The notes under the pieces were generated by a model. The model was not told where the DNA came from, ran no database searches, and saw only the letters and a program-made list of their open reading frames with translations. From Deltaproteobacteria bacterium (GTDB taxonomy: Bacteria; Desulfobacterota; Binatia; Binatales; Binataceae): a stretch of DNA of 64,000 nucleotides. Location: the NCBI GenBank assembly GCA_021780755.1, contig JAJXYF010000014.1, positions 31,888 through 95,887 of the forward strand. Direction: 5' to 3'. Within the stretch, counting starts at the first letter, position 1, and the number at the start of each line of letters is the position of its first letter. Positions 1 through 64,000 of the stretch are shown here, piece after piece. Both the position numbers and the translations under genes were made by a program.

Positions 1-1
1 G

Positions 2-607
2 CTTTATGCCGACCTCATCGGCCATTGGAAGAAACGCAACGCGTCGGCGCTCGCCGAGGTCGATCCCGCCAACCTCGATCGCCAGCAACTGGGCGAGTTG
101 CTCCGTGAATACGCGGGCGGCGCGTGGGCCGATCGGTTGAACGAATACAAGCTGGTGCCCGAGGGCGAGGCGGCGGCCGCGGCGTGGGCGGCGCGGGGTG
201 CGGCGGTGATCGATGACTACGCCGCGTGCGGCCTCGCGCAGGGGCGCGACATCCGCGATTTGTTCACGCGCAATTTCTATTTCGGCTGCGAGGCCGACGA
301 TCCGGCCAACGCGTGGGGCTTCAACGCGAAGGTCAATCCCTACGGCGCCAGGCTCAAGACGCTGTTCGGCTCCGACATCGGCCATTTCGACGTGCCCGAC
401 ATGCGTGCGGTGCTGGGCGAGGCGCATGAACTGGTTGACGACGGACTGATCACGCGCGACGACTTCCGCGACTTCGTCTTCACCTGGCCGGTGGAATTCT
501 GGGGCGGCACGAATCCGGACTTCTTCAAAGGCACCGCGGTCGAGGGCGCGGCGCGCAAACTGATCGGGACGATTGCGGACGGCGAAGTGATGGTCAGCCC
601 GCGTTAG
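2..607 (+). CDS. amidohydrolase-2 family metal-dependent hydrolase, C-terminal portion (5-prime end lies outside window)
   Basis: Frame is open from the window edge with no upstream stop. C-terminal LFGSDIGHFDV-type motif is typical of TIM-barrel amidohydrolase_2 proteins. Stop at 605-607. Confidence 0.45.
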   Translation, partial: LYADLIGHWKKRNASALAEVDPANLDRQQLGELLREYAGGAWADRLNEYKLVPEGEAAAAAWAARGAAVIDDYAACGLAQGRDIRDLFTRNFYFGCEADDPANAWGFNAKVNPYGARLKTLFGSDIGHFDVPDMRAVLGEAHELVDDGLITRDDFRDFVFTWPVEFWGGTNPDFFKGTAVEGAARKLIGTIADGEVMVSPR

Positions 608-648
608 TCGCCGGGTTGGGCGCTTCGCGTTGGACGAAGGGGGCAGGG

Positions 649-2010
649 TCAGGAAATCCGCGGCGAAGCGAGCGGCAGGGTCACGACGAATTCGCAGCCG
701 CCGCGATCGCGATTGGTGGCGGTGATGGTGCCGTGATGCAGCCGCGCGATTTCGCGGCAGAGACTCAGCCCGAGACCGTGGCCGGATTCGGCGCGCGCTT
801 TGCCGCGAAAGAAGCGATCGAAGATGAAGGGGAGGTCGGCGGGCGGGATGCCCGGGCCGCTATCGGCAACGCGCAGGATGGCGTGAGCGTCGCGCGCGGT
901 GACGCCGATACTGACCTGCCCATGCGCGGGCGTGAATTTGATCGCGTTGTCGAGCAGATTGATGACGAGCCGCTTCAAGTGGAGCGGATTGCAATCGATC
1001 ACGACGGCGCCGGCGGTCTCGACCGCGAGCGTGAGTTGCTTCGCCTGCACCAGTGGTTCGACCGCCTCGACGACTTCGTGAACCAGCGCGGCGAGGTCCA
1101 TGCGCTCGCGATCCAGCGCCGCCTCCTGATCGAGCCGGGCAAGCGTGAGCAACCGATCGGCGATCGTACACAGGGCGACGACTTCGGCGAGCGCCGCCGC
1201 CAGCGCTTCGGCATACGCGACAGGCGATCGATCGTGAGCGAGCGCGACTTCGAGGCCGGTGCGCAACACGGCGAGCGGGGTGCGCAATTCGTGGGCGGCG
1301 TCGGCGGCGAAGCGGCGCTCGGTGTCGGTGGCGCGTTCGACGCGTTCGAGCAGCGCGTTGATGGCGCGGGTGAGGCGTGCGACCTCGTCGTTGATCGGGC
1401 CGGGGTCGAGGCGCCGGCTTAAATCACGCGGGTCGATGCGGGAGAGTTCGCCGGCCAGCGCGATCATCGGGACCAAGGCGCGGCCCGCGATCAGATAGCC
1501 GCCGGAAACGGCGACGATCAGAATCAGCGGCAGGATGAGCAGGAGGCTCGCGCGCAGCTTCGCGATGGATTTACGGATCGCGATCGCGTCAACGCCGTCT
1601 TCCAGAATGGCGGCGGCGCCCGCGAGCTGGAACGGGACGATCGCGAAGCGCAATTGCCCGCGCGCACCGTCGCGGACGCCGCGTTGAGGATGAACCGCGT
1701 CAAGCCGGGGCAAGTCCCCGGCGGTGTCGCCAAAGTCGGCGATGACGCGATCGCCGCTGACGATCCTGACGCGCCGGTGCGGTCCGAGATCGCGTTCGTC
1801 ACTGAGGTGGCGCACGATCGAATAGCCGGCGGCGCCCGGGCCGAGCCCGCTGATGGCGGTGGTGGCAGTGTCCGCTTCTTCAAGCAGGGCGGCGTCGAGC
1901 GCGCCCCATTGTTGACGCTCGAAAAGCAGGAAGACGGCGAGGCCGGCGACGATCAACAACGCGGCGATGATCAGCGCCCAGTAAATCGTGAGTCGGAGGC
2001 GGATGCTCAT
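649..2010 (-). CDS. sensor histidine kinase, CusS/CopS-like heavy-metal sensor architecture (TM-periplasmic-TM-HAMP-HisKA-HATPase)
   Basis: Two TM segments flank a periplasmic domain of about 130 aa. H-box AAHELRTPLAVL, N/G boxes (LLDNAIKFT, DSGPGIPPADLPFIFDRFFRG). Stop is 43 bp downstream of the regulator gene on the same strand. Confidence 0.9.
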   Translation of the reverse strand: MSIRLRLTIYWALIIAALLIVAGLAVFLLFERQQWGALDAALLEEADTATTAISGLGPGAAGYSIVRHLSDERDLGPHRRVRIVSGDRVIADFGDTAGDLPRLDAVHPQRGVRDGARGQLRFAIVPFQLAGAAAILEDGVDAIAIRKSIAKLRASLLLILPLILIVAVSGGYLIAGRALVPMIALAGELSRIDPRDLSRRLDPGPINDEVARLTRAINALLERVERATDTERRFAADAAHELRTPLAVLRTGLEVALAHDRSPVAYAEALAAALAEVVALCTIADRLLTLARLDQEAALDRERMDLAALVHEVVEAVEPLVQAKQLTLAVETAGAVVIDCNPLHLKRLVINLLDNAIKFTPAHGQVSIGVTARDAHAILRVADSGPGIPPADLPFIFDRFFRGKARAESGHGLGLSLCREIARLHHGTITATNRDRGGCEFVVTLPLASPRIS

Positions 2011-2052
2011 GCGAGGTTGTACGGCGACTTTCGAGAGCGGTGTATGGCGGTG

Positions 2053-2733
2053 CTAATGCGAGCGGATCGAATAGCCGACGCCGCGCACGGTGGCGATCGG
2101 CGAGTCGCCGGGGCCATCGCTGATTTTCTGGCGGAGGCGGTTGATGAAGACTTCGATGAGGTTGGTGAAGTCGTTGTAGCCTGTGCCCCACACGACTTCG
2201 GCGATCATGTCGCGGGTGACGGGCTGGCCGGCGTTGCGCATCAGCAGTTCGAGCAGGATAGCTTCCTTGGGCGAGAGCGCGAGGTCGCGGCCGTCGCGCA
2301 AGGCGCGCCGCCGCACGGTATCGAATTCGAGGCCGCCGGCCTTGAGCGTCGATTGAGTGCCGATGGTGCGGCGGCGAATCAACGCGCGCAGGCGTGCGAG
2401 TAACTCGGCGAAGGCGAACGGCTTGGTCAGGTAATCGTCGGCGCCGCTGTCCAATCCGATGACGCGATCGTCGAGCGAGCCGCGTGCGGTCAGCGCCAGC
2501 ACCGGAGTTGGGTTGCCGGCCGCGCGAATTTCGCGCAGGAAATCGATGCCGTCCTTTCCCGGGAGCCGCAAGTCGAGCACGATCGCGTCGAAGACCTGGT
2601 CCGCGAGGAGCCGCTCGGCGTGCTCGGCGCGGTCGGCGCAGGTAATCGTAAAGCCGTCTTCGGCGAGTCCGAGCCGCAGGCTTTTGCGCAGTTCGGCTTC
2701 GTCTTCAACGATGAGTAATCGCACGTCGCGCAT
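2053..2733 (-). CDS. OmpR-family response regulator, heavy-metal (CusR/CopR-like) subtype
   Basis: Receiver domain (LIVEDE...D...LPGKDG...K) plus winged-helix. C-terminal LTKPFAFAELLARLRALIRRR closely matches the CusR/CopR signature recalled from E. coli CusR. Confidence 0.9.
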   Translation of the reverse strand: MRDVRLLIVEDEAELRKSLRLGLAEDGFTITCADRAEHAERLLADQVFDAIVLDLRLPGKDGIDFLREIRAAGNPTPVLALTARGSLDDRVIGLDSGADDYLTKPFAFAELLARLRALIRRRTIGTQSTLKAGGLEFDTVRRRALRDGRDLALSPKEAILLELLMRNAGQPVTRDMIAEVVWGTGYNDFTNLIEVFINRLRQKISDGPGDSPIATVRGVGYSIRSH

Positions 2734-2856
2734 GGGGTGGTTGGCGGCGGTATCGCCGTCGATGAGCGAGACCCGACAACTATTGTGATGGAGGCGGGTG
2801 GATGCGGAAAGAGGGCATCGGAGCGGCTCCGGGTCTCGCCGGTACGCTTGAGGCCG

Positions 2857-3513
2857 CTAAATGATCAGCGAGAGCAGGCCGGCGGCAATCAGGGCGACGG
2901 CCCAGATGGTATCGAGGTTGATCCACGCGCTGCGCAGGATTTGCAGGCCGATCCACTGGTAAACCGCGATCGCGACGGAGCCCATCACCAGCAGCATCGC
3001 ACCCGTGTGGACGAGCACGACCGCGATCGCCTGGATCAGGCCGAGATGGCCGTGGGCGGCGATGGTGGGCATGTGGTGATGATGCATCGCGGGCATCCCG
3101 GCGGCGCCCGCCGGCATGTCCATCAGGATGGGAAAGAGCATCAGGCCGGCGCCGTGAGCGGAGGCCATCAGGAAGGACCAGACCGCGAGGTCGCGTGCAT
3201 TGACGCGCATCGCGACCCACCGCGGATGCGCCTGCGGGCGCCATAGGCGGAAGAGTCCGAACGCAATCAAGGCGGTCGCGCCGAGCGGACGCAGGATCCA
3301 GAGGCCACTCGCCATCGCACCCGCGATTAGCGCGACGGCAAGGCCGACCGAAACCAGGTGGCCCGCCGCGATCGGCAGCAAGGCCTCGAAGACCTTGCCG
3401 CGTCGGCGCTCCTGCAGTCCGAGGGCGACGGCGAACAGCCAGCCCATCGACGGGTCGATGCCATGGTACGCGCCGAGGAACGCGACCGCGAGCCACGGCC
3501 ATGCGCCGGTCAC
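2857..3513 (-). CDS. polytopic membrane protein with Met/His-rich loop (MPAGAAGMPAMHHHHMPTIAAHGH); possible metal (Cu) handling
   Basis: About 6 hydrophobic helices. Probable GTG start at 3513..3511 overlapping the TGA of the upstream SBP56 gene (GTGA overlap), suggesting translational coupling. The longer track ORF (to 3687) would overlap the SBP56 CDS and is rejected. Confidence 0.55.
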   Translation of the reverse strand: MTGAWPWLAVAFLGAYHGIDPSMGWLFAVALGLQERRRGKVFEALLPIAAGHLVSVGLAVALIAGAMASGLWILRPLGATALIAFGLFRLWRPQAHPRWVAMRVNARDLAVWSFLMASAHGAGLMLFPILMDMPAGAAGMPAMHHHHMPTIAAHGHLGLIQAIAVVLVHTGAMLLVMGSVAIAVYQWIGLQILRSAWINLDTIWAVALIAAGLLSLII

Positions 3514-4901
3514 GGATAGCAGTAGGAGTCCGAGGAGGAGTCGCCACCCTCGAGGCGCAGTTGATGCGGGCGTTCGCCGGTAAATGGGATGAAGAAGTCG
3601 GGGTCGATGGTCATCGTGCCGTTGGGGGCGACGTTGACCAGCGAAATCCATCCGCGGATGCCCTCGGGGTAGAACGCTTTGTCCCACGCGCCGTATAGCG
3701 AATTGGTGACGTAGATGCGGCGGCCGTCGCGGCTGATCTCGAGCATCTGGGTGCCGCCGTTGAGCGCGCCGGCCTTGGGATGCGGGGCGTGGGTAACGAC
3801 GCCGCCGAAGCGCACGGCGCCGGTGAACTTCGGTTTGAAGGGATCGCTCACGTCGTACTGGCGTAATTCGCCGGTGCCGAAACAGGCCGCGTAAAGATAC
3901 CTGTCGTCGGTGCTGAGCGCGATCTCGGTGACCAGCGGCGGCACCGCCTTGAAGGCCTTGAGCGCCGGCGGCAGCAGCGCCGGGTCAGCGGGCTCCGCGG
4001 GAATGTCGATGACCTTGCGGACGTCCCAATCGCCCTTGTCGCGATGCCACATCCAGATCGACGCGGACAGGTCCTTGGTCGAAATCACCACGCAGACAAA
4101 GCCATAGGGTCGCGTGGGGTCATGCGCGGGGCGCAATTCGAGCACGAGTTGATGTTCCGCGCCGAGGTCCCAGGCCTTCAGATGGCGCCGGCGGCGGAGG
4201 TCCCATAGATGCAGGTGATGGCCGTACTTGCCCTGCACGAGCAGGTCAAGGTCGGGACCGGCCTCGATCATGTTGGGGGTGCCCCATTCGCTGGTGATGG
4301 CGACGTCGTAGCCGAGGTGCCACCAGAAATCGTAGCCGAGGAATTGCGGGCCGCGATCGACCTCCCAGCGGCCCAGCACGTCGAAGCTCTCATGGTCGAG
4401 CAGGAAGATGCCGCCCGGGCCGCCGCCTTGGGCATTGCCGAGGGCGCTCACGTAAATCGCATCGGGGCCGCAGTGAATCGTATGCGGCCGGCTGTAACCG
4501 GTGCGCGCCGCGATCTCCTCCGCTTCGATCACCTTGACGATCTTGGGATTGCGCGGATCGGGCTTGGTATCGATGATGTGGAGGCGCGACGATCGCAAAC
4601 CGGGCGCCAGCAGGTAGCGCCGCTCGACGTGCGGATGCGGTGCGTATGGGCAGAGCGCCGCGCTGCAGGCGTTCCAGCCGAAATGATGAATTTCATCGCC
4701 CACCCCCGGCATCTCAACGCGCCCCACGACCTGGCTGTAGCTCGACGATTGGGGATCGGTATCGATCACGCACATCGCGTCGTGCTTGCCGTTGGACGGA
4801 TCGGGATTGAAGACGCCGGCGTAGGCGAGCTTTTCGCGCGGACCTTCCGCAGCCATGCGGGGCGACGGATAAAAAGTCGGATCGGGTTTCCACAACGCCA
4901 T
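3510..4901 (-). CDS. selenium-binding protein 56 (SBP56) family protein / methanethiol oxidase-like, no signal peptide
   Basis: 464 aa from ATG 4901..4899 preceded by GGGAGG 8 nt upstream. N-terminus MALWKPDPTFYPSP and length match the SBP56 family. The track ORF's 116-aa N-terminal extension lacks an SD and family similarity. Confidence 0.8.
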   Translation of the reverse strand: MALWKPDPTFYPSPRMAAEGPREKLAYAGVFNPDPSNGKHDAMCVIDTDPQSSSYSQVVGRVEMPGVGDEIHHFGWNACSAALCPYAPHPHVERRYLLAPGLRSSRLHIIDTKPDPRNPKIVKVIEAEEIAARTGYSRPHTIHCGPDAIYVSALGNAQGGGPGGIFLLDHESFDVLGRWEVDRGPQFLGYDFWWHLGYDVAITSEWGTPNMIEAGPDLDLLVQGKYGHHLHLWDLRRRRHLKAWDLGAEHQLVLELRPAHDPTRPYGFVCVVISTKDLSASIWMWHRDKGDWDVRKVIDIPAEPADPALLPPALKAFKAVPPLVTEIALSTDDRYLYAACFGTGELRQYDVSDPFKPKFTGAVRFGGVVTHAPHPKAGALNGGTQMLEISRDGRRIYVTNSLYGAWDKAFYPEGIRGWISLVNVAPNGTMTIDPDFFIPFTGERPHQLRLEGGDSSSDSYCYP

Positions 4902-5160
4902 CTGGGATAACCTCCCACGTGCGAATTTGACGCCACGATAATGTTCTCGGCGTGCTCGTTCAATCCATACTCGGCCCCGCACGTCATTGCGAGCCGGCGT
5001 TATCGCGCCACGCGATTCGCCTTGCAATTTTGCCCGCGAGTATGGTGACGTGCGGCACAGCCTGCGGGCATCGATGAGTCGCTGCGGTGATTGAATGATC
5101 GAACGAGCGCATCTGACCAGACTCCGGTGGCACGGGGAGTCACTTCGACGGAGGTGAGCG

Positions 5161-5586
5161 ATGGAGGGAACCCGTAACCTGACGGCCTTGGCCGGACGAA
5201 TTCTGCTCGCGCTGATTTTCGTCCTGTCGGGCTTCGGCAAGCTGACCAATCTCGCGGGGACCGCCGGCTACATGGAGCACGCGGGAATGCCGCATGCGCT
5301 GGTGTATCCGGGGCTGCTCGCGAGCATCGCGGTGGAACTCGGGTTCGGCTTGCTGTTGATGATCGGATTCCGCGCGCGGATCGTCGCGCTGGTGATGTTC
5401 CTGTGGTTTATCCCGGTGACGATCCTGTTCCACTTCCTGCCCTGGCGCGAAGCCGTGGCCAGCGGCGACAAGATGGGCGCGATGATGCAGCAGATCAATT
5501 ACATGAAGAATATTTCGATCATGGGCGGGCTGCTGATGGTGGTGAGCTTCGGTGCGGGCGCATGGAGCGTTGACGGCGGAAAATAA
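5161..5586 (+). CDS. DoxX family membrane protein
   Basis: 141 aa, 4 TM helices, typical DoxX length and pattern. SD GGAGGTGA upstream. Divergent from the SBP56 gene. Confidence 0.75.
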   Translation: MEGTRNLTALAGRILLALIFVLSGFGKLTNLAGTAGYMEHAGMPHALVYPGLLASIAVELGFGLLLMIGFRARIVALVMFLWFIPVTILFHFLPWREAVASGDKMGAMMQQINYMKNISIMGGLLMVVSFGAGAWSVDGGK

Positions 5587-5672
5587 TCGGTGCTCAAGGA
5601 AAAAGGCGCGACGGAGCCTACGAAAGGCCTTCGCCGCGCCGGTTCAATCAACGCGAACTTCGATGGGCGAAA

Positions 5673-6005
5673 TTAGTTCGTGGCGGCCTGTCCGGTCGCG
5701 CCCTTGACCATCGTCTGCAGTTCGCCGGTCTCGTAAAGCTCGCGCACGATGTCGCAGCCGCCGACGAACTTGCCGTCGATATAGACCTGCGGAATCGTCG
5801 GCCAGTTGCTGTACGCCTTGACCTGGTCGCGCACCTCGGGATCCGACAGCACGTCCATCGTCTCGTAGGGCGCGCCCAGTTGCTCGAAGATCTGCACCGT
5901 CGCCGCGGAAAATCCGCATTGCGGAAAATTGCGGTTGCCCTTCATGAAGATCATGACTTTGTTGCCGGCAATCGCCGACTTAATCCGGTCAAGCGCGTTC
6001 GCCAT
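5673..6005 (-). CDS. grxD: Grx4-family monothiol glutaredoxin
   Basis: CGFS active-site motif (PQCGFS), 110 aa, KGxxxxPxCGFS...WPTIPQ...GG(C)D signature. Confidence 0.9.
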   Translation of the reverse strand: MANALDRIKSAIAGNKVMIFMKGNRNFPQCGFSAATVQIFEQLGAPYETMDVLSDPEVRDQVKAYSNWPTIPQVYIDGKFVGGCDIVRELYETGELQTMVKGATGQAATN

Positions 6006-6013
6006 CGTAAACT

Positions 6014-6259
6014 CTACCTCCGATTCTGATATTGGGCCGGCGTCAGAGTCTTGAGCTGCAGCGCATGCACCCGCGCGCGCATCGCGTCGCCCAAGGTCGC
6101 GTAAACCACCTGATGTCGTTCGACCAGCCCCTTGCCCTCGAACTTGTCGCTCACCACCAGCGCCTCGAAATGGTCGCCGCCGCCGGTGGTGTCCTGCACC
6201 TCGACATGCGCGCCGGGCAGGCCGCGTTCGATCATCTGTTGCAATTCCGTCGGGTCCAT
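6014..6259 (-). CDS. BolA family protein
   Basis: 81 aa, BolA-like pattern (GGGDHFEALVVSDKF...H). Sits immediately upstream of grxD in the classic BolA-Grx pairing. Confidence 0.8.
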   Translation of the reverse strand: MDPTELQQMIERGLPGAHVEVQDTTGGGDHFEALVVSDKFEGKGLVERHQVVYATLGDAMRARVHALQLKTLTPAQYQNRR

Positions 6260-6326
6260 CGTCCGCCTATTCTAGCGATTCCGTACCGGCAATTTCCACT
6301 GGTCGCGATCGGATCGGGCGTCGGCG

Positions 6327-7466
6327 TCAGACCTGCTCGAAAACCGTCGTGATTCCCTGCCCGATCCCGATACACATGCTCGCGACCCCCAGCGCTACGC
6401 CCCGGCGAATCATCTCATGCACCAGCGTCACCGTCAGCCGCGCGCCCGAACATCCCAGCGGATGGCCGATGGCGACCGCACCGCCGTTGACGTTGAGCTT
6501 TTCCTCATCGATGCGGATGTCGGTATTGCATGCGAGCACCTGGGCCGCGAACGCCTCGTTGATTTCCCATAGCCCGATGTCGGCAGGCTTCAGACCGGCG
6601 CGGGTGAGCGCCTTGTGCGACGCCGGCACCGGACCCCATCCCATGATTTCGGGCCGGACGCCGGCCACCGCGGTCGCCCGAATCCGTACCTTCGGCTTCA
6701 GCCCGAGCGCCTTTGCGCGATCGGCACTCATGAGCAGGACGGCCGCGGCGCCGTCGCTGATTTGCGATGAATTCCCGGCGGTTACCTGGCCGCTCGGGAT
6801 GAACGACGGTTTCAGCGCCGCCAGCTTTTCGATCGTGGTCTCGGCGCGGGGGCCCTGGTCAATGTCAACGGTGGGGCCGCCCGGCAGCGCGATCGGCACG
6901 ATCTCCTGCTTGAAACGATCGCGCGCGGCGACCGCCCGCTGATTCGAGCGGAGCGCGAACGCGTCGGACTGCGCGCGGGTAATCCCATGCATCCCGGCAA
7001 GGCGCTCGGCTGTCATGCCCATGATGTACATCTCAGGCGGATACATCGTCAGCAGCTTCGGATTCGGATTCACACCGGCGCCCATCGGCACGTGCGACAT
7101 GTTCTCGACCCCGCCCGCGATTACGACTTCGCCGGCGCCGCACATGATTTCCTGCGCGCCGAAGTTCACCGCCTGCAAGCTGGACCCGCATTGGCGATCG
7201 ACCGTGGTGCCGGCGACTTCCACCGGCAATCCGGCAAGCAACGCGATCATCCGCCCGAGGTTGAGGCTCTGCTCGCCCGACTGGTTCGCGCAACCCCAGA
7301 CCACGTCCTCGATTTCGGCGGGGTTGAGCGCCGGGCTGCGCTCGAGCAGGCGCTTGATGCACGCGACTGCGAGGTCGTCGCCGCGCACGTCCTTGTAGTA
7401 GGCCTGATCGCGACCCGCGCGGCCAATCGGCGTTCTGATGGCGTCAACGATTACAACTTCACGCAT
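6327..7466 (-). CDS. acetyl-CoA C-acyltransferase (thiolase)
   Basis: Thiolase N- and C-terminal signatures (VDRQCGSS, NxxGGAxAxGHPxGxSG, C-terminal GxGxG). ATG 7466..7464 with GGGAGG 8 nt upstream; the track ORF's N-terminal extension is rejected. Confidence 0.9.
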   Translation of the reverse strand: MREVVIVDAIRTPIGRAGRDQAYYKDVRGDDLAVACIKRLLERSPALNPAEIEDVVWGCANQSGEQSLNLGRMIALLAGLPVEVAGTTVDRQCGSSLQAVNFGAQEIMCGAGEVVIAGGVENMSHVPMGAGVNPNPKLLTMYPPEMYIMGMTAERLAGMHGITRAQSDAFALRSNQRAVAARDRFKQEIVPIALPGGPTVDIDQGPRAETTIEKLAALKPSFIPSGQVTAGNSSQISDGAAAVLLMSADRAKALGLKPKVRIRATAVAGVRPEIMGWGPVPASHKALTRAGLKPADIGLWEINEAFAAQVLACNTDIRIDEEKLNVNGGAVAIGHPLGCSGARLTVTLVHEMIRRGVALGVASMCIGIGQGITTVFEQV

Positions 7467-7611
7467 TTCTGGAACCTCCCGATTCGCGCGCACCTGCGCC
7501 CCGACGAATGATCCAGTCTGATCATAACCATCCCGTTTCGCCCCGCACAAAGGCCTGCATTGTCTGGAACCGCGAGTGCTCGCGCAGGGGCGCCCTGCTG
7601 GCGGCGCGAGA

Positions 7612-7893
7612 TTACGCCACGAGCAACTTGATTATCGGGCGCGAACGAGTTGCCTTGGCAAAACGCAGGAGAGTCTTGACGCTGGGCAGTTGCGCGCCGC
7701 TTTCGAGGCGTGCGATCACGGATTGCGAGGTCCCCATCCGCACTGCGAGTTCGCACTGGGTCAGGCCCGCGCGGGTGCGCGCCGCGATCAATTCACGGGC
7801 AAGGTTAAACTCCTCCTCCAGCGCGTCGTAGGCGTCGCGGACTTCGCGATCCGACAGCATCTTCCGCTTGAGAACTTCCAGCCGTTTGCTCAT
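7612..7893 (-). CDS. XRE-family HTH antitoxin (HigA-like)
   Basis: 93 aa with HTH (GLTQCELAVRMGTSQSVIARLESG). ATG overlaps the stop of the upstream toxin-like ORF by 4 nt (ATGA). Confidence 0.8.
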   Translation of the reverse strand: MSKRLEVLKRKMLSDREVRDAYDALEEEFNLARELIAARTRAGLTQCELAVRMGTSQSVIARLESGAQLPSVKTLLRFAKATRSRPIIKLLVA

Positions 7894-8219
7894 GTCGCGG
7901 TCTCCCTCAGCCGCTTGAGCGCGAGTTCGATCGCGCGCGGCGGCGTCCTCCCCGTCTTCTTCACGAACGCGTGCAAAACGAGTAGCCGCTTCCCGGCCAA
8001 TGCCGTGTATAGCGCCCGGCCGATACCGGCTTTACCGTTGAACCTCATCTCTCAAAGCTTGTCGCCGAGCGGCCCCGTATGCGGCATCCCGACCTGATGC
8101 GGTCCGAAGGCCTCCAACAGTTCCGCTACACGAAGAAATCGAGCTTGCATGTCCTTTGGCAGCGCGAGCAGTTCCTTCTGCACCGCCTGGTTGAGAATAT
8201 CAACGGTCCATTCCGCCAC
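7890..8219 (-). pseudogene. RelE/ParE-superfamily toxin, Gp49-like (HigB-like), interrupted by in-frame TGA at 8054..8052
   Basis: Translation VAEWTVDILNQAVQKELLALPKDMQARFLRVAELLEAFGPHQVGMPHTGPLGDKL*EMRFNGKAGIGRALYTALAGKRLLVLHAFVKKTGRTPPRAIELALKRLRETAT matches the Gp49/HigB-like pattern (...GxPHxxxLGDGL[W/Y]ELR...LLLHxFxKKTxKTP). The stop replaces the conserved aromatic residue. GTG start at 8219. Confidence 0.6.
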
Positions 8220-8553
8220 GTCGCATCATAGCATTTTTGCGATAGTGAAAGAAATCGCGCGGCCCTCGACAGCCGTCAGAATGCACAACAATTAGGCGTT
8301 CGCGAACCGCGAAATCTGGAATCCAACTCGAGACGTGCCATACTGATAGAAGGGCTCCTGACGCGCCTCAAGATTCACCGACGCGCCTTAAGACTCTTCG
8401 TCCGGACCCGCGAGGAGCGCAAAAACTTTTTTTTTCGATATCAACAGAACTTGCCATACCAAGCCCAGCCGTACTGGCTATAAACACGAGGCGCGGCCAA
8501 GGAGCGGATACAGCGATACAATCCGCAACGAAAATGTCCGTTGAAGGACGCAC

Positions 8554-9756
8554 ATGAAGCCCGACGACAAGCCTCCGATTGACGCTACCGCACGCAAACC
8601 AATCGTACCCAATCGTCTGTATGCGCCCTACCTCGAAGCGTCGTGGGGCTTCAAGAACGCATGGTATCCGGCGCTTTTCAGCAGCGAAGTCGGCGAAAAT
8701 GAGGTCAAGGGCGTCACCATCGCGAGCCACGATATCGCGCTGCGCCGGGTGAAGGGGCGCGTGCACGCGATTCAGGATCGCTGTGCCCATCGCGGCGTCA
8801 AGATGTCGCTGCGGCCGACCTGCCTCACCGATGAAACCATCACCTGCTGGTATCACGGATTCACCTACGGGCTGAATGACGGCACCCTCAAGACCATCGT
8901 CGCGTCGCCCGACGATCCGCTGATTGGCCAGGTCCGCATCCGCACCTATCCGGTTGAGGAGCGCGCCGGAATCATCTTCGTTTTCGTCGGCGACGAGGAT
9001 TACGCGCCGGCGCCGCCGCTCACCGCCGACCTGCCGATTCAGATTACCGACGACGCGAATCCGGTCGCGCACATTCTCGATGCCCACGTTTACGTCCGCG
9101 GGATCCATCGCGAGGGCAACTCCAACTGGCGGATCGCGGTTGAAAACGGCTTCGACCCCGGCCATCTGCTGATTCATTGGGACAACGTCATCGTCGCGGC
9201 GACCGACCGGCGGATGGGCCTGGGCGCGCGCCCGATCGCCGAGGACGCGATCAAAATAATCGACGAGCCCAACGGTCCGCGCGGCATGATGAACATGTAC
9301 AACACGCGGGCGTACAAGTTCTTCATGGAAAACAAAGTTATCGGGATGAAGGCGCGCGGCAAGACGCCCTACTACGCGCGCACGTCGGTGTACCTGCCGG
9401 GGGTGCTGCTGGTCGAGCACTGGCCGGTGCCGGGATGGGCGCAATACGAATGGTACGTGCCGACCGACGACCGCCATCACGTTTATTGGGAGGTGCTGGT
9501 CGGTCATTGCCGCGACGACCAGGAGCGCCGCGAGGCGGACTATCTCTACGATCATTTTTTCGAGCCGCTGGCACTGCGCGATTTCAACGACAACGATGTT
9601 TTCGCGCGCGAGGCGATGCAGGATTTTTACGAGAATCGCGACGGCTGGAATGCCGAGACGCTGTGCGCGTTTGACGAATCGGTGATCATGTGGCGCAAGA
9701 TTGCGGCGCGCTTCAATCGCGGTATCCAGGACCCGCCGCATCGGCGCGGGCGCTGA
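8554..9756 (+). CDS. Rieske [2Fe-2S] non-heme iron oxygenase, alpha/catalytic subunit
   Basis: Rieske motif CAHRG...CWYHGF and mononuclear iron motif ENGFDPGHLLIHWDN. 400 aa. Confidence 0.85.
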   Translation: MKPDDKPPIDATARKPIVPNRLYAPYLEASWGFKNAWYPALFSSEVGENEVKGVTIASHDIALRRVKGRVHAIQDRCAHRGVKMSLRPTCLTDETITCWYHGFTYGLNDGTLKTIVASPDDPLIGQVRIRTYPVEERAGIIFVFVGDEDYAPAPPLTADLPIQITDDANPVAHILDAHVYVRGIHREGNSNWRIAVENGFDPGHLLIHWDNVIVAATDRRMGLGARPIAEDAIKIIDEPNGPRGMMNMYNTRAYKFFMENKVIGMKARGKTPYYARTSVYLPGVLLVEHWPVPGWAQYEWYVPTDDRHHVYWEVLVGHCRDDQERREADYLYDHFFEPLALRDFNDNDVFAREAMQDFYENRDGWNAETLCAFDESVIMWRKIAARFNRGIQDPPHRRGR

Positions 9757-9773
9757 CGCGGGAGACGTGGACG

Positions 9774-10850
9774 ATGGCGTCCGAGGAGCCCGGGGAAATC
9801 GAGCGCGCGGGCGTGCCGGTAACGTTGCGCTTCGAGGACGGCGTCGAGCAACGCATCGTGGTCGCGCGCGACGAGTTCGTGCTCGACGCGGCGCTGCGGC
9901 AGGGCATCCCGCTGGTCTATCAATGCCGCTCGGGGATTTGCTCGACCTGCGTTGCGACCGTGGTTGAGGGCGCCGTCGCGCCGGCGCCCGGTCGTGCGGT
10001 GGCGCTGCTCGCTTCCGAAATCGCCGCGGGACGCCGCCTGCTTTGCGTCTCGCACGCCCATGCGGCGAGCGTGATTCGCGAGCATTATCCCTCGACGCTG
10101 ATCGACCGACGGGATTCGCCGGAGGAGTTGGCGCAAGGTGAATCGGCGACGATTCGCGCGAACGTGGCGGCCGTCGAATGGCCCGGCGCGACGGTCGGGA
10201 AGCTTGCGATCGAAGTCGCGGACGGCGCCGGGTTCGATTTTCAGAGCGGCCAGTACGTGCGCATCAAGGTGCCGGGCACGGAGCAATGGCGCTCGTACTC
10301 GATGGCCACGACGCCGCGCGAATTGCCGCGGCTCGAATTTCTGGTGCGGATGATCGCGGGTGGCGCGATGTCGGAATATCTGACCCGGGCGAGAGTTGGC
10401 GACGCGCTCGAAGTCGAAGGCCCGCGCGGCGCGTTCGTGCTGCGCCCGCGGCGCGCATCGCATATTTTCATCGCCGGCGGCACCGGCCTTGCCCCGATTC
10501 TCTCGCTCATCGACGCGTTGCGTCGCCGCTCGGGGCCGCGCCCGCCGGCACTGCTCAGCTTCGGATGTTCCAGCGCGGAAGATTTCTTTTACCGCGACGA
10601 GATCGAAATCCGGCAATGGTGGATGCCGGAGTTGCGCGTGCGGTTGAGTGGCGGCCGCGCCGCGCGCGCCGCCTCGGGCCTGTTGCGCGGCAATCCGGTC
10701 GAGGCAATCGCGGTGGACGATATTGGTGGCGTCGAGACCGACGCTTACCTGTGCGGACCGCCGGCGATGATCGAAGCGGCGCGCCGTCATCTGGTCGGAC
10801 TCGGCCTGAATCCCGAGCGCATTTACGCGGAGCGCTTCGTCGCAAGCTGA
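9774..10850 (+). CDS. oxygenase reductase component: N-terminal plant-type 2Fe-2S ferredoxin fused to FAD/NAD(P)-binding FNR-like domain (BenC-type)
   Basis: CRSGICSTC...C ferredoxin cysteines, RSYSMA flavin motif, GGTGLAP NAD motif. ATG 9774 with GGGAGA SD; begins 18 bp after the oxygenase stop. Confidence 0.8.
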   Translation: MASEEPGEIERAGVPVTLRFEDGVEQRIVVARDEFVLDAALRQGIPLVYQCRSGICSTCVATVVEGAVAPAPGRAVALLASEIAAGRRLLCVSHAHAASVIREHYPSTLIDRRDSPEELAQGESATIRANVAAVEWPGATVGKLAIEVADGAGFDFQSGQYVRIKVPGTEQWRSYSMATTPRELPRLEFLVRMIAGGAMSEYLTRARVGDALEVEGPRGAFVLRPRRASHIFIAGGTGLAPILSLIDALRRRSGPRPPALLSFGCSSAEDFFYRDEIEIRQWWMPELRVRLSGGRAARAASGLLRGNPVEAIAVDDIGGVETDAYLCGPPAMIEAARRHLVGLGLNPERIYAERFVAS

Positions 10851-10874
10851 GCGGCGCCGCGGGAGAACCTACCG

Positions 10875-12209
10875 ATGCCAAGCGAGACGCGCCAACTTCC
10901 TCTCACCGCCGAACGCGAGCAATGGTACGCGGCGGCCTGCGCGCGACTCGACGCCGAACGCCTTAAGCGGCTGCTCATCGAACTGATCGATATACCGAGC
11001 CCGACCGGTGCGGAACGGGCGGCGAGCGAATTCGTGGCGGCGCGAATGCGCGAACGGCTCGGCGGGCGTGCGTGCTATCAGCCGATCAGCCCGGATACCG
11101 GCAACGCCGTCGGCGAAATTCGCGGTAGCGGCAACGGTGCGACGCTGCTGCTGTATGCGCCGATCGACACTCATCTGGAGGGTGATCCGGTGCGTGATCT
11201 GCCGTGGGCGGGACCCGTGATGCGCGCCGACATGATTGCGAAGGGCTACGCCGAGGGCGACCTGGTAATCGGACTCGGTGCCGCCAACCCCAAGGCGATG
11301 GTGGCGACGCTGATCGAAATCGCGAACGCCCTGAAGGAGGCGGAGGTCCCGCTCACCGGCGATCTGCAAGTTGGATTCGCGGGCGGCGGGATGCCGGTCA
11401 ACATTGCCGAGCGCCGCAACTACGGCATGAGCGATGGCGTCTATCATCTGCTCACGCGCGGCGTGGCCCCGGACTTCGCGATCATCATGAAGCCGGTTCC
11501 ACGCGTGTACTGCGAGGAGCCCGGCATGTGCTGGTTCAAGGTCGTGGTGCGCGGGACGCTGGGCTACGCGGGAATTGCGCGCGGCACCCCGGGTTATCGC
11601 GCATCGATTGTGCCGGCGGCGCGGCTGATCGAGGAAATCGAGGCGTGGATTCCGACCTACACGGCGCTCAGCACGGCGGGAGAAATCGCACCCGAGGGTC
11701 ACCTCGCGGCGGTGCGCGCCGGATGGCCCGAGAAGCCGGCGTTTCCCTCGGCCATCACAGAAATTTACGTCGATCTGCGTTGCAATCCGCGTACTTCGCC
11801 GGCCGCGGTAAAGGCGCAGTTCGCGGCGGCGCTCGGCGCGATTCGCGCGCGGCATCCGGAGATCGATTTCGACTTTGAGATGATCGGGGCGTGCCCGGGC
11901 GGCATGACCGATCCGGCGAACTGGATAATTCAGTCCGCGCGCCGCGGCTGGGAACGCGTGCATCAGCGGGCGCATGGCGATCCGCCGAAACTTGGCGGAC
12001 AGACCGATGGCGCGCTGATCCGGCGCCTCGGAATCCCCTGTGCGCGAATCGGATTTCCGTCGCCGCCGAAGCGCTGCCCGGCGGAATTTCGCGAAGGGCT
12101 CGGCGGGATGGGGGTGGTCTCGATCGCGGACCTGGTCAAGACCGCGCGCGCGATAATCTACGCGGTCGTCGATACGCTGACGCGTCCGCGCAACGAACTC
12201 GGGCTGTAA
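10875..12209 (+). CDS. M20-family metallopeptidase / deacylase (ArgE/DapE/ACY1 family)
   Basis: M20 pattern (IDIPSPTGAE..., HxDT-like APIDTHL, dimerisation domain). 444 aa. Same strand, 24 bp after the reductase. Confidence 0.75.
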   Translation: MPSETRQLPLTAEREQWYAAACARLDAERLKRLLIELIDIPSPTGAERAASEFVAARMRERLGGRACYQPISPDTGNAVGEIRGSGNGATLLLYAPIDTHLEGDPVRDLPWAGPVMRADMIAKGYAEGDLVIGLGAANPKAMVATLIEIANALKEAEVPLTGDLQVGFAGGGMPVNIAERRNYGMSDGVYHLLTRGVAPDFAIIMKPVPRVYCEEPGMCWFKVVVRGTLGYAGIARGTPGYRASIVPAARLIEEIEAWIPTYTALSTAGEIAPEGHLAAVRAGWPEKPAFPSAITEIYVDLRCNPRTSPAAVKAQFAAALGAIRARHPEIDFDFEMIGACPGGMTDPANWIIQSARRGWERVHQRAHGDPPKLGGQTDGALIRRLGIPCARIGFPSPPKRCPAEFREGLGGMGVVSIADLVKTARAIIYAVVDTLTRPRNELGL

Positions 12210-12255
12210 CCAGGTGCGCCCGCAAACCGGGCCCGCGAGATGCGCAGGAGTTCCG

Positions 12256-13455
12256 CTAGATGACCTTCTGCGCGCGAAGTTGCGCGATGCGCGCGGCGTC
12301 GTAACCGAGCAGCGCTTCGAGCACGCTCGCAGTGTGTTCACCCAAATCGGGCGAACGCGTATCGGGAACGCTCTCGACGCCGGCCGTTTTGAGCGGCGAC
12401 CCCGGCACGATCAGTTGGTCGAAGGTCGGATGCGCCGCGTGGAGAATCATCTGGCGCTGTTCGAGATGGGGATTGTGCGCGACCTCGGCGACGGTCGCGA
12501 TCGGTGCGCTCGGGACATTGGCGAGTTCGAGCAGTTCGAGCCAGTGCGCGCGCGTGTCGGTTTCGAAATGGCGCTGCAGGAGTGGATCGAGCAGCGCATG
12601 ATTGGCGGTGCGATCGGCGTTGGTCAGAAAGCGCGGGTCGCGCTGCAGATCGCCCATCCCGATCGCGTCGCAGAAGCGCTGCCAGATCGCTTCGTTGCCG
12701 CAACCCGCGACGAAAAAACCGTCGGCGGCGCGAAAATGCTGGAACGGAGTGATCGACGGATGACGCGAACCGATCGGGCCGGGCACCTTGCCGGTGGCGG
12801 AGAACCGGGCGAGCGCGTCCTCGAGCCAGGCGACCTGGCAATCGAGCATCGCGATATCGAGATGGCGGCCGGCACCGCTCAGGTCGCGCTCGCGCAGTGC
12901 GGCGAGAATCGCGATGACGCCGTAAAGGGCCGCCGCGAGATCGCCGATCGAAACACCGCAACGGGTCGGCTCGCCGCCGGCCGGTCCCGTTATGCTCATG
13001 GTGCCGCCGAGCGCCTGCGCGACGATGTCATAGGCAGGCGCCGCGGCCATCGGGCCGGTCTGCCCGAAGCCCGAGATCGAGCAGAGGATGAGCCGCGGAT
13101 TGGCCGCGCGCAGCCGGTCCCATCCGAGCTGGAAACGATCCATCGTGCCGGGCGAGAAATTCTCCACCATCACGTCGCAATGGCGGACGAGGTCGAGCAG
13201 AATATCGGCGCCCTCGGGTTTGCGCAGGTCGAGGGTGACGCTGCGCTTGCCGCGATTGACGCTGTAGTAGTAGCCGGAGTCGGTCGAGTTGGGAATGCGC
13301 GGGGCGTAACCGCGCGAATCGTCGCCGCGGCCGGGCACCTCGATTTTGATCACGTCGGCGCCGAGGTCGGCCAGATTCATCGCGCAGAAGGGACCCGCGA
13401 GCACGCGGCTCAAGTCGAGCACACGGATTCCGCGCAGCGGCTTTTGATCGATCAT
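12256..13455 (-). CDS. CoA-transferase family III (CaiB/BaiF) protein
   Basis: N-terminal LRGIRVLDLSRVLAGPFCAMNLADLGADVIKIE is a hallmark of the family. 399 aa. Confidence 0.85.
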   Translation of the reverse strand: MIDQKPLRGIRVLDLSRVLAGPFCAMNLADLGADVIKIEVPGRGDDSRGYAPRIPNSTDSGYYYSVNRGKRSVTLDLRKPEGADILLDLVRHCDVMVENFSPGTMDRFQLGWDRLRAANPRLILCSISGFGQTGPMAAAPAYDIVAQALGGTMSITGPAGGEPTRCGVSIGDLAAALYGVIAILAALRERDLSGAGRHLDIAMLDCQVAWLEDALARFSATGKVPGPIGSRHPSITPFQHFRAADGFFVAGCGNEAIWQRFCDAIGMGDLQRDPRFLTNADRTANHALLDPLLQRHFETDTRAHWLELLELANVPSAPIATVAEVAHNPHLEQRQMILHAAHPTFDQLIVPGSPLKTAGVESVPDTRSPDLGEHTASVLEALLGYDAARIAQLRAQKVI

Positions 13456-13494
13456 TGGACTGATTTTTCCGGTGATGAATTTCCGCGCGGCCCG

Positions 13495-14709
13495 CTAGCG
13501 CCGCCGCTGCCGGGCGCGGGCCGCCTGCTGGGCGCGCATCGCTTCGGCCGGGGTCATGATGAGGCGCGGCTCTTCGCGCTGATGCTGTTCCTCCTCGGCG
13601 ATAATCGCGCCGAGTTGTGCGCGCATGAAGGCCTGGAAAAACGCCCCGCGCTTCAAGTCCGCACCGTCGCGCAGGCGCGCCGCGGCGGCCGCCGCCCACG
13701 CCGCCTGCGGCCGGCGTCCGGTGCGTGCGAAGTAATACGCGGTGTCCTCCAGATGGCGACGCAGGCGCGTACCGATTTCACCCGCAAGCAACTCCGCGAT
13801 GGCGCGCTCGACGACGGTGGCCACGCGATCTTCCTGCTGCACGCGGCTCAGCACGATCACGCTGTTGCGCAGGCCCGCGATCTCGTCCGCATAGGGTTTT
13901 ACGATCGCCGGCGCGATCGGCCATGCGGCGATTTCCGGCTCCTGCATCAGATCGGCCGATGGCTCGTGCGTCAGTTCGGCGGCAAATTCGTCGTAAACCG
14001 GATGACTGAGATCGATCGGCGGCGACTGCGCGATCAGTTCGGTGCGAAGCGCGAAGAAATTGCCGACCTCGCCACGATGCGACTCGGGCGTGCGGCGCCA
14101 GGCGTCGCACAAGATGAAGTCGGCGACGCGCCAATCGGCGTCGATCAGCGAAACTCCGGCGCGCCGTTCGAGGTCCGCGCGCTCATGGCGCAGCTCTTTT
14201 CGCGTGAGTGGGGCGAGCGTGATGCCGAACAGACCGTCGCGCTCCGAGACCAGGCCCCACAAGCGCTTCAGCCCCGCGCCCGGGCGCGCCTTGACGATCC
14301 AGACGACGCGCGCGCCGTCGGCGTCGGCGGGCGAGAGCAGGGCGCTCAGGCCGATTTCAGGCGCTTGCGCGGCAGCGGTCGGAACGTCGCGCGCGGGCAA
14401 CTCAGCGAGCGGCCCCTCGATGCCGCGCTGGCGCAGCTTGAACAGCGCGCGGCGAAGCTCGCGGCGGAGCCCACCGGCCGCGCGCGTCTCCATCCGCATG
14501 AGCATCGCGGCGGACTCCGGAGTGGCGATGCTCGTGAGCGCGCGCACCAGCGCGGCGTCGGTGACGCCGGATGCGCCGCGCAAGGCCGTGAGCTTTGCGA
14601 TCGCGTCGGCCGGCGGCGCCGCCGGATCGAAGCCCGCTTCGCGCAGCTTCGCGTCTTCACCCGCGATATCCTTCGGAGAGGTTTCCTTTACGCTAGCCAT
14701 CTTCACCAA
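13495..14709 (-). CDS. hypothetical protein (Ala/Arg-rich, no recognised domain)
   Basis: 404-aa ORF with good coding periodicity on the minus strand, co-directional with the CoA-transferase. The antisense 878-aa ORF 12214..14850 is a GC artefact. Confidence 0.5.
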   Translation of the reverse strand: MVKMASVKETSPKDIAGEDAKLREAGFDPAAPPADAIAKLTALRGASGVTDAALVRALTSIATPESAAMLMRMETRAAGGLRRELRRALFKLRQRGIEGPLAELPARDVPTAAAQAPEIGLSALLSPADADGARVVWIVKARPGAGLKRLWGLVSERDGLFGITLAPLTRKELRHERADLERRAGVSLIDADWRVADFILCDAWRRTPESHRGEVGNFFALRTELIAQSPPIDLSHPVYDEFAAELTHEPSADLMQEPEIAAWPIAPAIVKPYADEIAGLRNSVIVLSRVQQEDRVATVVERAIAELLAGEIGTRLRRHLEDTAYYFARTGRRPQAAWAAAAAARLRDGADLKRGAFFQAFMRAQLGAIIAEEEQHQREEPRLIMTPAEAMRAQQAARARQRRR

Positions 14710-14853
14710 GCATCGTGTGCGGTTCCAAATCGATCACGAATCGTGCGAGCCTATTGGCCGGTTTCCGCGGCTGTCAAGCTGCGTCACGGGTACGTGGGAG
14801 CGCTTGCGACACCCCGCCGCGCGGCCGAAATCAATTTCGCAGGAGCCTGAGCG

Positions 14854-15360
14854 ATGCGCAACCTGGAGGCGAAATTCCGCGTCGATGACGCCGCGTTGGC
14901 GTGCCGGCGCGCCGAAGCGCTGGGTTTCTCGATGGGTGCGCCGCTCGAACAGCGCGACACCTTCTTTCGCGTCACATCCGGCAAGCTCAAGTTGCGCGAA
15001 GAGGCGCAGCGTGCCGCGCTAATTCATTACGGCCGCACAAATGAGGGAGCGCTCGAGGTGAGCGACTATGAAATCGTGCCGGTGGCCAATCCCGGTCCGC
15101 TGCGCGAGATGCTGAGCGCCGCACTCGGGGTGCTGGCCGAAGTTCGCAAGCAGCGCACGCTCCTGCTGCGCCGCAACCTCCGCTTGCATCTGGACCAGGT
15201 TGAAGGGCTGGGATCTTTTGGTGAAATCGAGGCGGTGGTTGCCACCGATGAGACCCCCGAGCTTTATCGCGTCGAGGTTGACGAGCTGCTCGGCGCTCTA
15301 CGAATCGACTCTCACAGATTGATTTATAAATCCTACTTCGAGTTACTGAATGGCGGATGA
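14854..15360 (+). CDS. CYTH-domain protein (class IV adenylate cyclase / triphosphatase CyaB-like)
   Basis: 168 aa. The N-terminal MRNLEAKFRV pattern and length are typical of CyaB/CYTH proteins. Confidence 0.7.
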   Translation: MRNLEAKFRVDDAALACRRAEALGFSMGAPLEQRDTFFRVTSGKLKLREEAQRAALIHYGRTNEGALEVSDYEIVPVANPGPLREMLSAALGVLAEVRKQRTLLLRRNLRLHLDQVEGLGSFGEIEAVVATDETPELYRVEVDELLGALRIDSHRLIYKSYFELLNGG

Positions 15361-15965
15361 TCCGCGGGCGCTTTTGCGATGAGCTGCAGGAACGTAAGGG
15401 TGAGCGAGTATGTCAGTCCCCAGATCACCTGCCCGGCATAGAGGATCGCCGGGTAATCGCCGGAGGCGCCGTTGCGCTTCCATCGATATGAGCCGCGAAA
15501 GCGCGGATCGCTCAGCGCCTGGAGCGGCACGTGGAAGATTTCGGCGACCTCCTTCGGGTCGGGCCGCAGTTCGTGAGCGCCCTCGATCACGCCGACGAAC
15601 GGGGTCACCGCGATATCGGTCGCGTTGGTGCGACGGCCGGGGAAGGTGCCGAGCACGCGCACCTGATGCGGCTCGATGCCGACCTCCTCATGGGTTTCGC
15701 GCAGCGCCGCGGCAAGCAGGTCGGTGTCGCGGCGATCGAAGCGTCCGCCGGGGAAAGCGACCTGGCCGGTGTGGCTCGCGAGGCGATCGGATCGGCGCGT
15801 GTAGAGCACTTCGAGGGCGCCCTCGCGATGGATCAGGGGGACCAGCACGGCGGCCGATTTTTTGTCGCCGGGCGCGGGCAGCGGAACCGACTCGACCGGC
15901 CCGAGCTTGCGCCGCAGGCTTTCGAGGTAGTCGCGGATATTCGGGATTTCGCCGGCTTCATGCAT
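15333..15965 (-). CDS. NUDIX hydrolase, CoA pyrophosphatase (NudL-like)
   Basis: NUDIX box GGRFDRRDTDLLAAALRETHEEVGI, and upstream VLVPL...LYTRR motif typical of CoA pyrophosphatases. ATG at 15965 chosen because the longer GTG start (16055) would overlap the thiI start. Confidence 0.75.
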   Translation of the reverse strand: MHEAGEIPNIRDYLESLRRKLGPVESVPLPAPGDKKSAAVLVPLIHREGALEVLYTRRSDRLASHTGQVAFPGGRFDRRDTDLLAAALRETHEEVGIEPHQVRVLGTFPGRRTNATDIAVTPFVGVIEGAHELRPDPKEVAEIFHVPLQALSDPRFRGSYRWKRNGASGDYPAILYAGQVIWGLTYSLTLTFLQLIAKAPADHPPFSNSK

Positions 15966-16047
15966 CGGTAGGTCGCGGAGGACTCGAACGATAATCGCGC
16001 CGCGCCTCTTCCAGCGCAAGTCCAATGCTGGCAATTTGAATTGCCTG

Positions 16048-17289
16048 ATGTCCACTGATCAACAACCGTCGGCCTCCGACGCTGCCGCGAATCGTAGTCC
16101 GGGGTTGCCGGCGCGGCGCTATCTGATCGGCCGTTACCATGAAATCGTGCTCAAAGGGGGCAATCGCTGGCGCTTCGTCGAGCAGTTGAAACGCAACGCG
16201 CGTGCGCTGTTCGCGGATTGCCGGATCGGGCGCATTCGTGGCGAAGGTCCGCGACTGATCATTGAGATCCCCGCCGCGGTCCCGGACGACGTGGTGCACG
16301 AACGCGCGGCGCTGCTGTTTGGATTTCAGAATTTTACGATCAGCCGGCCGGTGCCGCTGGTGATCGAGGAACTGAAACGCGCGGCGGTGGCGGCGGCCCG
16401 CAGTCGTGGCGCGAAGACCTTTCGGATTGCGACGCGCCGCGCGGACAAGCGCTTCGCGCTCAATTCGATGGAGATCGATCGCCTTGTGGGCGCGGAGGTC
16501 GGCGCGGCGCTCGGGCTCAAGGTAGACCTGAACCATCCCGAGCTGACGATCACGATCGAAATTCTGCCCGACAGCGCTTTCATGGCGGTGGGTAAACATC
16601 CGGGCGCCGGCGGTCTGCCGGTGGGAGTCAGCGGCCGGGCAACGGTGCTACTCTCCGGCGGCATCGACTCGCCGGTCGCGGCGTACCGCATGATGCGCCG
16701 CGGACTGCACGTGGACTTCGTGCACTTTCACAGCCATCCGCTGGTTTCATCGGCGAGCCGCGAAAAGGCGCAGGAGCTGGCCGCTCATCTGACCCGCTAC
16801 GAAGCGCGCGCGACGCTGGCGCTGGTTCCGTTTGCGGACGTGCAGCGCGAAATCGTCGCGCGGACCTTGCGCCCGCTGCGCGTGGTGCTCTACCGCCGCT
16901 TCATGTTGCGCATCGCAAGCGCGATCGCGATCCAAAGCGGTAGCGCGGCGCTGGTCACCGGCGAGAGCCTGGGCCAGGTCGCATCGCAGACGCTGGAGAA
17001 CATGACGGTGATCGAAAAGGCGGCGGCGCTGCCGATCCTGCGGCCGCTGGTGGGGATGGACAAGAACGAGATTATCGTCGAGGCGCGCCGGCTGGGCACC
17101 TTCGAGACTTCGATACTGCCGGACCAGGATTGCTGCTCGCTGTTCGTGCCGGCGCATCCGGAAACCCACGCGCGTCTGCACGAGGTGCTGGCGGCCGAAG
17201 CGCAATTCGATCTCGACGCGATGGTGGCCGCGACGGTTGCGAAGACCGAATTCCTGCGCCTCGAGTTTCCGCGGATCACGGCGCATTAA
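16048..17289 (+). CDS. thiI: tRNA 4-thiouridine synthase / sulfurtransferase ThiI
   Basis: THUMP-like N-terminal domain and PP-loop SGGIDSPVAAY. ATG at 16048 preferred over the TTG at 16036. Confidence 0.85.
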   Translation: MSTDQQPSASDAAANRSPGLPARRYLIGRYHEIVLKGGNRWRFVEQLKRNARALFADCRIGRIRGEGPRLIIEIPAAVPDDVVHERAALLFGFQNFTISRPVPLVIEELKRAAVAAARSRGAKTFRIATRRADKRFALNSMEIDRLVGAEVGAALGLKVDLNHPELTITIEILPDSAFMAVGKHPGAGGLPVGVSGRATVLLSGGIDSPVAAYRMMRRGLHVDFVHFHSHPLVSSASREKAQELAAHLTRYEARATLALVPFADVQREIVARTLRPLRVVLYRRFMLRIASAIAIQSGSAALVTGESLGQVASQTLENMTVIEKAAALPILRPLVGMDKNEIIVEARRLGTFETSILPDQDCCSLFVPAHPETHARLHEVLAAEAQFDLDAMVAATVAKTEFLRLEFPRITAH

Positions 17290-17384
17290 GCCATGCGCGT
17301 GACCTTCGCGTGAATGACGCGCATCCGGGGGTAGGGCGTCGAGAGCACTCGCCGCCGCCGCGCGCATAATGGAGAATACTGGTC

Positions 17385-17789
17385 GTGGACGCAGCATTTA
17401 AAATCCGCGAGATCGATCACGTGGTCCTCAGATGCCGCGATCAGGCGCGCATGCTTGATTTTTACACGCGCATAATCGGGCTGGCGGAAGAGCGGCGCAT
17501 CGAGCAGATCGGACTGATTCAGCTCCGCGCGGGCGCCAGCATGATCGACCTGGTGCCGGCAACGGATCCGCGCGTCGAGAGCGGGTTGAACGTCGATCAT
17601 TTTTGTCTGGGCGTCGAAATCGCCGATCTTGGTGACGCGATCCGCTACCTTCGCGCGCAGGCGGTGGAAATCATCGACGAGCCGGTAATGCGCTATGGCG
17701 CGCGCGGGATGGGGCTCTCGATCTACCTGCGCGATCCCGAGGGCAACGTGGTCGAGTTGAAGCAGATGCCGTGCGCGGGGTCCGCCTGA
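17385..17789 (+). CDS. VOC (glyoxalase/bleomycin-resistance/dioxygenase) family protein
   Basis: 134 aa, paired beta-alpha-beta-beta-beta modules (IDHVVLRCRD..., HFCLGVE..., GNVVEL). GTG start with GGAG upstream. Confidence 0.75.
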   Translation: MDAAFKIREIDHVVLRCRDQARMLDFYTRIIGLAEERRIEQIGLIQLRAGASMIDLVPATDPRVESGLNVDHFCLGVEIADLGDAIRYLRAQAVEIIDEPVMRYGARGMGLSIYLRDPEGNVVELKQMPCAGSA

Positions 17790-19078
17790 TGGGTTCGGCT
17801 GCCGGCGGGCGTGACGATCGAGGCGGTCCGCCGCGTTATCGCAAACCTGAGCCGTACGCGCATGCGCGAATAGTCGTCGCCGCGCTGGCGGCGATCGCCG
17901 CGCTGCTGTTGCCGGGCTGCGAGCGCAATTCGCCACAGGGCATCGCGCGCCGATATCTGGAAGCTCTGCGGCGGTCGAATTATGCGGCGTGTTACACGAT
18001 GCTGGCCGAGCAGGATCGCAAGGATCGCACATTGGCCGAGTTCCTGACCGAGATACCGCTGGCGCCCGATGTCGGTCCCGCGATCTTCCGTCCGGTGCTG
18101 CAGAATATGCAGTTCGAGCTGGGCGAGGTTCGAATCGAGGGCGATAGCGCGTTCGCTTCGATCACCGTCACGGCGCCGAACCTGCCGATCTGGGAGCGCA
18201 CGCTTGACGCCGGCGCCGGGGCCGACCATTTCGGGGGCCGGGACGCCGAGCATTCCCTGGCTGCGGGCGATTTTCCGAAAGTCACCTACCCGGACGGGAT
18301 ATTTTTGACTCGCGAGCGCCATCATTGGCGCGTGGTGGCGGGCTTCACCGATCGCGATCGCATCGTCGATCTCCATCGGGAGGCGATCGTTGAGTACCAT
18401 CAGTTCGAATACGCGAAGGTGATAGTCGATTACCAGTCGATGATTGCGGAACTCGCACGACTCAAGTTTACCGGCGCCACCGGACTGGCCGCGCGCTACC
18501 AGGGTGAACTGGCCGGCGTGCGGACCGCGCAAGCCGAGGTGCCGGCGGCGACGGCGTACGCGGTCAAATCGCTGACCCTGGGCGATATCTCAATGAGCAT
18601 GTCGGAGGAGCGGGTGCCCGCGATTTTCGGGTCGATCACCAACCACGGCGATCGCGCGCTCGACGCCGTGCAGATTGCCGTGACCTGGTACGAAGGCCGC
18701 GGCAAGGACTTGAAGGCCGCTTACTCCGAGAAGCATCCGATCGTGATCACGCCGATCGAGTTTACCGACTTCAGCGTGCCGGTAATCCCGTTCGTGCCGG
18801 GCGAGAAGCGTCCATTCGGCTTCATCCTGACGGCGCCGGTGCAGGTGCAGCAGGATGCGGCGCCGTATGTGACGATCAGCGCGATCACCTTCACGTACCT
18901 CAAGGCGCCGTTGCCGAAACACGCGCTTGCCAAGGCGCCGAGCGGGCCGGCCGCGAGCACGCCCGGGTCTTCGCTGCCACTGGGCATCGCGGTCACCCGG
19001 CCGGCGGCGCCGAGTCCACGGCCAACGCCTCGCGCATCGACGAAGAAGGCCGCTCCAGCAAAAAAAACATTCCAGTGA
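17771..19078 (+). CDS. lipoprotein of unknown function
   Basis: Lipobox LLLPGC after a hydrophobic stretch. Pro/Ala-rich basic C-terminal tail. Start codon uncertain (17771 or 17789 or an internal alternative). Confidence 0.5.
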   Translation: MRGVRLMGSAAGGRDDRGGPPRYRKPEPYAHARIVVAALAAIAALLLPGCERNSPQGIARRYLEALRRSNYAACYTMLAEQDRKDRTLAEFLTEIPLAPDVGPAIFRPVLQNMQFELGEVRIEGDSAFASITVTAPNLPIWERTLDAGAGADHFGGRDAEHSLAAGDFPKVTYPDGIFLTRERHHWRVVAGFTDRDRIVDLHREAIVEYHQFEYAKVIVDYQSMIAELARLKFTGATGLAARYQGELAGVRTAQAEVPAATAYAVKSLTLGDISMSMSEERVPAIFGSITNHGDRALDAVQIAVTWYEGRGKDLKAAYSEKHPIVITPIEFTDFSVPVIPFVPGEKRPFGFILTAPVQVQQDAAPYVTISAITFTYLKAPLPKHALAKAPSGPAASTPGSSLPLGIAVTRPAAPSPRPTPRASTKKAAPAKKTFQ

Positions 19079-19980
19079 CCACCAAGTTAACCATCGCCGT
19101 CCCGACCCATAACCGCGCGCGCCTGCTGGCGGGCACGCTCGCGAGTATCGCCACGCTGCGGTTTTCCGAGGGCATCGTGCCCGAATGCTTAATCGTGGAT
19201 AACAATTCGCCCGACGACACGCGCGACGCGGTCGAGGTCTTCGCGCGGACGGCGCCGATCGCGGTCCGCTACGTGATCGAGCCGCAACTTGGATCGAGTT
19301 ACGCGCGCAACCGCGCGATCGCCGAGGCGCGGGGCGACTTCGTTTTTTTCATCGACGACGACGCCATCGCGGAGCCCGACTGGGCAATCGAGTTGCTGGC
19401 GGCGATGGAAGACCGCCAACTCGACGTCGCCTGCGGCCTGGTGCTGCCCAACTGGGACGTGCCGCCGCCGCGATGGCTCGGGCCGAGCCTCTATGTGCGG
19501 CTTGCGGTGCACGACGAGGCAGCGATCGCTGCCGCGAATTCACGCGAGCGCGATCATATCCACAATTATTTCAGCGCCAACGTGGGCTTCCGGCGCGAGA
19601 CCTTCAAGCTCTTCGGCAACTTTCGCGAAGACCTGGGCGTGGTCGGGAACAATCCGATTTCCGGCGAGGACACCGAACTCTTCGCGCGCATCGCGCTGCG
19701 CGGCGGCGCGATCGCGTTCGCTGAGCGCGCCCGCGTCCATCACGTGATCGGCCGCGAACGGATGAACCGGCGCTACCTGCGCCGCAAGGCCTACGCGTTC
19801 GGGTTTGGCAGCGCGATTGCGGGTGGTCCCACGCACAACCATCTCGACAAGCTGGCGCGCAACGGGATGCGCATGCTGGTCGCGGCCGCCCTCGGCCGGC
19901 CCGAGCGGGCGGTCTATCACGAACTCGAATGTGCGAACTTTTTCGGCTATTGGCGCGGCCGGCTCGCTCTGCGCCGATAA
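19075..19980 (+). CDS. glycosyltransferase family 2
   Basis: IAVPTHNRARLL...DNNSPDDT...FFIDDD motifs (GT-A fold DxD). GTG start overlaps the lipoprotein stop (GTGA). Confidence 0.8.
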   Translation: MTTKLTIAVPTHNRARLLAGTLASIATLRFSEGIVPECLIVDNNSPDDTRDAVEVFARTAPIAVRYVIEPQLGSSYARNRAIAEARGDFVFFIDDDAIAEPDWAIELLAAMEDRQLDVACGLVLPNWDVPPPRWLGPSLYVRLAVHDEAAIAAANSRERDHIHNYFSANVGFRRETFKLFGNFREDLGVVGNNPISGEDTELFARIALRGGAIAFAERARVHHVIGRERMNRRYLRRKAYAFGFGSAIAGGPTHNHLDKLARNGMRMLVAAALGRPERAVYHELECANFFGYWRGRLALRR

Positions 19981-19981
19981 A

Positions 19982-20398
19982 TTATCGCGTCACCCACGCG
20001 AGCATGCCACGCGCGATTATCTGATCGAGATAGGGGATCAGCTCGCCCAGTTCCGCGAGCTCGCTGAGAGTAATCCATCGCCAGTCGGAATGTTCATGCG
20101 GTTGCAGTGTGACCGCGCGTTGTGCGCTGGCCGGGCGACACGCGAACAGCAACTGCACATAAGGGCCGGGCGCCTTGTTGGCGCCCAACAGGCGATCGAT
20201 TTCGATTGCGAGGCCGGTCTCCTCCGCGACTTCGCGCGCGAGACCTTGCTCGAAAGTCTCATTGGCGGCCAGATGGCCACCGGGTAAATCCCAGGCCCCC
20301 GGCTTATAGGTCATAGACGGCGCGCGCCTGAGCACGAGGATCTTGCCATGGTGCTCGATCACGCCGTGCACGCCGATCCAGAATTGCAGCTCTGCCAT
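19982..20398 (-). CDS. NUDIX hydrolase
   Basis: NUDIX box GGHLAANETFEQGLAREVAEETGL. 138 aa. Confidence 0.8.
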   Translation of the reverse strand: MAELQFWIGVHGVIEHHGKILVLRRAPSMTYKPGAWDLPGGHLAANETFEQGLAREVAEETGLAIEIDRLLGANKAPGPYVQLLFACRPASAQRAVTLQPHEHSDWRWITLSELAELGELIPYLDQIIARGMLAWVTR

Positions 20399-20451
20399 TT
20401 ACTTATTGTACCTAAATAGTTACCAGGAGGCGTAACACGCGCGAGCGTCAG

Positions 20452-22026
20452 TCATTTGCGCGTGCGTCCCCAGGCACCGCCACCCGGAGTCTCGATTCTT
20501 ATCCGATCTCCCGGCGCCAGTCCGAGGTTGGTCTTGCCCGGCAGTTTCTCGCGTTGGCCGTTGCGGCGCACCACATAGTTCTCCCCGACGGCGCCATCGC
20601 CGCCGCCGGCGAGCCCCCACGGCGCGATCAGGCGCCGTTCGGTCAGCAGGCTCACGTTGGATTTCACCAGGCATTCGAGTTCGCGCACGAGGCCGTCGCC
20701 GCCCGCGAATTTCCCACGGCCGCCGGAGCCGCGGCGCATCCGGTACTCGGTCACGCGCATCGGATAGTAGGCCTCCAGCGCCTCGATCGGCGTGTTGAGC
20801 GTGTTGGTCATGTGGGTGTGAATGCCGGAGGCGCCGGGATGGCCCGGGGCGGCGCCGGCGCCCCCCGCGATCGTTTCGTAATAGGAAAAATGGCGCGCGC
20901 GGAAAGTGTCGTAGCCGCCGACCGTCAGGTTCGACATCGAACCCGAACTGGCAGCCGCGATCCGTTCCGGCGCGGCCTGCGCCAGCGCGCGAAACAGCAC
21001 GTCAACGATACGCTGCGAAGTCTCGACGTTGCCGCCCGCGACGGCGGCCGGCGGCAGCGCATTTACGATCGTGGCTGGCGGTGCGATGAGCTTGATCGGG
21101 CGCATCAGCCCTTCATTGGCTGGCACCGCTTCGGCCGCCAGGCACTTCATGACATAGAACGTCGCCGAGAGGGTGATCGCGTAGTTGGCGTTGATCGAAC
21201 CGCGGACCTGCGGCGCGGTGCCGGTGAAATCGACGGTCGCGTGGCCGCCGCGAACTTCGATCGCGACACGAATGGGAATCGGCCCACGATCGAAGCCGTC
21301 GTCGTCCATCGCGTCGGCGGCGCGATAAACTCCCGGCGGGATTTTTTTGAGTGTCGCACGCATCAGGCGGTCGGCGTAATCCTTCAGCGCCTCCATCGCG
21401 GCGGCGACCTCGGCGCGCCCGACTGCCGCGACCAGGCCGAGCAGGCGGTCGGCTCCGACCCGGAGCGCCGCGAGCTGCGCGCGTAAGTCGCCCTCGCGCT
21501 CGTCACGCACGCGGGTATTGGCGAAGAACAGTTCGAAGACGTCGCGCGCGGGCTTTCCGGCGACCATCAATTTGACCGGCGGCAGGCGAAATCCTTCCTG
21601 GTAAATCTCGGTCGCCAAGGCCATCGAGCCCGGCGCCATCCCACCGATGTCCGCGTGATGCGCACGATCGGCGGCATAGGCAAATGGCCGGCGCTCGCCG
21701 TCGAGAAAAATCGGCGCGACCAGCGTGACGTCCGGCAGATGGGTGCCGCCGGCAAACGGGTCGTTGACGATCGCGACGTCGCCGGGCGCCAATTCGAGCC
21801 GTTCGATCACCGCGCGCACCGAGAGCGGCGTCGAGCCGAGATGAACGGGAATATGCGCCGCCTGCGCGACCAGTTCGCCGCGGCCGTCGAACAGCGCGCA
21901 CGAGAAATCGCGTCGCTCCTTGATATTCGGCGAGAAGCCGGTCTGGCCGAGGACCACGCCCATCTCCTCGGCGATCGCCGCCATCCGATTATTCATGACG
22001 GCCAAAGTCACCGGATCGAGTTTCAT
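20452..22026 (-). CDS. hyuB: hydantoinase B / oxoprolinase family protein (HyuB)
   Basis: 524 aa. N-terminal DPVTLAVMNNRMAAIAEEMG and GGTHLPD motif are typical of HyuB. Confidence 0.85.
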   Translation of the reverse strand: MKLDPVTLAVMNNRMAAIAEEMGVVLGQTGFSPNIKERRDFSCALFDGRGELVAQAAHIPVHLGSTPLSVRAVIERLELAPGDVAIVNDPFAGGTHLPDVTLVAPIFLDGERRPFAYAADRAHHADIGGMAPGSMALATEIYQEGFRLPPVKLMVAGKPARDVFELFFANTRVRDEREGDLRAQLAALRVGADRLLGLVAAVGRAEVAAAMEALKDYADRLMRATLKKIPPGVYRAADAMDDDGFDRGPIPIRVAIEVRGGHATVDFTGTAPQVRGSINANYAITLSATFYVMKCLAAEAVPANEGLMRPIKLIAPPATIVNALPPAAVAGGNVETSQRIVDVLFRALAQAAPERIAAASSGSMSNLTVGGYDTFRARHFSYYETIAGGAGAAPGHPGASGIHTHMTNTLNTPIEALEAYYPMRVTEYRMRRGSGGRGKFAGGDGLVRELECLVKSNVSLLTERRLIAPWGLAGGGDGAVGENYVVRRNGQREKLPGKTNLGLAPGDRIRIETPGGGAWGRTRK

Positions 22027-24065
22027 CGCAGCTCCAGATGAAGGTTGCCGAAGTCGTCGTTGCGCAAGGTGAACTCGGGCGAGAGGTAAGCGGTCGCACT
22101 CAACTCGACGATAATCGCGGGCCCGTTGATTTTCGCGCCGGCGCCAATTTCATCGCGCGCAAAGACTGGCACGATCCGGCGCGCGCCGCCCACGATTACG
22201 CTCATCTTCGAGATGGGCATGGGCTTGGACTTTGCCCTTGGAATCCGCGCCGGCGCGATCGATGGGCCTCCGGCCGCAGCGCGCAAGCGCAGATTTACGA
22301 CCTCGACCGGCGCGTCGGGCGCGGCATACCCAAACGTCCGCCGATGGGCCTGATGGAAGTCGTTGACGAAGCGCGGACCCAGCGCCACCTCGATTTCGTA
22401 GGATTGGCCGCGATAGCGCACGTCGGCGCGCAGGTCGAGCTTGATCGCCGCCGGCTTGGCGCCCTGCGCGGTCAATTCGGCGCGCGCACGGGTGATCAGC
22501 GGACGCGCCCGCGCGCGCAGCCGGCGAAGCTCCGGCGCGGTCTCGCGCACCGTCATCGAATATTCGCGGCCGAGCGGCGCCCCGAGGGCGCCCCAGGCGC
22601 AGAGCAGGCCGGGATTTCGCGGCAGCACGATGCGGCGGATGCCGAGATCGAGGGCGAGCTCGCAGGCATGCATCGGGCCGGCGCCACCGAACGCCATCAG
22701 CGCGAAATTGCGCGGGTCGTGGCCGCACTCGACGGTAATCACGCGAATCGCGCGCTCCATGTTGGCGTTGACCACGCGAATCACTCCGCGTGCCGCGTTT
22801 GCCGCACTGGTTCTCATGGCGCGGGCGAGCCGGGCAATCGCGCGATCGGCGCGGGCGGGAAAAAGGCGCATGCTGCCGCCGAGAAAATTTTCAGCGACCA
22901 GCCGTCCCGCGACCAAATCGGCGTCGGTCACCGTTGGCGACTCGCCGCGTCCGTAGCAGGCCGGTCCCGGATTCGCGCCGGCGCTTTGTGGTCCGACTTT
23001 GAGCGAGCCACCCGCATCGACGGACGCGATCGAGCCGCCGCCGGCGCCCACCGTATGGATATCGATCACCGGCGTGCGCACCGCATAGCCGCTGGGATAG
23101 CTGAGCGAGCGGATGCGGGCGGCGCGGTCGAAGAGCGAAACATCGGTCGAAGTACCGCCCATGTCGAAGGTGATAAAGCGATCGACGCCCATCGCGCGCA
23201 CCAGGTCGCCGGCGCCGACGACGCCGGCCGCCGGGCCCGAGAGAATCGTCCGCACGGGCTCCTCGCGCGCGAGGCGCGTGCCGATCGCATAGCCATTCGA
23301 TTGCATCACGCGCAGCCGCGCCCGGCCGAGCGATCGCTCCAGGTTCTCCAGATGCGCGACCATCCGCGGCGCCACGTAGGCGTTGATGACGGTAGTCGAG
23401 AGCCGTTCGAATTCACGGTATTCGGCGAGGATTCGATGCGAAACCGAAAGCGATCGTTTGAGCGGCGCGAGCGCGCGCGCGATCGCGTTCTCGCTCGTCG
23501 GGTTGGCGTACGAATGAAGCAGACATACCGCGAACGCCTCGGCCCCGCTGCGTTGGGCGAGCTTGCGCACGCGCGCGAGTTCGGCGGGCGCCAGCGGCGT
23601 GGCGATCTTGCCGTCGAAGAGCGTGCGACCGCCGACGCCGATACGCAGCGCCCGCGGCACCAGCGGTTCGGGCCGCTCCGGTGCCAGCGCGTAAAGCTCG
23701 GTACGGTTTTGCCGCCCGATCTCGATCAGGTCCTCGAAGCCGGCGTCAACCAGCAGCGCGACCCGCGCGCCCTTCTTTTCGAGCAAGGCGTTGGTCGCGA
23801 CCGTCGAACTGTAGGTGACCGCGTCGGCCGGCGCGCCACCGAGGATCGTTTTGAGGCCCTCGATTACCGCTTGCGCCGGATCGTGCGGCGTCGAGGGCAG
23901 CTTATGTACGCGAAGTTCGCCGCCGACGATCGCGACCAGATCGGTAAACGTACCGCCGGTATCGATTCCGACCATGATAGGCGCGCCCGCTTTCGACCCA
24001 TCGGCATCGGGCGCGGCGTGGCGCCGTGGCCGAGCATCCACGATTGGAGACGGCTTGCGGGTCAC
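22023..24065 (-). CDS. hyuA: hydantoinase A / oxoprolinase family protein (HyuA)
   Basis: GIDTGGTFTD N-terminal motif, 680 aa. Stop overlaps the hyuB ATG (ATGA). Start is either GTG 24065 (overlapping the ADH stop) or ATG 23975. Confidence 0.85.
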   Translation of the reverse strand: MTRKPSPIVDARPRRHAAPDADGSKAGAPIMVGIDTGGTFTDLVAIVGGELRVHKLPSTPHDPAQAVIEGLKTILGGAPADAVTYSSTVATNALLEKKGARVALLVDAGFEDLIEIGRQNRTELYALAPERPEPLVPRALRIGVGGRTLFDGKIATPLAPAELARVRKLAQRSGAEAFAVCLLHSYANPTSENAIARALAPLKRSLSVSHRILAEYREFERLSTTVINAYVAPRMVAHLENLERSLGRARLRVMQSNGYAIGTRLAREEPVRTILSGPAAGVVGAGDLVRAMGVDRFITFDMGGTSTDVSLFDRAARIRSLSYPSGYAVRTPVIDIHTVGAGGGSIASVDAGGSLKVGPQSAGANPGPACYGRGESPTVTDADLVAGRLVAENFLGGSMRLFPARADRAIARLARAMRTSAANAARGVIRVVNANMERAIRVITVECGHDPRNFALMAFGGAGPMHACELALDLGIRRIVLPRNPGLLCAWGALGAPLGREYSMTVRETAPELRRLRARARPLITRARAELTAQGAKPAAIKLDLRADVRYRGQSYEIEVALGPRFVNDFHQAHRRTFGYAAPDAPVEVVNLRLRAAAGGPSIAPARIPRAKSKPMPISKMSVIVGGARRIVPVFARDEIGAGAKINGPAIIVELSATAYLSPEFTLRNDDFGNLHLELR

Positions 24066-25009
24066 GGCCGAACCACGATTTTGAATTTTGATTTATCGGC
24101 GGCGGCCGCGAACGCGGCAACGCCGTCGTCGAGCGAGAAGGTGCCGTCGATGAGCGGCCGCGGATCGAATCGCCCGGCCGCGAGCGCCGCGATCGCCGGC
24201 GTGAAACGTCCGCAGCGCGAACCGATTATCGTGATCTCGTTGATGACGACCGGCGCCAGGTTCATCGCGGCGCCCGCGGCGGCCGTGCTCTTGAGAATCA
24301 CCGTCCCCCGCGGCCGCACCAACGCGATCGCCCGCGTGAATCCTGCGCTCTGGCCGGTGCAATCGATTACGACGTCGTAGCCGGGCGCGAGTTTGTCAGC
24401 CAATTCAGTACGCAGGCCGAGGGCGGCGAGCCGCTGGAGTTTTTCGGGATGATGGCCGGCGACGACCGGCGCGAAATTTTCACCATTCAAGGCGAGCGCG
24501 ACCATCGCCCCAAGGCGTCCATCGCCGAGAATCGCGATCCGATCGGTGCGCTTCAGACTCGCTTGTTCGAGAATTTCGCAGGCGGCGGCGAACGGTTCAG
24601 CAAAAACCGCGGATTCGTCCGCGACTGCATCCGGGATCGCGATGAGGTTCGCGTTGGGCAGACGCAAGTATTCGGCGAATGCACCATCGCGTCCGAGAAT
24701 CCCGAGCACGGTGCGCGTCGGGCAATGGCGTCCCATCCCGTCGATACACCAGTTGCACGTTCCGCAACTCGTGTTGATCTCGCCGGCGACGCGTTTGCCG
24801 ACTAGCGCGAGGTTTTCCGATTGCATCACGCGGCCGACGAATTCATGGCCGGGGACGCCCCGGTATTCCATGTAGCCGCGCGTGATTTCGAGATCGGTAC
24901 CGCAAATGCCGGCCACGCTCACCTTGACGATACTCTCGCCGGAAACCGGCACCGGGTCGGGATAGTCGGTGCGCAGATGAAGTTTGCCGTCGAAGACCAG
25001 CGCGCGCAT
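24062..25009 (-). CDS. zinc-dependent alcohol dehydrogenase, MDR family (threonine/sorbitol-DH-like)
   Basis: GHEFVGRV zinc-ligand motif, structural-zinc cysteines (CGTCNWC), GxGxxG Rossmann fold. 315 aa. Confidence 0.85.
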   Translation of the reverse strand: MRALVFDGKLHLRTDYPDPVPVSGESIVKVSVAGICGTDLEITRGYMEYRGVPGHEFVGRVMQSENLALVGKRVAGEINTSCGTCNWCIDGMGRHCPTRTVLGILGRDGAFAEYLRLPNANLIAIPDAVADESAVFAEPFAAACEILEQASLKRTDRIAILGDGRLGAMVALALNGENFAPVVAGHHPEKLQRLAALGLRTELADKLAPGYDVVIDCTGQSAGFTRAIALVRPRGTVILKSTAAAGAAMNLAPVVINEITIIGSRCGRFTPAIAALAAGRFDPRPLIDGTFSLDDGVAAFAAAADKSKFKIVVRP

Positions 25010-25089
25010 GGGACGGCATTGAAACAGAAAAGCCGCGGAGCTGGCTACCCCGCGGCCCTCACGCCGATGCGCTATTGATTAAAAATCGA

Positions 25090-25485
25090 TCAGTCGGTGG
25101 ATTTGCTCGCCGAGCTTTTCTCCGCACTCGATTTGCCCGACGACGCTGGCACGGTGGAGGATGCGGGGGCGCTTTTGCCGTTCGCATCGGATGAAGTTGA
25201 AGACGATTCCGACTTGCTCGCGGTGTCCGCTTTGGAGGTGTCGGACTTTGTGGATTCGGACTTGGACGCGTCTGTCTTGGCCGAATCGACCTTGGAGGCG
25301 TCGCCGTTGGACTTCGCGTAGTCAGTCGCGTACCAGCCGGTGCCTTTGAGGATGAATGAAGTTCGCGACAACATCCGTTCGACCTTGCTTTTGCAGGTCG
25401 GGCACTTTCTGAGCGCGTTTTCGGTGATCCGCTGCGTCACCTCGAACTCTCCGCATTTGGGGCACTTGTATTCGTAAATGGGCAT
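25090..25485 (-). CDS. FmdB-family zinc-ribbon protein with low-complexity S/K/D/T-rich tail
   Basis: N-terminal [16 protein letters not shown]...CPTC (CxxC...CxxC) is typical of FmdB regulatory zinc-ribbon proteins. Directly upstream of the ADH-hyuA-hyuB genes on the same strand. Confidence 0.7.
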
Positions 25486-25645
25486 TGCTTCTCGATGTCT
25501 CTCGCGGAAATTACACGGTTTCCCTTGAATTTAGGTAATCACGCGCTCCGGCGATGTCAACGCGACGCGCGAAATTTCGCTTTTCTTTCGACTCGCACGG
25601 CGGCCTGAATCCACCGCACATTCTTACCTTCCGTCCCTCAGCTTA

Positions 25646-25987
25646 TCACGATGCGGTGCGCACGAGTGCCTCCAGGCGTGCCGCGATCGCGGCGGCGTCA
25701 CACGGCTCGATGCGCACGGTTTTGCGCCGCGACGTTTCGCCCCGGACGATCGCGATCGCTGAACGAGCGACCTTCAGTTCGCGCGCAAGGTACTCGATCA
25801 GCTCGTCGTTGGCCTTGCCCTTTTCGGGCGCCGAGTTGAGCGCGATTATCAATCCGCGCGGGTCGATACGTACGATACCGCGCGGCGACGCGCCCGGCCG
25901 CGCCACGATTTCGATCGTTATCCGGTTTTCGCCGCGCGCGAGCCATGAGTCCGATCCGGTTGCGGCATGGGCGGGCGCCCGCGCCAT
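25646..25987 (-). CDS. DUF167 (YggU) family protein
   Basis: ITIEIVARPGASPRGIV...LIIALNSAPEKGKANDELIEYLARELKV...VRGETSRRKTVRI matches the YggU pattern. ATG 25987 overlaps the yggT stop. The track's long N-terminal extension is rejected. Confidence 0.7.
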   Translation of the reverse strand: MARAPAHAATGSDSWLARGENRITIEIVARPGASPRGIVRIDPRGLIIALNSAPEKGKANDELIEYLARELKVARSAIAIVRGETSRRKTVRIEPCDAAAIAARLEALVRTAS

Positions 25988-26352
25988 CAGGCGAAGCCGA
26001 AGACCAGGATTCGGGTGAGCGTGGGGATCAGATATTGCTGCAGGAATTGAATCCCGATGATCACGATAATCGGCGATAAATCGATGCCGCCGAGAACCAC
26101 CGGCAAGTGTTCGCGGAAGAAATCGAAGACCGGGTCGGTCAACGCTCGGATAGTGCGCACGATGGGGTTGTACGGATTGGGATCGATCCACGACATCACC
26201 GCGGAGGCGATCACGATCCAGAAATAGAGCGTGAGGATTCCCGACAGAACCTGCGCGATCCAGAATACAAAGTTGGTCCAGACAAACACGTCGCCGTTTG
26301 AGTCCTCCGCGCTATGACCGTCCGAGCTCGCGCGATCGGTTCGCGGCGGCAT
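25987..26352 (-). CDS. YggT family membrane protein
   Basis: Small 2-TM protein sitting between proC and yggU as in the conserved yggS-proC-yggT-yggU block. The true start is probably internal, since the annotated start overlaps the proC 3-prime end. Confidence 0.65.
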   Translation of the reverse strand: MPPRTDRASSDGHSAEDSNGDVFVWTNFVFWIAQVLSGILTLYFWIVIASAVMSWIDPNPYNPIVRTIRALTDPVFDFFREHLPVVLGGIDLSPIIVIIGIQFLQQYLIPTLTRILVFGFA

Positions 26353-27202
26353 GAACGGCGCCGGCTACGATATCAGAAAAACGGAGGTCGTCGAACTTGC
26401 GCAGGGCGGCCTCAGTGGTGCCGCCGGGCGAGGCGACGATCCTGATCAATTCGGCGGCGGTCATCGGCGAGCGGCGCATGTTTTCCTCGGCGCCGCGCAG
26501 CGTCTTCAACGCCATCCGCGTCGCGAGTTCCGGCGGCAGCCCCTCACTCACGCCGGCGTCCGCGAGTGCCTTGACGAAAAGATACACGTAGGCCGGTCCG
26601 CTGCCGGAAAGCGCGGTCACGGCGTCGAGCAAACTCTCATCGGCGAGCGCGACGGCGTCGCCCACCGCGGCGAAAATCCGCAGCGCGAAGGCCTCATCGG
26701 CGCGATTCGCGCCGGGTGCCCGCACCAGCGCCGCCATCCCCTGACCGACCATCGCGGGCGCGTTGGGCATCACGCGGATCACGCGCGCGCCGGGGCCGAG
26801 CGCCGTGGTCATCCGCGTGAGCGTGATGCCGGCGGCGATCGAGATAAACAGGCGATCCGCGGGCTTCACGTTCTTCGCCGCGGGTTTGCTCGCGGCGCGT
26901 GAGGACTTGCGCGCAGGGCCGGCGCCGGGTTGCTCCGAGACGCGCATCGCGGCGGCCATCTCGCCCAGCACGTCGTCGATATTCTGCGGCTTCACCGCGA
27001 GCAACAGCGCGCGCGAATCGCGCAGCACGACGAGGTTGTCGGCGGTGGTTTCAACTTTAAGTGAACGCGCAAGCTTGCGCCGGCGTGCCGGATCGACGTC
27101 GGAGACGATCACGTCGCCGGGCTTGAAGATTTTCTTTTCGAGCAGGCCGCGCACGAGCGCCTCGGCCATATTGCCGCCGCCGATGAATCCGAGTTTTTTC
27201 AT
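26312..27202 (-). CDS. proC: pyrroline-5-carboxylate reductase
   Basis: GFIGGGNMAEA NADP motif and ProC C-terminal domain. ATG 27202 chosen. Contains an Ala/Lys-rich insertion. Confidence 0.85.
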   Translation of the reverse strand: MKKLGFIGGGNMAEALVRGLLEKKIFKPGDVIVSDVDPARRRKLARSLKVETTADNLVVLRDSRALLLAVKPQNIDDVLGEMAAAMRVSEQPGAGPARKSSRAASKPAAKNVKPADRLFISIAAGITLTRMTTALGPGARVIRVMPNAPAMVGQGMAALVRAPGANRADEAFALRIFAAVGDAVALADESLLDAVTALSGSGPAYVYLFVKALADAGVSEGLPPELATRMALKTLRGAEENMRRSPMTAAELIRIVASPGGTTEAALRKFDDLRFSDIVAGAVHAAANRSRELGRS

Positions 27203-27212
27203 CCTGGTCCCT

Positions 27213-27917
27213 TTATCGCACACGTTCGCCGAACACCGCGCGACCGACGCGCACGATGGTTGCGCCCTCTTCGATCGCGACCTCGTAGTCCTCGCTCATT
27301 CCCATGGAAAGCTCGCTCAACGCAAGGCCGCACCGCGCCGCCAGGCGATCGCGAAGTTCGCGCAACTGCGTGAACCAGGGCCGCGCCGCCGAGGGATTTG
27401 CCGCCGCCGGCGGAATGGTCATCAGCCCGCGCACCTCGACCAGCGCCCGCACCGACTCGATCAGCGCCGCGACCGCATCGGGATCGACGCCGCTCTTGGA
27501 CGCCTCGCCGCCGAGCCTTACTTCAATCAATACCGGCATCGGGGGCGCCGGATGCGCGCGGGCGAGGGCGTTGGCAAGCCGCAAGCTGTCGAGGGTATGC
27601 ACCAGGTTGAAGTTCTCCGCCGCGACGCGCGCCTTGTTGCTCTGCAGATGGCCGATCAGGTGCCATCGCGCTTCGCGCAGATGTGCGAGCGCGGCGCGCT
27701 TGGCGATCGCCTCCTGCACGTAATTCTCGCCGAAGTCGCGGGCCCCGGCGGCATACGCCGCGGCCACGGCCGCGGGCGGCTGGATCTTGCTCGCGAGCAC
27801 CAGGCATACCGAGGACGTCGCGCGATGCGCACGATCGCATGCCCGCGCGATTCGTTCGCGGACAGCGCCGAGCCGCGCGGCGATTTCGTCCATCGGGAGG
27901 TCCGTTGCGGTCGTCAT
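27213..27917 (-). CDS. yggS: YggS-family pyridoxal-phosphate homeostasis protein
   Basis: Alanine-racemase N-terminal-like fold (LVLASKIQP...GENYVQE...HLIGHLQSNK). ATG 27917. Confidence 0.85.
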   Translation of the reverse strand: MTTATDLPMDEIAARLGAVRERIARACDRAHRATSSVCLVLASKIQPPAAVAAAYAAGARDFGENYVQEAIAKRAALAHLREARWHLIGHLQSNKARVAAENFNLVHTLDSLRLANALARAHPAPPMPVLIEVRLGGEASKSGVDPDAVAALIESVRALVEVRGLMTIPPAAANPSAARPWFTQLRELRDRLAARCGLALSELSMGMSEDYEVAIEEGATIVRVGRAVFGERVR

Positions 27918-27918
27918 C

Positions 27919-28512
27919 TTAATCCGAGCCCTCGGATGAGGGTGCGATTCCATGGCGGCGCAGCGCGGCCAGCACTTCGCGCACCGGCAGGCCCATCACG
28001 TTGTCGCGCGCGCCGTTCACCCGCTCGATAAAGCCCGCGCCGGCGTCCTGGATTCCGTAGGCGCCAGCCTTGTCCAGCGGATCGCCGCCGTCAACGTAGG
28101 CGGCGATTTCATGCGGCGACAAATCGCGAAAGGTGACGCGGCTCTTGACCGTCATGCTCTCGGCGATCGCGCCCTTGCGAGCGAGTGCGAAGGCGGTTAC
28201 GACGGTGTGGGTATTGCCTGAGAGCGTGCGCAACATCGCCCGCGCGACGGCGGCGTTGGTCGGCTTGCCGAGGATTTGCCCGTCGCATTCGACGATCGTG
28301 TCGGCGGCGAGAATCAGCGCGTCGGGGCAGCGGGCGGAAACGTTGAGTGCCTTCTCGCGGGCCATCCGCAACGCAAAGTCCGGCGCGCTCTCGCCGTCGC
28401 GGCGCACCTCCTCGAGATTGCTTTCGACAATATCGAAGTCAAGACCCGTCGCGCTCAGCAGCGTTTTGCGCCGGGGCGAGGCGGAGGCCAGAATCAACTT
28501 GATTGAACTCAT
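27919..28512 (-). CDS. maf: Maf-like nucleoside triphosphate pyrophosphatase
   Basis: ILASASPRRKTLL N-terminus and DTIV...GKP motif. ATG 28512; the track's 55-aa N-terminal extension is rejected. Confidence 0.85.
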   Translation of the reverse strand: MSSIKLILASASPRRKTLLSATGLDFDIVESNLEEVRRDGESAPDFALRMAREKALNVSARCPDALILAADTIVECDGQILGKPTNAAVARAMLRTLSGNTHTVVTAFALARKGAIAESMTVKSRVTFRDLSPHEIAAYVDGGDPLDKAGAYGIQDAGAGFIERVNGARDNVMGLPVREVLAALRRHGIAPSSEGSD

Positions 28513-28703
28513 GCGGTGACCGTCAGGCTTCGTCGCTCCCCGTGGTGGCTTGCGGTCGTTATTTTCAACGCCGCGGCAGAGGCCGGCATTGGAGTTGTTG
28601 CCAGACCGTGGCGCCCGTCGCAAGTGGGCGAGCCGCAATTCGCGCCGCGCGGATTTGCGCGCGACGCATTGAAGCATCCGCGCGCGTCAGATAACCAGTC
28701 TGG

Positions 28704-30911
28704 ATGGGAATGAAGTGTCGGCGCCGGTGGGGTCGGTGGGCTGCGGTCTTTTGCGCAATCGCGTTGCTGAGTGTGTTCGGCCGCAACGCGCCGGCCCAGA
28801 TGTTCCCGTTCGAACGCAACAAGGTCGAGCCGATCGATCCCCGGCAGGCCTTTAGCGAAGGCTACAACGCCTACCGGAGTCGGGATTGGCCGGGGGCGAT
28901 CGAGCGGATGCAACTGGCGGCGGCGCAAGTGCCCGAACTCATCGACTACGCGCTCTTCTACCAGGGCCTTGCGCAACGCGAGAATGGGGACCTCGCGGGC
29001 GCGGCCGCGACGTTGACGCGGCTGACCTCGAGCTACCCGCAGAGCGTGCTGGCGGATCGGGCGGCACTCGACTATGCCGATATCGAATTGAAGCTGGCGC
29101 ATCCGGACCTCGCCCTCGCGGCCGCGCGGACGGTTGCCGATCGGACAGGCGACTCCGGCCTGGAACAGAGCGCGCGTCTGATGGTTGCGCGTGCGCTGGA
29201 GGCTTCGGGCGATTACCGCGGCGCCTACGCCGAGGCGCAATCACTGCGCGAGCGCTTTCCCACCGGGGCCGCCGATGGTGCGGCGCGCGATCTCGCGTAC
29301 GAGGTCCTCGCGGCGCATCCGACGGTCGCCAATACCGAAACGCTCGACTACAAACGCGCCGAGGGCGCGCTGCTGCTGCGCGAGGGGCGCCCGGCCGCCG
29401 CGCTGGAGGAGCTCTCGGCAGCGCTCGCGATGGAGCCGCCGCTCGCGGTGCGCGTCGAGCTGGTATGGCTCGAGGCCGCGGCGTCGCGCGGAGATCCCGC
29501 GAGCCAGCGCGCCGCGCTGGGGCGCTATCTCGCGCTGGCGCCCGGCGGGGTCCATGCGGCCGCCGCCCTGAACGCACTCGCCCATTCGTGGTGGCATACC
29601 GACAATACCGATCTCGCGCGCACATACTTTAACCGCCTGTTGCGCGATTTCGCCGACAGCCCGCTCGCACCGCAGGCGTCGTTCGAGGTCGGGCGCACTT
29701 ACGAGGATGACGATAATCGCGAGGCCGCCCGCGCGCAGTACCAGCGGCTCATCCTGCGCTACCCGGCTAGCGACGCTGCCGCCGACGCCCGCTTCCGCGC
29801 CCCGTTCATGCTCTTCATGCTCAAGCGCTATGATCAGGCTTCGGCGGAATTCGCCGAGGGCGCCGCGCGTGCCGATGGCGGCGCGCAGCGTGACATGTTT
29901 TCCTACTGGCAGGCGCGATCGCTCGAGGCCAACGGCGCGACGGCGCCGGCGCGCGTGATCTACGAGCGCGTCGCCGTCAGCATCGACAGCAACTACTACC
30001 CGACCCTGGCCGAGCTGAAAGTGCAGGTCGCGCCCGCCGCGTTTCCAGCGGCGCTGGCCTCGGATCCGGTCGCGACCGGCGTGCCGCCGGCCACCGGTCT
30101 CGCGCAGTTCCATCTGATCCGCGCGATCGCGCTGCGCGACCTGGCGCTGCGCGACCTGGAGGCGGCCGAGTTGCGTGCGGTGGAAGTTAACGCCGCGGGC
30201 GACCCGGCGCTACGCGATTTCGTGCTCGCCGAATACGCCGCGGCGGGCGCGTACTACGACTCGATCACGACTGCCACCCGCTTCGCGGCGCGCGGCGAAC
30301 TCAACCCGCATGTCGCCGAACGGATGCGCTATCCGCGCGGCTACTGGGAGTTGGTCTCGCCGGCGGCGACCAGCAATAGTCTTGATCCCTACCTGGTGCT
30401 GGCGCTGATTCACCAGGAGAGCCTGTTCGATCCCAATGCGCGATCGGGATCCGACGCTCGCGGCCTGATGCAACTGCTGCCCACGACCGCCGAGCGCTGG
30501 GCGCCCGACGCCGGCGTCCCCGCGGCCGGGCTCGACCTCTACGACCCCGCACTCAGCGTGCGCATCGGCACGGTTTATCTGCGCAACCTGATGACGATGT
30601 TTGACGGTGACCGGTTCAAGGCGGTGGCCGCCTACAACGGCGGCGAGCATGCGGTGGCCGGCTGGGCCGCGAAATATCCCGGCGACGACGATCAATGGGT
30701 CGAGAACGTCGCCTTTCACGAGACCCGTGATTACGTCAAGAAAGTCATCGGAGGCCTGCGCGAATACCGGCTGATCTATGCGCCAGCGGTCGCGCCTGCG
30801 GTAACCGCGGCGCCAACGCAGGCTTCGCCGCTGCCATCGCGGTTGCCGCAGACCCCGCAATTGCCGCTGCCGGCCGCCACGTCGCCATCGGTATCGCAAA
30901 TCCCGCATTAA
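28704..30911 (+). CDS. soluble lytic murein transglycosylase (Slt70-like: TPR/superhelical domain plus SLT catalytic domain)
   Basis: Signal peptide and long Ala-rich helical repeats. Catalytic HQESLFDPNARSGSDARGLMQLLPTTA and AYNGG motifs. Confidence 0.8.
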   Translation: MGMKCRRRWGRWAAVFCAIALLSVFGRNAPAQMFPFERNKVEPIDPRQAFSEGYNAYRSRDWPGAIERMQLAAAQVPELIDYALFYQGLAQRENGDLAGAAATLTRLTSSYPQSVLADRAALDYADIELKLAHPDLALAAARTVADRTGDSGLEQSARLMVARALEASGDYRGAYAEAQSLRERFPTGAADGAARDLAYEVLAAHPTVANTETLDYKRAEGALLLREGRPAAALEELSAALAMEPPLAVRVELVWLEAAASRGDPASQRAALGRYLALAPGGVHAAAALNALAHSWWHTDNTDLARTYFNRLLRDFADSPLAPQASFEVGRTYEDDDNREAARAQYQRLILRYPASDAAADARFRAPFMLFMLKRYDQASAEFAEGAARADGGAQRDMFSYWQARSLEANGATAPARVIYERVAVSIDSNYYPTLAELKVQVAPAAFPAALASDPVATGVPPATGLAQFHLIRAIALRDLALRDLEAAELRAVEVNAAGDPALRDFVLAEYAAAGAYYDSITTATRFAARGELNPHVAERMRYPRGYWELVSPAATSNSLDPYLVLALIHQESLFDPNARSGSDARGLMQLLPTTAERWAPDAGVPAAGLDLYDPALSVRIGTVYLRNLMTMFDGDRFKAVAAYNGGEHAVAGWAAKYPGDDDQWVENVAFHETRDYVKKVIGGLREYRLIYAPAVAPAVTAAPTQASPLPSRLPQTPQLPLPAATSPSVSQIPH

Positions 30912-30913
30912 CG

Positions 30914-31975
30914 ATGAGCGCTACGGATTCAAATGCGTGCGCGCTTGTCGCGTCGCGGAAGACCCGCAGGGCCCGTTCGAGCGCGGGCGCGTCCAGCGGT
31001 TCGATCACAGAACGAATTATAGGGCGAATTGCGGGGCCAACCGCCGCACCGATTATAGGAATCGACGTGGGCGAGGATCTCCTCGACCTGGCGGTGCTCG
31101 ATGCGGCCGGCAAAAACCTGCGGCTGGCGCGCGTCGCGGTGACCGGCGTCGAACGTAAAGTCGCGAAGGGCGGGGTCGCGCGCGCGGCAACTCCGAATGA
31201 CAGCGGGGCGATCGGCGAGTTGGCCCACCGGATGCTGGCGGCGGCGCCCGAACTCGACACGGCGGGCGCGATCGTGCTGATCGATTCGCCACGGTGGCCG
31301 CGCGATCTCGATCTGGCGACGAGTGCTATCACCGGCGGCGGGCCGCGCGACGGTGTGCGAGCCTCGGCCGCGCGTGCGATCGATACGTCGCTGCGCGCGA
31401 TGGTGCGCAAACTGGCGCTGCAAAAGCGCGACGGTTCGCCGTTTCAATTGTCTATGTTCCCGACCCCGAAGTTCGAGTTTTTCTCCGCCTGCGTTCGCGA
31501 TCCGCGCTGCAAGCCACATCTGACGGCGACGGCCCGGGAGCTCTTCGGCGCCGCACTCGAAAGCGCCTCCGCGGGGCCCGTGCCGGCTGGGGGCCAGATC
31601 TTCACGCGCTTCATGCTGACCGGCTTTGCCGCCTACCGCGCGCTCGAACGGACCTCGGCCGCGCTCTACGAAGCCTATCCCGATCTCGCGTTTCGGCTCT
31701 GGGCGCGCGGCGAGGAGATCCCACCAAAGCGCACGGGGCGCACGGCGCTGGACGCCCGCCGGCGAATCAACCGGCGCCTTGCCGAGGAGCTTGGGTGCGC
31801 GGGCGCCGAGTACATCTCAACGCTCGACGAGGCCGACGCGACGATACTCGCACTGAGCGCCGCGCGGGCCTTGCGCGGTGGGGTAATCGCGGTAATCGAG
31901 CATCTGGCGGAGGGGCGTTTTGCACTCGCGCTGGACGGCGATCGGGCCAATCGCGTATGGAACACGAATGTTTAG
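30914..31975 (+). CDS. hypothetical protein, possibly DUF429/RNase-H-like fold
   Basis: 353-aa ORF 2 bp after the slt stop. IIGIDVGEDLLDLAVLD resembles the N-terminal strand of RNase-H-like DUF429 proteins. Weak. Confidence 0.4.
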   Translation: MSATDSNACALVASRKTRRARSSAGASSGSITERIIGRIAGPTAAPIIGIDVGEDLLDLAVLDAAGKNLRLARVAVTGVERKVAKGGVARAATPNDSGAIGELAHRMLAAAPELDTAGAIVLIDSPRWPRDLDLATSAITGGGPRDGVRASAARAIDTSLRAMVRKLALQKRDGSPFQLSMFPTPKFEFFSACVRDPRCKPHLTATARELFGAALESASAGPVPAGGQIFTRFMLTGFAAYRALERTSAALYEAYPDLAFRLWARGEEIPPKRTGRTALDARRRINRRLAEELGCAGAEYISTLDEADATILALSAARALRGGVIAVIEHLAEGRFALALDGDRANRVWNTNV

Positions 31976-32087
31976 CGAAGAAAAAGCCATCGAATCCGCC
32001 TGAAAGGCGCTAATTGTGGTTGACCTGCGGCGGCTTCCGTTGAAAGCTGCTAATGCACGTTCCGGAGAAGGAGGGCATTTGCAGGAT

Positions 32088-32720
32088 ATGAAGGATCGAA
32101 AACACTGGATCTATGCGATCTTGGCGCTCGTGGGCGGAATCTTCGGAGGCGCGATCTCGGGACATCTCTTTCCGCGCGAGGCCGAGGCCTCCGCGCATGC
32201 GGCGCGGGAGCTACGGGCGGAGAAATTCGTCCTGGTCGATCGCAGCGGTACCGAACGCGGCGTGATTGGGGTGAACTCGCGCGGGATGGCCGTGATCGGG
32301 TTGAATGACCAGCACGGGCGGCTGCGCGGCGAGCTCCGGGTTGGCGCGGAGACTGGCAGCGCGCTCGGCTTTTATGATCAGAACGGGAACAAGCGCGTGA
32401 TCATCGGCGACACTCCGACCGGCCGTGACGGGCTCGCGATTTACAGCACCAACGGCCGGCAGATGGCGGGCTTCACGGTCGCCGATGACAACCAGTCGAG
32501 CGTCACGCTCTACGATCCGACCAATGGTCGTGCGCGCGTCGGCCTCGGCGTCGCAGCCAACGGCATCCCGGCGCTCGTGCTGTTCGATCAGAACGGTCGC
32601 GATCGCGCCGAGTTGCATGTCAATCTGAACGGTAAACCGGGGCTTGCGCTGGCCGACGAAGCCGGCAAATCGGTGGCAGGTCTGCCGATGCAGGAACCGC
32701 CCCAACCGTCGCAGCAATAG
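32088..32720 (+). CDS. N-terminally membrane-anchored protein with about seven tandem ~22-aa beta-repeats (h-x-h-h-D-x-N-G-x-x-R motif)
   Basis: ATG 32088 preceded by a strong SD (GGAGAAGGAGGG). One TM (WIYAILALVGGIFGGAISG), then repeats VIGVNSRG / VIGLNDQHGRLRG / LGFYDQNGNKRV / LAIYSTNGRQMAG / VTLYDPTNGRARVG / LVLFDQNGRDRAEL. Confidence 0.6.
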   Translation: MKDRKHWIYAILALVGGIFGGAISGHLFPREAEASAHAARELRAEKFVLVDRSGTERGVIGVNSRGMAVIGLNDQHGRLRGELRVGAETGSALGFYDQNGNKRVIIGDTPTGRDGLAIYSTNGRQMAGFTVADDNQSSVTLYDPTNGRARVGLGVAANGIPALVLFDQNGRDRAELHVNLNGKPGLALADEAGKSVAGLPMQEPPQPSQQ

Positions 32721-32756
32721 GAACAACAACGACGCTCAAAGTGGAGGAGAGTTGAA

Positions 32757-33110
32757 ATGCACTCGATCGGAAAAAAGGTGGCTGCCTTCATAATCGCCGC
32801 TGCGATGCTGGTCGCGCTGGCCGGATGCTCGGGTCAGCCGCTCAGCACGCGTGAAAAGGGCACTGGTATCGGCGCCCTGCTCGGTGCTGGCACCGGTGCG
32901 ATCATCGGAGCGGCGGTCGGCTCGCCGGGCGCGGGAGCGGCAATCGGCGGAGCGCTGGGCGCCGGCACCGGTTTCGTGGTCGGCAACGCGATGCAGAACC
33001 AGGAAGTCCAGCAACAGCAGACCCAATCGCAGTTGCAATCGCAGCAGACCGAGATTGAGCAGCAGCGGCGCGAAATCGAGCAGATGAAATCGCAGTCGGA
33101 AACCGAATAA
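32757..33110 (+). CDS. glycine-zipper (Gly-zipper_2TM / 17-kDa-antigen-like) lipoprotein with Gln-rich coiled-coil tail
   Basis: Lipobox LAGC, GxxxGxxxG zipper (GIGALLGAGTGAIIGAAVGSPGAGAAIGGALGAGTGFVVG). SD GGAGGAG. Confidence 0.75.
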   Translation: MHSIGKKVAAFIIAAAMLVALAGCSGQPLSTREKGTGIGALLGAGTGAIIGAAVGSPGAGAAIGGALGAGTGFVVGNAMQNQEVQQQQTQSQLQSQQTEIEQQRREIEQMKSQSETE

Positions 33111-33128
33111 CGCGCTGGCCATGACCGG

Positions 33129-33157
33129 GGCCGGCCGTGTTCCCACGCGGCCGGCCT
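33129..33157 (+). terminator. GC-rich hairpin downstream of the lipoprotein gene (no U-tract)
   Basis: GGCCGGCCGTG-ttccc-CACGCGGCCGGCC imperfect inverted repeat 19 bp after the stop codon. Confidence 0.3.
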
Positions 33158-33268
33158 CCTGAACCGCGGCACTCGCGGGCGACCCGTCGCGGTGTTCCGC
33201 GGCCAGCAGCGGCTGCGCACCGCGCTCCACGACCGCTCCGGCCCGCTTACCCTTGAGAGAACGCCCGC

Positions 33269-33964
33269 TTGGAACGCAGCTTCAAGGCCATCTTTTTCGA
33301 TCTCGACGGCACCCTGGTTGACCTCCACGGACCGCTCTATATAGCCGCTCGCAACGCGCTTGGCGAACTCGGCCAAGGGCCGCCGTTGACCCCGGAACGC
33401 TACCGCGAGGCGCTCGCCCGCGATGACCTCTACCTGGGCCTTCCCGAACATCTGCGACCGCAGTACCTGCGTCTCGCGTTTGCCTACTTCGTCACCGAAC
33501 TCGACCGCACCGAGCGGCTCGAAGTGCTGCCGCATGTTCATGAGACGCTGGCCGAACTCAAACGCCGCGGCTACGCGACCGCGATTATTACGTCGCGTCC
33601 AGGCGACTCGAATCGGCTGGTGGCGAAGCTCGCGATGGTCGGACTGGCGTCGTATTTCGACCAGGTCGTCACGCAGAGCACGGCCTCGCTGCGTGCGCTC
33701 GACAAGACCGAAAGCCTCAAGCATGCGGCCGCGCGCGCGTCCATTCTGCCGCAAGCGTGCATGTACGTCGGCGACGAACCGCGCGACGTGATGGCGGCGA
33801 CCCAGGCCGGCTACGGCGCCAAAGTAGCGGTGGCGACCGGGCCGGCGACGTTCGGCTACCTGCGCGATCATCAGGAGCATCAGCCGGACTTCGTGTTGCG
33901 CTCGATGGCGGAGCTAATCGGCCTGCTGGATCGCCTGAAGGCGGGTGACGACCAGCCTCAATAG
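33269..33964 (+). CDS. HAD-superfamily hydrolase (phosphoglycolate-phosphatase-like)
   Basis: Motif I FFDLDGTLVD, motif II TS, and a C-terminal GDxxxD-like motif (VGDEPRD). Only in-frame start is TTG 33269. Confidence 0.75.
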   Translation: MERSFKAIFFDLDGTLVDLHGPLYIAARNALGELGQGPPLTPERYREALARDDLYLGLPEHLRPQYLRLAFAYFVTELDRTERLEVLPHVHETLAELKRRGYATAIITSRPGDSNRLVAKLAMVGLASYFDQVVTQSTASLRALDKTESLKHAAARASILPQACMYVGDEPRDVMAATQAGYGAKVAVATGPATFGYLRDHQEHQPDFVLRSMAELIGLLDRLKAGDDQPQ

Positions 33965-34300
33965 ACCGCCCTCGGCTCGGGGCGTCTGGTGCTCGTCGAA
34001 GGTTTGCACTTTAAATTCTGCCTGGTACGCGCGACGCTTGACAGGCGGCTGACCCTGACATATTAAATCTCAAGTAATCCGATAGATTTAATTGTCTCAT
34101 AAGCCAAGCCCACGCGCGCCCGAGAAGCTTTTCCGGCAATAATCAGGCCTCGACCTGCGCAAATTGATTTTTGAGCCTATTACTCTACTAATCGCATCGG
34201 ATTTGTAATTTGCCCGATCCAGCGGAAACGGCGGGTCCTCCACGATCCGAGGGCGGTATCGGAGAAGGCGAGAAGGCGGGCTGGCGAGGGCTGAATTTCG

Positions 34301-35761
34301 ATGAGACGTAAATTTAAGGCGGTGCAGGCGGCGTTGGAAAGCCTCGCGCTGTTGATGAGCGCGTGGCCCGCGGTGGCGCTCGCGCAAGCTCAATCGATGT
34401 TCCAGATGCAGCAGCAAATCGAGCAACTCACGAAGAGAGTCGAAGATCTGGAGCGCGCCAATCAGCAGCTTCACGGGCTCGATCGGCAAGTTCAGGTGAT
34501 CGATCGCAAAATCGAGGCAGATCAGACTGCCGCGCGCGAAAGCGCTAAGACCGCGCCGATTGTCAGCGTCAGCCAAGCGGGGTTTTTTCTCAATTCCGCC
34601 GACGGCGGGAAAACCTTTAGTTTGCACCTCGGTGGCTACGCGCAGACCGATGGCCGTTTCTATCTGAGCCAGACCAAGCCGAGCGGCAGTGAATTCCTGA
34701 TGCGGCGCGTCAGACCGATCCTGGAAGGCACGGTGGGTCAGTTTTACGACTTCCGCATAATGCCGGATTTTGGCCAAGGGACGGCGGTGCTCTACGACGC
34801 TTACACGGACATTCATTACCTTCCTGAGTTTCGGCTTCGTCTGGGTAAGTTCAGAGCGCCGGTTGGGCTTGAGCAACTTCAGATCACCCGGGATCTCAAG
34901 TTCGTCGAGTACGCATTGCCGACCGATCTGGTGCCAAACCGGGATATCGGCGTCGAAATTCACGGCGATCTGTTGCGGCAGCGGATGAATTATGAAGTCG
35001 GCATCTTCAATCAGATCCCCGACAACACGGCGACCGTTGACGGCGCGAATGGCGACGCGAAGGATTTCGAGGCGCGGGTGTATTTCCATCCCTTCGCCGG
35101 TGCGCAGTTTGCCGAGATCAGTGCTCTGGAGCGGTGGGGCGTGGGCATCTCGGGCACCTACGGCGACACTCGCGCCACGACTATCGATACCTACAAGTCG
35201 GCCGGGCAATTCACGTTTTTCAAGTACAACACCGGCGTTGTTGCGGCCGGACCTCGCTACCGCTACTCGCCCCAATTTGACTGGTCCTGGCGGTCGCTGG
35301 GCCTGCTCGGCGAATACATTCAGAATACGCAGCGTCTGGCGCCGCCGGTCACGCCCGGCAAGCTTGCGTACGCGGGAACTCCACGCACGATCAGCACACA
35401 GGCCTGGCAGCTTCAGGCGAGCTACCTGCTCACCGGCGAGGACGAAACGCTTGCGGCCGTGCAGCCCCGGCGGAATTTCGATCCGATGGGCGGTGGCCTC
35501 GGCGCGTGGGAGCTGGTCGCCCGCGGCGACCAGCTAATGATCGACAATGACGTGTACAACTACGGCCTCGCCAGCAAGTCAACCGCCGCGAACGAGGCCC
35601 TCGAGTGGTCTTTGGGAGTCAACTGGTATCTAAACCGCAACGTGAAGTTTCAGCTCGACTACGAGAACACGACATTTCGGTATGGGGCCGGCAAGGCGAC
35701 CGCCGTCAATGCGCTAACCGCGGAGAGCGCGATTTTGAGCCGGATGCAGCTCAGTTTCTGA
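34301..35761 (+). CDS. OprO/OprP-family anion-specific (phosphate-selective-type) porin
   Basis: Signal peptide, N-terminal coiled-coil, beta-barrel pattern ending in aromatic F. Porin_O_P-like motifs ([17 protein letters not shown]). Confidence 0.75.
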
Positions 35762-35823
35762 GCCTGAATCAGGCAGATCGGCGATCCGAAAAACCCAGTA
35801 GTGAGCGAGCGATTCCAATTGGT

Positions 35824-36834
35824 ATGAAGTTGAAGCAGGCTATTTTCGGGTCGGCGGCCGCACTGTTCGCGATCACCTCGATCAACCCGCCGGCGGCACG
35901 CGCGGGCCAGAAGATGCTCAACGTTTCGTTCGACCCGACGCGCGAGCTCTACGAGGATTACGATGTCGCGTTCGCGACTCATTGGAAGCTCAAGACCGGC
36001 CAGGAAGTAACGATCAATTTGTCCAACGGCGGCTCGGGCAAGCAGGCTCGCGCGGTGATCGACGGGCTCCAGGCCGATGTCGTCACGCTGGGACTCGCAT
36101 ACGATATCGACGCGATCGCCGAGAAGGCGCAGTTGCTGCCGGCCGACTGGCGGGGCCGCCTGCCCGACGACAGCTCGCCCTACACCTCGACGATTGTGTT
36201 TATGGTCCGCAAGGGTAATCCCAAAGGAATCAAGGATTGGCCCGACGTGGTGAAACCGGGCGTCCAGGTGATCACGGCCAATCCCAAGACCTCGGGTGGC
36301 GCGCGCTGGGCCTATCTGGCGGCGTGGGGCTATGCGTTGCAGGCCCCCGGCGGCAGCGCGGCCGCAGCCAAGGATTTCGTGGCGAAGCTGTACCAGAACG
36401 TGCCGGTGCTCAATTCGGGCGCGCGCGGCTCGACCACCACCTTTGTCGAACGCGAGGTCGGCGACGTGCTGCTTGCGTGGGAGAACGAGGCGTACCTCGC
36501 CCTCAACCAGTTTGGTGCGGACAAATTCGAGATCGTGTACCCCTCGACCAGCATATTGGCCGAGCCGCCGGTGGCGCTGGTGGACAAGGTGGTCGATCGC
36601 GATGGCACGCGCGCGGTAGCGCAGGAGTACCTGAACTATCTGTACACCGACGACGGGCAGCGGATCGCGGCCAAGCATTATTTTCGTCCGCGGCTCGCGT
36701 CGGCGGCGAAGTACGGACCGGCCTTCCCGAAGATCAAGCTGTTTACCGTGCGGGACGTGGCCGGTGGATGGCAAAAGGCGCAGGCGACGCATTTTGCGGA
36801 CGGCGGCGTCTTCGATCAGATCTATCAACCTTGA
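35824..36834 (+). CDS. sbp: sulfate/thiosulfate ABC transporter substrate-binding protein
   Basis: Signal peptide plus typical Sbp/CysP sequence ([11 protein letters not shown]...). ATG 35824; the track's upstream extension is rejected. Confidence 0.85.
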
Positions 36835-36912
36835 ACCGGCGAACGTGAATCTCAAAGTGGCATCCGCAAAAAGATCCGGGAAGACAGGGATGAAAGAGGA
36901 CCGGGGGCGCGC

Positions 36913-37752
36913 ATGGCCGGCATGATCCGCACGACGCGGCGGGTGCTGCCCGGCTTCGGCCTGACGATGGGCTATACGCTGGCCTACCTCAGCCTGATCG
37001 CGTTGATCCCGCTCTCGACGATCCTGCTGAAGACCGAAGGTATGGGCTGGGTGCGGTTCTGGCATGTGGTGCTCTCGCCGCGGGTAATCGCCGCGTACAA
37101 GCTCAGTATCGGGGCGTCGCTGATCGCGGCCGCGATCAACTCGGTCTTCGGCTTTATCGTCGCGTGGACGCTGTCGCGCTACGAGTTTCCGGGCAAGGGC
37201 GCACTGGACGCGTTGGTGGATCTGCCGTTCGCACTGCCGACCTCGGTTGCCGGTATCACGCTTACGTCGATATACGCGCAAAACGGCATCATCGGGCGGC
37301 TCTTCGTGCCGTTCGGGATCAAGATTGCGTTCGCGCCGCTCGGCATCGTCGTGGCCTTGACCTTTATCGGCTTGCCTTTTGTGGTGCGGACGGTGCAGCC
37401 AGTGCTGCAGGAGCTCGAAGCGGAGTTGGAGGAGGCGGCGGCGACGCTGGGGGCCACCCGCCTGCAGACCTTTCGGCGGGTGATCGGGCCGGCGATGCTG
37501 CCGGCGCTGATCACGGGATTCGCGCTCGCTTTTGCGCGCGCGCTCGGCGAATACGGGTCGGTCGTCTTCATCTCGGGCAACATGCCGATGCATACCGAGG
37601 TCGTGCCGCTGCTGATCATGACCCGGCTCGAGGAGTTCGATTACCAGGGCGCGACCGCGATCGCGCTGGTGATGCTGGTGCTCTCGTTCACGATGCTTTT
37701 CGGGATCAACCTGCTGCAACGCTGGAGCGCCTCACGATATGCCGCCGGTTGA
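36913..37752 (+). CDS. cysT: sulfate ABC transporter permease CysT
   Basis: 6-TM permease with EAA loop. First of two permeases after sbp. Confidence 0.85.
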
Positions 37753-38710
37753 GCAACTTCCGAGCGGGCCAAGCGGATCGCGCGCCGTGGACGGATCGAG
37801 CGGGGCTGCCGGCGGCCGGGTGCCGGTGTCCGAGGCGAGCGCGAGCCTGTGCCGCGCGACCGAGGATCCGGTGTGGGCGCGGCGGCTGATTATCGGCGTG
37901 GCGACCGGCTTCCTTGGGATTTTCCTGATCGTCCCGCTGGTCTCGGTCTTCGCCGAGGCACTCAACCAGGGCGTCGGGCTTTACTTTGCCGCGATCACCG
38001 ATCCCGAGGCGCTGAGCGCGATTCGGCTGACACTGCTGACGGCCGCGATCGCGGTGCCACTCAACCTGGTTTTCGGCCTGGCGGCGTCGTGGGCGATCAC
38101 GCGCTTCGAGTTTCATGGCAAGAACCTGCTGACCACCCTGATCGACCTGCCGTTCGCGGTCTCGCCGGTAATCGCGGGCATGATCTATGTGCTGATGTTC
38201 GGCGCGCACGGATGGTTCGGCGGATGGCTGATGGAGCACAACATCAGGATCATCTTTGCCGTCCCCGGAATCGTGCTGGCGACCACTTTTGTGACTTTTC
38301 CCTTCGTCGCGCGTGAGCTGATTCCGGTGATGGAGGCGAGCGGCACGGACGAGGAGCTGGCGGCGATCACGCTCGGCGCGACCGGCTGGCAGACCTTCTA
38401 TCGAATCACGCTGCCGAAGGTGAAATGGGGTCTGCTGTACGGCGTGATTATCTGCAATGCGCGCGCGATGGGCGAGTTCGGCGCGGTCTCGGTGGTTTCG
38501 GGGCATATCCGAGGGCTGACCAACACGATGCCGCTTTATGTGGAAATCCTCTACAACGATTATAATTTCACCGCTTCCTTCGCGGTCGCGTCGCTGTTGA
38601 CCGCACTCGCGCTGGTGACGCTGGTCGCCAAGCGCGTGATCGGCGGCAAGGTGGAGCATCCGCGCCTGCCGACGGTCGCCGGCGACGGAGTCGAGCGCGA
38701 GGCCGCATGA
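37739..38710 (+). CDS. cysW: sulfate ABC transporter permease CysW
   Basis: Second permease, overlapping cysT and cysA by a few nt. True start may be internal. Confidence 0.8.
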
Positions 38711-39777
38711 GTATCGAAGTCCGCCGTATCGCGAAGAATTTCGGGAGCTTCGTCGCGCTCGACGACGTGAGTCTGGAGATTCCGACCGGCGAGCTGGTCG
38801 CGCTGCTGGGGCCGTCGGGTTCGGGCAAGACCACGCTGCTGCGGATAATCGCCGGGCTCGAACTACCCGACCGCGGCGAGGTGCGTTTCGACCGCGAGGC
38901 GGCGACCAACCGCAGCGTGCGCGAGCGCAACGTCGGTTTCGTCTTTCAGCATTACGCGCTGTTCAAGCATATGACGGTGTTCGAGAACGTTGCGTTCGGC
39001 CTGCGCGTGCGCCCGCGCAAAATTCGTCCGCCCGAGGCTGAAATCCGCGCGAAGGTCCATGACCTGCTGAAGCTGGTGCAGCTCGACTGGTCGGGCGACC
39101 GCTACCCGTCGCAACTTTCGGGCGGGCAGCGCCAGCGAATCGCATTGGCCCGCGCGCTCGCGGTGGAGCCCAAGGTGCTGCTGCTCGACGAGCCTTTCGG
39201 CGCGCTCGATGCAAAGGTGCGCGAGGAGCTGCGCCGATGGCTGCGGCGGCTGCATGACGAACTGCACGTGACCAGTATCTTCGTGACGCATGACCAGGAG
39301 GAGGCGCTGGAGCTGGCGAATCGCGTGGTGGTGCTGAATAACGGCAAGATCGAGCAGGCAGGTACGCCCGAGGAGCTTTATCATCATCCGGCGACGCCGT
39401 TCGTTTACAATTTCCTCGGCAACGTGAACCTGTTCCACGGGCGGATCGAAAATGGCCGCCTCTATATTCGTGGGACCTCGGTCCCCGTCAACGGCCATAC
39501 CGACCTCGCCGGCTCGAATGGCAAGGATGCGATGGTCTATGTGCGGCCGCATCTGCTGGAGATCCATCTGCAGCCGATCGCGAAGGGGTCGTTTGCGGCG
39601 ACCGTCACGCATATCAATGCGGCGGGGCCGAAGGTGAAGGTTGAGCTGACTACTCATTGGGGCGACCCGGTGCAGGTCGAGATCGATCACGATCGCTATC
39701 GCGAGCTGAAGCTGGAGCGCGACGGCGAGGTCTATCTAAGCCCGCGCGAGAACCACGTGTTCGTGTATCAGATTTAG
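38707..39777 (+). CDS. cysA: sulfate ABC transporter ATP-binding protein CysA
   Basis: Walker [18 protein letters not shown] signature, Walker B LLLDEPF, and a C-terminal TOBE-like domain. Confidence 0.9.
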
Positions 39778-39816
39778 CTGGATGAAAGCGGATTGGGAGA
39801 GTTGGCCGGCATCGGT

Positions 39817-40440
39817 TCATTCGAACATCTCGGGTTCGCGGGTGCTCAGCCAGCGCAAGCCCTGGTAGGCGTAATGCAGGCCCGCGCTCGCCGTGACTAC
39901 CAGCGTCAGGTAGAGCAACCCGTGCCAATATAGCGGCCACTTCAGCCGGGCCTGCGCCAATGCGCCGATCACGCAGCAAAGCTGAAGGAAGGTGCTGCCC
40001 TTGCCGAGGTAGGTCGGACGCATCGGCGGACGTTCGCCGGTAAAGAACGCGAACATAAAGTAGCCGAAGACGATGACTACATCGCGAATCAGCACGACGC
40101 CGAGCAGCCAGGCCGGGAAGGAGTTTTCGAACGTCAGCGCGACGAAGGCGCTGACCAGCAGGAGCTTGTCGGCGAAGGGATCGAGGTATGCGCCGATTTC
40201 GGTGCGCATATCAAACCAGCGGGCGACGGCGCCGTCGAGCCCGTCGGACAGCGCGGCGACGCCAAAGAGGTAGAGCGCGTCGGTGTAGCGATGTTTGCTG
40301 AGCAGGGCGAGGAAGAATGGGATCAGCACGATGCGCAGCAGGGTCAGCGCGTTGGGCAGGTTGAGGAGTTGGCCGAACGCGAGCCTATGGGTGGGCGCGG
40401 GTGGCGGAGTGGGATGACTGGACGCCGGAGGCATTGGCAA
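39817..40440 (-). CDS. pgsA: CDP-diacylglycerol--glycerol-3-phosphate 3-phosphatidyltransferase
   Basis: CDP-alcohol phosphatidyltransferase motif DGLDGAVAR...G...DPFADK. Multi-TM. Confidence 0.8.
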   Translation of the reverse strand: MPMPPASSHPTPPPAPTHRLAFGQLLNLPNALTLLRIVLIPFFLALLSKHRYTDALYLFGVAALSDGLDGAVARWFDMRTEIGAYLDPFADKLLLVSAFVALTFENSFPAWLLGVVLIRDVVIVFGYFMFAFFTGERPPMRPTYLGKGSTFLQLCCVIGALAQARLKWPLYWHGLLYLTLVVTASAGLHYAYQGLRWLSTREPEMFE

Positions 40441-40461
40441 GTTGCGCGGTGTGCCGATCGT

Positions 40462-41754
40462 TCAGGCGACCGCAGCTTTGCGCAGGCGTCCGGCGACCGG
40501 CACGCTGACCCGCGCGCGCATCGCGACCACGCCGTCGTGATATTCCTCGCTCAGCACTTCGCCGTCGCGTCGCGCCATCGCGATCAGGTCGCCGCGGTTG
40601 GCCGCGAGCGTGACGCTGACTTCTTCGCGCAGGCTGGCGAACGACCGCGCGATCGCATGGAGCAGGCGGTCGAGTCCCTCGCGGCGGAGCGCAGAGATCG
40701 CGACGGTCTCGAAGCCGTTGGTGACGCGCGGCGGGAATTCGAGCAGGTCGGCTTTGTTCATCACGATCAGACGGGGCGCGGCGCCCGCGCCGATCTCCTC
40801 GAGCACGCGATCGACGATCTCCATCTGCTCACCGGCGAGCGGTGAGCTGGCGTCAACCACGTGCAGCAGCAGGTCGGCGGTGCGCACCTCTTCGAGTGTG
40901 GCCTTGAAGGCCTCGACCAGCAGGTGGGGCAAGCGATGGATAAAGCCGACGGTGTCGGCGAGCATCACGGTGGACTTGCCCGGCAGGCTCAAGCGGCGAA
41001 TGGTCGGGTCGAGGGTCGAGAAGGGGCGATTGGCGGCCTCGACGCCGGCGTCGGTCAGCGCGTTCATCAGGGTGGATTTACCGGAGTTGGTGTAGCCGAC
41101 GAGCGCGACCGTCGGGTAGGGGACTTCGAGGCGGCGCTGGCGCTGAATCGAGCGGGTGCGCTCGACATCGCGGAGGCGGGTGCGCAGCCGGGTAAGGCGC
41201 TCGCGCACACGACGGCGGTCAACTTCAAGCTGGGTCTCGCCGGGACCGCGCGTGCCGATCCGTCCGCCACCGGCGCCGGAGCCGCCGGTCTGTCGCGACA
41301 GATGGCCCCATGCGCGGGTGAGGCGCGGCTGCAGGTAGCTCAACTGCGCGATCTCGACTTGCAGTTTGCCCTCGAGGGTGCGCGCGCGCTGCGCGAAGAT
41401 GTCGAGAATCAGTTGGCTGCGATCGACCACCCGCAGCTTGAGTTCGTTTTCGAGATTGCGGGCCTGCGCGGGGCTGAGCGCGTCGTCGAAAATGGCGAGG
41501 GTGGCGCCGCGCTCGTGTGCGAGTTCGCGGACTTCGGCGGCCTTGCCGCGCCCGATGAAGGTGCGCGGATCAATGTTCTTTAGTTTCTGCTGGACCTGCC
41601 CGGCGACTTCGGCGCCGGCGCTGGCGGCGAGAGCGCCGAGTTCGGCGAGTGAATCGTCGCTGGCGATGCCGACGGTTGAACCCAGTTCAACACCGACCAG
41701 GATGGCGCGTTCGGCGTTGTCGAAAGCTGGCGTGTGCGTAAGTCCCAGAGGCAA
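40462..41754 (-). CDS. hflX: GTPase HflX
   Basis: HflX N-terminal domain and G-domain (GYTNSGKSTL, DTVGF, NKAD). Confidence 0.85.
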   Translation of the reverse strand: MPLGLTHTPAFDNAERAILVGVELGSTVGIASDDSLAELGALAASAGAEVAGQVQQKLKNIDPRTFIGRGKAAEVRELAHERGATLAIFDDALSPAQARNLENELKLRVVDRSQLILDIFAQRARTLEGKLQVEIAQLSYLQPRLTRAWGHLSRQTGGSGAGGGRIGTRGPGETQLEVDRRRVRERLTRLRTRLRDVERTRSIQRQRRLEVPYPTVALVGYTNSGKSTLMNALTDAGVEAANRPFSTLDPTIRRLSLPGKSTVMLADTVGFIHRLPHLLVEAFKATLEEVRTADLLLHVVDASSPLAGEQMEIVDRVLEEIGAGAAPRLIVMNKADLLEFPPRVTNGFETVAISALRREGLDRLLHAIARSFASLREEVSVTLAANRGDLIAMARRDGEVLSEEYHDGVVAMRARVSVPVAGRLRKAAVA

Positions 41755-42255
41755 ATCTCCCGTTAATCAGTCAGTTCATTCTAGCAGAAGCGGCGGCTCC
41801 GTCTAAGGGAATCTTAAGGTGGCTAGTGGCAGTCCGTGGCGGTCGTATCGATTCCCTGGATGGCGAGCGGTTGAAGGCACGTTGAGAGGAGGCAAGACCT
41901 GTGGATTACGTAAAAAATATTTTCGCATTTGGCGGTCTGGTTTGAGGGATATCGCGGCCTTTTCCGCCGCGATCGACCGCCGACCGCATAATTATACTCC
42001 TTTTTCGATGAGGCCGCGCGGGTCGTGATTCGGAGGGGCGAGCCTCGGTGGGGCGAACCGCGACCTTAGCGAAGTTGGAGGGTGGTGGCGGAGAGCAGTT
42101 GCTTGATTCGGCGACACCCGCGGTTGCTTCTCCGGCGCCCGCATCTCGACTCTGTCTGGCCGATCTTTTACTAGCCGCGCCCCTCCTGTGGATACTGTGG
42201 GCAGCAGAGACGATGCTTACTTGCGCCTCTCCCACACCACCATAAAACTGCAAGT

Positions 42256-43116
42256 ATGACCAAGGAGAATGAGACGAGTGAGAAAGCGGGCATCAAACCT
42301 GACTATGGGCAAAACCGCACTCTAGCCCAACTGGCGAGCCAGTTTTTTCCGCCGATCGAATTCAACATTGAATCTCTGACCCTATTCGAGCCGAAGAACG
42401 ACATTCAAACGCTCTCGACATATTTGAATTCGGTTTACTGGAAGCTCGGCCTCGCGGACTACCACGTATCAAAAGCGTTGTCAGCGATCCCGAGTGTCAT
42501 ACCTAATGATGAACCGAACAAGGGTAGCGCAGCATCGGCAATACACATGGCGTTAATGCGGGGTCACCACGACGAAGAAGTTGACCGTATGGAAATTGCG
42601 ATGCTTGAGACCGAAGCGCACGGTATTGCGGCGGCACAAGCGTTAGACTCAGTACCGGATATTCTATCGCAGGCTTTGTATCTCGCCCTTCGGCTCGACC
42701 TCAAGAAACCGATGCTTGAAGGTTTGCGAACGGTGCAGAGCGTTACGCAGGCTCTTGAGGACGCTGCTCTCAATTCTGTCAGCACGGGACTGAAGGAACT
42801 GGTCAACTCCGAAACATTTGAGTACCTGCGCGCGTTCGTGAACACCACAAAGCACCGAAGTTTGATCGACAACCTCTTCCACAGGTCACTTGTGGACTCG
42901 GAAGACTATGGTTTGACGATTTGCGCCTTCCGTTACGAGGAACGCAGCGGCAAAGTCAAAGGCTGGCCGTCTAAGACGTTCAAGGAATTTCTGGAATATA
43001 CGGCGGTCTACATGTCGGCGGCTGTGGGCGCGATCCTTAGAACCGCTGAAGGTCTGCTCGCCAGCTTTGCGGGCTGGCCTGCCGAGCGATTCTGGTTCAA
43101 GCTAGAAAAAATATGA
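42256..43116 (+). CDS. hypothetical protein, alpha-helical, in low-GC insertion
   Basis: 286-aa ORF with clear coding periodicity in a roughly 50% GC segment. No domain recognised. Confidence 0.55.
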   Translation: MTKENETSEKAGIKPDYGQNRTLAQLASQFFPPIEFNIESLTLFEPKNDIQTLSTYLNSVYWKLGLADYHVSKALSAIPSVIPNDEPNKGSAASAIHMALMRGHHDEEVDRMEIAMLETEAHGIAAAQALDSVPDILSQALYLALRLDLKKPMLEGLRTVQSVTQALEDAALNSVSTGLKELVNSETFEYLRAFVNTTKHRSLIDNLFHRSLVDSEDYGLTICAFRYEERSGKVKGWPSKTFKEFLEYTAVYMSAAVGAILRTAEGLLASFAGWPAERFWFKLEKI

Positions 43117-43469
43117 AGGTACTTTTTCGCCATGCCGCCACGCTCGCGCTTATGGGCTGGTATCTGATGGTGCCGCCGATCACCGACCAAGGACAAGTCG
43201 AACTCGACGTACCGATGTTGCAATGGCAGCAGGCCGACGTATTCGATGCCGCTTCGGCTTGTCAGCACGAAAAGGAGAACGAGCTTGTGTGCGATGCGGC
43301 GATCATCTCTCGAGGCACGGCAAGCGATATCAACCACTCTTGCGGTTTCGCAGCCGGAACCACTCCCCGTATCGATGATGTAATACGACTGGCAGCGCGA
43401 TTTCGGCTAAAGCGTTATGCGCACGCTCTATGCGTTGCATCTGACGATCCGCGCCTCAAGGGGAATTGA
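43113..43469 (+). CDS. hypothetical small protein with hydrophobic N-terminus and 4 Cys, in low-GC insertion
   Basis: 118 aa. ATG overlaps the stop of the upstream ORF (ATGA), indicating a two-gene operon. N-terminal MKVLFRHAATLALMGWYLMVPP looks signal-peptide-like. Confidence 0.5.
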   Translation: MKVLFRHAATLALMGWYLMVPPITDQGQVELDVPMLQWQQADVFDAASACQHEKENELVCDAAIISRGTASDINHSCGFAAGTTPRIDDVIRLAARFRLKRYAHALCVASDDPRLKGN

Positions 43470-43481
43470 GGATGTTCCAGC

Positions 43482-43503
43482 GCGCCGGATTCGGCACTTT
43501 TAC
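43482..43503 (+). terminator. weak hairpin plus T-tract after the two-gene island operon
   Basis: GCGCCG-gatt-CGGCAC followed by TTTTA, 15 bp after the stop at 43469. Confidence 0.25.
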
Positions 43504-43524
43504 AGATAAGTTCACCACTGCGAT

Positions 43525-46500
43525 TCAGCGGAGTTGGAGGGCGGAGGGGGACAGGAGTTGGTGGATTTCGGCGACGAAGCCTTCGGTCGGGGCGACGCGA
43601 TAGCCGTCGCCGAGCAGGAAGACCGCCTCGCGGCCGTCGTCGAAGCCGAGATGGAGGTAGGTGATCGAGGTGCCGGGGTAGCGCCGCAGGAGTTCCTTGA
43701 GCTGCGCCATCTCGCCGTTGGCCAGGCGCTCGCGGGGCGCGCGGATGCGGACCTCGCGCACGGCCTCGGTCAGGGCGGCGCCGATGGGGCGCAGGTCGTC
43801 CACGATGATTTGCGCGCGCTCGTCGTCAACGTCGAGCTTGCCGCGCGCCACCAGCGGTTCGTCGCCCATGATCACCGCCTCGAATTTCTGGTAGGCCTCG
43901 GGCCACACGATACATTCGACGGCGCCGTCGCGGTCCTCGAGCGAGAACGTCGCGTAGCGCTTGCCCGACTTGTTGTTCTTGAGCTTGACCGCCTGCACCA
44001 CACCGGCGAGGCGCACCTGGCTGCCGTCGGGCGCTGAGGGCAGGTCGGCGGTGGTCAGTTTGCCGATGCGCTTGAGTTCGCGGTCGTACTTATCGAGCGG
44101 ATGGGCGGTGATGTAGAAGCCGAGCGTCTCCTTCTCGAACTTCAGAATTTCCTTTTGCGGCAATTCCTCGACCGTTTCGCGCAGCGCGAGTATCGGGGTG
44201 TCGCCGCTCTTGCCGAACAGCCCGATCTGATTACGCGCGGCGTCGCTCTCGGCCTTCTGGGTGATCTTGAGCGCGTCCTCGACCAGCGCGAGCAGGGCCG
44301 CCCGCGACATGCCGGTGAAGCCCATCGCGCCGCATTTGATGAGCGCCTCGAGCACGCGGCGATTGACGATCTGGGTGCCGACACGCATGCAGAAGTCGGC
44401 GAGGTTTTTGAACTCGCCGCCGGCCTCGCGCATCGCGATAATCTCTTCGGCGGACTTCTGGCCGACGCCGCGAATCGCGCCCAGCCCGAAGCGAATCGCC
44501 TCGCCGCTGACGGTGAATTTGACCCGGCTCTGATTGACGTCGGGCGGCAGAATCGCGATGCGCATCTCGCGCAGCGCCGCGATGTTCTTGTAGCTCTTGC
44601 CGGTGTCGTCCATATCGAGCGACATCAGCGCGGCCATGAACTCGCGCGGGAAATGCGCCTTCAAGTAGGCGGTGGTGTAAGTCGTTAGCGCGTAGGCGGC
44701 GGCGTGCGAGCGATTGAAGCCGTACGAGGCGAAGGTCTGGATTTTCTCGAAGATGGATTCCGCGAGGCCCTTGTTGACGCCGTTTTTGACGGCGCCGGAG
44801 ATAAAGCGTTCGCGCTCACGCTCCATCACGGCGAGCTGCTTCTTGCCCATCGCGGCGCGCAGAATATCGGCTTCCTCGAGGGTGTAGCCGGCGAGCGCCT
44901 GCGCGGCGCGCATCACCTGTTCCTGATAAATGATGACGCCGTAGGTGTCGCGCAGCACCGGTTCGAGCAGTGGATGGTCGTACTCGACCGGCTCCTTGCC
45001 GTGCTTGCGATGGATAAACGGCTCGACCATCCCGGCGTCGAGGGTGCCGGGACGAAAGAGCGAGATCGCGGCGATCACGTCCTCGAAGCAGTTGGGCTTG
45101 AGCTCGGTCAGGAAGCGGCGCATGCCGGAGCCTTCCATCTGGAAGACGCCGACGGTGTCGCCGCGCGCGAGCAGGCGAAAGCTGTCGGGGTCATCGAGCG
45201 CGAGGCGCGTGAGGTCGGGTGCGGTCTGGCCGCTGGCGGTGATGAGGTCGAGGGTGTTGGTGATCAGGGTGAGGTTCTTGAGCGCGAGGAAGTCGAACTT
45301 GATGAGGCCGATTTCCTCGACCCCCTTCATCGAATACTGGGTGATCGAAATCGCTTCCTCGGAGCGCTCCTTGTCAACGTAGAGCGGCACCATGTCGGCG
45401 AGCGGCAGGTCCGAGATGACGACGCCGGCGGCGTGCCGCGAGGCGTGGCGCAGGAGGCCTTCGAGCTTGAAGGCGTAGTCGAAGAGTTCGGGATTTTTCT
45501 TGCGCTCGTCGGCGAGGCGCGGCTCCATCTCGAGGGCGTCTTTGAGCGGGAAGTCGCGACCCTGCTTGGGTGCCGGATAGAGTTTGACGATGCGATCGGT
45601 TTCGGCGAAGGAGAGTCCGAGCACGCGGCCGACGTCGCGAATCGCCTGCTTGCCCTTGATGGTACCGAACGTGATGATCTGGGCGACGCGATCGTCGCCG
45701 TACTTTTTGCGCACGTAGGTAAGCACTTCATCGCGGCGCTCGAAGCAGAAGTCGACGTCGATATCGGGCATCGATTTGCGCCCCGGATTGAGCCAGCGCT
45801 CGAAGAGCAGCTTGTGCTCGATCGGATCGACCTCGGTGATGCGCAATGCGTAGGAGATCAGGCTGCCGACGACCGAGCCGCGGCCGGGCCCGACCGGGAT
45901 GCCGATGGAGCGCGCGTAGTTGATGAAGTCGGCGACGATCAGCATGTAGCCGGAGAAGCCCATTTCGCGGATGACCGGCATCTCGCGGTCGAAGCGCTCG
46001 AAGTAGGGCGTTTCGTCGAAGTCGCCGCGGCGCGCGTGCATCTCGGTGAGGCGCACGGCCAGTCCGTCGCGGACGTTGCGGTCGAGCAATTCCTCGAGCT
46101 TGGCGTCGGTGAGTTCGTTCGCGCTCGAGTCGGGTCGAAAAATCGGAAAGTGAAACTTGCCGAATTCGAAGTCGAAGTCGATGCGGTTGGCGATCTCGAC
46201 GCTGTTGCGCACCGGTTCGGAATCGGCGCCGAAGGCCGCGGCCATTTCGGCCGGCGTCTTGACGTAAAGCTCATCGGTATCGAAGCGCCAGCGCGACTCG
46301 TCGGCCATGGTCTTGCCGGTCTGGATACAGAGCAGGACCTCGTGGGCCTTGGCGTCGTCGCGATGCAGATAATGGCAATCGTTGGTGGCGACCAGCGGGA
46401 GGCCCTCGGTGCGGCCGATATCGCGCAGCCGATCGTTGAGCGGGCCGTGCAGGGCGTTGTCCTGGAGTTCGAGGTAGAAGCGGCCGGGGAAGGTGCGCGC

Positions 46501-47001
46501 ATACCAGGCGGCGGCTTCGCGCGCGCGGTCCATGCGATCGGCCTTGAGCGCGCGTGCGATCTCGCCGGAGAGGCATCCGGAGAGCACGATCAATCCGTCG
46601 GAGAGTTCGGCGAGGATTTCCTTGTCGATGCGCGGTTTGTAGTAGAGGCCTTCCTTGTAGGCGGCGGTCAGGAGGCGGCACAGATTGCGGTAGCCGACGC
46701 GGTTTTGCGCGAGCAGGATCAGATGGAAGTTACCACCCGCTTCGTAGTCTTCGCTCTTGTTGTGGGGGATGCGGTCGCTGCGTTTGCCCGGCGCGAGATA
46801 GGCTTCGCATCCGATGATCGGCTTGATCCCGGCGGCCTTGGCCTTGGCGTAGAACTCGACCGCGCCGAACATGTTGCCATGGTCGGTCATCGCGATCGCG
46901 GGCATGCCGGATTTCTTCGCGTGTTCGATCAGCGGGCCGATCTTGTTGGCGCCGTCGAGCAGGCTGTACTGGGTATGGACGTGCAGATGAACGAAACTCA
47001 T
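43525..47001 (-). CDS. dnaE: DNA polymerase III alpha subunit
   Basis: 1158 aa. PHP domain (HLHVHTQYSLLDG), polymerase core and OB-fold regions. Confidence 0.95.
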   Translation of the reverse strand: MSFVHLHVHTQYSLLDGANKIGPLIEHAKKSGMPAIAMTDHGNMFGAVEFYAKAKAAGIKPIIGCEAYLAPGKRSDRIPHNKSEDYEAGGNFHLILLAQNRVGYRNLCRLLTAAYKEGLYYKPRIDKEILAELSDGLIVLSGCLSGEIARALKADRMDRAREAAAWYARTFPGRFYLELQDNALHGPLNDRLRDIGRTEGLPLVATNDCHYLHRDDAKAHEVLLCIQTGKTMADESRWRFDTDELYVKTPAEMAAAFGADSEPVRNSVEIANRIDFDFEFGKFHFPIFRPDSSANELTDAKLEELLDRNVRDGLAVRLTEMHARRGDFDETPYFERFDREMPVIREMGFSGYMLIVADFINYARSIGIPVGPGRGSVVGSLISYALRITEVDPIEHKLLFERWLNPGRKSMPDIDVDFCFERRDEVLTYVRKKYGDDRVAQIITFGTIKGKQAIRDVGRVLGLSFAETDRIVKLYPAPKQGRDFPLKDALEMEPRLADERKKNPELFDYAFKLEGLLRHASRHAAGVVISDLPLADMVPLYVDKERSEEAISITQYSMKGVEEIGLIKFDFLALKNLTLITNTLDLITASGQTAPDLTRLALDDPDSFRLLARGDTVGVFQMEGSGMRRFLTELKPNCFEDVIAAISLFRPGTLDAGMVEPFIHRKHGKEPVEYDHPLLEPVLRDTYGVIIYQEQVMRAAQALAGYTLEEADILRAAMGKKQLAVMERERERFISGAVKNGVNKGLAESIFEKIQTFASYGFNRSHAAAYALTTYTTAYLKAHFPREFMAALMSLDMDDTGKSYKNIAALREMRIAILPPDVNQSRVKFTVSGEAIRFGLGAIRGVGQKSAEEIIAMREAGGEFKNLADFCMRVGTQIVNRRVLEALIKCGAMGFTGMSRAALLALVEDALKITQKAESDAARNQIGLFGKSGDTPILALRETVEELPQKEILKFEKETLGFYITAHPLDKYDRELKRIGKLTTADLPSAPDGSQVRLAGVVQAVKLKNNKSGKRYATFSLEDRDGAVECIVWPEAYQKFEAVIMGDEPLVARGKLDVDDERAQIIVDDLRPIGAALTEAVREVRIRAPRERLANGEMAQLKELLRRYPGTSITYLHLGFDDGREAVFLLGDGYRVAPTEGFVAEIHQLLSPSALQLR

Positions 47002-47234
47002 CGTGAAGCGAGCGCCTCCTCCTCAGCCGCAAGTGATGCGCCGCCGCGATGGCAGCGCGCCAGACGTTCGCATTATAGCGCGACGGGGCACATCGGGGAT
47101 GGGCGGTGCGTCACGGATGCCCACAGGCGCGGGCGATGGGATCGCGCCTGTGGGCGGGCTGTGGCGCGACGGCAGAGGGCGCCGAAGCATCGCTCCGGCG
47201 CCCTCTGTATCGCGGCCATCCGAGGGGCTCTCGC

Positions 47235-49283
47235 TTACGGTCTCACTCTGAAAGTGAACATGCCGGTGAGATCGCCGATCGCGGGGCTGTTAGTCGGGAA
47301 ATAGGGCGCCGCCGGCAGGCTTGCGGGGTTAGGCAGATTGTCGCGGCTGCGTTTGGAGAGGGGCTTGAGCCTCCAGTTGCGCTCGATGAATTTGATGATC
47401 GAAGCGTGATCCGAGTAGGTGTGATCGACATAACCGAACCTGGCAAACCGCGACACCGCGATCATCACGGTGCGCGGGCCGTCGCCGAAGAAGTCGATCG
47501 GCTGGATGTAGCCCGAATCGTACTCTCCGCCGGATTCGTCGAAGGTGATCAGTATCGCGGTATCCTTCCACAGTTTCGGATTGGCCTGAACCGCGTCGAT
47601 GATCCGCTGAGTGAAAGCCTCGAAGAGCGGCGGGGTCGAGGTGCCGGGGTGGCTGTCGAGCAGGAAGTCAGGCTTGACGAAGGAGACCGCAGGAAGCTTG
47701 CTACTGTTGACGTCGCTGAAGAACACGTCGAGATCGACCAGATTGTTCTTGAGCGGTCCGGTCATGATCGAACGCGAGAACTGAAAGGGATTGCAGATCG
47801 CGCAGTAGAGTTCGCTGGCCAGCGGCGGGTCGGCGGCGGAATTCATCCCCTCGCCGTAGTATTTCCACGAGACTCGCCGGGCGGAGAGGGCGTCGCCGAT
47901 GGTGGGCACGGTTTGCGGCCCGATCGCGAACGCGGGTCCGTTGGGAAATTCGTAGCTCTGCTGGATCGGATTACCCAGATGGTCGTAGCTCGGATACTCA
48001 TTGTCCACCTGGTAGTAGTTCCCGGCAGCGCAATTGCCGTTGTTGAAGGGCAGATAGGGAAGAGCGCTGAGATAGCCGGTGATCGCCGCCACCCCGGGTT
48101 GAGTCGTATCCGAGCAGTTAACGAATCCTCCTAGGCTGGTGCTGCCAAGGTCGCCCTGGGCGGGACTGTCATTGGTGTAGAAGTTGTTGCTGCCCGCTTG
48201 TGGATCGGGATTTTCGATCAGATTGGCGGCCGGGGTCGCCGGATTGCCGTTGCTGTCGGTGAAGTAATAGAGGTCCGCGGTGCCGATCGCCTGCGAATTT
48301 GGCCCGGTCCCGCCCATCACGAACTGATGATAGTTGTCGTTAATCGCGTAGCTCGCGGCGAGCGAGCGAAAATAGGGATAGTCGCCCGAGGCCATGTTGT
48401 AGAAGCCCATCGCGATGCCACCCTGGAAGGTGCCCTGGTCGTCGGTCGGCGGAAGACCGTCCTTGGTAATCTGCCATCCGACGGTGGTCGCCACCCAGGC
48501 ATAGAGGTCATGAGCGCAGCCGGAGGGATTGGCGCCGGAGATATTGGCGATGCCGCAGTCGTTCTGCTGCCACATCTGGAAGAACCGATGCGCCGGGTCG
48601 CCGGTATTGTCGGTGTAGAGGGTCGGAGTTATCGACGACTTGAAGGTGGGAGTTGGACAGGAGTTGAGCTGCGACGCATCGACGATGGAATAGGGTCCGT
48701 TCGGCAGAGAGGACGGGTAGCGGCAATCGGGAACCGGATAGATGGGGAGCCCGAGGGGGAGGCCATAAAACGATTGTCCGGTACCGCCGGTCGATAACAG
48801 GCTCTGCGCGGCGGGTTCGAGCCCGTTGTCACTGCAAAACAGAATTCCCGCCGGGTCCTTGTCGAAATCCAGCAGCACGGTTGACAGATCGCAGGGCGAC
48901 GCCGGCAGCGCGTTGAGAGTGGTGCTCGGCTGCGGGAGCAGTGAGAAGGGGCCGGTTTGCGTGGGACTTAGCTGATAGCTCGTCAGATCGCTCGCCTGGT
49001 TCTGAAGCGCGAGAGCGGAATTGGGACCGGGCAGACCGGCCTGGTTAACGATCCCCTGCGAGAGCAGATTCCATACGTGCTGGCCGGGATCGGGAGGGAC
49101 GTAGGTCGCGAAGACGTTATCGAAGCTTCGATTCTCGCCAATTACTACGATCAGATGCTTGATCGGGGTGCGAGTCCGCCGGGAATTTCCGATCCCCGCG
49201 GCATGCCCTCGGTTGGCGGCAATCACGACGCACACTATTGCGAGCACGGCCGATCGCGACACACGAATCGCCCTCTCCATCAT
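47235..49283 (-). CDS. phosphoesterase-family protein (phospholipase C PlcN / acid phosphatase AcpA-like), secreted
   Basis: IKHLIVVIGENRSFDNVFATY motif of PF04185-type phosphoesterases. ATG 49283 with GGGAGGTGG SD and a hydrophobic signal-like N-terminus; the upstream extension is rejected. Confidence 0.75.
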   Translation of the reverse strand: MMERAIRVSRSAVLAIVCVVIAANRGHAAGIGNSRRTRTPIKHLIVVIGENRSFDNVFATYVPPDPGQHVWNLLSQGIVNQAGLPGPNSALALQNQASDLTSYQLSPTQTGPFSLLPQPSTTLNALPASPCDLSTVLLDFDKDPAGILFCSDNGLEPAAQSLLSTGGTGQSFYGLPLGLPIYPVPDCRYPSSLPNGPYSIVDASQLNSCPTPTFKSSITPTLYTDNTGDPAHRFFQMWQQNDCGIANISGANPSGCAHDLYAWVATTVGWQITKDGLPPTDDQGTFQGGIAMGFYNMASGDYPYFRSLAASYAINDNYHQFVMGGTGPNSQAIGTADLYYFTDSNGNPATPAANLIENPDPQAGSNNFYTNDSPAQGDLGSTSLGGFVNCSDTTQPGVAAITGYLSALPYLPFNNGNCAAGNYYQVDNEYPSYDHLGNPIQQSYEFPNGPAFAIGPQTVPTIGDALSARRVSWKYYGEGMNSAADPPLASELYCAICNPFQFSRSIMTGPLKNNLVDLDVFFSDVNSSKLPAVSFVKPDFLLDSHPGTSTPPLFEAFTQRIIDAVQANPKLWKDTAILITFDESGGEYDSGYIQPIDFFGDGPRTVMIAVSRFARFGYVDHTYSDHASIIKFIERNWRLKPLSKRSRDNLPNPASLPAAPYFPTNSPAIGDLTGMFTFRVRP

Positions 49284-49350
49284 CCACCACCTCCCGTTGC
49301 AGGCCGAAACTGGACGGGCGGCGGCCGGACCGCCGCCCGCATATTTTGTG

Positions 49351-50061
49351 CTAGCCCTTCTTGCCGCCCTCTTTGGCGCCGGCCGCTGGCTTGCCGCCTT
49401 CGGCGGCCTTCTCGCCCGCCCCCGGAGCGGCGCCCTCGGCCGCCGCACCTTCGGCGGCGGCACCCTCGGCCGCTGCCGCGGCCGGAGCCGCGACTTCGGC
49501 GACCGTCGGCGGCATCACGGTGACGACCGGATAGTCGGTATCGAAGATCGGCCGGATGTTCGCCGGGAACTGCAGGGTGGAGACGTGCAGTACGTCGTGA
49601 ATCTTGAGCGGGGTGACGTCCACCTCGATCGATTCGGGGATTTCGAGCGGCAGACATTCGATTTCGACCTGGCGCTCGAGCGGCGACAGGATACCGCCAT
49701 CGGCGATGCCGGCCGCACGTCCGATGAAGCGAAACGGCACCGGCACGCGCAGCGGCTTGGTCAGATCGACTTCGTAGAAATCCGCATGGACGATATCGCC
49801 GGAGACCGGCAGTTTCTGGATGTCCTTGAGGATGACGTGCTTGTCGTTCAAGTCCGGGGAGTCCGACTTGAGGCGCATGATGCGCTGGCGCGACGCGGTC
49901 GAGACCCGCGCCTTGAGTTCGGCGCCGCCGACCGCGATCGCGACCGCCGATCCATGGTTGCCGTACATAACGGCGGGCACGCGGCCCTCGCGGCGAATCC
50001 GGTTCACCAGCCCCTTGGGGCGAACGTCTCTTTTTTCACAAGCCAGATCTACGGTTTCCAT
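49351..50061 (-). CDS. rplY: 50S ribosomal protein L25 / general stress protein Ctc
   Basis: L25 N-terminal and Ctc C-terminal domains. Ala/Glu/Gly-rich tail (AEGAA repeats). Confidence 0.85.
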   Translation of the reverse strand: METVDLACEKRDVRPKGLVNRIRREGRVPAVMYGNHGSAVAIAVGGAELKARVSTASRQRIMRLKSDSPDLNDKHVILKDIQKLPVSGDIVHADFYEVDLTKPLRVPVPFRFIGRAAGIADGGILSPLERQVEIECLPLEIPESIEVDVTPLKIHDVLHVSTLQFPANIRPIFDTDYPVVTVMPPTVAEVAAPAAAAAEGAAAEGAAAEGAAPGAGEKAAEGGKPAAGAKEGGKKG

Positions 50062-50097
50062 TGAATCCTCTTTAATCGGTATGGCCGCGCGCGCCGC

Positions 50098-51057
50098 TCA
50101 ACTGAACAGCGAGCTGACCGACTCTTCATTATGAATGCGGCGAATGGCTTCCGCTATAAGGCTGGCGACCGAGAGCACCTTCAAATTCGAGAGCTCGGCC
50201 TGGGCTTTGGCCTTGAGCGGGATACTGTTGGTAGTGACCAGTTCCTTGATCACTGACTTGCCGATCCGCTCGCAGGCCGGGTCGGACAGTATCGGATGGG
50301 TCGCGCAGGCGATCACTTCGGTGGCGCCGGCGGCCATGATCACCTTGGCGGCCTCGGTGATCGTACCGGCGGTATCGATCATGTCGTCGATCAGGAGGGC
50401 GACCGAATCGCGGACCTCGCCGACCAGGTTCATCTCGGCGACCTCGCTGGCGCGCTGGCGGCGCTTGTCGATAATCGCGAGGTTGGCGTTGAGCCGGCGG
50501 GCAAAGGCGCGTGCCCGTTCGACGCCGCCGGCGTCGGGCGCGACGACGGAGACTTTCTTGTTGTCGATCTGGCGGCGCAGGTACTGCACCAGCACCGGCA
50601 TCGCGTAGAGGTTGTCCACCGGGATATTGAAGAAGCCCTGGATTTGCCCGGCATGCAGATCGACCGTTAGCACCCGTGAGGCACCGGCAGTAGTGATCAG
50701 GTCGGCGACCAGCTTGGCGCTGATCGGCACGCGCGGCGCGACCTTGCGATCCTGGCGGGAGTAGCCGAAATAGGGGATGACGGCGGTGATCCGTTTGGCC
50801 GAGGCGCGCCGGAGCGCGTCCATCAGCAGCAGCAACTCCATCAGGTTGTCGTTAGGCGGCGAGCAGGTGGACTGGAGCACGAAGCAATCGCCGCCGCGGA
50901 CGTTCTGGCGGACTTCGACCATCACTTCGCCGTCGGGGAAGCGGCCGACCTCGGCCTCTCCGAGTTCGACGTGCAGATGTTCACAGACCTCGCGGGCCAG
51001 CGCCGGGTTTGAATTGCCCGTAAAGATTTCCAGCTCGTCCTTGGCCCGTTCAGACAT
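50098..51057 (-). CDS. prs: ribose-phosphate pyrophosphokinase
   Basis: PRPP synthetase signature ([15 protein letters not shown]-binding loop [10 protein letters not shown]). Confidence 0.9.
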
Positions 51058-51170
51058 CTCTTTTGCTTACCTCGATTAGTCCGCGCCGGCGATGGTCGCA
51101 CGGCGTCAACCCGCAGTCGTATCGTTGCGCATCGGCGGCAATTCAGCGGCCCAAATCCGGCGCCGCATAA

Positions 51171-51246
51171 TGGCTGGGCGGGAAGGATTCGAACCTTCGA
51201 ATGCCAGGTCCAAAGCCTGGTGCCTTACCAGCTTGGCGACCGCCCA
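51171..51246 (-). tRNA. tRNA-Gln (anticodon TTG)
   Basis: 76-nt cloverleaf TGGGCGGTCGCCAAGCTGGTAAGGCACCAGGCTTTGGACCTGGCATTCGAAGGTTCGAATCCTTCCCGCCCAGCCA. 7-bp acceptor stem, anticodon loop CTTTGGA, encoded CCA. Very close to E. coli tRNA-Gln(UUG) as recalled. Confidence 0.85.
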
Positions 51247-51282
51247 GCAAAACCGCGTACGGTTCCGGAACTCGTCATCCAG

Positions 51283-51318
51283 AGGGCGTCCCCGTAACGC
51301 AAAGGGCGTCCTGTAACG
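51283..51318. repeat. tandem imperfect 16-17-nt direct repeat (AGGGCGTCCCCGTAACG / AGGGCGTCCTGTAACG), period 20
   Basis: Read directly from the sequence, 37-72 bp upstream of the tRNA-Gln 5-prime end. Confidence 0.5.
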
Positions 51319-51630
51319 GCCCGGCGAAACGCGCCGAGTTCCAAGCGCGATCGATCCGCCAGAAGGCAAACGAGCCCCGAAGACTCGCGCGGCGGACGAC
51401 GCGAATATCGTAACACAGATCGGCGATCGACTCGCTCGGCTTGTGATGGAGACGACGATTGGGCGCAGCGGCCTCACCTGATCTCCAACGCCGGTGCGGC
51501 TGCCGGGATTACCGCATCGCGATGTTATTTATGGCTCATTTCGGTGTCAATCTGAACCGCAATCAACGATTAACCCGACGGTCATATTAGGGTTGCTGAC
51601 GGAGCGAACTATCGTCCGATGATAGTTGGC

Positions 51631-53061
51631 TTAAGAGGTGGTCAAGATTCGGTAGTCGGTGATTTTTGGAACCATTGATCCGATTTCTTCAGGAGAAAAG
51701 CCGATTTCGCGCAGCAAACAACCCTGAATTATCAAACGAAGTAGCGAGGTAGCGCGAAACAGCTCGCGCCCGGTGAAGACGTCCGGGTTGTTATTATGGG
51801 CGTGCACGATCCCGCGATTGCGCGTCGCCACTGCACGTCTGATAAAAGTGTCCTCAACTAACGTACGAATGATTTCGGGCTGTTCATCATACAAATCTTG
51901 GAGACGACGACGCGCACTAGGCTCGTTACCGAGAATCTTCTCGTTGGCCCATTCGAACACTTCGGGATCTGTCTTGACAGATGACAGAAGCAACTCTCGT
52001 CGGCGCTTATATTCAGCGGGGTTCAATTGCTCGTTGCTATGTGTTGCCCGGTGATAGGCTTCACAAGCTACAAATGCACTGAAAAATCTAAATTCCAAGG
52101 GAACATCAGAGTCTAGTGGACCAGTGGAGAAGTGAAAGTCGAGCGTCGCAGGATATCGGTCACGGCCCTCCTGCCAACTGTTCATACGAGATGGGAGGGT
52201 AGCTCCCAGACCCATTGCAGAGAAGAGCATATTGGCCGGGTGTTTTCGATCGGGCAGCGGCACAGCCTTCTTTTGCGTAAACAGTATAGGCACGGGTACA
52301 GGCCAACTTTCGCCATTTGGCAAAAGTTGAACGAACCGCTTACTGGTGCCGATTAATGATGTCATTGGAACGCGAGAACTGGTTGCTAGTTGCAGGAAAT
52401 ATTGGAGCGATCTTACGGGACCATTCAGGAATTTATCGAGTGTTTGCACGTTAGGGGTCTTGAATCTAACTATGCTTTTCACCCTTACACCTGCGCTCGG
52501 TGGCATAACGCTGTGATTCCAAAGTCCATTAGACTCAGCAGATGCTTCGAACGAACCAATGCGGAACTTCAGAGGTGGCAGTTGCTGATAACGAATGCTG
52601 CTCTGATAAGGAGGCTCTGTCGAGGTGTCATGAACTATTCCGCTAGGGCCGATCCACTCCTCGAGATTAAACATTCCAACTTCGAGTTCATGGAAGGTGA
52701 CGGCGTCCGATGCCGGCAAATGTTCACCAAGCACCATCCAGTGGCTCTTGTATTGCGAGGTTTTTTCGCCCGATCCACTGAGCGAGGATTCGACCTCTAG
52801 AGAGCCAAAAAGAGACATTCCGTGGCCTTGTACCGTTCGCCCCCAGATTACCGTGTGATCCCCCAGCTTTGCTCGACGTGCACGCAAAGGATCTAACGTG
52901 CCAACGAGTTCTAAGTTGATCCCGTCCGTGGGAGAAAACATCAATCGACCCGGTATCGGCTCGCTGTCTTCCGTCCACCAGCGTCCCAGACATTCCCAGC
53001 TCTCGATCATGCTGAGTTGTGGAGGTGCGCCCTGGATCCCCGGTGCCTTGTCTTTAATCAC
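51631..53061 (-). CDS. hypothetical protein with C-terminal HEPN-like Rx4-6H motif (RNRGIVH); candidate ApeA-like abortive-infection/defence protein
   Basis: 476-aa ORF in a roughly 50% GC segment inserted between ispE and tRNA-Gln-prs. GTG start 53061, or ATG at codon 18; no obvious SD. Confidence 0.5.
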   Translation of the reverse strand: MIKDKAPGIQGAPPQLSMIESWECLGRWWTEDSEPIPGRLMFSPTDGINLELVGTLDPLRARRAKLGDHTVIWGRTVQGHGMSLFGSLEVESSLSGSGEKTSQYKSHWMVLGEHLPASDAVTFHELEVGMFNLEEWIGPSGIVHDTSTEPPYQSSIRYQQLPPLKFRIGSFEASAESNGLWNHSVMPPSAGVRVKSIVRFKTPNVQTLDKFLNGPVRSLQYFLQLATSSRVPMTSLIGTSKRFVQLLPNGESWPVPVPILFTQKKAVPLPDRKHPANMLFSAMGLGATLPSRMNSWQEGRDRYPATLDFHFSTGPLDSDVPLEFRFFSAFVACEAYHRATHSNEQLNPAEYKRRRELLLSSVKTDPEVFEWANEKILGNEPSARRRLQDLYDEQPEIIRTLVEDTFIRRAVATRNRGIVHAHNNNPDVFTGRELFRATSLLRLIIQGCLLREIGFSPEEIGSMVPKITDYRILTTS

Positions 53062-53231
53062 GTCGCGTGAAGCTCATAAGCGCTCGTCAAATATGGCTTG
53101 AAAGAGGCAGAATCGGTTCCTACCTTCTCGCGAACGCAGTGACGAGCGGCGATCCGAACATTTGCTGATCTCTGACGACCAAAGAGGGCTTAATTATATC
53201 GGTATAGCTGAACCGGATCGAACCGTTCGCC

Positions 53232-54107
53232 TCACCCGGCGTGGAAGATCGTGCAGGCGACGGCGGTGAGGGCGGGGTCACGGCGGCGAATTTCGGTGGC
53301 GGCACGTTCGGCGGCGGCGGGCGACTCGAAGATACCGAAGACACCGGCGCCGCTACCGGTCATCGCGGCGGCGCGCGCGCCAAGCTCTTCCAACTGACGC
53401 TTGGTGTGGGCGATCGCGGGCCATTGCGCCATCGCGACGCGGGCGAGGTCGTTGACGAAGAGATGAGGGGCGCCGGCGCCGGTCATAATCGCGCGCACGT
53501 CGGCGGCGGGCGCGGGGCCGCTCCAATGGTTGGGCTTTAAGGCGCGAAAGACGGCGGCGGTAGGGACCTGGAGCGGCGGGACGACGACTACCAGCGCAAG
53601 CTGCGGCAGGTCGCCAAGCGGCGCGATCCGCTCGCCGATGCCGGTCACCCGCGCCGGGACCGGATTAAGAAAGAAGGGCACGTCGGCACCGATTTTGAGC
53701 GCGAGCTGAGCGAGCCGCGCGGGTGCGTCAGCAGATTCGCGCCGGAACAGCGCGGCCATCATGAGCAGGACCGCCGCCGCGTCGCTTGAGCCGCCGCCGA
53801 GGCCGGCGCCGGCGGGAATCGCCTTGCGCAGATCGATCAGGACATCGGCGCTGAGCGTGAATTCGGCCATGAAGTCGAGGGCGGCGCGCACCGCGAGATT
53901 ACGGCGGTCGGTCGGCAGGTCGCCGAAGTTGCCGTGGATCATGACGCGCCGCTCAGGCGAGGTCCGCGCTTCGATCGAAATACGGTCACCGAGCGTGATC
54001 GGGACGAAGATCGAATCGAGTTCGTGGTAGCCATCGGGGCGCCGGCCGGTGACGCGTAGAAAGAGATTCAGCTTCGCCGGGGCGAAGGCGCTGCACAGCT
54101 TGACCAT
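53232..54107 (-). CDS. ispE: 4-diphosphocytidyl-2-C-methyl-D-erythritol kinase
   Basis: GHMP kinase motifs (PAKLNLFL, GAGLGGGSSDAA). Confidence 0.85.
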   Translation of the reverse strand: MVKLCSAFAPAKLNLFLRVTGRRPDGYHELDSIFVPITLGDRISIEARTSPERRVMIHGNFGDLPTDRRNLAVRAALDFMAEFTLSADVLIDLRKAIPAGAGLGGGSSDAAAVLLMMAALFRRESADAPARLAQLALKIGADVPFFLNPVPARVTGIGERIAPLGDLPQLALVVVVPPLQVPTAAVFRALKPNHWSGPAPAADVRAIMTGAGAPHLFVNDLARVAMAQWPAIAHTKRQLEELGARAAAMTGSGAGVFGIFESPAAAERAATEIRRRDPALTAVACTIFHAG

Positions 54108-54139
54108 CGGAGGGCCCGCGCGGACGGGAAGTGCGGCGG

Positions 54140-54538
54140 TCAGCGCGGGAACGGCTGCGATCGCACGGGGACGCGGCGTAGCGTGCGACGGGCATCGCGG
54201 CGAATCACGCTGAGGAATCCGAACAACATCACGATGAGGCCGGTTACGGCGAGGACCTGACCGGTGAGAAAGGTCGCGTGATAGAAGTCCATCCGCGCGC
54301 GGGTATAAGAGAGTTCGCGTTCGGGCGAGGTGAAGGGCTTGAGGACGTCGCCGGAGCCGGTATCAAGTTCGTCGAAGCCGCGCGCGGTAGAGTCGGGATG
54401 GGTGCGGGCTTCGCTCGCGATAAGTTGGCCGTAGAATTGGGTTTTTTGCCAGCCGACGATCCAGTTGCCCGCTCCCAGCAGCATCAGGGCGAAACCAAAC
54501 ATGATGCGCCAGTCACGATAGACATCAGGAATTTTCAT
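54140..54538 (-). CDS. hypothetical 2-TM membrane protein
   Basis: 132-aa ORF directly upstream of ispE on the same strand, with two hydrophobic helices. Confidence 0.45.
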   Translation of the reverse strand: MKIPDVYRDWRIMFGFALMLLGAGNWIVGWQKTQFYGQLIASEARTHPDSTARGFDELDTGSGDVLKPFTSPERELSYTRARMDFYHATFLTGQVLAVTGLIVMLFGFLSVIRRDARRTLRRVPVRSQPFPR

Positions 54539-54958
54539 AAATCGTTAACGTGGAGGATACGTTTCGGCGGGCCTCAATACAACGCCGGTCAGGGTAGTTG
54601 TGCACAGGAAGATAGGGGTGGCGGGACGGATGAAGATCGTTGCCCGAGGAGCGAGCCGGCGGATATCATTGGGCGACGGCCGATGGAGAGAAGACTCGCG
54701 AAACCTTTAAAAAGGTTTCGCGCAGCCCAACAGTGTTGAGCGGACTTTCAGGACTGCGCTTCCCACGGTGAACGGACTTGGCCGGGGTTTGCGTGCGGCT
54801 GCGTTGAGCCTCGGTCGGCGCGCAAGCGGTAGGGGTTGGGCGACAACTTAAAGCGGATGGCGGAGCGCGCCGCGCATCTGTTTCATGGACCGCAATACAC
54901 ATAGAATAGACCTAGCTCTGCAGGCGCCGAAGGCGGCGCGATTGACTGAACATATCCG

Positions 54959-55957
54959 ATGGCTTCGAAACTTGATTCCCTGCTTGACCGCTTTGCCAAA
55001 CAAGACCGGCTGGCACTGGCCCGGCTGATAACGCGGGTCGAGAACCGATCGGCCGAAGTCAGCACCGTGATGGAGCGTATATACGGGCGGACAGGTCATG
55101 CTTACATTATTGGAGTGACGGGGGCGCCGGGAGCCGGCAAGTCAACGCTGGTCAACCAGTTGGTGGTCAAGTATCGCGCGCAGAACAAGCTGGTGGCGGT
55201 GCTGGCGATCGATCCGTCGAGTCCGTTTTCGGGCGGGGCGGTGCTGGGCGACCGCGTGCGCATGACCGACCATTACCGCGACCCCGGCGTTTATATCAGG
55301 AGCCTCTCGACCCGCGGGCATCATGGCGGGCTGAGCCGGGCGGCGCGCGAGATCGTGAAGCTGCTCGACGCGTTCGGCCACGACATAATCATTATAGAGA
55401 CGGTCGGGGTGGGGCAGACTGAGCTCAGCGTGATGGACCTGGCCGACACCACAGTGGTAGTGACGGTGCCGGAGGGCGGCGACGGCGTGCAGGTGATGAA
55501 GGCGGGGCTGAACGAAATCGCCGACCTGTTTGTGGTCAACAAGGCGGACCGCGACGGAGCGGACCGGATCAAGGCGGAGCTGGAGCTGAGCGTGCATCTG
55601 CGGCCGGCGGTGGGATGGCGTCCGCTGGTGCTGATGACGCAGGCCTCCAACGATATCGGAATCGACGCGCTGGTGCAGGCGATCGGACGCCATGGCGATT
55701 ATCAACGGGAACATCATGATCCGGCGCGCGATGGCGAGCGGCGCACGCGTGAATTTATCGAGGTGCTGACGTCGGAGCTCGAGGAGCGGACCGAGCGGGC
55801 GCTGAAGAACGGAGCGGGCGGCAGCGCCGAGCGGGTGCTGGGCGAGATTCGGGAGGGCAGCCTCAATCCCTACAGCGCGACGCGCCGGATTATCGAAGAC
55901 CACGCCGCGATCGCGCGGTTGCTGGACGAGGGCGGCCCGAAGGCGGTCCGGGAATAG
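54959..55957 (+). CDS. meaB: methylmalonyl-CoA mutase-associated GTPase MeaB (ArgK)
   Basis: P-loop GVTGAPGAGKST, MeaB/ArgK core (DPSSPFSGGAVLGDRVRM, NKAD). Confidence 0.85.
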   Translation: MASKLDSLLDRFAKQDRLALARLITRVENRSAEVSTVMERIYGRTGHAYIIGVTGAPGAGKSTLVNQLVVKYRAQNKLVAVLAIDPSSPFSGGAVLGDRVRMTDHYRDPGVYIRSLSTRGHHGGLSRAAREIVKLLDAFGHDIIIIETVGVGQTELSVMDLADTTVVVTVPEGGDGVQVMKAGLNEIADLFVVNKADRDGADRIKAELELSVHLRPAVGWRPLVLMTQASNDIGIDALVQAIGRHGDYQREHHDPARDGERRTREFIEVLTSELEERTERALKNGAGGSAERVLGEIREGSLNPYSATRRIIEDHAAIARLLDEGGPKAVRE

Positions 55958-55977
55958 CGCCCGGGCGGGAGTAGTCA

Positions 55978-56700
55978 GTGGCGATACTTGGCAATAAAGC
56001 AAAGCCGGAGGGCCGGCTGTTCGCGATCGGGGACATCCACGGATGTCCGGACGAGCTTGGGGCAATCCTGAAGTCGATCGCGCCGGGGCCGACCGACACG
56101 GTGGTATTCGTGGGCGATTACGTGGATCGGGGACCGTCGGCGCGCGACGTGATCGAGCAGTTGATCGAATTGCAGCGGGGGCCGGCCGAGGTCGTGTTCC
56201 TGAAGGGGAACCACGAGGACATGATGTTGTCGTTTCTGGGCTTCCCCGGCCATTATGGCGAGTCGTTTCTGTTCAACGGCGGTTCGCAGACGCTCGACAG
56301 CTACGGGGTTTCCGAGGACACGCTGGAGCATGCGATCAAGTTCCTGCCGGCGAATCATCTGGAATTCCTGCACGGGCTGGCCACCAGCTACCATCGTCCG
56401 CCGTATCTCTTTGTCCACGCCGGGATCATGCCGACGCGGCAGTTGGAGGAGCAGGCGGTCGAGGACATGCTCTGGATACGCCAGGAGTTCATCTTCAACG
56501 TCCATCAGATAGGCGCGACGGTAGTCTTCGGGCATACGCCGATGCGCGCGGTGATGGTCGATCTGCCGTACAAGCTGGGGATCGACACGGGCCTGGTGTA
56601 CGGGGGGCGGCTGACGTGCCTGGAGTTCAGCGAGGGTATCGCGTACCAGGTGGCGCGGGGCAGCCGGCAGGTCAAGACGGTGCCGGTGGACGTGCGCTGA
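55978..56700 (+). CDS. PPP-family metallophosphoesterase (Ser/Thr phosphatase / ApaH-like)
   Basis: GDIHGC, GDYVDRG, GNHE motifs. GTG start with GGGAG SD. Confidence 0.8.
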   Translation: MAILGNKAKPEGRLFAIGDIHGCPDELGAILKSIAPGPTDTVVFVGDYVDRGPSARDVIEQLIELQRGPAEVVFLKGNHEDMMLSFLGFPGHYGESFLFNGGSQTLDSYGVSEDTLEHAIKFLPANHLEFLHGLATSYHRPPYLFVHAGIMPTRQLEEQAVEDMLWIRQEFIFNVHQIGATVVFGHTPMRAVMVDLPYKLGIDTGLVYGGRLTCLEFSEGIAYQVARGSRQVKTVPVDVR

Positions 56701-56773
56701 GCGGTCCGGCGGGAGAGATTCGGGGCGGACTCTTCCGCAGGGGCATCGCGCCCGCTATTGTAATGCGCTTGAT

Positions 56774-56850
56774 GGCGGCGTAGCTCAGTTGGTTAGAGCA
56801 TGCGGCTCATATCCGCAGTGTCGTAGGTTCGACTCCTACCGCCGCCACCA
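56774..56850 (+). tRNA. tRNA-Met (anticodon CAT), elongator-like
   Basis: 77-nt cloverleaf GGCGGCGTAGCTCAGTTGGTTAGAGCATGCGGCTCATATCCGCAGTGTCGTAGGTTCGACTCCTACCGCCGCCACCA. D-arm and loop match the elongator tRNA-Met pattern; the anticodon stem is not the initiator type. tRNA-Ile2 (lysidine) cannot be fully excluded. Confidence 0.8.
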
Positions 56851-57354
56851 AACTTCTTCGCAACGGCGAGAAGTGATTTCGGCTTACTCGCCCTAAACCC
56901 ACCGAAGCTCTCGGTTTGCGCGATGCCGGTTCTGGTGCCGGTTGGAGGTGCGGTTCTGGTGCTGCCCGTCCGGTGGCCCCACTGTTCATCAAAACCGCTC
57001 TCCTCTACTAAATCGCTAAAAGGGTCAACTAAGCCCTTGGTATTTCGTGACCAAACCGACGCCGGGATCCGCTCATTCGGAGCAATTCCGATCACGAAAA
57101 CGTATATAGTCCGCCGCGCTTTGCGGTGTGATTATGAAGCACAACCAATAGGTCAAAGCGGAAGAAGATAAGGGAATGAGGACATTCGGGCAAGTGATTG
57201 TTGAGGCGCGCTGCGGCTCATGCTGGCGCGGATCCCGCGTTCTCGCTTACGAACCCATCTCGCAATGGGCTACCAGCACCGGTGTGATGGCGTGAACGCA
57301 TCTTAGCCGGGTCACGCATCTCTGGACGAATACGATTTCCTATCCTATATTTAA

Positions 57355-57370
57355 GTTTCGTTTACGAAAC
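57355..57370. promoter_or_regulatory. perfect inverted repeat GTTTCG-TTTA-CGAAAC upstream of the D-aminoacylase gene
   Basis: Palindrome 40 bp upstream of ATG 57410, next to an AT-rich TATATTTAAG stretch. Confidence 0.3.
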
Positions 57371-57409
57371 TGTCAACTGTTCGGCGTTTAGACACGCCGC
57401 GGAGCGACG

Positions 57410-59116
57410 ATGATGGAATACGACCTGAAGATTGTTGGTGGCACAATAATAGATGGCATGGGCGGACCCGCACGTTCGGGCGATGTCGCCATCAAAGCGG
57501 GCAAGCTGGTCGCGATTGGCAGCGCGCCCGGACGAGCGCGCGAAGAAATCGATGCGCGAGACCAGATCGTCGCGCCCGGATTCGTCGATATTCATACGCA
57601 TTACGATGCGCAGTTGATGTGGGACCGTATGTTGACGATCTCCCCCTGGCACGGCGTAACCACTGTCGTTATGGGGAATTGTGGATTCGGGGTTGCGCCT
57701 ACTAGACCGGAGCATCGCGGACTTATCATGCGCACGCTCGAAAAGGTGGAGGGGATGAGCTTGGCGGCGCTGGAGGAGGGACTCGGCTACGATTGGCCGT
57801 TCGAGACATTTGAACAGTACCTGGATGTGGTTGCTCGGAAAGGTACGGCGATCAACGTCGGTGCGCTGGTTGGGCACACACCGGTGCGTCTCTACGTGAT
57901 GGGGAAAGAGGCGACCGAGCGACCAGCGAGCGAAGCCGAAATTGGCCAAATGCGTGAAATCGTGCGCGGCGCAATCAAAGCGGGCGCGCTGGGATTTGCG
58001 ACGTCGAAAGCTCCCACGCACGTGGGATATGAGGGAAAGCCTGTACCAAGCCGGGCCGCGAGCGTTGCTGAAATCAAATCGCTTGCCGCAGTCCTCGGCG
58101 AGACCGGACAAGGGATCATGCAAGCTACCGTGGGCCGCGAGCTTTTTCTTGACGAGTTTCGCGAAATCGCACGCGCAACTGGCCGGCCGATAACCTGGAC
58201 CGCGCTCTTGGCCGATATGATGGGCCCAGGATCCCATAAAGCACTGCTTCAACGCTCACGTGAGATTGCCAAAGAAGGACTTCCGGTCATTCCGCAGGTA
58301 ACCTGCCGGCCGCTGAATTTCGAATTCACTTTCAAGGAGCCGTTCATCTTCGAGTCGATGTCGATGTTCAAGCCCGTCTCGGCCGCCGATCTGGACGGCA
58401 AGCTGCGATTTTACAGTGACCCGGAGTTCCGAAGAGCCTTCAAGGAGGCGCTCGGTGCTAAACGGCCGGGGGAGATATTCGCAGGCGGACTCGCCGGCCG
58501 TTGGAAGCAGACTTGGATTTCGCAGGCGCCGTCGGCGCGGGAACTCGAAGAGCAAAATCTGGCGGAGGTCGCAGCTAAGCGCGGCAAGGATCCGATCGAT
58601 CTGGCGCTCGATCTCTCGGTCGATTCGCGCCTGGAAGCGCGGTTTAGAATGGCGATATTCAATCATGACGAAGAGGAGGTCGAAGAGTTGTTAAAGGCGC
58701 CTGAAACGGTGCTCGGTCTCTCAGATGCGGGCGCCCACGCGAGTCAACTATGCGACGCATGTTTCTCGACTTATCTGCTTGGTCGATGGGTACGGGAAAA
58801 GAAAGCGATTTCTCTCGAGAGGGCGGTTTGGATGCTCACGGCGCGCCCTGCCCAAGTGTTTGGAATCACGGATCGTGGCCGACTGGAAACTGGACTTGCT
58901 GCTGATCTGACGATTTTCGACTCCGATACCGTCGGCGCTTCGAAACTCCGCCGGGTTCACGACATGCCGGGAGGACAGGATCGGCTAATCGCGGATGCGC
59001 GGGGAATCAGCGCGGTTATCGTGAACGGTACGGTAATCCGGCGGGACGGCGAGGATCTGGCCCGTCCGGACGGTGAGCTTCCGGGGCGTCTCCTCCGTAA
59101 CGGGAGGGCTGGGTAA
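57410..59116 (+). CDS. N-acyl-D-amino-acid deacylase (D-aminoacylase) family amidohydrolase
   Basis: 568 aa. N-terminal DLKIVGGTIIDG...VAPGFVDIHTHYD metal-binding HxH and the overall D-aminoacylase pattern. SD GGAG. Confidence 0.8.
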   Translation: MMEYDLKIVGGTIIDGMGGPARSGDVAIKAGKLVAIGSAPGRAREEIDARDQIVAPGFVDIHTHYDAQLMWDRMLTISPWHGVTTVVMGNCGFGVAPTRPEHRGLIMRTLEKVEGMSLAALEEGLGYDWPFETFEQYLDVVARKGTAINVGALVGHTPVRLYVMGKEATERPASEAEIGQMREIVRGAIKAGALGFATSKAPTHVGYEGKPVPSRAASVAEIKSLAAVLGETGQGIMQATVGRELFLDEFREIARATGRPITWTALLADMMGPGSHKALLQRSREIAKEGLPVIPQVTCRPLNFEFTFKEPFIFESMSMFKPVSAADLDGKLRFYSDPEFRRAFKEALGAKRPGEIFAGGLAGRWKQTWISQAPSARELEEQNLAEVAAKRGKDPIDLALDLSVDSRLEARFRMAIFNHDEEEVEELLKAPETVLGLSDAGAHASQLCDACFSTYLLGRWVREKKAISLERAVWMLTARPAQVFGITDRGRLETGLAADLTIFDSDTVGASKLRRVHDMPGGQDRLIADARGISAVIVNGTVIRRDGEDLARPDGELPGRLLRNGRAG

Positions 59117-59478
59117 GGTTCTTCCCGCTTATCGATGATGGCCTCAAAACACATGCGCCGAAGTAATTATTGTCACTACGGGAAATCATCATCAGAAGAC
59201 GAAAATCATCGCGGTTGGATAAACGAGCCCAATGAGGCGTCGCAGGATCGGTGTGGCGCGTCGCTTAGAATAAGCATGACGAGGCCACAGGAAAACGAAA
59301 GGGGGCATGCTGGTTCAATAAGGTGGCCAAGCTGTTCGAGCAGTTTATGACTGCAACCGGGACCGCCGCGAAATCAAAAATCTGAACGGCCGTAGGACAC
59401 GCGAAGCAGCCAACTCGTGGAACGAGCTTCGTTATCGCTACGAATCACGTGTCATGTGTCTGTGACTGAGTCTGAGTT

Positions 59479-61947
59479 TTGACGCCGTCAACGCGACGGA
59501 TGGAGCATTGGATGGTTCAGCGAGGCGCCTCACATACACTGGGGCCGGGCAAATATATTTTGCAGTTTCGGGCTCCGATCGGGCTGATACTGATTGCGAT
59601 CACGGCCTTTATGGGCTATTGGGCGGCGCACGTCCGGATCGCGACGAGCTTCGAAAACTTCTTCCCATCTAGCCATCAGAACACACTGCTGTACCGCAAA
59701 TTTCAGAACCAATACGGCGGTGCGCAAAGCTTATACGTGATGCTGCGGGTCAAGCACGGCGACATCTACAACGTCAAAACGCTGACGAAAATTCAGGACA
59801 TCACGAACGACGTCAACATCCTTCCGGGCGTTGACCACAATGAAGTTTTCTCGCTGGCATCCTATCGCGTGGCCTTCTCGCAGGCGATTCCGGGCGCCCT
59901 CATTGCGACCAACTATATGTATCCGACGGTGCCGACGACGCCGGCCAAACTCGAAGGACTGCGGCGCAATGTCATGACGCATCGGGAGCCCGTGCGGGGC
60001 CTGATCACGTCCGACGACAAGGGCGCGATGATCACGGCGAGCTTCAATGACCAGGGGCTCGACTACAAGAAGCTCTTCGATGATATCCAGGTGATCGTGC
60101 GCAAATACGAAGACGCCAATACGGACATCTTCGTCGCCGGCGAGCCGGTAATATCGGGGTGGGGCTACTATCATCTGACGCAGATCAAGGTCATCTTTCT
60201 GACCGCAGTCGCGCTCATGCTCATAATTCTCTACGTGAGCATCGGCGAGCGTAGCAGCTGGTGGGCACCGATTTTGACCGGGACTTTTTCCGCCGTCTGG
60301 GGTCTCGGGTTCGTCAGCCTCATGGGCTACAACTTCGACCCGGTGATGCTGGTCATACCGTTCATCCTGACGGCACGCGATCTCAGCCACGGAATCCAAT
60401 GGCAGGGGCGGTACTACGACGAGCTCGATCGCCTCGATGACAAGCTGCTCGCATGCGCGACTACGACCGACGTCATGCTGCCGCCGGGCCTGCTGTCGAT
60501 TCTCGCGGACATCGCGGGAATCATCTTTATTTCATTCGGCGGTATCCCGGTGCTGAAGGAGATTGGCTTCGGCGGCGCCATGTGGCTTGCCGGAAGCCTC
60601 ACGATGGTCTTTGTTTTCCAGCCAATTTTCATGAGCTATCTGCCGCGCCCGCGAATCCGCGGACGCAGTTGGCTGAGCCGCTATGGTAAAAGTGAGCGCA
60701 CGGGCATTTTGCATGGATTTGTAAATTGGCTGGTGAAGGTGCCGGTAACGCCGGGCTTCGCGCGATCGGTATTCCTTGCAGGTGGAGCGATCTTTATCCT
60801 GTTCGGCGTCATATCGGGACAGCGCGCACGAATCGGTTATCAAACCCCGGGTACGCCGCTCTATCGGCAGGATTCGAAGGTCAACCTAGACATCGCCGAA
60901 ATCGGCAAGTATTTCCCTACCGATATCGGCTGGGTGGTGCTGTCAACGGCGGATTATCCCGACCCGCAATCAAGTATCGGTCCTGACGTCCTGCGGATGA
61001 CCGATGACCTTGCGGCTTATTTGATCGGTCGTGGTGATGCGGTTGGGGTAGCGTCGTTCACGAACATCGCAATGAAGCCGCTCAACATGATGTTCCACAA
61101 CGGCTATCCGAAATTTCAGAGTATTCCGGCGGGAACCGAGTTGGGCGGCAACCTCTGGTACATGTTCCTGGGCGGTACCGCGCCGGGCGAAATGGAACGG
61201 TTCTTCGCCCATTCCCCCCATATGACCAGTACGTGCATCCGCGTATTGCTGCCGGATCACACCTTCAATCGACTCAATGCGGTCCGGGATGATATCAAGA
61301 AATTCATCGACGAGCGAGTGACGCCCGACCCGGGGCTATCGAAAATTACGGTTCACTACCTCGGCGGCGTCGCGGGGCTTTATCTGGCAGCCAATGACGT
61401 GCTCTACCGCCTCGACATCATCAACCTGACGTTCGTGCTGCTGGTCATTTTCCTTTGCTGCGCGTTCAGCTTTCAGTCGATTACGGCGGGAGCGCTCTTC
61501 ATCGTTTCGTGCGTGATGGCAAACTTCGGCGCCTTCATCTACATGAATGCGTTCAACATCGGACTGACTATCGATACTATCCCGGTGATCTCGCTTGGAA
61601 TCGGCCTTGGTGTTGACTACGGCATTTATACCGTCGCCCGCATCCGCGACGAGGTGATGGGCGGGGCGTCAATCGATGAGGCGGTTGAAATCGCACTAAG
61701 CAGCACCGGCGCTTCGGTCTTCAGCACGTTCGCCGTGATGATCGGCGGGATTCTACCGTGGGCATTTTCGCCGCTGCTGTTCCACAACGAGATGAGCGTG
61801 CTGCTGATTTTCCTGATGGCGACCAACATGATCGCGGGAGTGTTGATTCTGCCAGCCTACATTGCATGGCGTCGGCCCTGTTTTATCGTGCGCTATGAAG
61901 CCACTGGCGGAGCGAAGGGCCGGATGGCACACGCAACGGCCAGTTGA
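59479..61947 (+). CDS. RND-superfamily exporter, MMPL/HpnN-like (two 6-TM SSD-type modules)
   Basis: 822 aa with two large periplasmic loops and 12 TM helices. RND/MMPL pattern. Start codon uncertain (ATG 59479/59500/59512). Confidence 0.75.
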   Translation: MTPSTRRMEHWMVQRGASHTLGPGKYILQFRAPIGLILIAITAFMGYWAAHVRIATSFENFFPSSHQNTLLYRKFQNQYGGAQSLYVMLRVKHGDIYNVKTLTKIQDITNDVNILPGVDHNEVFSLASYRVAFSQAIPGALIATNYMYPTVPTTPAKLEGLRRNVMTHREPVRGLITSDDKGAMITASFNDQGLDYKKLFDDIQVIVRKYEDANTDIFVAGEPVISGWGYYHLTQIKVIFLTAVALMLIILYVSIGERSSWWAPILTGTFSAVWGLGFVSLMGYNFDPVMLVIPFILTARDLSHGIQWQGRYYDELDRLDDKLLACATTTDVMLPPGLLSILADIAGIIFISFGGIPVLKEIGFGGAMWLAGSLTMVFVFQPIFMSYLPRPRIRGRSWLSRYGKSERTGILHGFVNWLVKVPVTPGFARSVFLAGGAIFILFGVISGQRARIGYQTPGTPLYRQDSKVNLDIAEIGKYFPTDIGWVVLSTADYPDPQSSIGPDVLRMTDDLAAYLIGRGDAVGVASFTNIAMKPLNMMFHNGYPKFQSIPAGTELGGNLWYMFLGGTAPGEMERFFAHSPHMTSTCIRVLLPDHTFNRLNAVRDDIKKFIDERVTPDPGLSKITVHYLGGVAGLYLAANDVLYRLDIINLTFVLLVIFLCCAFSFQSITAGALFIVSCVMANFGAFIYMNAFNIGLTIDTIPVISLGIGLGVDYGIYTVARIRDEVMGGASIDEAVEIALSSTGASVFSTFAVMIGGILPWAFSPLLFHNEMSVLLIFLMATNMIAGVLILPAYIAWRRPCFIVRYEATGGAKGRMAHATAS

Positions 61948-62036
61948 TTACGTTGACATGTCTGCTTGGCGGCCGCCGTCCAGTTACCTACCGCAAGCGC
62001 GGCGGGCAGGATGAGGTCGCCTGCTATTGGCATTAC

Positions 62037-62699
62037 TTACGAGGGTGACCAAATAGCGAAGAGTTCTGCATCCACGCCGCCCCTGTTTTCGAAGCGGTGT
62101 GGTACTATTGCCTTTATGTGAAGCGTGTCCCCCTCGCGGAGAACCTCTTGTTTGCCGCGCACCCAAAAATCGACAGTTCCCTTCTTACAGATGAATAAAA
62201 TCTCCCCGCTGAAGCCGAGAGGCCTGCCACTACGGCCCCGGGGGGGGATCTTGGCCAGATATGCCTCCATCTTGGGCTCCTGAAGAGCTTCAGCGATATT
62301 CTGAATCCGGATGCGAGATCCGGTCGAGTGTGATTTGGCGGAATCAGCGCGGATTATTCTGACATCAACCGGACTGTCATCTTCACCAAGCAAATGGCTC
62401 GCGCGCAGGCGCAGGGCCTTGGTAACCTTAACGAAAATTTCGATCGACGGTACTAATCGTCCTGCCTCAATCTTCTGAATCGTAGCTGCTGACACTCGAG
62501 CTTGCTCGGCAAGCTTGCGAAGGGTCAGTCCACGCTCTAGGCGTGCACGCTTCAGACGTTGGCCGAGGCTGTCAAAATTTCCTTCCGCGCTTTCTTTGGA
62601 GGCGCGCGGCGTCGAAATCGCACTGTTCAAGGTTTCAATTTCCGCCAAATGTTTGGCCATATTAATTGCGAGTTCTGTTGGTACTGCAAACCGCTCCAC
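62037..62699 (-). CDS. XRE-family HTH transcriptional regulator with C-terminal cupin domain
   Basis: HTH LTLRKLAEQARVSAATIQKIEAG, and a cupin beta-barrel tail (GEILFICKKGTVDFWV...GDTLHI). Confidence 0.8.
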   Translation of the reverse strand: MERFAVPTELAINMAKHLAEIETLNSAISTPRASKESAEGNFDSLGQRLKRARLERGLTLRKLAEQARVSAATIQKIEAGRLVPSIEIFVKVTKALRLRASHLLGEDDSPVDVRIIRADSAKSHSTGSRIRIQNIAEALQEPKMEAYLAKIPPRGRSGRPLGFSGEILFICKKGTVDFWVRGKQEVLREGDTLHIKAIVPHRFENRGGVDAELFAIWSPS

Positions 62700-62945
62700 G
62701 TCCTATATCGGAAAATACAGGTTCGAAAGGTGCTTTATGTTTCATCACGAGAATGCTTTAGGGTACCAGAGAAATCACTCTCCATGAAATCCCACCTAAC
62801 GATGCCCCGTTCGCGAATCACGTAAACATCGCCCTCATTGGATTCCAAAACAAGTCCGCATTCTTGTCTCGAATCATACCATTCCTGTTTCTGATTGAAG
62901 ACAGAAAAGGATTTTGATAGAAGGGGTGTATAACGCACGCCAGTT

Positions 62946-62974
62946 GTGGCGCGTCACCAATCGGTTGGCGCCAC
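62946..62974. promoter_or_regulatory. inverted repeat GTGGCGC-N15-GCGCCAC in divergent intergenic region
   Basis: Read directly from the sequence. About 57 bp upstream of the DUF1329-like start, in the AT-rich spacer shared with the XRE-cupin regulator gene. Confidence 0.3.
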
Positions 62975-63030
62975 GCTGGGGGCAAAGGTTCAACGCGATT
63001 TTGCGGCCGCTTGCGGCTCAGAGGAAAAGT

Positions 63031-64000
63031 ATGCACATAGCTTCACGGCAACGGAAAGCATGGGTCGGCTTTGTTTTGGGTTTGTTAGTCGCATTTTCGG
63101 GCATCGCCGCTGCTGCCGACCAGGTGCAGTCCACGACGCAGGACTGGCTCGCCGCCACCAAAGACCAGGGGACGATCCCGCCCGGCACGAAGATCACGAT
63201 GCAGAACTGGCAGCAGTACAAACAATTCATGCCCGTGGGGATGATTGACTTCTTCCAGGGGGCATACTTCTGGAAGATGCCGTCGGATGTGGAGATGAAT
63301 ATCGGCCCAACGGTCATCCATCCGCTCTCGAGGTCCTATATCGCAGCGACCGAGAAGTACGGCGGCCAGACGCGCGTTGTTCATGAGCCAGACGGTACGA
63401 TGAACATTGCGAACTATGTGGCCGGGATGCCTTTTCCGAATCCGCAGCAACCCGATATGGGGTACAAGATTCTCGCCAATGTCTGGTTCCCGGATGAACC
63501 TTACCTGTTGGTGTTGTCGTCGGCGAGCGGCTTCGGCAGCTTCTGCACCGCCGATCGCTTCGGCAACGCCGCATGCACCAAGACTTCGCTAGTTTACCGT
63601 CAGCTTGCGTATAACAACCATCCCGGAATTCCACCCACCGAACCGCAGGCCGCAGGTGCATGGTATACGGAATGGTTGATGGTCGAGCAGCCTGAGCAAT
63701 CCAGATACACCGCCGACCTCACGATTTTCTGGCAGGATCTGACCAAGAGTGAAGACAACTACGTTTTCGTTCCCTCGCTCCGTCGCTCTCTGCGGCTTTC
63801 CACATCTGCCCGGTGCGCGCCTCTGCTAGGCAGCGATATGGTTCATGATGATCAACGCGGTGGCTATAACGGCGGACTTCATAATTTCAACGCCGAGTAT
63901 CTTGGCACACGAAAGATCCTGGGGATTACCGATTTAACGAACGCCGATGGAATCTATCCTGCGGAGTATGACGGACAACTGGGATGGCCGAAGCCGTCGT
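63031..64000 (+). CDS. DUF1329-like secreted protein (3-prime end outside window)
   Basis: Frame is open from ATG 63031 to the window end (this frame is absent from the ORF track because it has no stop). SD GAGGAAAAG. Signal peptide AWVGFVLGLLVAFSGIAAAA. By recall DUF1329 proteins accompany HpnN-like RND exporters. Confidence 0.45.
   Translation, partial: MHIASRQRKAWVGFVLGLLVAFSGIAAAADQVQSTTQDWLAATKDQGTIPPGTKITMQNWQQYKQFMPVGMIDFFQGAYFWKMPSDVEMNIGPTVIHPLSRSYIAATEKYGGQTRVVHEPDGTMNIANYVAGMPFPNPQQPDMGYKILANVWFPDEPYLLVLSSASGFGSFCTADRFGNAACTKTSLVYRQLAYNNHPGIPPTEPQAAGAWYTEWLMVEQPEQSRYTADLTIFWQDLTKSEDNYVFVPSLRRSLRLSTSARCAPLLGSDMVHDDQRGGYNGGLHNFNAEYLGTRKILGITDLTNADGIYPAEYDGQLGWPKPS

Follow-up and report, generated by a model that had tools for sequence, protein, structure and literature searches.

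Background

SBP56 is the bacterial counterpart of human SELENBP1, and those members of the SELENBP1 clade that have been characterised oxidize methanethiol and other alkyl thiols in a copper-dependent manner. Copper dependence has been demonstrated for human SELENBP1, C. elegans SEMO-1, the bacterial orthologue RdMTO from Roseobacter denitrificans (PMC13603461 for RdMTO) and Hyphomicrobium MtoX (PMC10362175, PMC13603461, PMC5739008). In the human enzyme, mutation of the HH, HxxH, D or E residues nearly abolishes activity, and mutation of the HxxH histidines, D and E (four residues) also reduces copper content (PMC10362175). A genetic precedent for copper supply is the periplasmic MtoX clade, which clusters with the copper chaperone SCO1/SenC: in the mtoX-SCO1/senC-mauG cluster of Hyphomicrobium sp. 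VS and Ruegeria pomeroyi, a copper-dependent thiol oxidase of the SBP56 family lies in an operon-like cluster together with a protein thought to provide its copper (PMC5739008). For SELENBP1, SEMO-1 and RdMTO, no partner gene was described in the published work on these enzymes that we searched.

Enzyme-linked secondary metal permeases are represented by HupE with hydrogenase, UreJ/UreH with urease and NhlF with nitrile hydratase, in each of which a small multi-helix permease is encoded beside the metalloenzyme that it supplies. CcoA, an MFS-type copper importer of 12 helices needed for the cbb3 oxidase, is also comparable by description, being a secondary copper importer with membrane-embedded Met/His motifs that supplies a specific cuproenzyme; its client, however, is a membrane/periplasm-assembled oxidase rather than a cytoplasmic enzyme, and CcoA is not encoded beside it.

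For the locus described here, we put at about an even chance the reading that it comprises an SBP56 enzyme and a dedicated importer of its metal, probably Cu(I), encoded as a two-gene operon, with a two-component system (TCS) and a DoxX gene as Binataceae-specific neighbours.

Gene organization of the locus

Within the window (the whole 64,000-nucleotide stretch that was analysed), the four minus-strand genes reported in the preliminary description were all found. They encode a sensor histidine kinase (649..2010; 453 aa, with HAMP, HisKA and HATPase_c domains), an OmpR-family response regulator (2053..2733; 226 aa, Response_reg plus Trans_reg_C), a six-helix membrane protein of an unnamed family (2857..3513; 218 aa) and SBP56 (3510..4901; 463 aa, PF05694), a cytoplasmic, SELENBP1-type protein and putative copper-dependent thiol/methanethiol oxidase. 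The overlap between the last two genes was likewise confirmed by direct reading of the sequence: at 3510..3513 on the minus strand (GTGA), the GTG start of the membrane gene shares its last two bases with the TGA stop of SBP56 ('ccGTGAcc'). We consider this start correct because homologues of the membrane protein are 214–220 aa long and the public gene call uses the same position. The divergent DoxX-family gene is also present (5161..5586, plus strand; PF07681, E 5.8e-14), with a 259-bp spacer between it and SBP56.

A cytoplasmic SBP56 of the SELENBP1 clade

PF05694 spans the full length of SBP56 (599 bits), and 2ECE, the solved S. tokodaii protein, aligns with it from residue 4 (E 1.4e-190). 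Since no N-terminal extension relative to 2ECE was found, the protein lacks a signal peptide, and its earlier description as cytoplasmic holds. Assignment to the periplasmic MtoX type was rejected, as the NCBIfam MtoX equivalog model gave 109 bits, below its cut-off of 650. SBP56 of this locus is thus a cytoplasmic SELENBP1-clade enzyme, and it shares clade, full-length Pfam architecture and location with human SELENBP1, SEMO-1 and RdMTO (PMC10362175, PMC13603461). MtoX, by contrast, carries a signal peptide and is periplasmic (PMC5739008); it is accompanied by a periplasmic copper chaperone and by MauG, the maturation protein for a TTQ cofactor, whereas the partner here is an integral membrane protein. 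Inspection of 10 kb of flanking sequence on each side of SBP56 found neither a SCO1 nor a MauG gene.

In an alignment of SBP56 homologues that have the membrane partner, H72/H73, H140/H143, C144, D191, E255 and C461 were kept in 82 of 82. By this comparison the copper pocket (HH, HxxH, D and E) is intact in all of them and common to SELENBP1, SEMO-1 and RdMTO, so that the partnered enzymes retain every residue required for copper-dependent activity in human SELENBP1. They differ from the human protein at the position of Cys466, which is Ala or Ser in 72 of the 82 partnered prokaryotic sequences, and in having an invariant Cys located three residues from a C-terminal [YF]C[YF][PS] tail.

SBP56 and the membrane protein form a conserved gene pair

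Absence of the pairing from other genomes would have argued against a functional link, and the neighbourhood comparison instead revealed wide recurrence. Of 86 loci retrieved by way of membrane-protein homologues, 85 had SBP56 adjoining the membrane gene on the same strand, the exception (L011) being cut at a contig end; in one locus (L080) the two genes stand in reversed order. The paired loci belong to more than 10 phyla and include Binataceae, Chloroflexota, Actinomycetota, Poribacteria, Verrucomicrobiota, Acidobacteriota, Myxococcota, Gemmatimonadota, Deinococcota and Pseudomonadota. The translational coupling previously noted for this locus, here to a membrane protein named in no library, also extends beyond it, with a 4-bp overlap in 44 of the 85 pairs and a gap of at most 25 nt in 66. 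Annotated replicons of Azospirillum brasilense, Deinococcus ficus, Phaeobacter piscinae and Rhizobium leguminosarum carry the pair among unrelated surrounding genes, and no other gene was conserved around it when the neighbourhoods of the fetched loci were compared.

The association is also reciprocal, in that an SBP56 of at least 50% identity is almost always accompanied by the membrane gene. Such an SBP56 occurred in 47 of the plasmid records listed, 44 of which have the membrane gene, 0–268 nt downstream on the same strand; the pair was found in 44/44 of the plasmid records common to the SBP56 and membrane-protein listings. A second SBP56 clade (37–43% identical), of which the Rubrobacter locus was inspected directly, lacks the membrane gene. 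The adjacency is far beyond chance, and we conclude that the functional unit is a two-gene operon of SBP56 and the membrane protein, with the regulator and kinase genes outside it.

The two-component system and DoxX are lineage-specific neighbours

The TCS lies downstream of the pair in 11 fetched loci, all from Binataceae, in addition to the present one, and nowhere else among the fetched loci; it is also absent from the closest relative of this locus (L005/L007, SBP56 94% identical). The proposal of a four-gene unit was accordingly not borne out, and the regulator and kinase are lineage-specific neighbours outside the conserved pair. The kinase is indeed of the periplasmic-sensing kind, its sensor, about 120 aa long, lying between two membrane segments ahead of the HAMP, HisKA and HATPase_c domains. 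The label 'CusR/CopR-like' given to the regulator stands in so far as TIGR01387 is its best NCBIfam family match, but the score is below threshold (208 bits, cut-off 279). The kinase behaves similarly with TIGR01386 (228 bits, cut-off 292.55; match limited to residues 146–446, which excludes the sensor), and classification of the pair as a heavy-metal-type TCS could not be upheld, both proteins scoring under the cut-offs of the heavy-metal subfamilies.

The TCS may regulate the SBP56 operon in the Binataceae lineage. A stronger version, in which all four genes form one copper-responsive unit and a CusRS-like TCS senses periplasmic copper and controls the operon, seems unlikely to us. It is favoured by the heavy-metal subfamilies being the best NCBIfam matches of both proteins, by the persistence of the TCS behind the pair in the 11 Binataceae loci despite only 46–63% identity, and by a 16-nt motif 102–128 nt upstream of SBP56. 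In this locus the candidate regulator-binding site is AATTGCAAGGCGAATC (5014..5029, minus strand, 128 nt upstream of the SBP56 start), which has 4/16 mismatches to AAATGCAAGGTGAAAT, with an estimated chance expectation of about 0.01. AAATGCAAGGTGAAAT occurs at -102 to -128 in four other TCS-carrying loci (L015, L018, L023, L024) and is absent from that position in 66 loci without the TCS; since these four are closely related, shared descent may explain the motif, and we treat it as a weak lead. Besides the sub-threshold scores, the unmatched sensor domain and the closest relative without a TCS, the copper-responsive unit is opposed by the sensor itself, in which no His, Met or Cys is invariant across 10 aligned orthologues, and by the 10 kb flanking SBP56 on each side, where neither copper efflux nor copper oxidase genes were found. 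Furthermore, a structured spacer of 123 nt (2734..2856, minus strand) separates the regulator gene from the membrane gene; it contains a stable hairpin (minimum free energy -47 kcal/mol, z -3.46 versus shuffles), and no consensus terminator or promoter was found in it.

Similarly, although the divergent DoxX gene exists as reported, it does not belong to the conserved arrangement: DoxX was found upstream of SBP56 solely in the Binataceae loci fetched and is a Binataceae-specific local neighbour. Glutaredoxin and BolA genes also neighbour the pair only in Binataceae.

The membrane protein belongs to an unnamed family

Searches with the membrane protein gave no match in Pfam or NCBIfam at E<=10, nor in the PDB by sequence or Foldseek. 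The families that had been suggested for it (HupE/UreJ, DUF4396, CopD) were rejected accordingly, and the HupE/UreJ profile scored 13.5, a background value. HupE and UreJ are thus without sequence relationship to it. The family, previously unnamed, comprises at least 7,901 homologues (2,026 clusters at 50% identity).

The AF2 model (pLDDT 86.7, pTM 0.83) predicts six helices, with breaks in helices 1 and 4 that coincide exactly with the conserved HGxNPxMGW and SAHGAGLM motifs. H17, H52, H96, H120, H169, M23, M125, N199 and D201 are at least 96% conserved in the family, and four of the near-invariant His lie close to mid-helix in the model. The Met/His-rich motif noted previously, MPAGAAGMPAMHHHHMPTIAAHGH, is present at residues 133–156 (3046..3117, minus strand), between helices 4 and 5. 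Its sequence is not conserved: across the family this loop is between 10 and 44 aa long and holds on average 2.8 His and 1.95 Met, and among 108 members there are at least two His in 82 and none in eight. By the positive-inside rule, the abundance of K and R in the loops of the opposite face places the His/Met-rich loop on the non-cytoplasmic side, facing outward, in the predicted topology.

A weak resemblance was detected to RcnA/NicO nickel/cobalt transporters. RcnA, NcrC and two other RcnA-type proteins gave hhalign scores of 27–30 over helices 1–3, compared with a mean of 14 (sd 3.3, maximum 26.2) for 86 control membrane ORFs; the probability was 9–14%, and no Pfam NicO match was obtained at E<=10. 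RcnA and NcrC (NicO family, PF03824; nickel/cobalt efflux) likewise have six helices and a His-rich loop, and their helix-1 motif LGAxHGxxP and conserved helix-2 His align with the membrane protein, the family HG..P standing opposite HGLEP. They differ in that the loop of RcnA lies between helices 3 and 4, that the conserved Met are a feature of the new family and not of RcnA/NcrC, and that RcnA genes adjoin an RcnR/CsoR-type repressor rather than an enzyme.

A putative metal permease and alternative functions

The idea of a metal-handling membrane protein is plausible from the intramembrane His and Met, the outward His/Met loop and the weak RcnA similarity, and we propose that it acts as an inner-membrane permease importing the metal of SBP56, most likely Cu(I). 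An ion would be captured by the outward-facing His/Met-rich loop and pass through a mid-membrane site formed by His17 and Met23 (broken helix 1), His52 (helix 2), Met116, His120 and Met125 (broken helix 4) and His169 (helix 5), after which His96, Asn199 and Asp201 at the cytoplasmic face would release it to newly made SBP56. Copper is the most likely metal given the enzyme literature and the His/Met ligand set, a combination of conserved His and Met being typical of Cu(I) sites. HupE, UreJ/UreH and NhlF differ in metal from the proposed permease, whose partner is a thiol oxidase.

A stoichiometric membrane partner serving some other purpose would be equally compatible with the strict coupling. 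The MsrP/MsrQ pair offers an analogy for an enzyme with a membrane redox partner, and by this analogy SBP56 would be held at the membrane, the conserved His would bind haem or quinone, and the respiratory chain, rather than O2, would receive the electrons released by thiol oxidation. The near 1:1 pairing with translational coupling suggests such a complex, five near-invariant His lie within or close to the membrane, membership of transporter families was not detected (Pfam, NCBIfam, PDB/Foldseek), and DoxX, the Binataceae neighbour, belongs to a family linked to quinone-dependent sulfur oxidation. We nevertheless regard a redox or anchoring role as improbable. There is one conserved His per helix, all near the mid-membrane plane, and two of them sit at helix breaks within G/P-rich motifs, a geometry that fits an ion site rather than membrane cytochromes b with their two bis-His haem pairs. 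A redox or anchoring role would also leave the variable outward His/Met loop without an obvious function, DoxX is not conserved beyond Binataceae, and in Methylacidiphilum all methanethiol-degrading activity was soluble, in a study that does not state the partner-gene status of the organism (PMC9003020).

Somewhat less probable still is an exporter, either of a metal (protective, as with RcnA and Ni/Co) or of a charged product such as sulfane sulfur or sulfite. Its attraction is that the sole detectable similarity, albeit weak, is to RcnA/NcrC efflux proteins; homology to an exporter such as RcnA would, however, leave the direction of transport unfixed. According to one study, moreover, Rhodobacteraceae methanethiol oxidases yield sulfane sulfur, which is membrane-impermeant (PMC10936201). 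His and Met ligands are, however, ill-suited to sulfur oxyanions or polysulfides, and coupling a metal exporter to an enzyme requiring that metal has no obvious logic. The His-rich loop of RcnA is cytoplasmic, whereas that of the present protein is predicted outside, and an RcnR/CsoR-type repressor stood beside each RcnA-type gene fetched but beside none of the pairs inspected.

Finally, two Streptomyces plasmids carry SBP56 followed by a membrane ORF with weak ZIP/ZupT matches, below curated thresholds, which is a possible replacement of the membrane partner and as such favours the permease reading. The ZIP family mostly carries divalent Zn, Fe or Mn. Import of another metal (Ni, Co, Zn, Fe or Mn), which would mean that this prokaryotic SBP56 clade and the human enzyme differ in native metal, is doubtful: this possible replacement, the weak similarity to Ni/Co transporters and active-site His, Asp and Glu that also suit divalent ions speak for it, but copper dependence is established for SELENBP1, SEMO-1, RdMTO and MtoX (PMC10362175, PMC13603461, PMC5739008) and three conserved Met stand beside conserved His in the membrane protein, as is typical of Cu(I).

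Organization of the SBP56 Locus

The six-frame ORF list and the sequence agree with the gene models of the preliminary description, and its genes, coordinates, GTGA overlap and divergent DoxX gene were confirmed from both. SBP56 is located at 3510..4901 on the minus strand and encodes a 463-aa product matching PF05694 over its full length. The gene for a 218-aa membrane protein follows on the same strand (2857..3513), and its GTG start codon (3513..3511) shares two bases with the TGA stop codon of SBP56 ('ccGTGAcc'). This start was considered to be right, since homologues of the membrane protein are 214–220 aa long and the public annotation of the source contig has an identical gene call. A His/Met stretch, MPAGAAGMPAMHHHHMPTIAAHGH, spans residues 133–156 of the membrane protein (nt 3046..3117, minus). 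Starting 123 nt past the membrane gene, an OmpR-family regulator (2053..2733, minus) is accompanied by a histidine kinase (649..2010, minus) with two membrane segments round a sensor of ~120 aa, followed by HAMP, HisKA and HATPase_c domains, while DoxX (5161..5586, plus) is transcribed divergently. Relatives of the window carry the label Candidatus Binataceae.

In the 123-nt spacer between the membrane and regulator genes (2734-2856, minus), a long hairpin was observed (GCGAGACCCGG...CGGGUCUCGC; −47 kcal/mol, z −3.46 vs shuffles), in which no T tract is present. Scans of positions 500-5300 for consensus promoters and terminators found none.

SBP56 and the Membrane Protein Form a Widespread Gene Pair

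A degenerate-pattern scan restricted to one genome per species yielded 595 relatives of the membrane protein, of which the best 80 were fetched and, together with six loci from an exact protein look-up, gave a set of 86 loci. A same-strand SBP56 gene adjoined the membrane gene in 85 of these 86 loci, and it was placed immediately upstream in 84. The order of the pair was reversed in one locus (L080), and the lone exception to adjacency (L011) is cut by a contig end. A check of neighbourhoods for recurrence, which the preliminary description had proposed, thus found the pair on the same strand in many phyla; its hosts included Binataceae, Chloroflexota (including Dehalococcoidia), Thermoleophilia/Solirubrobacterales, Poribacteria, Verrucomicrobiota, Acidobacteriota, Sorangium, Gemmatimonadota, Dormibacterota, Marinobacterium and Thermalbibacter. 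A 4-bp stop/start overlap was found in 44 of the 85 loci, and the gap was 25 nt or less in 66. No third universal gene emerged near the pair when all ORFs round 87 loci were clustered.

A similar picture was obtained in the plasmid collection, where the membrane protein was detected in 58 records and SBP56 in 71. Of the 47 plasmid SBP56 records listed with an identity of at least 50%, 44 contained the membrane gene, invariably on the SBP56 strand and 0–268 nt downstream; the three exceptions were two Streptomyces plasmids and one truncated SBP56. The annotated neighbourhoods of Azospirillum brasilense, Deinococcus ficus, Phaeobacter piscinae and Rhizobium leguminosarum had only the pair in common. 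In A. brasilense MTCC4039, the two genes are D3869_RS29250 and D3869_RS29255 on plasmid p3; Sinorhizobium fredii NGR234, R. leguminosarum 248 and P. piscinae P14 are further hosts of the pair. The coupling of enzyme and membrane protein is real and ancient. It is also apparently new to the literature: full-text searches and reading of the main SBP56/SELENBP1 papers, in an incomplete collection, turned up neither a membrane partner nor a gene context for the cytoplasmic SBP56 clade, so that a prior description elsewhere is possible.

The partner was absent from a second SBP56 clade (37–43% identical), represented by haloarchaea, Rubrobacter, Paracoccus and Phaeobacter inhibens, the Rubrobacter locus being the one inspected directly. 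Hence, presence of the partner may serve as a marker separating SBP56 clades in genomes. The plasmid records of this second clade include Rubrobacter radiotolerans (locus L093) and Paracoccus seriniphilus, and the downstream gene in Rubrobacter encodes a small soluble protein.

Two plasmids of Agrobacterium larrymoorei, NZ_CP072169.1 (about 220764-221716) and NZ_CP039694.1, have kept the membrane gene beside no more than a C-terminal SBP56 fragment (26% of the query), which looks like a decaying enzyme gene with its partner still there. True fusions of SBP56 to the membrane protein were considered and rejected, given that the two candidates among the membrane-protein homologues (P0252 and P0208) look like frameshifted calls in which the membrane protein has been joined to an SBP56 tail read out of frame; the remaining long members owe their length to long loop inserts only.

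SBP56 Is a Predicted Cytoplasmic Enzyme of the SELENBP1 Type

SBP56 scored 599 bits against PF05694 (residues 5-461 on model positions 2-453 of 453) and matched the solved Sulfolobus tokodaii protein 2ECE with an E value of 1.4e-190. Its N-terminus, MALWKPDPTFYPSPR, contains no hydrophobic stretch, with homology to 2ECE and to the Pfam model beginning at residues 4-5; because homology to 2ECE starts as early as residue 4, SBP56 is deduced to be without a signal peptide. Judged by its sequence, SBP56 is a putative cytoplasmic enzyme of the SELENBP1 type. Assignment to MtoX, the periplasmic methanethiol oxidase clade of the family, was rejected, as the NCBIfam equivalog NF052453 gave 108.7 bits against a cut-off of 650. 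No SCO1/SenC or MauG Pfam family was found among the called genes within 10 kb either side, and neither was recurrent in the 87 loci.

Six residues, namely H72/H73 (IHHFGW), H140/H143 (HTIHC), D191 (GYDFWW) and E255 (LVLELR), were invariant in all 82 partnered homologues, that is, in an alignment of enzymes from loci carrying the membrane partner. By motif and near-identical numbering rather than by direct alignment, these correspond to human SELENBP1 His73/74, His137/140, Asp189 and Glu252. Mutating any of these human residues nearly abolishes methanethiol oxidase activity, and mutation of His137, His140, Asp189 or Glu252 also lowers the copper content (PMC10362175). Copper dependence has been shown as well for RdMTO, a bacterial orthologue (PMC13603461). 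We regard the SBP56 of the window as a putative copper-dependent oxidase of methanethiol or other alkyl thiols.

A further invariant residue of the 82 partnered enzymes is a Cys located three residues before the C-terminus, within a [YF]C[YF][PS] tail (3510-3530 in the window). In 72 of these enzymes, Ala or Ser takes the place of human Cys466 (GGDCSSD). The codons of the tail stand directly before the start of the membrane gene, which the stop codon of SBP56 overlaps.

The Membrane Protein Belongs to an Unnamed Family with Conserved His and Met Residues

The membrane protein of the window had no match in Pfam or NCBIfam even at E ≤ 10, and 28 diverse members scanned singly gave no consistent family. 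In particular, none of the candidate families put forward in the preliminary description (HupE/UreJ, DUF4396 and CopD) matched: CopD and DUF4396 were absent among the Pfam matches of the 28 members at E ≤ 10, and HupE/UreJ (PF04955), without a Pfam match, gave an hhalign score of 13.5 (E 0.37), which is background, with a profile built from five sequences of annotated plasmid genes. A profile search of PDB sequences returned nothing at E ≤ 10. The family is nevertheless large, with at least 7,901 relatives in a 90%-clustered collection and 2,026 clusters at 50% identity; sources that give its members a name, RefSeq records of cultured bacteria among them, use 'hypothetical protein'.

An AlphaFold2 model (pLDDT 86.7, pTM 0.83), for which Foldseek found nothing in the PDB (best E 0.41), comprises six helices (residues 5-35, 38-68, 74-91, 106-132, 159-188 and 200-217). 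In the model, helix 1 has a break at residues 20-24 and helix 4 at 120-123. The two motifs of highest conservation, LGAYHGxNPxMGW (His17, Pro21, Met23, Trp25) and WSFLMASAHGAGLMxxP (Met116, His120, Met125, Pro128), fall at these breaks. His52 is situated mid-way along helix 2 and His169 one third into helix 5. Residues conserved at 96% or more in an alignment of 108 sequences were His17, His52, His96, His120, His169, Met23, Met125, Asn199, Asp201 and three Trp. Lys and Arg are concentrated in loops 1-2, 3-4 and 5-6 and almost absent from the N-terminus and loops 2-3 and 4-5, a distribution that, under the positive-inside rule, predicts an outside position for both termini and for the His/Met loop (4-5). 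The latter loop shows no sequence conservation and ranges in length between 10 and 44 aa, with a mean of 2.8 His and 1.95 Met and at least two His in 82 of the 108 members. Comparison of the N- and C-terminal halves by hhalign gave no significant internal 3+3 repeat (E 0.15), though His52 was aligned with His169.

Helix 1 resembles that of E. coli RcnA (LLGALHGLEPGH), a member of the nickel/cobalt transporter family RcnA/NicO. PF03824, PF13386 and PF11139 are present in the E. coli RcnA clusters, and no match to Pfam NicO (PF03824) was found at E ≤ 10 for the window protein or the 28 diverse members. When the family profile was compared with RcnA by hhalign, helices 1-3 were aligned (E 0.0027, probability 11%), with HGxNP (HG..P) placed on HGLEP and His52 on the helix-2 His of RcnA. 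Four RcnA-type proteins (E. coli RcnA, NcrC, and the Ralstonia and Marinibacterium proteins) scored 27-29 singly; their joint profile reached a score of 30 (E 0.0019, probability 14%), the alignment now extending to helices 5-6, so that the overall range was 27-30 for the score, 0.002-0.004 for E and 9-14% for the probability. As controls, 86 unrelated multi-helix ORFs from the same loci gave a mean of 14.0 (sd 3.3) and a maximum of 26.2. Since the RcnA signal lies above every control but barely above the best, the relationship is taken as a lead and not as membership.

The Two-Component System and DoxX Are Local Additions

The preliminary description had grouped SBP56, the membrane protein, the regulator and the kinase in one arrangement with a heavy-metal-type two-component system. 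Its coupling of enzyme and membrane protein held (85 of 86 loci), while the larger unit was not supported, the two-component system and DoxX being local additions in Binataceae. Homologues of regulator and kinase (46–63% identical) were found downstream of the pair in only 11 fetched loci, all from Binataceae (L015-L024 and L026), and the closest relative of the window (L005/L007, SBP56 94% identical) is devoid of the two-component system. DoxX, a CGFS glutaredoxin and BolA were likewise neighbours of the pair in Binataceae only, and were for this reason rejected as parts of the system.

The CusRS-like, copper-sensing label likewise found no support. Heavy-metal subfamilies were the best NCBIfam matches of both two-component proteins, though below cut-off: the kinase gave 228 bits against TIGR01386 (cut-off 292.55), with a match covering residues 146-446 that leaves out the sensor, and the regulator gave 208 bits against TIGR01387 (cut-off 279.2). 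No invariant His, Met or Cys was found in the periplasmic sensor of the kinase across 10 orthologues, and there were no copper/silver efflux or multicopper/copper oxidase genes among the called genes within 10 kb either side of SBP56.

A copper-responsive unit of all four genes in this lineage would have the two-component system control the SBP56 operon, and a 16-nt motif (consensus AAATGCAAGGTGAAAT) does occur 102–128 nt upstream of SBP56 in the window (5014..5029, minus, four mismatches) and, at −102 to −123 from the SBP56 start, in L015, L018, L023 and L024, being absent from that position in the 66 loci lacking the two-component system. The copy at 5014..5029 may be a candidate regulator-binding site, a weak link; the four loci are mutually close relatives, and the motif may reflect shared ancestry. 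Taken together, we judge such a unit improbable.

The monothiol glutaredoxin (CGFS) and BolA genes stand side by side at 5673-6005 and 6014-6259, both minus, and many loci of Binataceae show them in synteny with DoxX and SBP56. Glutaredoxin-BolA pairs are known for Fe-S cluster handling.

A Metal Permease as the Proposed Partner of SBP56

Enzymes of the SELENBP1 type attract active research as copper-dependent methanethiol oxidases, with relevance to human breath and gut sulfur metabolism, to cancer biology, and to sulfur cycling in the sea and in soil. By the general view, bacteria exclude copper from the cytoplasm, and a cytoplasmic copper enzyme therefore raises the question of its metal supply, which can be approached directly through a membrane partner that is near-obligate and translationally coupled. 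With about even confidence, we propose that the partner encoded with SBP56 is its own metal permease, through which Cu(I) would most likely reach the oxidase in the cytoplasm. Based on the model and on residue conservation, the outer His/Met loop (4-5) would capture the ion, four His and two or three Met would form a central ion site, and His96, Asn199 and Asp201 would provide the cytoplasmic exit.

Enzyme-linked permeases such as HupE, UreJ and NhlF follow a parallel logic. What is proposed as new is not a metalloenzyme encoded with its own permease, which is known already, but an unnamed membrane family with a cytoplasmic cuproenzyme as its client. The MtoX-SCO1/SenC cluster of the periplasmic clade likewise places an enzyme with its putative copper supplier (PMC5739008).

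Alternatively, the membrane protein might be a redox or anchoring partner of the enzyme. The strict pairing would suit this too, but the arrangement of one His per helix near the membrane centre, with two at helix breaks, argues for an ion site over haem ligation, and a role of this kind seems unlikely. An exporter and an importer of a different metal are further alternatives, and we regard each of these as distinctly doubtful.

Returning to copper import, a more specific and more tentative version is that the 218-aa protein typifies a new family of importers for Cu(I), the sole job of which would be to metallate the cytoplasmic SELENBP1-type thiol oxidase; here, the invariant C-terminal Cys tail of SBP56 would possibly be a docking or receiving element. 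If true, a bacterial cytoplasmic enzyme would for the first time have a dedicated route of copper supply, kept from Binataceae to rhizobia, roseobacters, Deinococcus and Sorangium. The family is present in genetically tractable species such as Azospirillum brasilense, Sinorhizobium fredii NGR234, Rhizobium leguminosarum and Phaeobacter piscinae and, whatever its function, could be annotated as 'SBP56-associated membrane protein'.

The partnerless SBP56s of the Streptomyces plasmids (55–56% identical) have a different membrane protein encoded directly downstream. This ORF, located at L102:3989-4840 in Streptomyces sp. NBC_01450 (plasmid NZ_CP109481.1) and at L092:5475-5948 and 6039-6257 on the plasmid of Streptomyces sp. 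Caat 7-52 (L102 and L092 being fetched loci), gave weak, sub-threshold ZIP/ZupT matches in two libraries (Pfam E 0.001, NCBIfam E 0.0018) and appears split in one strain. It may represent a non-orthologous replacement by another metal permease, at scores too low to rely on.

Other Features of the Window

Rfam returned only tRNAs over the whole window. ARAGORN called a 96-nt tRNA-His at 14550-14645 (plus) that the Rfam tRNA model did not report at its gathering score; this is probably a spurious call or else an atypical gene. A Rieske/aromatic-ring hydroxylase gene (8554-9756, plus) and a ferredoxin-reductase gene lie a few kb off (L106:4052-6348, in a fetched locus) and are unrelated to the pair.

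Follow-up and report, generated by a model that had tools for sequence, protein, structure and literature searches.

A two-gene islet bracketed by a duplicated dnaE 3' end in a Binataceae genome carries a candidate HEPN-like toxin gene and a gene for a predicted exported protein

Where do two co-oriented genes of low GC content that lie between hflX and dnaE in a member of the Binataceae come from, and do they belong together? The question arises from a stretch of 64,000 nucleotides, here termed the window, for which an earlier note, made from the sequence alone, had described a foreign two-gene cassette at this position and had compared it with toxin/immunity pairs, small defence systems and effector/chaperone pairs. 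The gene layout given there is borne out. ORF A (42256..43116, plus strand) encodes a protein of 286 aa, which proved to be a lone representative of a helical protein family without annotation, and ORF B (43113..43469, plus strand) encodes a protein of 118 aa belonging to a family of small, putatively exported proteins. The start codon of B overlaps the stop codon of A in the tetranucleotide ATGA, consistent with translational coupling. The left flank is formed by hflX (40462..41754, minus strand) and the right flank by dnaE (43525..47001, minus strand), which is convergent with B; the hflX start at 41754, the dnaE stop at 43525 and the high GC content of both flanks are as claimed. GC content amounts to 0.523 for A, 0.563 for B and 0.541 for the whole insert, compared with 0.681 for hflX, 0.641 for dnaE and 0.633 for the window. 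The difference is also seen at third codon positions, where GC3 is 0.62 for A and 0.59 for B versus 0.83 for hflX and 0.87 for dnaE. The contrast with the flanks is therefore real, but the figure of about 50% GC originally given for the two genes was slightly low. Both A and B are real genes, as homologues exist for both and A is under purifying selection (dN/dS ~0.15-0.3 against four homologues). Neither has a second copy in the 64-kb window, and the insert holds no further ORFs with homologues.

The 501 bp of non-coding DNA upstream of A had been taken for a single 500-bp leader. Its length was stated correctly, but it is a composite, because it consists of native intergenic DNA, a displaced dnaE 3' end and about 140 nt of element DNA. 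The native part (41755..42056, minus strand) lies outside the insert and comprises the hflX promoter region, with ~50 nt beside hflX that can be aligned to relatives and, at 41805-41778 on the minus strand, a promoter-like site. The element-borne part (42117..42255, plus strand, ~140 nt) presumably provides promoter and 5' UTR for A and matches, with 81% identity, the DNA upstream of A in its nearest homologue (L015:1-111), up to the limit of that contig. Rfam yielded no match over 41500-43800, the leader lacks a significant RNA fold, and a tRNA search with ARAGORN found none in or beside the insert. On the other side, 55 nt (43470..43524) separate the stop codons of B and dnaE. The weak hairpin and T-tract reported for this spacer turned out to be no better than chance: a terminator scan across it returned 0 sites, its fold z-score is 0.17, and we see no convincing terminator.

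Related loci were collected by scanning one genome per species for the dnaE C-terminus, which yielded ten loci from Binataceae. All ten lack both A and B. At four of them (L020, L021, L022 and L029) the junction is empty, with hflX following ~100-380 bp past dnaE; the dnaE C-terminus of L020 is 95% identical to that of the window. Two further junctions hold different cargo, namely genes for a C5 methylase (E 3e-68), an HNH endonuclease and Vsr (E 2e-28) in L024 and a flavin-reductase gene in L028, and the contigs of four relatives end within ~300 nt after dnaE. The dnaE-hflX junction in Binataceae is thus a variable site that is occupied by the islet in one genome and by a restriction-modification (R-M) system, a defence system, in another. 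The arrangement seen in the window recurs on contigs from several samples (L016-L019), with A being 100% identical, so that the islet is fixed in this population.

The edges of the insert carry a conspicuous signature. The top family of a repeat search (D1) is a direct repeat of 41 nt with 80% identity between 42068-42108 and 43527-43567, the second copy corresponding to the last 13 codons of dnaE. By alignment, the repeat extends to ~60 nt with ~80% identity and one 1-nt indel and takes in the stop codon as well as a few bases past it. The right, attR-like copy (43517..43575, minus strand) is the current dnaE 3' end, comprising the ~17 final codons, the stop codon and another ~8 nt, and reads ..IHQLLSPSALQLR*. 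The left, attL-like copy (42057..42116, minus strand) is a displaced dnaE pseudo-3' end that reads ..IKQLLSATTLQLR*, with the stop codon TAA at 42066-42068. Local alignment of the two copies scores 52, compared with 18.9 +/- 2.3 (maximum 27) in shuffled sequences, where 0 of 500 reached this value. The two copies bracket an insert of ~1.46 kb. Note that over the last 42 nt it is the pseudo-end, not the live end, that is closer to the dnaE ends of the relatives, in 10 out of 10 cases and by 1-6 matches; the displaced copy and the dnaE end of L020 have AGCAACTGCTCTC in common. Integrases that insert DNA into a gene's 3' end classically leave such a footprint: the terminus is present twice and ends at the stop codon, and the displaced copy is the one nearer to the ancestral sequence. 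The live dnaE 3' end (43517..43575) was probably supplied by the inserted element. In line with such an element, a bracketing terminus repeat and an unoccupied site in relatives are both present. An integrase is missing: five integrases from loci of A homologues found no match in the 64-kb window by tblastn, and the insert is devoid of a recombinase, so that it would be either a remnant or a unit that was moved in trans. As the site offers neither an integrase nor a tRNA gene and the repeat has no identical core longer than 10 nt, we can only infer the mechanism of integration. The dnaE-end repeat was not found near A or B homologues elsewhere, a duplicated dnaE end occurs in none of the ten related loci, including the surroundings of the inserts in L024 and L028, and the window shows neither a repeat array nor an attC-like inverted repeat as expected for an integron cassette.

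In principle, the insert could also have arrived by homologous recombination at a variable dnaE/hflX hotspot, with the repeat as a by-product. Such a scenario would accommodate the different cargo at the same junction in L024 (R-M module) and L028 (flavin reductase), neither of which is accompanied by a dnaE-end repeat, as well as the lack of an integrase in the insert and anywhere else in the window. It does not account for a 60-nt duplicated terminus that ends at the stop codon and whose displaced copy is nearer to the ancestral sequence, since homologous exchange would not duplicate the dnaE end, and we regard it as unlikely. That the segment is native core DNA containing ORFans of odd composition, or non-coding DNA with chance ORFs, has virtually no probability in our view: nothing speaks for it beyond the absent annotation, and it is contradicted by the empty sites in the nearest relatives, by the many homologues of both genes and by the purifying selection acting on A. 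The native reading is refuted by the empty junctions together with 630 cluster representatives found for A, and the particular form of it considered in the earlier note, a conserved core-genome segment in relatives, is ruled out by the junctions of L020, L021, L022 and L029. The segment is indeed foreign, compact and co-oriented, as evident from these junctions, the flanking duplication of the dnaE end and the low GC and GC3.

Neither A nor B has a domain that Pfam, NCBIfam or PADLOC (PADLOC-DB v2) recognise, just as first noted. For A, searches with the protein and with the family consensus gave nothing significant (0 hits for A itself), PADLOC producing only sub-threshold noise with the consensus sequences. 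A does match phrog_37823 of the PHROGs collection (E 1.9e-13), a group annotated as of unknown function for which a literature search found no papers. Nine close homologues with 55-69% identity stem from Binataceae-type metagenomes. When a profile of A was run against 1.84 billion cluster representatives, 630 were retrieved at E <= 1e-3 and 258 at E <= 1e-10. The family spans phyla, covers a GC range of 0.29-0.62 and typically consists of proteins of 230-250 aa (~240 aa). In phages, A was not encountered, neither by tblastn against a phage collection nor by a scan of IMG/VR with A patterns. An alignment of 101 sequences reveals two invariant residues, N196 and H200 (101/101), and several near-invariant ones: K199, D135 and F225 (100/101 each), H70 and A121 (98/101 each), Y190 (96/101) and H131 (95/101). 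The motif [V]N196-T-T-K199-H200 is located at the end of a long helix; position 195 is occupied by V in 80, T in 11 and A in 6 of the sequences and never by R. The A protein of the window and its nearest relative carry D at position 131 in place of the near-invariant H131, and the window copy could therefore be altered or inactive. The AF2 model is confident (pLDDT 91.6, pTM 0.88) and consists of long helices at 49-77, 107-144, 186-201 and 242-271, with two short helices between the second and the third, and a four-strand meander at 206-237. Foldseek comparison of this model with the PDB returned generic bundles only (E >= 0.12, none significant), and a PDB sequence search with the A-family profile (A4) gave no match.

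As to the genomic surroundings of A relatives, one close homologue (L001) lies amid RHS toxin genes, a gene for an HTH protein, integrase fragments and a gene for a DUF2971 protein matching the PADLOC candidate PDC-S31 (E 4e-44). A second one (L002) is accompanied by genes for a MobA/MobL relaxase, a resolvase, two integrases and a DUF5677 protein. In four others (L003-L006), A is immediately preceded by genes for a tyrosine integrase and for a PD-T4-6-like kinase (E 9e-31), and an unrelated ORF of 425 aa overlaps A downstream. On the Pseudomonas syringae plasmid pMG1_RT685 the A relative, WP_172687607.1, adjoins a zeta toxin gene. On pVEu of Vibrio europaeus a single A gene, encoding WP_171802483.1, resides between 126-nt repeats spaced 0.8-1.3 kb apart, in an array of integron-type cassettes with attC that also holds genes for Hhe and a DUF4917 protein; this homologue, unlike A in the window, is thus part of an integron cassette. 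A preprint describes chromosomal integron cassettes as rich in defence systems (bioRxiv 10.1101/2024.07.02.601686). Metagenomic A loci include neighbours for type ISP R-M (L045), type I HsdR (L048), Schlafen/PDC-S50 (L046) and HNH_2 (L055), and L040 encodes a protein of 827 aa in which an A domain and a GajB-like UvrD helicase are joined. A recurrent partner did not emerge from these loci, as the neighbours of A resemble neither each other nor B. Judged by association, A appears to be cargo that mobile elements and defence islands carry as a single gene, and it can reasonably be considered a candidate defence or toxin gene acting on its own.

Which activity might such a protein have? HEPN domains are characterized by an Rx4-6H motif where helix 3 ends and an acidic residue in helix 2; they tolerate variable inserts between helices 2 and 3, Csx1 has a beta-hairpin after the motif, and some accepted HEPN families keep the histidine but lack the arginine (PMC3710099). 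The layout of A fits this scheme: helix 2 holds a conserved Asp, a variable insert of helices comes next, helix 3 closes with an invariant N-x-x-K-H, and a beta insert precedes the final helix. The acidic residue is found in D135 within helix 107-144 (100 of 101 sequences), a correspondence judged by its place in the helix. The Rx4-6H motif itself is absent: H200 is invariant at the C-terminal end of helix 186-201, and the position expected for Arg, 195, is never R. Curated profiles do not identify A as a HEPN protein either. Pfam returned 0 hits with A as with the family consensus, and PF18730 (HEPN_Cthe2314) is touched by only 3 of 101 family members with a best E of 0.016. As the layout fits and the canonical motif is missing, we describe A as HEPN-like in architecture and not as an established member. 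The window also holds an ApeA-HEPN protein, and L015 encodes a protein of 186 aa with the sequence RGLAAH. In hhalign comparisons, the A family (A4) gave no signal with either of them, the probability for the ApeA-HEPN protein of the window being 1.6%. By analogy, we infer that A may be a stand-alone toxin triggered by infection or stress, and its activity would most likely be that of a nuclease on RNA, as in HEPN-type abortive-infection (Abi) proteins. A less probable, though still credible, alternative is that A is not HEPN-like and instead represents a helical-bundle, metal-dependent enzyme or binding protein with H70, H131(D), D135 and H200 as ligands. The presence of its relatives in defence islands would then reflect another activity, for example that of a phosphohydrolase or of a protein degrading or sensing a nucleotide signal.

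Protein B is a different case. Pfam, NCBIfam and PADLOC gave nothing significant for B or its family consensus (0 PADLOC families for B). We found at least 40 homologues of 80-190 aa, most of which are 30-40% identical to B and one of which (P0012) is 65% identical. The family follows the pattern G-WYLMxPP ... PLsxW..FDsA..C ... C[IV]A[ST]DDPRLK. In B, W16-Y17-L18 (in 'G-WYLMVPP'), C50 and D112-P113-R114-L115 are invariant, and the middle of the proteins cannot be aligned. The four cysteines (C50, C60, C77 and C107) and the hydrophobic N-terminus described for B are indeed present, and two Cys are conserved across the family. The segment preceding WYLM varies among distant members, with differing putative signal peptides, and one paralogue (L012, 4129-4458) has a lipobox (L-I-G-C) before WYLM. 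WYLMxPP should therefore belong to the mature protein, after the export signal. This agrees with the AF2 model of B (pLDDT 88.9), in which WYLMV forms a core strand that pairs with two others, 39-44 and 106-109. Taken together, the signal-like N-terminal segment, the lipobox paralogue and the two conserved Cys suggest that B is exported, probably by the Sec pathway, as a small, disulfide-bonded periplasmic protein. The B family is expanded in Binataceae-type genomes. Copies occur alone in ordinary chromosomal contexts (L009-L011, L014) or as tandem arrays, of which L012 has one with four copies in 2.6 kb and L007/L008 one with two. The family is also represented in a prophage-like region with terminase and primase genes and on four IMG/VR viral contigs with GC contents of 0.40-0.56. 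An A relative is near none of these copies.

If A and B formed a toxin-antitoxin or toxin-immunity module, their homologues would be expected to co-occur. This is not what we observed. A and B adjoin each other only in the lineage of the window (L016-L019) and in L015, where A is 69% identical. No B-family ORF is found beside A in any of the other loci inspected (L001-L006, L030-L033 and L035-L056), i.e., six other close, 22 metagenomic, two plasmid and two further ones, and no A relative is found beside the B paralogues in L007-L014 and L057-L060. In L015, a B-like ORF starts at the A stop codon (TGATG). Over ~65 nt at its beginning and ~45 nt at its end it is ~88% identical to B of the window, but the part in between is unrelated and is interrupted by in-frame stops and two shifts of frame, which could be due to decay or to an assembly error. 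The pairing of A and B is consequently recent and lineage-restricted, as only the lineage of the window and L015 hold both. The H131D change is found in the very sub-clade of A that has B.

A genuine two-component system, be it a toxin with its immunity protein or a cytoplasmic effector (A) with an envelope partner (B), would nevertheless be compatible with some of these observations. The two genes overlap at stop and start codon in the window (ATGA) as well as in L015, and their adjacency is thereby kept in the closest A homologue, which speaks for a link of some kind, functional or at least transcriptional; a distant A relative (L033), moreover, is followed by a gene for a small secreted protein, albeit one unrelated to B. 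Against it stand the absence of B from the other A loci and of A from the B loci, the in-frame stops and frame changes of the B-like ORF in L015 and the predicted export of B, which fits poorly with a cytoplasmic antitoxin or chaperone and would not allow B to neutralise a cytoplasmic toxin directly. Nor does PADLOC, whose use along with DefenseFinder had been proposed as a check, match A or B. We thus consider a two-component system rather improbable, and the earlier proposal of a two-gene toxin/immunity, defence or effector/chaperone system is not borne out. The case named in the earlier note as speaking against it, ORFs without co-occurring homologues, essentially applies to the pair and does not apply to A as a solitary gene of defence islands. 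Co-transcription of A and B is likely; functional dependence is not supported. A more elaborate idea combines several of these elements: the A family (at least 630 clusters, N-x-x-K-H) would be an unrecognised stand-alone anti-phage/Abi effector, either an Arg-less HEPN or a new helical-bundle nuclease, the H131D sub-clade would have recruited the exported B protein to link an event at the envelope to the effector, and the 1.46-kb unit would be a recombinase-less miniature element moved in trans. As a whole, we rate this idea as speculative and improbable.

The reading that we prefer, and hold to be probable with considerable reservation, is that of a horizontally acquired islet of ~1.46 kb, the decayed remnant of a site-specific element at the dnaE 3' end, with two independent cargo genes, A encoding a HEPN-like toxin and B an exported protein. 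According to this reading, an element would have integrated site-specifically into the 3' end of dnaE and replaced the last ~14-17 codons by an element-borne copy. The native end would have been displaced by 1.46 kb and left as a pseudo-end beside the hflX promoter region, and the recombinase would since have been lost, leaving the insert as a remnant. Its cargo would comprise two co-transcribed but mutually independent genes. A would act alone in the cytoplasm as a helical Abi-like toxin, and B would most likely have hitch-hiked or act at the envelope, for example in phage exclusion, independently of A.

The islet itself is an ordinary kind of object, and it provides a clean example of the duplication of a gene terminus that would result from integration. 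It also directs attention to two families that both lack curated annotation. The A family is sizeable, and its spread over phyla, its R-M and defence neighbourhoods, its occurrence in an integron cassette and on plasmids and the fusion to a GajB-like helicase mark it as a concrete prospect for a new family of single-gene defence systems or toxins, for which the members from Vibrio and Pseudomonas offer testable representatives. The B family, with its small, predicted exported proteins, is carried by phages and chromosomes alike.

In comparison with known systems, the insert most closely resembles genomic islands and prophage remnants that tyrosine recombinases integrate into the 3' end of a gene while supplying a replacement 3' end. 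As in these, an imperfect repeat of the gene terminus brackets the insert, dnaE is intact and its displaced end lies on the far side, GC content is low, the site is empty in relatives, and relatives of the cargo adjoin tyrosine integrases. In contrast to them, the insert measures only 1.46 kb and has neither integrase nor excisionase, its target is dnaE and not a tRNA or tmRNA gene, and the copies of the repeat are ~80% identical and lack a long identical core.

For A, the nearest known proteins are the stand-alone Abi and R-M-linked proteins of the HEPN superfamily, such as AbiD/F, AbiU2, AbiV, AbiJ, Cthe_2314-like and integron-cassette HEPN proteins (Anantharaman et al. 2013, PMC3710099). 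A, whose activity is a prediction, differs from them by having the motif [V/T/A]-N-x-x-K-H instead of Rx4-6H, by the lack of a significant match to Pfam HEPN profiles, by a four-strand beta insert after the motif and by the additional near-invariant residues H70 and H131. Its relatives have neighbourhoods in common with Gabija GajB-type UvrD helicases, the PD-T4-6 kinase, PDC-S31 and PDC-S50. In L040 the A domain is even part of the same polypeptide as a GajB-like helicase, whereas A of the window has neither such partners nor a PADLOC match. B can be likened, by analogy only, to exported proteins of the phage 'moron' or superinfection-exclusion type, which are likewise small and fast-diverging and are likewise encoded between phage modules and in chromosomal islets. 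B shares no similarity in sequence or fold with any characterised exclusion protein, and its family is set apart by conserved ends that enclose a hypervariable middle and by the many copies in ordinary chromosomal contexts.

At the codon for residue 131 of A, the 286-aa helical protein (window 42646-42648), a near-invariant histidine is replaced by aspartate. Histidine occupies this position in 95 of the 101 sequences of the A-family alignment, and aspartate is found only in the A protein of the window and in its closest homologue, P0002. These are the same two proteins whose genes are followed by a B gene. On the contig of the closest homologue (L015), a 186-aa ORF (1387-1947) lies immediately downstream of the A/B-like pair. 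It yielded no match in Pfam or PADLOC, and the motif R-G-L-A-A-H (Rx4H), situated in a helical context, hints at a HEPN protein. This contig terminates in sequence similar to an IS transposase N-terminus (ENLALRHQLHVLRRQ).

Members of the B family retain their ends even at the DNA level, while the middle is hypervariable (L012 2700-5279; L007/L008 5001-5924; L057-L060). Tandem arrays occur (four copies in 2.6 kb at L012, two at L007/L008), a lipoprotein variant is present within the family, and viral contigs of differing GC content also carry copies. It is possible that B paralogues recombine via their conserved ends.

The dnaE-hflX junction looks like a variable hotspot. In the Binataceae MAG contig JADMIL010000046.1 (L024), it harbors a restriction-modification module (1123-3137) that encodes a C5 cytosine methylase together with two endonucleases, HNH and Vsr, and the imperfect direct repeat of the dnaE 3' end that brackets the A/B islet is absent at this insert. 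A flavin-reductase gene occupies the junction in L028. The contigs L023, L025, L026 and L027 end within about 300 nt beyond dnaE.

A second islet of low GC content (0.50-0.53 versus about 0.63) resides 8 kb from the A/B islet at 51631-53061 on the minus strand, adjoining a tRNA-Gln gene (51171-51246, minus strand). It contains a single gene, encoding a protein with ApeA_NTD1 and HEPN_Apea domains (precomputed Pfam annotation of the identical contig L016), which may represent another integrated defence gene. Elsewhere in the window, ARAGORN called a tRNA-His gene at 14550-14645 on the plus strand with the anticodon at position 39. At 96 nt it is unusually long for a bacterial tRNA and may therefore reflect an insertion or a miscall.

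Among the relatives of A, the lineage of P0008 (L003-L006) combines A with a 425-aa ORF that overlaps it on the downstream side (6882-8159) and is without match in Pfam or PADLOC. A tyrosine integrase gene and one for a Ser/Thr kinase resembling PD-T4-6 lie upstream of A. This arrangement may be a multi-gene defence islet. In L040 (SDBV01000298.1, 1077-3560), next to a radical-SAM/SPASM gene, an N-terminal A-family domain is fused to a UvrD/GajB-like SF1 helicase in a protein of 827 aa.

Follow-up and report, generated by a model that had tools for sequence, protein, structure and literature searches.

In an uncultured Binataceae bacterium, how did a single gene of low GC content come to lie among housekeeping genes, and what might its product do? 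Within the window that we analysed (the whole stretch of 64,000 nucleotides), the gene order on the minus strand is ispE, an open reading frame (ORF), tRNA-Gln, prs and ctc, the ORF being the only gene of a low-GC insert between ispE and the tRNA-Gln/prs/ctc genes. An earlier note on this DNA had read the arrangement as an interruption of the ispE / tRNA-Gln-prs-ctc neighbourhood by a candidate mobile anti-phage or toxin module, reminiscent of the ApeA type. Both the gene order and the position of tRNA-Gln(ttg) agree with an interruption of this kind, and the further parts of that description are taken up below. The neighbours of the ORF are housekeeping and not defence genes.

A foreign insert upstream of tRNA-Gln

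The genes on either side are native, with ispE (a GHMP kinase gene; 53232..54107, minus strand) upstream of the insert, and tRNA-Gln(UUG) (anticodon ttg; 51171..51246, minus strand) and prs (ribose-phosphate pyrophosphokinase; 50098..51057, minus strand) beyond its other end. The insert itself is DNA foreign to the host. The low GC reported earlier for the ORF was borne out, with a GC content of 0.510 and a GC at third codon positions (GC3) of 0.520, against a GC3 of 0.737-0.871 in eight neighbouring genes (dnaE, phosphoesterase, ctc, prs, ispE, orf132, meaB and metallophosphatase). Measured over 300-bp segments, GC falls to 0.47-0.56 over positions 51400-53200 compared with 0.61-0.72 to either side, and the insert is the GC minimum among all 1.5-kb pieces of the window (0.509; mean 0.633, sd 0.039).

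The foreign DNA spans about 1,630 bp (~1.63 kb; 51578..53207, GC 0.512) and is made up of the gene with approximately 197 bp of non-coding DNA ahead of it and approximately 53 bp downstream. Its left edge lies between the ispE stop (53232) and ~53207, and its right edge at ~51578. The island had originally been drawn as 51247..53231; of this, ~51578..53207 is foreign, whereas 51247..51577 (331 bp, GC 0.60) is native promoter and leader sequence shared with relatives that lack the gene. The promoter (sigma-70-like, TTGACA-17-TAACAT; 51522..51550, minus strand) lies upstream of tRNA-Gln and is kept in all Binataceae relatives having tRNA-Gln at that place; the insert adjoins its upstream side and leaves it undamaged. 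Between promoter and tRNA lies a 275-nt leader (51247..51521, minus strand), which is likewise outside the island and aligns with the relatives' contigs L083 and L091. The leader matched no Rfam family and showed no conserved consensus structure, and a riboswitch or other structured RNA was therefore dropped as a candidate there.

The expected presence/absence polymorphism in the ispE-prs interval was found among related genomes. The interval from ispE to tRNA-Gln measures 1,985 bp here versus 120-385 bp in most relatives, and two contigs, L083 and L091, present an empty site: both align to the window on either side of the insert and lack the insert itself; the Prs protein of L083 is identical to that of the window. 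In all, the gene is missing at the same site in nine related Binataceae loci (L003, L004, L005, L006, L008, L009, L010, L083 and L091), all of which have kept this tRNA with its promoter and the genes on either side, so that the gene is neither universal at this position nor, with its GC3 of 0.520, of ordinary composition. The occupied site was recovered as identical copies in four samples, and DNA identity to the window is 100% for L082 and 99.98% for L084. One of the nine loci, L006, carries another small low-GC gene (DUF2247) at the same site, an observation suggesting that the spacer between ispE and tRNA-Gln takes up assorted cargo. Two other loci, L002 and L007, were at first considered as evidence of an insertion hotspot and were dropped, since there the gene order after ispE merely differs.

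As to the mode of insertion, the single ORF of the insert has no transposase or integrase domain, no inverted pair of repeats links the two ends, and the insert does not lie in a tRNA 3' end, being situated ~330 bp upstream of the 5' end of tRNA-Gln and beyond its promoter. When L083 is used as the reference, an 8-bp direct repeat, CGGTTCAG, is seen at both junctions, the left copy (53208..53215, minus strand) in native DNA just after ispE and the right copy (51552..51559, minus strand) within native sequence, where 18 bp separate it from the right edge of the foreign DNA. The window contains 5 occurrences of this 8-mer, and an 8-mer was shared between random junction-sized zones in 0.9-2.6% of trials. 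Its reading as a target-site duplication or transposition scar, the one we adopted at first, is not convincing, since homology of the native DNA with L091, L003 and L008 carries on for 18 bp after the right copy and such a repeat is no more than weakly improbable. We infer the mobility of the gene from its absence in relatives and its foreign composition, and to this extent the description as 'mobile' stands; no mobility gene and no convincing insertion scar accompany it.

The open reading frame and its expression signals

The ORF described earlier (51631..53061, minus strand; 476 aa from a GTG) is present and intact, its stop codon occupying 51631..51633. The most likely start is the ATG at 53010 rather than the GTG at 53061, which gives a coding sequence for a protein of 459 aa (51631..53010, minus strand). 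We prefer this start because the first Met of the homologues falls at M18 of the 476-aa form (44 of 77 aligned homologues) and because the alignment begins at query residue 17-25 in most of 150 relatives. Public gene calls on identical DNA give 476, 459 and 395 aa; what might pass for a truncated 395-aa allele (L082, L084) is a mere difference in start call, given the DNA identities above. We also discarded the idea that the ORF is the remnant of a longer N-terminus, such as the DUF6575 fusion of the homologue P0002, as the frame is closed by a stop codon five codons before the GTG.

The absence of a Shine-Dalgarno sequence was confirmed by sequence inspection before both the GTG at 53061 and the ATG at 53010. 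Upstream of the ORF no sigma-70-like promoter was found on its strand, and no terminator-like site was found after its stop; a hairpin at the latter place, considered as a terminator or attC-like element, was not significant (z = -1.2). Putatively, the ORF may be expressed by read-through from ispE. It has no neighbouring partner gene either in the insert or in the flanks, as the earlier note had held, and in particular no MNT (nucleotidyltransferase) antitoxin ORF is found there.

Domains, motifs and predicted fold

Residue numbers of motifs and domains refer to the 476-aa form, and those of the AlphaFold2 (AF2) model to the length of the 459-aa form. The N-terminal half matches Pfam ApeA_NTD1 (PF18862; aa 23-296, 52174..52995, minus strand) over the whole profile (1-271 of 271; 91.7 bits against a gathering cut-off of 25.5, E 7.5e-26), and the C-terminal part, where the suspected HEPN similarity was indeed detected, matches HEPN_Apea (PF18739; aa 328-458, 51688..52080, minus strand; 76.7 bits against a cut-off of 24.4, E 3.1e-21). 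A near full-length match was obtained with the PADLOC PDC-S58 model PDLC05048 (E 4.8e-55; aa 22-470 against 4-446 of 461 profile positions). On these profile matches the window protein is a member of the ApeA_NTD1 + HEPN_Apea family (PF18862 + PF18739), which is PADLOC PDC-S58. NCBIfam has no matching model for the window protein or for Ec1ApeA, the ApeA discussed below.

The AF2 monomer model (pLDDT 94, pTM 0.91) agrees with this division. Residues 1-250, for which beta-strand is predicted almost throughout, would form the presumed sensor or regulatory half, while residues 265-459 are helical, with the helical fold of the HEPN superfamily, in the half predicted to act as an RNase. Neither the protein nor a 77-sequence profile matched any solved structure by sequence, and Foldseek returned no match at E <= 1e-3 against PDB or BFVD. 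For the N-terminal half, which would be made up of small beta-barrels, the sole neighbours in structure are PilZ (c-di-GMP binding), Hcp and phage tail-tube folds.

The putative catalytic motif is the R-N-R-G-I-V-H that runs from R414 to H420 (51802..51822, minus strand), lying within the TRNRGIVHAH originally singled out as an Rx4-6H motif. In a 77-sequence alignment its Arg is invariant (77/77) and its Asn is present in 72/77. The His stands at R+5 in 74/77 members, the exceptions being the window protein, P0002 and P0003, which have Val or Ala there (Val in the window protein) and His at R+6. We regard this Rx5H spacing as a conserved variant because P0002 and P0003 keep it at only 55-58% identity, and it falls within the HEPN Rx4-6H definition. 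A further motif, E-A-Y-H-R (E334, H337, R338; 52048..52062, minus strand), perhaps part of the active site or of a pocket, belongs to the first long helix of the HEPN part; its Glu is invariant and its His and Arg are present in 75/77. Within ApeA_NTD1, G26, G38 and G74 are invariant and W28 nearly so. The window protein retains all invariant residues of the family; in the GxWWLP motif it has Glu in place of a nearly invariant Pro.

The ApeA_NTD1 + HEPN_Apea family

This family is also known as the 'ApeA/BMEI1217' HEPN family, having an N-terminal domain of ~300 aa made mainly of beta strands, to which the AF2 model of the window protein conforms, and having members embedded in restriction-modification (R-M) operons (Anantharaman et al. 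2013, PMC3710099). The PDC systems were nominated from their embedding in BREX, DISARM or type I R-M loci and are candidates only (bioRxiv 10.1101/2024.01.29.577857). In the searchable literature we found no published experiments on members of the family. It is large, with 3,117 cluster representatives at E <= 1e-3 (clusters defined at 50% identity), mostly of 450-480 aa, and its distribution is patchy and includes plasmids, where members adjoin IS21, IS66, an integrase, BrnT/BrnA or another HEPN gene. In 5 out of 5 other contexts family genes have a lower GC than the host locus. The subclade of the window protein is sparsely sampled, only P0002 and P0003 exceeding 50% identity and the next relative standing at 35%. 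No homologues were found in phage records or PHROGs, and no close relatives in JGI metagenome contigs by peptide-pattern search.

With its family the window protein shares both domains at full length, the near full-length PDC-S58 match, the typical length (~460 aa), the beta-rich N-terminal half, the invariant Arg, the Rx4-6H motif and a low GC relative to the host. It differs in its Rx5H spacing, with the His shifted by one, and in the Glu for Pro in GxWWLP. The gene also differs in sitting among housekeeping genes and not within an R-M, BREX or DISARM locus, proximity to which is a contextual tendency of the family rather than a requirement for membership.

Comparison with validated ApeA and other HEPN systems

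The ApeA of Gao 2020 (Ec1ApeA, WP_116319148.1) is reportedly an experimentally validated anti-phage system. The description of the window protein as 'ApeA-type' holds in the Pfam and 2013 sense, in which ApeA_NTD1 + HEPN_Apea equals PDC-S58, but not in the sense of Gao 2020, to whose ApeA we detected no kinship by HMM or hhalign. The sole match of Ec1ApeA (L090:3001-4806) is the PADLOC 'ApeA' model PDLC02157 (1389 bits), and neither it nor four of its relatives match Pfam ApeA_NTD1 or HEPN_Apea. Conversely, the window protein does not match PDLC02157 at E <= 10, and hhalign gave a probability of 0.6% against Ec1ApeA and 0.45% against an 18-sequence Ec1ApeA family profile.

Ec-type ApeA forms a ring (decamer or dodecamer) of five or six HEPN dimers and is activated through a conserved pocket, situated between its N-terminal and its HEPN domain, which binds a 5'-phosphorylated deoxydinucleotide (pdNG) or a phage RNA structure, whereupon tRNA anticodon loops or phage genomic RNA are cleaved (bioRxiv 10.64898/2026.01.26.701840, 10.64898/2026.03.20.713152). 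What the window protein has in common with it is a single polypeptide with a C-terminal HEPN domain bearing an R-N...H motif and a non-catalytic N-terminal half, and probably also the logic of a sensor half that governs a dimeric HEPN nuclease. The two differ in length (~600 aa there, 459-476 aa here) and in the N-terminal region, which in the Ec1ApeA-type model is all-alpha (residues 1-206) and followed by an alpha/beta middle domain (213-322), whereas here it is all-beta. The ring, the dinucleotide/RNA pocket and the tRNA or phage-RNA targets belong so far to the Ec-type family alone. Bm1ApeA (467 aa, the 'minimal' ApeA of the RNA-phage preprint) was considered as a protein of the same type as ours and is not evidently one, its first 133 residues (Table S5) having neither a Pfam match nor the GxWW signature.

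Other HEPN systems differ in how the nuclease is controlled. HepT of HepT/MntA (PDB 7ae2, 7ae8, 5yep) is a minimal HEPN toxin of ~140 aa under a separate MNT antitoxin gene, whereas the window protein, which lacks a partner gene, carries a 270-aa domain fused in cis. Among further abortive-infection nucleases that are single proteins or contain HEPN, AbiA, AbiD/AbiF and the anticodon nucleases PrrC/RloC have other sensors, such as the reverse transcriptase of AbiA and the ABC ATPase of PrrC/RloC, and at the sequence level no membership of the window protein in these families was found.

Proposed function and alternative explanations

We consider it likely that the insert was acquired by horizontal transfer and that its one gene encodes a self-contained anti-phage or abortive-infection HEPN toxin. 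On this proposal the Candidatus Binataceae lineage would have gained the 1.6-kb one-gene segment horizontally, the segment coming to rest after ispE, in the spacer ahead of the tRNA-Gln/prs/ctc promoter. The C-terminal half, with its Arg/His motif intact, would serve as the ribonuclease module and the beta-rich N-terminal half presumably as a sensor or autoinhibitory part. Two HEPN domains would pair to create a composite metal-independent RNase site, in an enzyme that would remain silent for as long as its N-terminal half receives no infection cue. Once active, it would cleave the anticodon loops of tRNAs or some other RNA of cell or virus, and translation and phage growth would stop. Other single-protein HEPN systems do work in this way (bioRxiv 10.64898/2026.01.26.701840, 10.64898/2026.03.20.713152). 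A defence role has further indirect support in the R-M, BREX and DISARM embedding noted for the family and the PDC systems, in the neighbours of the plasmid-borne members, and in the low GC of family genes relative to their host loci. Against the defence reading we count the missing homology to validated ApeA, the shifted His, the Pro-to-Glu replacement, the undetected Shine-Dalgarno sequence, promoter and terminator, the housekeeping neighbours, and the lack of homologues in phage records and PHROGs.

An identity of the window protein with ApeA in the experimental sense, complete with HEPN-dimer ring and dinucleotide/RNA pocket, would be suggested by the common name and layout, by a C-terminal HEPN domain with an R-N-x-x-x-x-H type motif, and by an invariant Glu that closes the first HEPN helix in both families, helices that hhalign pairs, albeit without significance. 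We nevertheless judge it improbable, given the lack of shared HMM matches (PDLC02157 versus ApeA_NTD1/HEPN_Apea), the near-zero profile-profile probability, the all-alpha against all-beta N-termini, and published pocket residues that fall in a domain without counterpart in the window protein. A selfish or orphan toxin gene, that is, an RNase of addiction or competition that gives no phage protection and is kept as hard to lose or recent, is in our view unlikely. In toxin-antitoxin and polymorphic-toxin systems HEPN domains are common as toxins (PMC3710099), the ORF has no companion among the housekeeping genes around it, and the DUF2247 gene in L006 indicates a site that accepts assorted cargo; however, no antitoxin or immunity gene adjoins the ORF, and therefore an unregulated toxin would kill its host. 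The fused, conserved 270-aa N-terminal domain also suggests regulation within the protein itself, like that of single-protein defence systems, and the family was flagged through its embedding in R-M, BREX and DISARM loci.

The undetected expression signals and the Val at the canonical His position of the family could also be taken to mean that the gene is an inactive relic, recently transferred and either unexpressed or impaired in its active site by the shifted His. This we hold to be highly improbable, for the 459-aa frame is intact and modelled at pLDDT 94, every invariant residue is kept, the same Rx5H occurs in P0002 and P0003 within the Rx4-6H definition, and identical copies were recovered from four samples. 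Finally, the ORF shares the strand of tRNA-Gln and directly precedes its promoter, a position that might point to a housekeeping RNA-processing enzyme tied to that tRNA. Such a reading is effectively refuted by the empty sites, as nine related loci without the gene keep the same tRNA, promoter and flanks, and the foreign codon usage and the patchy, partly plasmid-borne distribution of the family also argue against it.

Returning to the defence reading that we favour, one may tentatively go a step further, to a possible though rather doubtful view of PDC-S58 as a separate single-protein immune family, convergent with validated ApeA in layout and equipped with a different sensing device, to which the Binataceae subclade would add the Rx5H variant. 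If so, the beta-barrel half might sense a nucleotide messenger or a phage structural protein instead of the deoxydinucleotide and RNA cues of Ec1ApeA and Ec2ApeA.

The Pfam 'ApeA' domains do not match the protein behind all of the ApeA mechanism work, and the ring, dinucleotide and tRNA mechanism could therefore be wrongly transferred to proteins of the present kind by annotation pipelines and readers alike. As a find the gene is ordinary: an uncultured soil bacterium has yielded one further gene predicted to act in defence. The insert, on the other hand, is a clean natural one-gene foreign insertion with occupied and empty sites in relatives, and as such offers a compact, well-bounded construct; for a family of more than 3,000 clusters at 50% identity with no published experiment that we could find, the window protein, modelled with high confidence, is a reasonable entry point.

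A low-GC gene between ispE and tRNA-Gln

On the minus strand the window holds an uninterrupted ORF at 51631..53061 (476 aa counted from GTG), and the gene order on that strand is ispE, the ORF, tRNA-Gln, prs and ctc, with tRNA-Gln(UUG) at 51171..51246 (-) in the same orientation as the ORF. GC content is 0.47-0.56 over ~51400-53200 versus 0.61-0.72 either side, and the minimum among all 1.5-kb windows of the 64 kb (0.509; mean 0.633, sd 0.039) lies at the ORF stretch. The gene itself has a GC of 0.510 and a GC3 of 0.520, versus a GC3 of 0.737-0.871 in eight neighbouring genes. No Shine-Dalgarno sequence was found ahead of either candidate start (GTG 53061 or ATG 53010), the gene's own strand carries no sigma-70-like site ahead of it, and no terminator-like site was detected for it. 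The earlier note had described this low-GC ORF, its neighbourhood, the missing Shine-Dalgarno sequence and a TRNRGIVHAH motif in the product, all of which our data bear out; taken as a whole, we judge that call to have been correct and well reasoned.

In public annotations of identical DNA the predicted protein has 476, 459 or 395 aa, and the shortest is no truncation, since another contig (L082) shows 100% DNA identity to the window across 6 kb. The most likely start is ATG 53010, giving 459 aa, because a Met aligned to M18 begins 44 of the 77 members in our family alignment, and because for most of the best 150 relatives the alignment begins at query residue 17-25. GTG 53061 is the alternative, preceded five codons earlier by a stop codon, and the nine residues ahead of M18 have only 'PPQL.M' in common with a close homologue, P0002.

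Family membership, fold and catalytic residues

The product matches Pfam ApeA_NTD1 over the full profile (aa 23-296, E 7.5e-26), HEPN_Apea at aa 328-458 (E 3.1e-21), which supplies the C-terminal HEPN similarity that the earlier note had proposed, and the PADLOC candidate family PDC-S58 over nearly its full length (E 4.8e-55). PADLOC 'Cas13-ApeA' models also match its C-terminal part, and NCBIfam and PHROGs gave no match. These profiles place it clearly in the Pfam/PDC-S58 family, for which an exhaustive HMMER search found 3,117 cluster representatives at E <= 1e-3 (1,212 at E <= 1e-10), mostly of 450-480 aa. Only two proteins, P0002 and P0003, exceed 50% identity to it, and the next relative stands at 35%. 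An AlphaFold2 model built from 77 relatives (mean pLDDT 94, pTM 0.91) is nearly all beta-strand over residues 1-250 and helical over residues 265-459. Foldseek found nothing at E <= 1e-3 in the PDB and viral models, with tail-tube and Hcp entries weakly listed.

Across the family alignment the HEPN motif Arg is present in 77/77 sequences, the Asn that follows it in 72/77 and a His at R+5 in 74/77. The window protein (RNRGIVH), P0003 (RNKGVVH) and P0002 (RNRRIAH) depart from this pattern, with Val or Ala in the R+5 column and the His one position later. As identity among these three carriers is only 55-58%, the Rx5H spacing is, on the alignment, a conserved subclade feature inside the HEPN Rx4-6H definition. 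The HEPN half has a further conserved motif, E-x-Y-H-R, on its first long helix (E334, H337 and R338 when numbered on the 476-aa form).

P0002 (L086:178-2417; 611 aa, 58% identity) is the nearest homologue outside the source population and carries an additional N-terminal DUF6575 domain. A 133-aa ORF ends 2 bp ahead of its gene, and both genes have a GC3 below that of their neighbours; the system may occur here in a two-gene or a fused form.

Two families named ApeA

The mechanistic work on ApeA concerns Ec1ApeA, the experimentally validated protein of Gao 2020, and its relatives, which form decameric or dodecameric rings and confer HEPN-dependent abortive infection through cleavage of tRNA anticodon loops, and which possess an allosteric pocket that, in Ec2ApeA, binds 5'-phosphorylated deoxydinucleotides (bioRxiv 10.64898/2026.01.26.701840). 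Ec1ApeA also cleaves the genomes of ssRNA phages non-abortively when triggered via the same pocket (bioRxiv 10.64898/2026.03.20.713152). We took the full gene (L090:3001-4806, +) from an E. coli genome by means of the first 399 nt in Table S5 of the latter (bioRxiv 10.64898/2026.03.20.713152). Its product matches PADLOC 'ApeA' PDLC02157 at 1,389 bits and no other model, and neither it nor four relatives match Pfam ApeA_NTD1 or HEPN_Apea at E <= 1-10. The window protein, in turn, has no match to PDLC02157, and its probability of homology to Ec1ApeA is 0.6% (profile versus sequence) or 0.45% (profile versus an 18-sequence Ec1ApeA-family profile). A model of the Ec1ApeA-type protein P0154 (pLDDT 85) is all-alpha over residues 1-206, followed by an alpha/beta middle domain and then helices, consistent with the ApeA preprint, whereas the N-terminal half of the window protein is beta-rich.

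Given the lack of shared HMM matches, the low homology probabilities and the differing N-terminal folds, we treat these as separate families that have in common only a general design, with a HEPN nuclease joined to a sensor half. The earlier description of the protein as ApeA-type thus holds for the Pfam/PDC-S58 family, but profiles and models give it no demonstrable membership of the validated one. 'ApeA' is a naming collision, and the mechanistic literature is not simply transferable to the window protein. The RefSeq name for Ec1ApeA is 'HEPN family anti-phage protein ApeA', no model of NCBIfam release 20 matches it, and its relative P0158 bears the UniRef name 'Apea-like HEPN domain-containing protein' despite having no Pfam HEPN_Apea match.

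Occupied and empty sites

The host is a Candidatus Binataceae member whose best ispE matches in a species-level genome collection are 50-61% identical. In the relatives that keep the ispE/tRNA-Gln/prs/ctc order (L003, L004, L005, L008, L009 and L010), the ispE-to-tRNA-Gln gap is 121-385 bp, versus 1,985 bp in the window. Closer still is L083, whose Prs protein is identical to that of the window and whose DNA is 92.8% identical over tRNA-Gln/prs/ctc and 85.8% over ispE; it has 248 bp at the place of the window's 1,948 bp. L091, with an ispE protein 75% identical, also lacks the gene, and the same occupied arrangement was assembled, identical, from four separate samples. The gene is therefore present in one lineage and absent in that lineage's nearest sampled relatives, and is neither universal at this position nor of ordinary GC3. 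In two further Binataceae MAGs (L002, L007) this order is lost: genes for small, Cys-rich proteins of secreted appearance and unrelated genes follow ispE, with no tRNA-Gln or prs within 8 kb downstream.

When aligned to L083 the insert is bracketed by an 8-bp direct repeat, CGGTTCAG, at 53215..53208 and 51559..51552. We rejected these copies as its exact borders, as native sequence extends past the right copy in other relatives. The 8-mer occurs 5 times in the window versus 2.4 expected, and 0.9-2.6% of random 20-30-nt zone pairs spaced 1,650 bp share an 8-mer; for all these reasons we do not take the repeat as explained. The element TTAATYGTTG, native just upstream of the tRNA-Gln promoter in L003, L008 and L091, is found in the window at 51577..51560, so native DNA restarts at ~51578, 18 bp before the right copy. 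The element is missing from L083, whose empty site may therefore have arisen by secondary deletion between the repeat copies; L091, for its part, looks as though it was never occupied.

The foreign segment accordingly runs from about 51578 to 53207 (1,630 bp, GC 0.512), and the remainder of the island drawn earlier at 51247-53231 includes native promoter and leader at 51247..51577 (331 bp, GC 0.604). The promoter-like TTGACA-17-TAACAT at 51550..51522 (-) is the region's best site (10/12 matches) and is conserved in all Binataceae relatives examined. The insert sits upstream of this promoter and not at the tRNA 3' end. Of the proposed mobile module, the foreign insert stands, but transposase, integrase and terminal inverted repeats were all absent from it. 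Since the conserved promoter lies 230-300 nt upstream of tRNA-Gln in all these relatives, the tRNA leader is unusually long; in the window (51247..51521, -) it matches no Rfam family, and no secondary structure is conserved in it.

A possible defence role

Support for a role in defence is indirect. The PDC systems of PADLOC, termed '145 untested phage defence candidates', were picked for their position within loci of BREX, DISARM or type I R-M (bioRxiv 10.1101/2024.01.29.577857), and a 2013 HEPN survey describes members of this family embedded in R-M operons (PMC3710099). One paper lists a PDC-S58 gene without a test of it (PMC11514479), and we found no experiment on NTD1-type proteins in the searchable literature. 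Distant members (22-24% identity) occur in eight plasmid records, where their only annotation is 'HEPN domain-containing protein'; the three plasmid neighbourhoods inspected contain transposases (IS21, IS66), an integrase of phage type, BrnT/BrnA and another HEPN gene. In 5/5 other contexts the family gene has a GC below that of its host locus. The relative P0004 also stands alone, flanked by the genes for GTP cyclohydrolase I and ribose-5-phosphate isomerase. The gene in the window is a further member of an already known, bioinformatically defined family, to which we add corrected borders, an occupied/empty site pair, the Rx5H subclade feature and the limit on the ApeA literature.

Our data establish the family membership, the fold, the catalytic residues and the insertion; dimerisation, activity, trigger, target and phenotype we infer, by analogy with HEPN nucleases in general, as follows. 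Two C-terminal HEPN domains would pair to form a composite Arg/His site able to cut RNA metal-free, the conserved beta-rich half would hold the enzyme off before infection, and RNA cleavage would then cause translation arrest or destruction of viral RNA. We consider this defence explanation, taken as a whole, reasonably probable.

The alternatives are all unlikely by comparison. The gene might be a selfish toxin with no defence role, against which the R-M operons noted for its family speak. Less likely still is the Gao-type ApeA mechanism, for which the common general design speaks and against which the family separation stands. A housekeeping enzyme is very improbable, given the absence of the gene from the nearest sampled relatives. 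Were the gene an inactive relic, the displaced His could be read as decay, and the open frame and its retention in diverged proteins as the opposite. Among these, defence by RNA cleavage is the reading that we prefer.

Other low-GC patches

A different low-GC single gene (~0.50 versus 0.61-0.69) occupies the same spacer in another Binataceae genome, on the opposite strand (L006:8902-9474, -; the end of ispE is at 8879, and tRNA-Gln lies at 9762). Its 190-aa product matches DUF2247 (Pfam E 2.9e-15) and nothing in PADLOC, and with this gene at the same site the spacer has gained small foreign cargo at least twice.

Elsewhere in the window, a 96-nt 'tRNA-His' called by ARAGORN at 14550..14645 (+), with its anticodon at position 39, is probably a false positive, as Rfam gives neither tRNA nor another family there at E <= 1. 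Between hflX and dnaE, GC falls in a second patch (0.53-0.55), which contains a lone 286-aa ORF at 42256..43116 (+) with no Pfam or PADLOC match, which may be another small foreign insert. The third and milder patch (61400..63000, 0.52-0.56) contains an HTH and cupin regulator at 62037..62699 (-), whose PADLOC matches (capH, RmrA and others) are restricted to the generic HTH region.
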